Assembly (NCBI GenBank): GCA_046497275.1
Contig: JAWOFX010000094.1
Location: 1-9,339, forward strand
Reading direction: 5' to 3'
DNA length: 9,339 nucleotides
Source of the DNA: Promethearchaeia archaeon
GTDB taxonomy: Archaea; Asgardarchaeota; Lokiarchaeia; Sigyniarchaeales; SOKP01
Shown here piece after piece: positions 1-9,339 of the stretch; position 1 is the stretch's first letter, and each line of letters starts with the position of its first letter. The position numbers were made by a program, and so were the translations under genes. The notes beneath the pieces were generated by a model. The model saw nothing but the letters and a program-made list of their open reading frames with translations. It searched no databases and had not been told where the DNA came from.

Positions 1-53
1 ATTAATTTTTAAAAATCCAATACTCATGATAAAGACTTTTAGAATTCTTTTTT

Positions 54-68
54 AAAAATATTTATAAG
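54..68 (+). promoter_or_regulatory. Candidate archaeal BRE/TATA promoter of the M23-like gene
   Basis: AAAAATA-TTTATAAG; the TATA-like element starts 31 nt before the ATG at 92, compatible with a short-leader or leaderless transcript. Confidence 0.45.
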
Positions 69-91
69 TTTGCTAATAAACATCTATATCC

Positions 92-733
92 ATGAAAAAA
101 AAGTTAATAATATTGCTCATTTTTTCAATAATTATTGTTTTAGGTCTAAGTGGTGTCATTTATTTTCTTTATAATGGGGGTTTTTTCTTTAATCCAGGAG
201 ACCGTTATGAATGGAGCAAATTGGATTATATGGATGTTATTTATGAAAATAGATCAGATATAAGAGCATGGAATCAAGCTTATAGTGAAACAGAAGATTG
301 TCCATGGGGATTCATTCATAATGGGCTTGATTTCGCATTTAGAAATGAATCGAATGTAATCGCAGCCGCACCAGGTCAAGTTCAAGAAATAGAAAAACAT
401 GATTATGAAGGCCCAAATAAATACCATGTAAGGATTTGGATAAGATTTAATAGGCAAATAAGGTTGGGGTATAATTTCGAGCCCTGGACAGATAAAGAGA
501 GTGAGAGAGAAAAACAGATTGAGATGTTTCAAGTAGAAATAGGAGAATGGATTTCTCAAGGACAAGTTATTGCAAAATTTCTTGAATGTAATGAATCTGC
601 GCATATCCATTTTGATGTTATAGAAAATCATAATCGATATTGTCCCTCAAAATATTTCTCAACAGAGGGATATGTGGAAATAATGGAATTAATTCAATCT
701 TTTCATCCAACTTGGCAGCTTTGTTATCTTTAG
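92..733 (+). CDS. Membrane-anchored/secreted M23-family (LytM-like) metallopeptidase-like protein, divergent
   Basis: 213 aa. N-terminal KKK plus hydrophobic stretch (aa 5-26). M23 zinc motifs HxxxD (H76-NGL-D80) and HxH (H171-I-H173), plus family scaffold motifs VIAAAPGQV and VEIGEWISQGQVI. Confidence 0.75.
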   Translation: MKKKLIILLIFSIIIVLGLSGVIYFLYNGGFFFNPGDRYEWSKLDYMDVIYENRSDIRAWNQAYSETEDCPWGFIHNGLDFAFRNESNVIAAAPGQVQEIEKHDYEGPNKYHVRIWIRFNRQIRLGYNFEPWTDKESEREKQIEMFQVEIGEWISQGQVIAKFLECNESAHIHFDVIENHNRYCPSKYFSTEGYVEIMELIQSFHPTWQLCYL

Positions 734-734
734 C

Positions 735-752
735 TCTTTTTTACTTCTAATT
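735..752 (+). terminator. Oligo-T terminator candidate after the M23-like gene
   Basis: T6 at 737-742 in a pyrimidine-rich run directly after the stop codon, matching archaeal oligo-U termination. Confidence 0.4.
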
Positions 753-782
753 CTTCAACTTAAATTAAAAAGAAAATTAAAG

Positions 783-800
783 AAAAGATATCATTATAAA
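783..800 (+). promoter_or_regulatory. Candidate BRE/TATA promoter of the UroD-fold gene
   Basis: AAAAGATATC-ATTATAAA, about 50 nt upstream of the ATG at 851. Confidence 0.35.
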
Positions 801-850
801 CAATTGAGTTAAAATATAGAAATTAGAGATTAATTTTTATAGAGTTAAAG

Positions 851-2029
851 ATGATGAATAGTCGCGAGAGAATTATAACAGCATTAGATTGTAAAGAACC
901 TGATAGAGTTCCGTGTCATGCAATATTAATTGATGCAAATAATGTTGACAAAATATTAGGAAAACCACAAATGTCTGATTTTGATGTGGTTGATCAAGTA
1001 AAAGAAAATAATCCTGATAATTGGGCTGAAGAATTGACAAATCTAGTTGAAAGTGTGGAAACACAAGTATTTTCTAGATGTGTTGAAGCTGCAGTTGAAA
1101 TAGGATTGGATTGTATGCAAGTTGGAATTATCCCACTTTATTTTATTGACGATCCTAATGACGATCGTTTATTGATGAAGGATATTTTCGGACGAGTTTG
1201 GGAAGCCCGTAATAACGAGGGGAATTTTAATCCATATTATTTGTATGGAACTATGAATGATAAAGAAAAATGGGAACAAATAAAGCATGAATTGCAGGGT
1301 CCACTTAAAGAAAAATATAAGAAATTTGTAAAAAAATTTTATAGGAGAATTAATAAGAAATTTAAGGATAAAATTTGCGTCGCAGTTACTAATGATCTAG
1401 CAGGTGTGTTTGAGAGTGCTTCTCAAGGTATGGGCATGACCTATTATGCGAGAATGATTCATAAAAACCCCAATTTCATTAAAGAAGTTCATGATGCATA
1501 TGCTGAATTCACTGCTGAGTTATATAAAAGTTATATGGAAGTAGGTGCGGAAGTATTTATTGAATCTGGAGACTTAGCATATAAGACGGGTCCAATGATG
1601 AGTCCTAAACAATTCAATAATTTATTATTACCTGCATATCAAAAAATTACAGAAACTGTCCATGAAAAGGGTGGAAAGATTATACTGCATTCTGACGGAC
1701 AAATAACTCCTCTATTAGATTTTGTTATTGATTGTGGATTTGATGGATTACATAGTTTAGAACCTACGGCAGGAGTTGAAATATCTATGGTTAAAAAGAA
1801 AGTTAGAGATAAATTATGTTTAGTGGGTAATATTGATGTCGCACATACATTAGTTAAGGGTACTAAAAAAGAGGTATTTTCAGAAGTTAAACAAGCAATA
1901 AAAGATGGAGGAGTAGGAGGTGGGTTGATTATTTCTGCCGCAAATATGCATCCAGATGTTAATGTAAAGAATTTGAAGTGGATGATTGAAGCAACTAAGA
2001 AATACGGAACATATCCATTAGAGATTTAA
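851..2029 (+). CDS. Uroporphyrinogen decarboxylase (UroD/MtaA-CmuA) fold family protein, substrate unknown
   Basis: 392 aa. N-terminal MNSRERIITAL..EPDRVP signature and internal GDLAYKTGPMMSP, ILHSDG, LEP and GNID motifs typical of UroD-like proteins of anaerobes. No MRQAGR motif of true HemE. Confidence 0.85.
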   Translation: MMNSRERIITALDCKEPDRVPCHAILIDANNVDKILGKPQMSDFDVVDQVKENNPDNWAEELTNLVESVETQVFSRCVEAAVEIGLDCMQVGIIPLYFIDDPNDDRLLMKDIFGRVWEARNNEGNFNPYYLYGTMNDKEKWEQIKHELQGPLKEKYKKFVKKFYRRINKKFKDKICVAVTNDLAGVFESASQGMGMTYYARMIHKNPNFIKEVHDAYAEFTAELYKSYMEVGAEVFIESGDLAYKTGPMMSPKQFNNLLLPAYQKITETVHEKGGKIILHSDGQITPLLDFVIDCGFDGLHSLEPTAGVEISMVKKKVRDKLCLVGNIDVAHTLVKGTKKEVFSEVKQAIKDGGVGGGLIISAANMHPDVNVKNLKWMIEATKKYGTYPLEI

Positions 2030-2032
2030 CCT

Positions 2033-2404
2033 TTAGCTTGGTTTCCACGCAAAAAAAGCTATCTCATTCATAAATATATACCAAAGTACCATAAAGGTGA
2101 TAATTATTATTACCGTAGCTAAACCAAAACCTTTCACACCTTTAGGAATCCCGAGATCTTCATTTTTCCTTTGAACAATTGCTCTTACTGTTGCGACATA
2201 ATAAATTACAGATATAAGCAAACAAACTATCCATAAAAACAAAATGAATAAACTCAAAGTATAAATAGGATCTCCATTTAGAGTCAAACTATTTAACCAA
2301 CTCCAGAAAGTGACGATCAAGTATGTAGGAATTACACTAAATATTATTCCAGATAATATAAATACAACACTCCACGCAAAACCTTTCCAAACCATGTTTT
2401 TCAC
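2033..2404 (-). CDS. Small hypothetical membrane protein (3 predicted TM helices)
   Basis: 123-aa ORF from GTG at 2404; the in-frame ATG at 2395, preceded by AGTGA, may be the real start. Three hydrophobic segments and a basic loop (RAIVQRKNEDLGIPKGVKG). Has its own promoter-like motif upstream. Confidence 0.75.
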   Translation of the reverse strand: MKNMVWKGFAWSVVFILSGIIFSVIPTYLIVTFWSWLNSLTLNGDPIYTLSLFILFLWIVCLLISVIYYVATVRAIVQRKNEDLGIPKGVKGFGLATVIIIITFMVLWYIFMNEIAFFAWKPS

Positions 2405-2460
2405 TGAACTCTATATTATTGTATTTTGATTAATATGTTATTGTTATTTATATTTTCTAT

Positions 2461-2476
2461 TATTTAAAAGATCTTT
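2461..2476 (-). promoter_or_regulatory. Candidate BRE/TATA promoter of the small membrane protein gene
   Basis: Minus strand reads AAAGATC-TTTTAAATA, nearly identical to the motif upstream of the MFS gene. Confidence 0.5.
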
Positions 2477-2562
2477 ATCAATATTTTTTAATTTTAAGAA
2501 CAATCGAACAAGTTATTTTTTTAGAAGAAAAGTAATAATATTCTTATTTTAATTAATCAATT

Positions 2563-2575
2563 AAAAAAAAAGAAA
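2563..2575 (-). terminator. Oligo-T terminator candidate after the hydrolase gene
   Basis: A9 at 2563-2571 on the plus strand (T9 on minus), 16-24 nt past the stop codon. Confidence 0.5.
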
Positions 2576-2586
2576 TTAGTTATGAA

Positions 2587-4278
2587 TTAGGTAAATATTG
2601 ATAAGAGTCCAAGAAAACCTTGATACGGGGCGAGTGTACTAACTATCATTACAAATAATATGGCAGCAATTAATGTTCCCGCTATGATATTCCCTGTTTT
2701 CTCATATGTATAGACTGATACGCCCGCAATTAATAAGTTAAGACAAATAGCAACAGGCATAGTTGTTCCAAAAAAGAAAAAGCTTCTCGTTAATACACCT
2801 AATAATAAGAGAAAGAATGTCATGAAACTCAACAGAACCGAAAAATGTATAAGAGTTGCTTTCATCGTACCTTTTTTAGTCCACGGAATCTTAGGTCGAA
2901 TAACAAATTGAAAGAAGATACCAAATACCAGAAACATTAGAAATGTTATGATAAAGTAGATAGTAACAGCCCATGCTTTTGTTATAGAAGGAATCATTCC
3001 TATATAATTCAATCCTATCGATGAATACAAAATCAAGTATAGTATTGTAATTAGAATGAAGCCGTATACAACAGATTTTCCTAGATCCTTGATTGAACGA
3101 GTGAAAGGGGTTTTTAGTATCTGTAAGAGTGATAAATCATTCTTTTTAGCTAATCTCCAAAGTAGAATTAATATTCCAAAAATTTGTCCAAAAAGGAGAC
3201 TCAGAAAGAAACTTTCAATAGCTAATGGAAGAGGTATAAATATCCAAATGATAATCAGCATTCCCACGATTGATAACGGAATTGAATAAAGTAAAGAAGT
3301 GATAGCTAATTTGTTAGCGGAAATCTCTCTGATTTCGACTTTTAGACTTTCTTCTGGATTTTCTTGTTTATGTTTTAGAAGTCGTGAAATAGGGTCAATT
3401 AGCATAATAAATAGCCCGATCCCTCCAACTATTTGAACAACTAAGATAAAAAGTCTAAGATTGCCGTAGAAATTCTCATCTGGAGTATTAGTCTCTGGAA
3501 AAGTGTTTATTATCCAATCACGTGCCTGTCTTGTGAAATCTACATCCCAAGCAACAGCTAGATGATTACTATTATCATCTAAGTATATCTGTGTGGCGTT
3601 TCCAGTTTCAAATGAGCCATATAATTGGTTTGAATCAATTAATGAAAGACTTAGACCTGTTCTCAGCGCAACTGATTCTTTTAAATCACTTAATTCTTGG
3701 ACTTCATCAAATTTTGCTTTAATCATTAGTACATTTAAGGGATCCGTTGAATTTCCCTTTCGAATATTACCTAATCCTGTACCAACTCCAATAAAGGCTT
3801 TAAAATTTGTACTCTGATTAACTATTATATTTCCAGGCCCTCCACCCATACTATATCCAATATATGCGAGATTATTCATATCTATGTCAGTACGAGTACT
3901 TAAATATCCAATTACAGCTTCTACATCACTAACAAGATTTCCTCTCTCTAAGCTCCCAGTACTCTGTCCATGACCTCGAAAATCAAGAGGAACAGCTACG
4001 AATCCTGCTGCAGCTAATTCAAGAGCATATCCTTTCATGAATTCTTTATTTGCTTCGAACCCATGTCCTATAATAACTGCTTTTTTGTTTGGTTCTGGGC
4101 TTACCCGTGGTTCAAACACATTGAATGATATTGTAACCCCATCGCTTGTTTGTACAGAAAGATTATATGATGATTTCACACTAAAGGGTGTTATAAAAAT
4201 AAAGATAGTTCCTAGTACAAACAATACGAAAAAAACAGTTATTAGAATAATTTTTTTATTTTTAATATCCATTTTCAT
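2587..4278 (-). CDS. Alpha/beta-fold serine hydrolase with N-terminal anchor and C-terminal multi-pass membrane domain
   Basis: 563 aa. Oxyanion GHG (aa 71-73), DFRGHGQS, nucleophile elbow GYSMGG (S143), candidate acid D191 (AKFDEV) and His H239 (SNHLAV). Residues ~276-563 consist of about 8-9 hydrophobic helices. Confidence 0.85.
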   Translation of the reverse strand: MKMDIKNKKIILITVFFVLFVLGTIFIFITPFSVKSSYNLSVQTSDGVTISFNVFEPRVSPEPNKKAVIIGHGFEANKEFMKGYALELAAAGFVAVPLDFRGHGQSTGSLERGNLVSDVEAVIGYLSTRTDIDMNNLAYIGYSMGGGPGNIIVNQSTNFKAFIGVGTGLGNIRKGNSTDPLNVLMIKAKFDEVQELSDLKESVALRTGLSLSLIDSNQLYGSFETGNATQIYLDDNSNHLAVAWDVDFTRQARDWIINTFPETNTPDENFYGNLRLFILVVQIVGGIGLFIMLIDPISRLLKHKQENPEESLKVEIREISANKLAITSLLYSIPLSIVGMLIIIWIFIPLPLAIESFFLSLLFGQIFGILILLWRLAKKNDLSLLQILKTPFTRSIKDLGKSVVYGFILITILYLILYSSIGLNYIGMIPSITKAWAVTIYFIITFLMFLVFGIFFQFVIRPKIPWTKKGTMKATLIHFSVLLSFMTFFLLLLGVLTRSFFFFGTTMPVAICLNLLIAGVSVYTYEKTGNIIAGTLIAAILFVMIVSTLAPYQGFLGLLSIFT

Positions 4279-4320
4279 CCATTTTTAAGAGATTTGTAAT
4301 TATGGATATTTGTTTTTTAA

Positions 4321-4340
4321 ATTTATAAATATAATTTTTT
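4321..4340 (-). promoter_or_regulatory. Candidate BRE/TATA promoter of the hydrolase gene
   Basis: Minus strand reads AAAAAATTATA-TTTATAAAT, about 43 nt upstream of the ATG at 4278. Confidence 0.4.
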
Positions 4341-4398
4341 ATTATTATCCTTAAATAATAGGTCTCTTCATCACTTTCTAAAAGATTTTTATCTTTTC

Positions 4399-4412
4399 AA
4401 AGACTTTTAAAT
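4399..4412 (+). promoter_or_regulatory. Candidate BRE/TATA promoter of the MFS gene
   Basis: AAAGAC-TTTTAAAT ending 34 nt before the ATG at 4446. Confidence 0.55.
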
Positions 4413-4445
4413 CCTATAATATCAATAAATAAATTTAATGAAAAA

Positions 4446-5687
4446 ATGTCTGACGAGAAAAAAATAATTAATCGGTGGCTCGTTGTTGTTGGTGCAGTTT
4501 TGATACAATTAGCATTAGGATCCTTATACTCTTGGGGTCGTATGACGAAATATATCAGTAATGGTGGTTTTTTAACCCAAATATCTGAGGTTACTGCCTA
4601 CATTTTTGGGATTTCACTCGCTGCCTTTGCAATTACGATGATTTTTGCCGGAAAACTTCAACAAAAATACGGTCCCAGAAATATATCTCTATTAGGTGTG
4701 GTTTTCATCGGAGTTGGAACTATTTCATCTGCTTTTATGGAAGCTAACTTTTGGGGTCTATTTATAACCTATGGAATTCTCTATGGTATGGGTATTGGGT
4801 TTACTTATGTTTGCCCTATCGCAACCGCAACCGCATGGTTTCCCGACAAAAAGGGTTTGATTAGCGGAATCGCTGTGGCTGGGTTTGGAGCTGGATCTTT
4901 TATTTTTAATTTTTTAGTCGATTGGTTTGCTGCGATCAGTATCCCAATCATGTATCTCCTATTAGGGATCATATACGTGGTAATTATAAGTATTGGAGCA
5001 TTAACGATGATTAGACCTCCAGATGGGTGGCTACCTGAGGGATTTGTTCCTCCTAAAGTGACAGAAATTAGTTCAGAAGGCATGGTGGAATTCTCTCGTA
5101 AGGAAATGATAAACACTAAACAGTTTTGGTTATTATGGTTTTCTTACATGTTAGGATGTATGCCAGGATTGTTAGTGATTGGTACTTATACTGTATTTGC
5201 AGAAACCGCGGGAATAGATCCATTACTTAGTATATCTGTATTGTTAACTTTGGTTGGCAGTATCGCGGCTCTTTTTAATGGACTAGGCAGAATTTCTTGG
5301 GGTAAGGTGGCAGACATCTTTAATTATAAGAAAGCACTTATAATGCTTTTTGCTGTTCAAGCATTAGCTCTATTCTTATACTTTACAACTATTATCAATT
5401 ATGGTTATTATTTTGTAATAACTTGTGTTATATTTTTCTGTTTCGGTGGAAATTTAAGTCTTTATCCCACTGCAACAGCCGATTTATTCGGCAATAAAAA
5501 TTTAGGACAAAATTACGGAATAATGTTCACCGCCTATGGTGTCGCAGGATTTATCCAAGCAGTGGCCACTCAAAACATAGTTATTGCATTAGGGGGATAC
5601 TTGCCATTGTATATAATAGTTGGAGTTTTTACAATAGTATCATTAGTACTCGTTTTTCTTATCACTAATCCAAAGAAAAATGATTAA
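4446..5687 (+). CDS. MFS transporter, oxalate:formate antiporter (OFA)/monocarboxylate transporter-like family
   Basis: 413 aa with about 12 TM segments. OFA signatures NRWLVV.GAVLIQLALGSLYSW, WFPDKKGLISG, QFWLLW, FNGLGRISWG, YPTATADLFG and NYGIMFTAYG. Confidence 0.92.
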   Translation: MSDEKKIINRWLVVVGAVLIQLALGSLYSWGRMTKYISNGGFLTQISEVTAYIFGISLAAFAITMIFAGKLQQKYGPRNISLLGVVFIGVGTISSAFMEANFWGLFITYGILYGMGIGFTYVCPIATATAWFPDKKGLISGIAVAGFGAGSFIFNFLVDWFAAISIPIMYLLLGIIYVVIISIGALTMIRPPDGWLPEGFVPPKVTEISSEGMVEFSRKEMINTKQFWLLWFSYMLGCMPGLLVIGTYTVFAETAGIDPLLSISVLLTLVGSIAALFNGLGRISWGKVADIFNYKKALIMLFAVQALALFLYFTTIINYGYYFVITCVIFFCFGGNLSLYPTATADLFGNKNLGQNYGIMFTAYGVAGFIQAVATQNIVIALGGYLPLYIIVGVFTIVSLVLVFLITNPKKND

Positions 5688-5706
5688 ATCCATATAGAAC
5701 CTATAA

Positions 5707-5735
5707 TTTTCTTTTTTCTTTTACTTTTCTTTTTC
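5707..5735 (+). terminator. Multi-T-tract terminator after the MFS gene
   Basis: TTTTCTTTTTTCTTTTACTTTTCTTTTTC, 20 nt after the stop codon, in the gap between convergent genes. Confidence 0.6.
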
Positions 5736-5740
5736 AAATC

Positions 5741-6811
5741 TTATATTTTAGCTGGATTTTTTAAGAACGCTTCAATCAATCTAATTGTTTGCAATACATC
5801 CTCTAATTTCAATAAGGAAGTAGGAGAGTGTATATATCGACAAGGAACAGATACTACAGAGCTCGGAACACCACCTTTGGATAAATGAATTTTCCCCGCA
5901 TCAGTACCTCCGTATATAGGTTTCTTTACCTGGTAAGGGATATTTTCTATTTTACCATTCTCCATTAATCTCCTATTCACTTTGGGGCTTGATATCAATG
6001 ATTTGTCTGCAACAGTAATAGCTGGTCCCTTTCCTATGTATGCGGGACATTTTGAATCGGGTACTCCTGGTACATCTGCGGCAGTAGTATTTTCAATAGC
6101 TATAGCCATTGAAGGATCTAAGCTATATGCTGCGGGTTGCGCGCCACGTCCTCCAACCTCTTCCTGTACGGAAAAACTGAACACAACTGTTTCATTTAAT
6201 TTTTCCGATTCTTTTAATAATTTCATAATATGTAATAACACATTACAGCCCGTACGATCGTCAAACGCCTTTCCCCGGACCATTTCATTAGGAAATGATT
6301 CAAAGGGACTAAATAAAGTGCCCACACATCCAATATTTATATTATTATTTAGGACCTCTTTTTTTGAAAATAATCCTAGATCAATATATAATTTAGATGC
6401 TTCTATTATTTTCTTTCTTTCCTTTGCTGATGTTAAATGTGGTGGGTGGGTTCCAATTATCCCATGGTATATTTCATTTGTTTCAGACTTTAAAACCACT
6501 GATTGCCCCGGTAATATCCTCTCATCCCATCCACCTATTAAAACAAACCTAAGAAATCCTTTCTCCTCAACATGAGAAACCATAAACCCTATCTCATCCA
6601 TGTGAGCGTCGAGAAGGATTTTTTCCTCCTCATTTTTACCCTCTATTATAGCTAATACTGATCCTAAGTTATCTGTCCACACCTTATCAGCCAAATCTTC
6701 TTTTTGTATTTCTTCCAATAGAAAATCTCTCACATCATCTTCATAACCAGACACTCCCATTAGAGAAGATAATTTTTTTTCATATTCTTTAACATCATTA
6801 ATATTAATCAT
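5741..6811 (-). CDS. M42-family metallo-aminopeptidase (TET/FrvX-like)
   Basis: 356 aa with the full M42 dinuclear-site motifs AHMDEIG, GKAFDDRTG, VQEEVG, AIENT, GGTDAG and RYIHSP. Confidence 0.95.
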   Translation of the reverse strand: MININDVKEYEKKLSSLMGVSGYEDDVRDFLLEEIQKEDLADKVWTDNLGSVLAIIEGKNEEEKILLDAHMDEIGFMVSHVEEKGFLRFVLIGGWDERILPGQSVVLKSETNEIYHGIIGTHPPHLTSAKERKKIIEASKLYIDLGLFSKKEVLNNNINIGCVGTLFSPFESFPNEMVRGKAFDDRTGCNVLLHIMKLLKESEKLNETVVFSFSVQEEVGGRGAQPAAYSLDPSMAIAIENTTAADVPGVPDSKCPAYIGKGPAITVADKSLISSPKVNRRLMENGKIENIPYQVKKPIYGGTDAGKIHLSKGGVPSSVVSVPCRYIHSPTSLLKLEDVLQTIRLIEAFLKNPAKI

Positions 6812-6842
6812 TTTAATCTACTCTTTTCATTCTTCTAATAAA

Positions 6843-6856
6843 TAAATAAAGTTTTT
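6843..6856 (-). promoter_or_regulatory. Candidate BRE/TATA promoter of the M42 gene
   Basis: Minus strand reads AAAAAC-TTTATTTA, ending 32 nt before the ATG at 6811. Confidence 0.45.
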
Positions 6857-6907
6857 GATTATAGTTAAATCATATTTTAAATAAATAAAATAAATTACGA
6901 GTAACTT

Positions 6908-6971
6908 AAAAAAAAATAAACGAAACTAAATAATAAGATTTAATTAAACATTTATAAAAAATTAAGAAAAA
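6908..6971 (-). terminator. T-tract terminator candidates after the HerA-like gene
   Basis: Minus-strand T5 (6967-6971), T6 (6956-6961) and T9 (6908-6916) following a pyrimidine-rich run after the stop codon. Confidence 0.4.
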
Positions 6972-7003
6972 GTAAGATAATATAGGAGATAATGGAAGGA
7001 TTT

Positions 7004-8713
7004 CTATTTAGACACCCTTTTTAATTCCTTGATAGATTTTTCGGCAAGGCGAATAGCATCATCATAATCTATTTTTAATTGATCCATTTCCATCTCTAAT
7101 TCTTTTGTATATTTTTCTAATTGTTCAAGTGTTTGGGCTGTTTTTTGATCCATATCCGAACCACCTTCTCCAGTTTCTACTCGCTCTTTCAATGAATTAT
7201 ATTTTTCTTCCCAAACTTTTACTTCAGTCTGCAATTCTTTCACTCTTTCATCAACAGGAACGCTACTTGGTGCCCCAGCTTTTTGTATCTCTAATTCTTC
7301 GTATCTCTCCTTCCATTTTGTAATGCCCTCTTCTAATTCTTTTATTTTCATCTTCATATCTGATATCATATCTAATAAATCATCCTTTGTCTTGTCACCT
7401 AATATCTCTTTGAACATCTCTTTCCCTGCTTCTATTTGTGACTCTGATTTATCTCCTAAAATGCGTTGCTTCCGTTTTTGTAAATCTTCTACTGTCTGTT
7501 CTGAGAGATAGTCTAACGCATTAAATCCAATACCACCATGTTGAGTTCTTCTTTTTCTCACTTTTATAAAAATAGGAACACCTCTCACAGCTTCTCCACT
7601 TATAATACCTTCTCCTCTATCTAATCCGCTAATATCATCTCTATTATCTCTACTAAGATCCTCAGCACTTGAAATAGTGATATTAATATCGTTTACATCT
7701 GAAAGGCTATGAACTACCCACGTTCCTGCTTGTGCTCGTATTGTTGTGTCTAAGAGTTGTGGCCTTTGGGTTCCAATTACTAAATTCGCTCCAAATTTAC
7801 GGCCTTCTTGAGAAAATAGTCTAACAGTGTCACTAGTTGCGCTTGATTTTTTTCCAGCGAAAAGATGTGCCTCATCTAAAAATAAATAAAATGGAGGAAT
7901 CTTTCTCGATGTACTCGCCTGATATAATTTTTTTAATAATCTTCCCGCAAGAGTTTCTTGTGCCTCAAGGGATATTCCTCTCATATTAATGATGCTACAG
8001 AGATTTGGTGCCACAATATCCTTCTCGTCTAAAGAAAAGAGGTATTCGATATCGATATCTGCTCCTTTATTAATACTCAAATCAGAAAATTCAATAATAT
8101 TATCAATAAACTCGCTTTCAGCACCACCTTCATCTTCACCAGCGATTTTTAAACTTCCATATTCTCCATGTCTGTCAAGAATTACCACTGGAATACCCTT
8201 TTCCATGAATTCCTCACATAATACACCCATTGTGTAAGATTTTCCACTTCCTGAACGCCCAGTAATAAATACACGACCAAAATCTTTTATTAACAAGTTT
8301 ACATCAAAATCATATCCAAGAAGTTTTCCAAGCGCAACTGATTTTTCAGGAGGATTATCTATTCCCAACAGTTTTCGGATTTGTTGTTCCTTTGCTAAAT
8401 ATACTTTAGACCCTACCTCAAATGGTCTTTTAGGTCTGTCCCCAACAACGGTTAGATCCGCTTTCATTCCATCCGAATCATTCCATATTTTTGAGATAGA
8501 AAGAATAAAATAGTCCGTATCTTCATTTTTTTTGGCTTTTTTATCATCCTTATAAATAGTAAGGTAACTTGTTCGTTCTACTTCTTTGCTTTCAATTAGA
8601 AGTGTAGCAGAACTTAACTCAGTTTTTCCAGTAAGTCTTCCAACGGGCTTTTCTTCAGTTCCTCCGATATCCTCATCCTTACTGGGTGAATCATTATCAT
8701 TATTATCTGACAT
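7004..8713 (-). CDS. HerA/FtsK-superfamily (DUF87) P-loop ATPase with HAS-barrel-like N-terminus and C-terminal coiled-coil repeats
   Basis: 569 aa. Walker A GRSGSGKS (152-159), DRHGEY (180-185), Walker B LFLDEAH (277-283), EGRKFG, TQRP (315-318), R..T.HGG (388-394). N-terminal beta-rich region with RPFEVGSKVYLA resembling the HAS barrel. Residues ~445-567 are heptad-rich and charged. Confidence 0.9.
   Translation of the reverse strand: MSDNNDNDSPSKDEDIGGTEEKPVGRLTGKTELSSATLLIESKEVERTSYLTIYKDDKKAKKNEDTDYFILSISKIWNDSDGMKADLTVVGDRPKRPFEVGSKVYLAKEQQIRKLLGIDNPPEKSVALGKLLGYDFDVNLLIKDFGRVFITGRSGSGKSYTMGVLCEEFMEKGIPVVILDRHGEYGSLKIAGEDEGGAESEFIDNIIEFSDLSINKGADIDIEYLFSLDEKDIVAPNLCSIINMRGISLEAQETLAGRLLKKLYQASTSRKIPPFYLFLDEAHLFAGKKSSATSDTVRLFSQEGRKFGANLVIGTQRPQLLDTTIRAQAGTWVVHSLSDVNDINITISSAEDLSRDNRDDISGLDRGEGIISGEAVRGVPIFIKVRKRRTQHGGIGFNALDYLSEQTVEDLQKRKQRILGDKSESQIEAGKEMFKEILGDKTKDDLLDMISDMKMKIKELEEGITKWKERYEELEIQKAGAPSSVPVDERVKELQTEVKVWEEKYNSLKERVETGEGGSDMDQKTAQTLEQLEKYTKELEMEMDQLKIDYDDAIRLAEKSIKELKRVSK
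7052..7345 (-). repeat. Three degenerate ~19-aa coiled-coil repeats in the ATPase tail
   Basis: aa 457-475 IKELEEGITKWKERYEELE (7345-7289), aa 491-509 VKELQTEVKVWEEKYNSLK (7243-7187), aa 536-554 TKELEMEMDQLKIDYDDAI (7108-7052). Confidence 0.7.
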
Positions 8714-8729
8714 AATTAATCACTTTAAG

Positions 8730-8745
8730 TTGTATATATATACAA
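8730..8745. promoter_or_regulatory. Perfect 16-bp palindrome (candidate operator) overlapping the probable TATA box of the HerA-like gene
   Basis: TTGTATATATATACAA is its own reverse complement and lies 17-32 nt upstream of the ATG at 8713. Confidence 0.55.
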
Positions 8746-8809
8746 TAGTTTGGATTAAAATTAATAATAACTATTATGAAGATAAAAGAAAATTAAGAAA
8801 TTTAAATCT

Positions 8810-8830
8810 ATAGAAAATAATGTTTTCTAT
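8810..8830 (-). terminator. AU-rich hairpin followed by T-rich tract after the DUF2156 gene
   Basis: ATAGAAAA-(5 nt)-TTTTCTAT 8-bp stem 6 nt past the stop codon, followed on minus by TTTCTTAATTTTCTTTT. Confidence 0.35.
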
Positions 8831-8835
8831 GTTCC

Positions 8836-9339
8836 TTAAGGCTCTTCTTTATATACAATATATTTCTTGACCATATGATCTGGATGGTATGATTGTTTAG
8901 CTCTTCTCAACCCTGGAATTCCTAAATCTTGTTCACGATTAACATATTCAGTACCTTCTTCGCAACAATTCTCCAGAAACATATGATTTATGGCTTGATA
9001 TGACCCATTATAATGTCTATGAGCTTTCTCAATATGGATAGCTGTTGTATTATCATTCAACATCTCGCCAAAAGTATAGGCAACGGGATCATCTTCTACC
9101 AGCAATACACCACCATTATAGCCTAATTCAGAATAATTATCAATTAACCTGTTGATTGCCTTTTGTTCTTGTGCCAAATCTTTATTACTCTGGCATTCAT
9201 TAATGATGCACCATTTATTTTGAAGTCTCCGACATGTCTCAATCCACTCTTCAGAAAGGAGATGAAATTCATAGTCATATTCCTCTAAGAAACTTTCCAA
9301 AAATCGACGCTTAGAACGATATTTATTCCCTGAAAGATC
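8836..9339 (-). CDS. DUF2156 (phosphatidylglycerol lysyltransferase C-terminal-like, aminoacyl-tRNA transferase fold) protein, 5'-truncated by the window edge
   Basis: Motifs IHIEKA, Y..IN..F and YVNREQDLG..GLR.AK.SY.P. The frame stays open upstream of the track's TTG at 9300 to the window edge (DLSGNKYRSKRRFLESF), which includes the family L.G.KY..KR motif, so the true start lies beyond 9339. Confidence 0.88.
   Translation of the reverse strand, partial: DLSGNKYRSKRRFLESFLEEYDYEFHLLSEEWIETCRRLQNKWCIINECQSNKDLAQEQKAINRLIDNYSELGYNGGVLLVEDDPVAYTFGEMLNDNTTAIHIEKAHRHYNGSYQAINHMFLENCCEEGTEYVNREQDLGIPGLRRAKQSYHPDHMVKKYIVYKEEP

What the first reader, a model, noticed from the sequence alone, without database searches (positions are those of the whole stretch)
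7004..8713. Stand-alone HerA-like ATPase with re-engineered architecture (no helical insert, long coiled-coil tail, no nurA)
Seen: HAS-barrel-like N-terminus and complete ATPase motifs, but only about 55 aa between DRHGEY and the strand preceding the Walker B helix. The conserved R..T.HGG end is followed by a ~175-aa extension, mostly coiled coil. There is no adjacent nurA, mre11/rad50, Sir2 or nuclease gene, and the gene has its own promoter and terminator candidates. Known: canonical archaeal HerA has a large helical insertion there and is encoded with NurA/Mre11/Rad50, and defence HerAs pair with Sir2/nuclease partners. Inference: a distinct, possibly undescribed FtsK/HerA subfamily in which a hexamer-bundled coiled-coil stalk replaces the DNA-gripping insert. 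It could tether to a partner, membrane or filament (segregation, DNA exchange or remodelling).
Basis: partly seen in the sequence, partly recalled or inferred. Interest (0 to 1): 0.72.

Follow-up and report, generated by a model that had tools for sequence, protein, structure and literature searches.

The report
Tethered HerA-like ring ATPase of Asgard archaea
This Lokiarchaeal gene encodes an uncharacterised branch of the HerA/FtsK ring-motor family that lacks HerA's helical insert and carries a conserved helical tail; it lies inside the ESCRT cell-division gene cluster in one sister lineage and has a distant haloarchaeal relative seen at mid-cell, so it is a candidate archaeal counterpart of the bacterial DNA pump FtsK.

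Summary
The ORF at 7004-8713 (-) encodes a 569-aa protein with three parts: a HAS-barrel-like N-terminus, a complete HerA/FtsK-type ATPase core about 79 aa shorter than Sulfolobus HerA between Walker A and B, and a 175-aa helical tail. No nuclease gene lies in the window; a NurA-HerA pair sits on another contig.

The protein is not nested in any characterised HerA clade. It belongs to a well-supported, vertically inherited "insert-less" clade found in Lokiarchaeia, Thor, Baldr and several TACK lineages. I did not find it in several other large Asgard families. The tail is always present but varies from 102 to 220 aa. Only its start and an invariant terminal helix with a basic tip are conserved, which suggests a flexible tether rather than a stalk replacing the insert.

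Two independent clues point to cell division:
- In five Helarchaeota-like loci (59-93% identical to each other) the orthologue is paired divergently with Snf7 inside the ESCRT-III/Vps4/ESCRT-II/ubiquitin cluster.
- Haloferax HVO_1301 is a distant insert-less homologue with a coiled coil. A 2026 preprint reports it at mid-cell as a CdpB1 interactor.

Function remains inferred, and a repair role is a live rival. Other windows of this scan had already flagged orthologues. Verdict: new variant of a known kind, interest 0.6.

The parts
7004..8713 (-). Whole ORF, 569 aa plus stop: the insert-less HerA-like ATPase (P0001).
8648..8713 (-). Residues 1-22: acidic, low-complexity N-terminus, poorly conserved, pLDDT below 50.
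8396..8647 (-). Residues 23-106: HAS-barrel-like beta domain.
   Evidence: AF2 strands between residues 25 and 106; Foldseek match to HerA 4d2i; the phmmer alignment to 4d2i begins at residue 104
7532..8341 (-). Residues 125-394: RecA-like HerA/FtsK ATPase core, ending in the conserved R.R.T.HGG motif.
8237..8260 (-). Walker A, GRSGSGKS (residues 152-159).
   Evidence: G152, G157, K158 and S159 are invariant in 41 sequences
8159..8176 (-). DRHGEY motif (residues 180-185).
8099..8146 (-). Residues 190-205: short acidic loop where canonical HerA carries its helical insert. Some Loki relatives have a zinc ribbon inserted here.
7865..7888 (-). Walker B, YLFLDEAH (residues 276-283).
7790..7807 (-). 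EGRKFG motif (residues 303-308); E303 to F307 are invariant.
7007..7531 (-). Residues 395-569: helical C-terminal tail. It comprises a conserved GFNxLD linker and first helix, a variable hinged middle, and a terminal helix.
7175..7387 (-). Helices 443-477 and 488-513: a duplicated KEL..W.E.Y helix unit specific to the long-tailed Loki family.
   Evidence: z = 5, 1 of 500 shuffles
7007..7063 (-). Residues 551-569, DDAIRLAEKSIKELKRVSK: terminal helix with basic tip. A, E and K are invariant across Asgard orthologues. Candidate docking motif.
8714..8835 (-). Upstream intergenic region with a TATA-like string 22-31 nt before the ATG. Candidate promoter, untested.
6812..7003 (-). Downstream intergenic region with T-runs. 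Candidate archaeal terminator, untested.

Best explanation
Shown. The gene encodes an intact member of a distinct, vertically inherited archaeal clade of HerA/FtsK-superfamily P-loop ATPases. Its parts are a HAS-type barrel, a RecA-like core without the HerA helical insert, and a helical C-terminal tail ending in an invariant helix with a basic tip.

Inferred by homology to solved HerA rings. It assembles into a hexameric ring and uses ATP to pump a polymer through its central channel, most likely double-stranded DNA.

Inferred from context and from one distant homologue. The flexible tail tethers the ring, through its terminal helix, to the cell-division apparatus. There it would clear or segregate chromosomal DNA during division, which is what FtsK does in bacteria. 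The apparatus would be ESCRT-III-based in Asgard archaea and FtsZ/CdpB-based in haloarchaea.

The confidence given is for the whole statement including the division-site role. The family and architecture part alone I hold at about 0.9.
For: Family and fold.
- DUF87 hit at E 2.9e-15.
- Best solved relatives by sequence and by fold are the HerA hexamers 4d2i and 9x1l.
- The core model has pLDDT above 90.
- Catalytic motifs are invariant in 41 sequences.

Distinct clade with vertical descent.
- The Asgard+TACK clade has 99% SH-aLRT support, and its internal order groups rows by lineage: G007, Baldr, Thor, Hel, Loki f2, Loki f1.
- Strong orthologues occur in most or all genomes of five families of the phylum sample: about 57 of 68 in f1 (62 of 68 match at E 1e-20), 5 of 7 in f2, 18 of 19 in f14, 4 of 4 in f17 and 1 of 1 in f11.
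- The neighbourhood is syntenic within the family, and conservation matches that of neighbouring housekeeping genes (61% against 48-72%).

Tether.
- The start and the end of the tail are conserved while the middle varies in length.
- The tail folded alone forms helices without a compact fold.

Division link 1.
- In five loci whose proteins are 59-93% identical to each other, the orthologue is paired divergently with Snf7 inside the cluster of Snf7 x2, Vps4, ESCRT-II, UEV/E2 and ubiquitin. The pair survives internal rearrangements of the cluster.
- A complete Loki genome keeps the MazG-Sec61beta-HerA-like part of that gene order.

Division link 2.
- HVO_1301 was identified here as the 588-aa ORF at about 1.186 Mb of a 2,847,757-bp replicon.
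- It has a contiguous insert-less core, 28% identical to residues 138-371, followed by a coiled coil and a C-terminal winged helix.
- It scores best against the HMM of the sister clade (146 bits), and its only hit in this genome is the window gene.
- The preprint 10.64898/2026.07.16.738847 reports it as a mid-cell-localised CdpB1 interactor.

Open niche. No FtsK_SpoIIIE gene was found in 300 of 301 Asgard genomes.

Weak hint of expression. Metatranscriptome contigs from two studies cover 7041-8668, and cover is near zero at 8737-9048.
Against: - No experiment exists on any member of the Asgard/TACK clade.
- ESCRT adjacency is confined to one lineage. It was absent in about 45 other Asgard loci, and ESCRT genes lie hundreds of kilobases away in two complete genomes.
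- Only 1 of 7 genomes in the order of the first ESCRT-linked locus carries the gene.
- HVO_1301 is very divergent (tree branch 3.9) and lacks the HAS barrel. Its deletion had only minor division effects.
- The family was not found in several large Asgard families that also divide and also lack FtsK, so it cannot be a universal solution.
- The substrate, DNA or protein, is untested.
- No conserved partner gene exists across lineages.
Confidence: 0.38

Rival explanations
1. It is a DNA-repair or recombination motor. The ring would translocate on DNA ends or branched DNA together with nucleases encoded elsewhere, as a paralogue of the HerA-NurA/Mre11-Rad50 system with its own tail-mediated recruitment.
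For: - The closest characterised relatives are repair HerAs.
- The genome has an orphan NurA on C121 with no adjacent HerA.
- In one genus of the neighbouring family f2, the orthologue lies convergent to a 556-aa calcineurin-like phosphoesterase. An earlier scan report read that module as a short-Mre11 module.
- The Hel loci also sit next to the PolD large subunit.
Against: - The orphan NurA is phylum-wide (260 of 301 genomes, including families that lack this ATPase), so it does not track the family.
- The phosphoesterase pairing is limited to one genus, and this genome has no homologue of it.
- No nuclease is a conserved neighbour in any other lineage.
- The genome already has a NurA gene beside a full-length HerA-type gene.
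Confidence: 0.22
2. It acts on protein or membrane rather than DNA. The ring would remodel or translocate a polypeptide, for example ESCRT-III polymers or another filament, or anchor a complex, with the tail as a substrate adaptor.
For: - The conserved divergent pairing with an ESCRT-III gene in the Hel-like clade would fit a direct protein partner equally well.
- Some FtsK-like ATPases move proteins (established knowledge: type VII secretion EssC).
- The helical insert of canonical HerA is missing here.
Against: - All solved HAS-barrel HerA relatives act on DNA (titles).
- Vps4 already fills the ESCRT-III remodelling role in these clusters.
- Basic residues are invariant around the core (R305, K306, R326, R386, R388), though that is not specific to DNA.
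Confidence: 0.15
3. It is a defence or mobile-element ATPase. It would be the motor of an anti-virus system, or of a DNA transfer or packaging machine, that happens to be fixed in these genomes.
For: - Partial PADLOC matches to defence HerA models, and a contiguous match to MADS mad8 (79 bits).
- A PHROG match to FtsK/HerA-type packaging ATPases.
- The haloarchaeal sister clade is mobile: 92% identity between genera, and an integrase and a PD-(D/E)xK gene nearby in Halorubrum.
- One orthologue was noted earlier beside vapBC.
Against: - It is a single-copy gene whose tree groups rows by lineage.
- Housekeeping synteny is stable across the family.
- No effector, methylase, integrase or capsid gene lies in the window or in other Asgard loci.
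- All defence-model scores are partial and low.
Confidence: 0.07

Closest known systems
Archaeal HerA DNA translocase of the HerA-NurA / Mre11-Rad50 end-resection system (Sulfolobus solfataricus 4D2I; Thermococcus kodakarensis HerA-NurA 9X1L)
   Same: HAS-type N-terminal barrel, a RecA-like core with the same motif set (GxxGSGKS, D.HGEY, DEAH, EGRKFG, TQRP), and the best sequence and fold matches. It probably shares the hexameric ring and ATP-driven threading mechanism.
   Different: - It lacks the helical insert of about 80 aa.
- It has a 175-aa helical tail instead of HerA's short C-terminal end.
- It has no NurA, Mre11 or Rad50 neighbour.
- It scores 102 bits against the 800-bit equivalog cut-off.
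- It is separated from this genome's NurA-adjacent HerA-type gene by a very long, fully supported branch.
Haloferax volcanii HVO_1301 (D4GXE5, 'DUF87 domain protein'), a mid-cell-localised CdpB1 interactor (bioRxiv 10.64898/2026.07.16.738847)
   Same: A contiguous insert-less ATPase core (28% identity over 244 columns) followed by a coiled coil and a long C-terminal extension. It is the closest relative with any experimental data, and the window gene is its only homologue in this genome.
   Different: - It has no HAS barrel.
[quoted passage not shown]
- It is very divergent (branch 3.9), so orthology is not established.
- Its host divides with FtsZ rather than ESCRT.
Bacterial FtsK/SpoIIIE DNA translocases
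   Same: Same superfamily. The proposed role is the same: a ring DNA pump tethered to the division machinery by a long linker.
   Different: - There is no Pfam FtsK_SpoIIIE match.
- It has no N-terminal membrane domain and no gamma (KOPS-reading) domain.
- The tether is C-terminal and helical.
- It has a HAS barrel.
- This is an analogy of function, not membership.
Defence HerA ATPases (Sir2-HerA, DUF4297-HerA) and MADS mad8
   Same: HerA-type core. mad8 is likewise insert-less and aligns contiguously.
   Different: There is no adjacent effector and no defence-island context. The matches are partial and low-scoring, and the gene is vertically inherited.

Membership tests
Canonical HerA (NurA-partnered repair helicase; NCBIfam NF040937 / NF040819) | N-terminal HAS barrel followed by a RecA-like ATPase with Walker A/B | tested here: met
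   AF2 model and Foldseek match to 4d2i; motifs located
Canonical HerA (NurA-partnered repair helicase; NCBIfam NF040937 / NF040819) | Helical-bundle insertion in the ATPase domain (second half of Pfam DUF87, positions about 99-219) | tested here: not met
   The DUF87 match covers only positions 3-98 of 220. The protein is 79 aa shorter than 4d2i between the aligned blocks.
Canonical HerA (NurA-partnered repair helicase; NCBIfam NF040937 / NF040819) | Score above the curated equivalog cut-off | tested here: not met
   102 bits against 800, and 91 bits against 970
Canonical HerA (NurA-partnered repair helicase; NCBIfam NF040937 / NF040819) | Encoded next to nurA (often with mre11 and rad50) | tested here: not met
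   Window neighbours are listed. NurA genes lie on C43 (beside another HerA-type gene) and on C121.
FtsK/SpoIIIE | Pfam FtsK_SpoIIIE ATPase domain, N-terminal membrane anchor, gamma domain | tested here: not met
   No PF01580 hit for the protein. The family was not found in this genome or in 300 of 301 Asgard genomes.
Defence HerA systems (Sir2-HerA, DUF4297-HerA, MADS) | Adjacent effector or partner gene and full-length match to a defence model | tested here: not met
   Only partial PADLOC matches; no effector in the window or in related loci
Insert-less archaeal HerA-like clade (Asgard + TACK; sisters: haloarchaeal WH_Halo clade and HVO_1301) - defined here, not a curated family | Contiguous core without the insert, the R.R.T.HG(G/A) end, and placement in the 99%-supported clade | tested here: met
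Insert-less archaeal HerA-like clade (Asgard + TACK; sisters: haloarchaeal WH_Halo clade and HVO_1301) - defined here, not a curated family | C-terminal helical tail ending in the ..A(I/V)xLAExAIxELKK motif with a basic tip (Asgard members) | tested here: met
   Alignment A4 of 21 tails from Loki f1, Loki f2, Hel, Thor, Baldr and G007
Insert-less archaeal HerA-like clade (Asgard + TACK; sisters: haloarchaeal WH_Halo clade and HVO_1301) - defined here, not a curated family | Hexameric ring and DNA translocation | not testable with these tools
   A hexamer exceeds the size limit of the complex predictor, and no biochemistry exists.

The most novel reading that the evidence does not exclude
Archaea that lack FtsK have their own division-coupled DNA pump. 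It would be an insert-less HerA-type ring held at the closing division site by a flexible helical tether, docking to ESCRT-III machinery in Asgard archaea and to the FtsZ/CdpB divisome in haloarchaea. This would be the first link between chromosome clearance and ESCRT-mediated scission in the closest prokaryotic relatives of eukaryotes.
Probability: 0.3. Interest if true: 0.85.

Novelty: new variant of a known kind. Interest (0 to 1): 0.6.

Why it matters
How archaea keep DNA out of the closing division plane is unknown, and this applies especially to the ESCRT-dividing relatives of eukaryotes. The idea that HerA-type pumps stand in for FtsK in archaea has been in the literature since about 2004 (my recollection; not checked here) and, as far as I know, has never been tied to a specific protein.

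This clade now has three things in its favour: a defined architecture, a conserved placement in the ESCRT cluster of one Asgard lineage, and a distant haloarchaeal homologue already seen at mid-cell. Together these give a concrete, testable candidate, and Haloferax offers a tractable entry point.

If the repair reading is right instead, this is a second, tail-recruited HerA system in Asgard and TACK archaea, which would be of more modest interest.

Tried and rejected
- **Tail and Vps4.** I ran a complex prediction of the tail's last 60 residues against the MIT domain of this genome's Vps4. It returned no verdict (score 0.00), which is evidence neither for nor against binding.
- **ESCRT genes near other orthologues.** Searches with Snf7, Vps4 and Vps25 HMMs or phmmer over about 95 loci found them only in the Hel-like loci. 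A Vps4-like hit near a Bathyarchaeia orthologue has no MIT or Vps4_C domain, and another hit is the proteasome ATPase PAN.
- **Conserved-neighbour clustering.** Across 35 loci of 10 lineages, no partner is shared between lineages.
- **PRC-barrel (CdpB-like) neighbour.** It occurs in only two related TACK loci. No PRC-barrel gene was found in this genome or in two complete Loki genomes. My iterated PRC HMM drifted through the zinc ribbon and I discarded it.
- **Orphan NurA as a partner in trans.** Its phyletic profile does not track the family.
- **Phosphoesterase neighbour in family f2.** It is limited to one genus, and this genome has no homologue.
- **Complementary distribution with FtsK.** There is none; FtsK is missing throughout the phylum sample.
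- **Haloarchaeal WH_Halo clade as a chromosomal orthologue.** Rejected. It is mobile-element-borne, and Haloferax volcanii did not appear among the hits listed.
- **Halorubrum 555-aa DUF87 protein as the HVO_1301 orthologue.** Rejected. It carries the full insert and falls outside the insert-less clade.
- **RNA evidence.** The RNA-library contigs cannot prove transcription or give a transcript start. The shared contig ends at about 8668 carry adapter sequence.
- **Literature.** Searches found no paper on this clade.
- **ESM Atlas look-up.** It added nothing.
Full report
**Observation**

The window is a 9.3-kb contig (C70) of a 3.85-Mb Asgard genome with about 30% GC. Its closest protein relatives are labelled Promethearchaeota or Lokiarchaeota.

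The ORF at 7004-8713 on the minus strand encodes 569 aa. Pfam finds DUF87 ('Helicase HerA, central domain') at E 2.9e-15, but only over profile positions 3-98 of 220. Every NCBIfam HerA equivalog is hit far below its cut-off, for example 102 bits against 800.

Against solved structures the best sequence match is Sulfolobus HerA 4d2i (E 6.6e-22). It aligns in two blocks, query 104-187 to target 103-183 and query 268-385 to target 343-460. That places a deficit of about 79 residues exactly where HerA carries its helical insertion.

An AlphaFold2 model built on 41 sequences has pLDDT above 90 throughout residues 20-390. It shows:
- an N-terminal beta-barrel;
- a RecA-like core with only short elements between DRHGEY (180-185) and the Walker B strand (275-280);
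- five tail helices separated by Gly/Pro hinges.

Foldseek ranks HerA hexamer structures first (4d2i, E 7e-27). All catalytic motifs are present and invariant across 41 family members.

The window holds no nuclease, Sir2, Mre11 or Rad50 gene. The genome has a NurA gene beside a full-length HerA-type gene on contig C43, a further full-DUF87 paralogue on C156, and an orphan NurA on C121.

**What family it is**

A word-indexed search found more than 400 close homologues. All are from Asgard metagenomes, are 552-615 aa long and at least 53% identical (mostly at least 59%), and all carry the tail. Two of them have a zinc ribbon inserted into the acidic loop that marks the missing insert.

An exhaustive HMMER search of 1.8 billion cluster representatives gave 121 hits below E 1e-30. 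They fall into two tiers:
- about 15 representatives (E below 1e-76) that align contiguously;
- many (E 1e-50 to 1e-28) that align in two pieces and carry the full DUF87 domain.

Maximum-likelihood trees show four groups:
- A 99%-supported clade joining the Asgard proteins with roughly 1000-aa TACK proteins. The Asgard members are two Loki families, Helarchaeota, Thor, Baldr and one further family. The TACK members come from Bathyarchaeia, Nezhaarchaeales, Culexarchaeia and Methanomethylicia, and their C-termini are coiled coil plus many zinc ribbons.
- A haloarchaeal sister clade with a WH_Halo domain.
- The insert-bearing clade of DPANN, Thermoplasmata and Methanosarcinales, which includes this genome's C156 paralogue.
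- The NurA-adjacent HerA-type gene of this genome, on a very long, fully supported branch.

Inside the Asgard clade the rows group by lineage, which suggests vertical descent.

In a sample of 301 Asgard genomes, orthologues with E below 1e-98 occur in most or all genomes of five families: about 57 of 68 in f1 (62 of 68 match at E 1e-20), 5 of 7 in f2, 18 of 19 in f14, 4 of 4 in f17 and 1 of 1 in f11. Four other large families, with 77, 31, 22 and 10 genomes, show nothing stronger than about E 1e-21, or nothing at all. Some NCBI records label close orthologues as Heimdall- or Hodarchaeota. These nest within the Loki family in the tree and share its synteny, so I treat the labels with caution.

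The protein is thus not a member of any characterised HerA clade. It belongs to an uncharacterised insert-less clade.

**The tail**

Tails were cut after the R.R.T.HG(G/A) motif. Their length is 173-185 aa in the window's family, 102 aa in one of its genera, 105-122 aa in Hel, Thor, Baldr and G007, and 123-220 aa in the second Loki family.

Aligned, three regions stand out:
- The first 25 residues or so (GFNPLDF..E.L.KR..RL) are conserved.
- The last 25 residues or so are conserved, with invariant Ala-Glu and Lys in ..A(I/V)xLAExAIxELKK followed by basic residues.
- The middle is variable.

In this protein two middle helices are significantly similar to each other (z = 5, 1 of 500 shuffles). 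The third is not. The long Loki tail therefore arose partly by helix duplication.

Folded alone, the tail gives confident helices but pTM 0.28, meaning no compact fold.

I read this as a flexible helical tether, possibly a coiled coil in the oligomer, that presents a conserved terminal docking helix. I do not read it as a stalk that substitutes for the insert. Insert-less cores are also normal elsewhere in the superfamily: there is a contiguous match to MADS mad8 and to viral packaging ATPases.

**Context**

Within the window's family the neighbourhood is syntenic: LPG_synthase_C, this gene, M42 peptidase, MFS transporter, alpha/beta hydrolase, a small ORF and URO-D. The ATPase is about as conserved as its neighbours. 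No neighbour is shared across lineages.

One lineage is different. There the 491-aa orthologue, 48% identical, lies divergent to a Snf7 gene. It is followed by Snf7, Snf7, Vps4, ESCRT-II and a UEV/E2 gene.

Four further loci show the same pairing. Their proteins are 80, 80, 60 and 59% identical to the L045 protein. All keep the divergent Snf7 / HerA-like pair inside the ESCRT-ubiquitin cluster, even though the rest of the cluster is inverted or interrupted in some of them. All are preceded by PolD-DP2, a CBS protein, MazG and Sec61beta. A complete Loki genome keeps the order MazG, Sec61beta, HerA-like, but its ESCRT genes lie elsewhere.

Limits of this clue:
- ESCRT genes are not near the gene in about 45 other Asgard loci.
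- In this genome the ESCRT genes are on contigs C39 and C41.
- Only 1 of 7 genomes in the order of the first ESCRT-linked locus carries the gene.

**The only experimental lead**

A 2026 preprint (10.64898/2026.07.16.738847) lists HVO_1301, a 588-aa 'DUF87 domain protein', among CdpB1 crosslinking partners that localise to mid-cell in Haloferax volcanii. Its deletion had only minor effects.

I located the gene as the 588-aa ORF at about 1.186 Mb of a 2,847,757-bp replicon. Calling this replicon the H. volcanii DS2 chromosome rests on my recollection of its length, on the expected position of locus tag 1301, and on the exact ORF length.

Its features:
- It has no HAS barrel.
- Its ATPase core aligns contiguously with residues 138-371 of the window protein (28% identity, E 1e-15).
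- The core is followed by a coiled coil, an acidic linker and a winged helix.
- It scores best against the HMM of the haloarchaeal sister clade (146 bits, including the C-terminal domain). Against the insert-bearing clade the match splits in two.
- Its only tblastn hit in this genome is the window gene.
- In the tree it falls inside the insert-less clade, but on a branch of 3.9 substitutions per site, so orthology is not established.

**Mechanism**

Shown: the fold, the intact catalytic motifs, clade membership, the tail anatomy and the context.

Inferred from homology: a hexameric ring that threads a polymer, most likely dsDNA.

Inferred from two independent, indirect clues (ESCRT-cluster placement and HVO_1301 at mid-cell): the ring is tethered at the division site and acts like FtsK. 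FtsK itself was not found in 300 of 301 Asgard genomes. I put this reading at about 0.35-0.4.

Rivals:
- A repair motor with nucleases encoded in trans. The orphan NurA does not track the family, and the phosphoesterase neighbour is limited to one genus.
- A protein- or ESCRT-remodelling motor.
- A defence or mobile-element ATPase, which the vertical inheritance and housekeeping synteny argue against.

Metatranscriptome contigs from two studies cover most of the ORF and little of the upstream region. This is a weak hint that the gene is expressed.

**Verdict**

This is a real and well-conserved gene, and a new variant of a known kind of motor. The 'stalk replaces insert' idea does not. The most interesting reading, an archaeal division-coupled DNA pump, is open and testable.

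Orthologues in other genomes had already been flagged by first-stage readers of this scan. One neighbouring-family module had a follow-up report.

Noticed in passing
window 7175-7387 (-): Two tail helices (residues 443-477 and 488-513) share a KEL..W.E.Y unit significantly (z = 5, 1 of 500 shuffles). The third helix does not, so this is a duplication rather than the triplication noted by a first-stage reader.
   Followed up: partly
L018:5552-5986 (-) and L051:8110-8511 (-): In two related TACK loci a small PRC-barrel plus zinc-ribbon protein is encoded divergently upstream of the 800-1000-aa orthologue. PRC-barrel proteins (CdpB) are haloarchaeal division factors, and HVO_1301 was pulled down with CdpB1. 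I found this in no other locus, and no PRC-barrel gene was found in the Loki genomes searched.
   Followed up: partly
P0125, P0135; L050-L055: TACK orthologues (812-1013 aa) carry a long extra C-terminal region with coiled coil and a dense array of CxxC zinc ribbons. Some Loki orthologues (P0044, P0111, and genera g4 and g6-g9) instead have a zinc ribbon inserted in the loop after DRHGEYGSLK.
   Followed up: no
L123 (Halorubrum aethiopicum) and P0286-P0307: The haloarchaeal WH_Halo sister clade is 87-92% identical between different genera. In Halorubrum it lies near a tyrosine integrase and a PD-(D/E)xK gene, so it looks mobile-element-borne.
   Followed up: partly
L105:11518-13188 (-), L104:6055-7677 (+): In one genus of the neighbouring Loki family, which includes a single-contig 4.36-Mb genome, the orthologue is followed by a 122-aa ORFan and a convergent 556-aa calcineurin-like phosphoesterase. 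This genome has no homologue of the phosphoesterase.
   Followed up: partly
L046:6730-7389 (+) and the syntenic Thor loci: About 2.6 kb downstream of the Thor orthologue lies a 219-aa protein with a sub-threshold EAP30/Vps36 (ESCRT-II-like) match (22 bits against a cut-off of 26.8). Winged-helix families compete for the same region.
   Followed up: no
G000 contig C121:13293-14567 (-): This genome's best NurA gene is an orphan with no HerA gene beside it. A weaker NurA-like ORF precedes the full-length HerA-type gene on C43. The orphan NurA family occurs in 260 of 301 Asgard genomes.
   Followed up: partly
window 8836-9339 (-): The upstream gene, truncated by the contig end, encodes an LPG_synthase_C (DUF2156-type) protein. 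This gene is conserved next to the ATPase across the family, and there is no sign of a functional link.
   Followed up: no
P0209, P0220 and other representatives of 1058-1339 aa: At least two members of the insert-bearing neighbour clade, P0209 and P0220, carry inteins inside the ATPase domain. Other long representatives may too. Inteins usually lie in important replication or repair genes.
   Followed up: no
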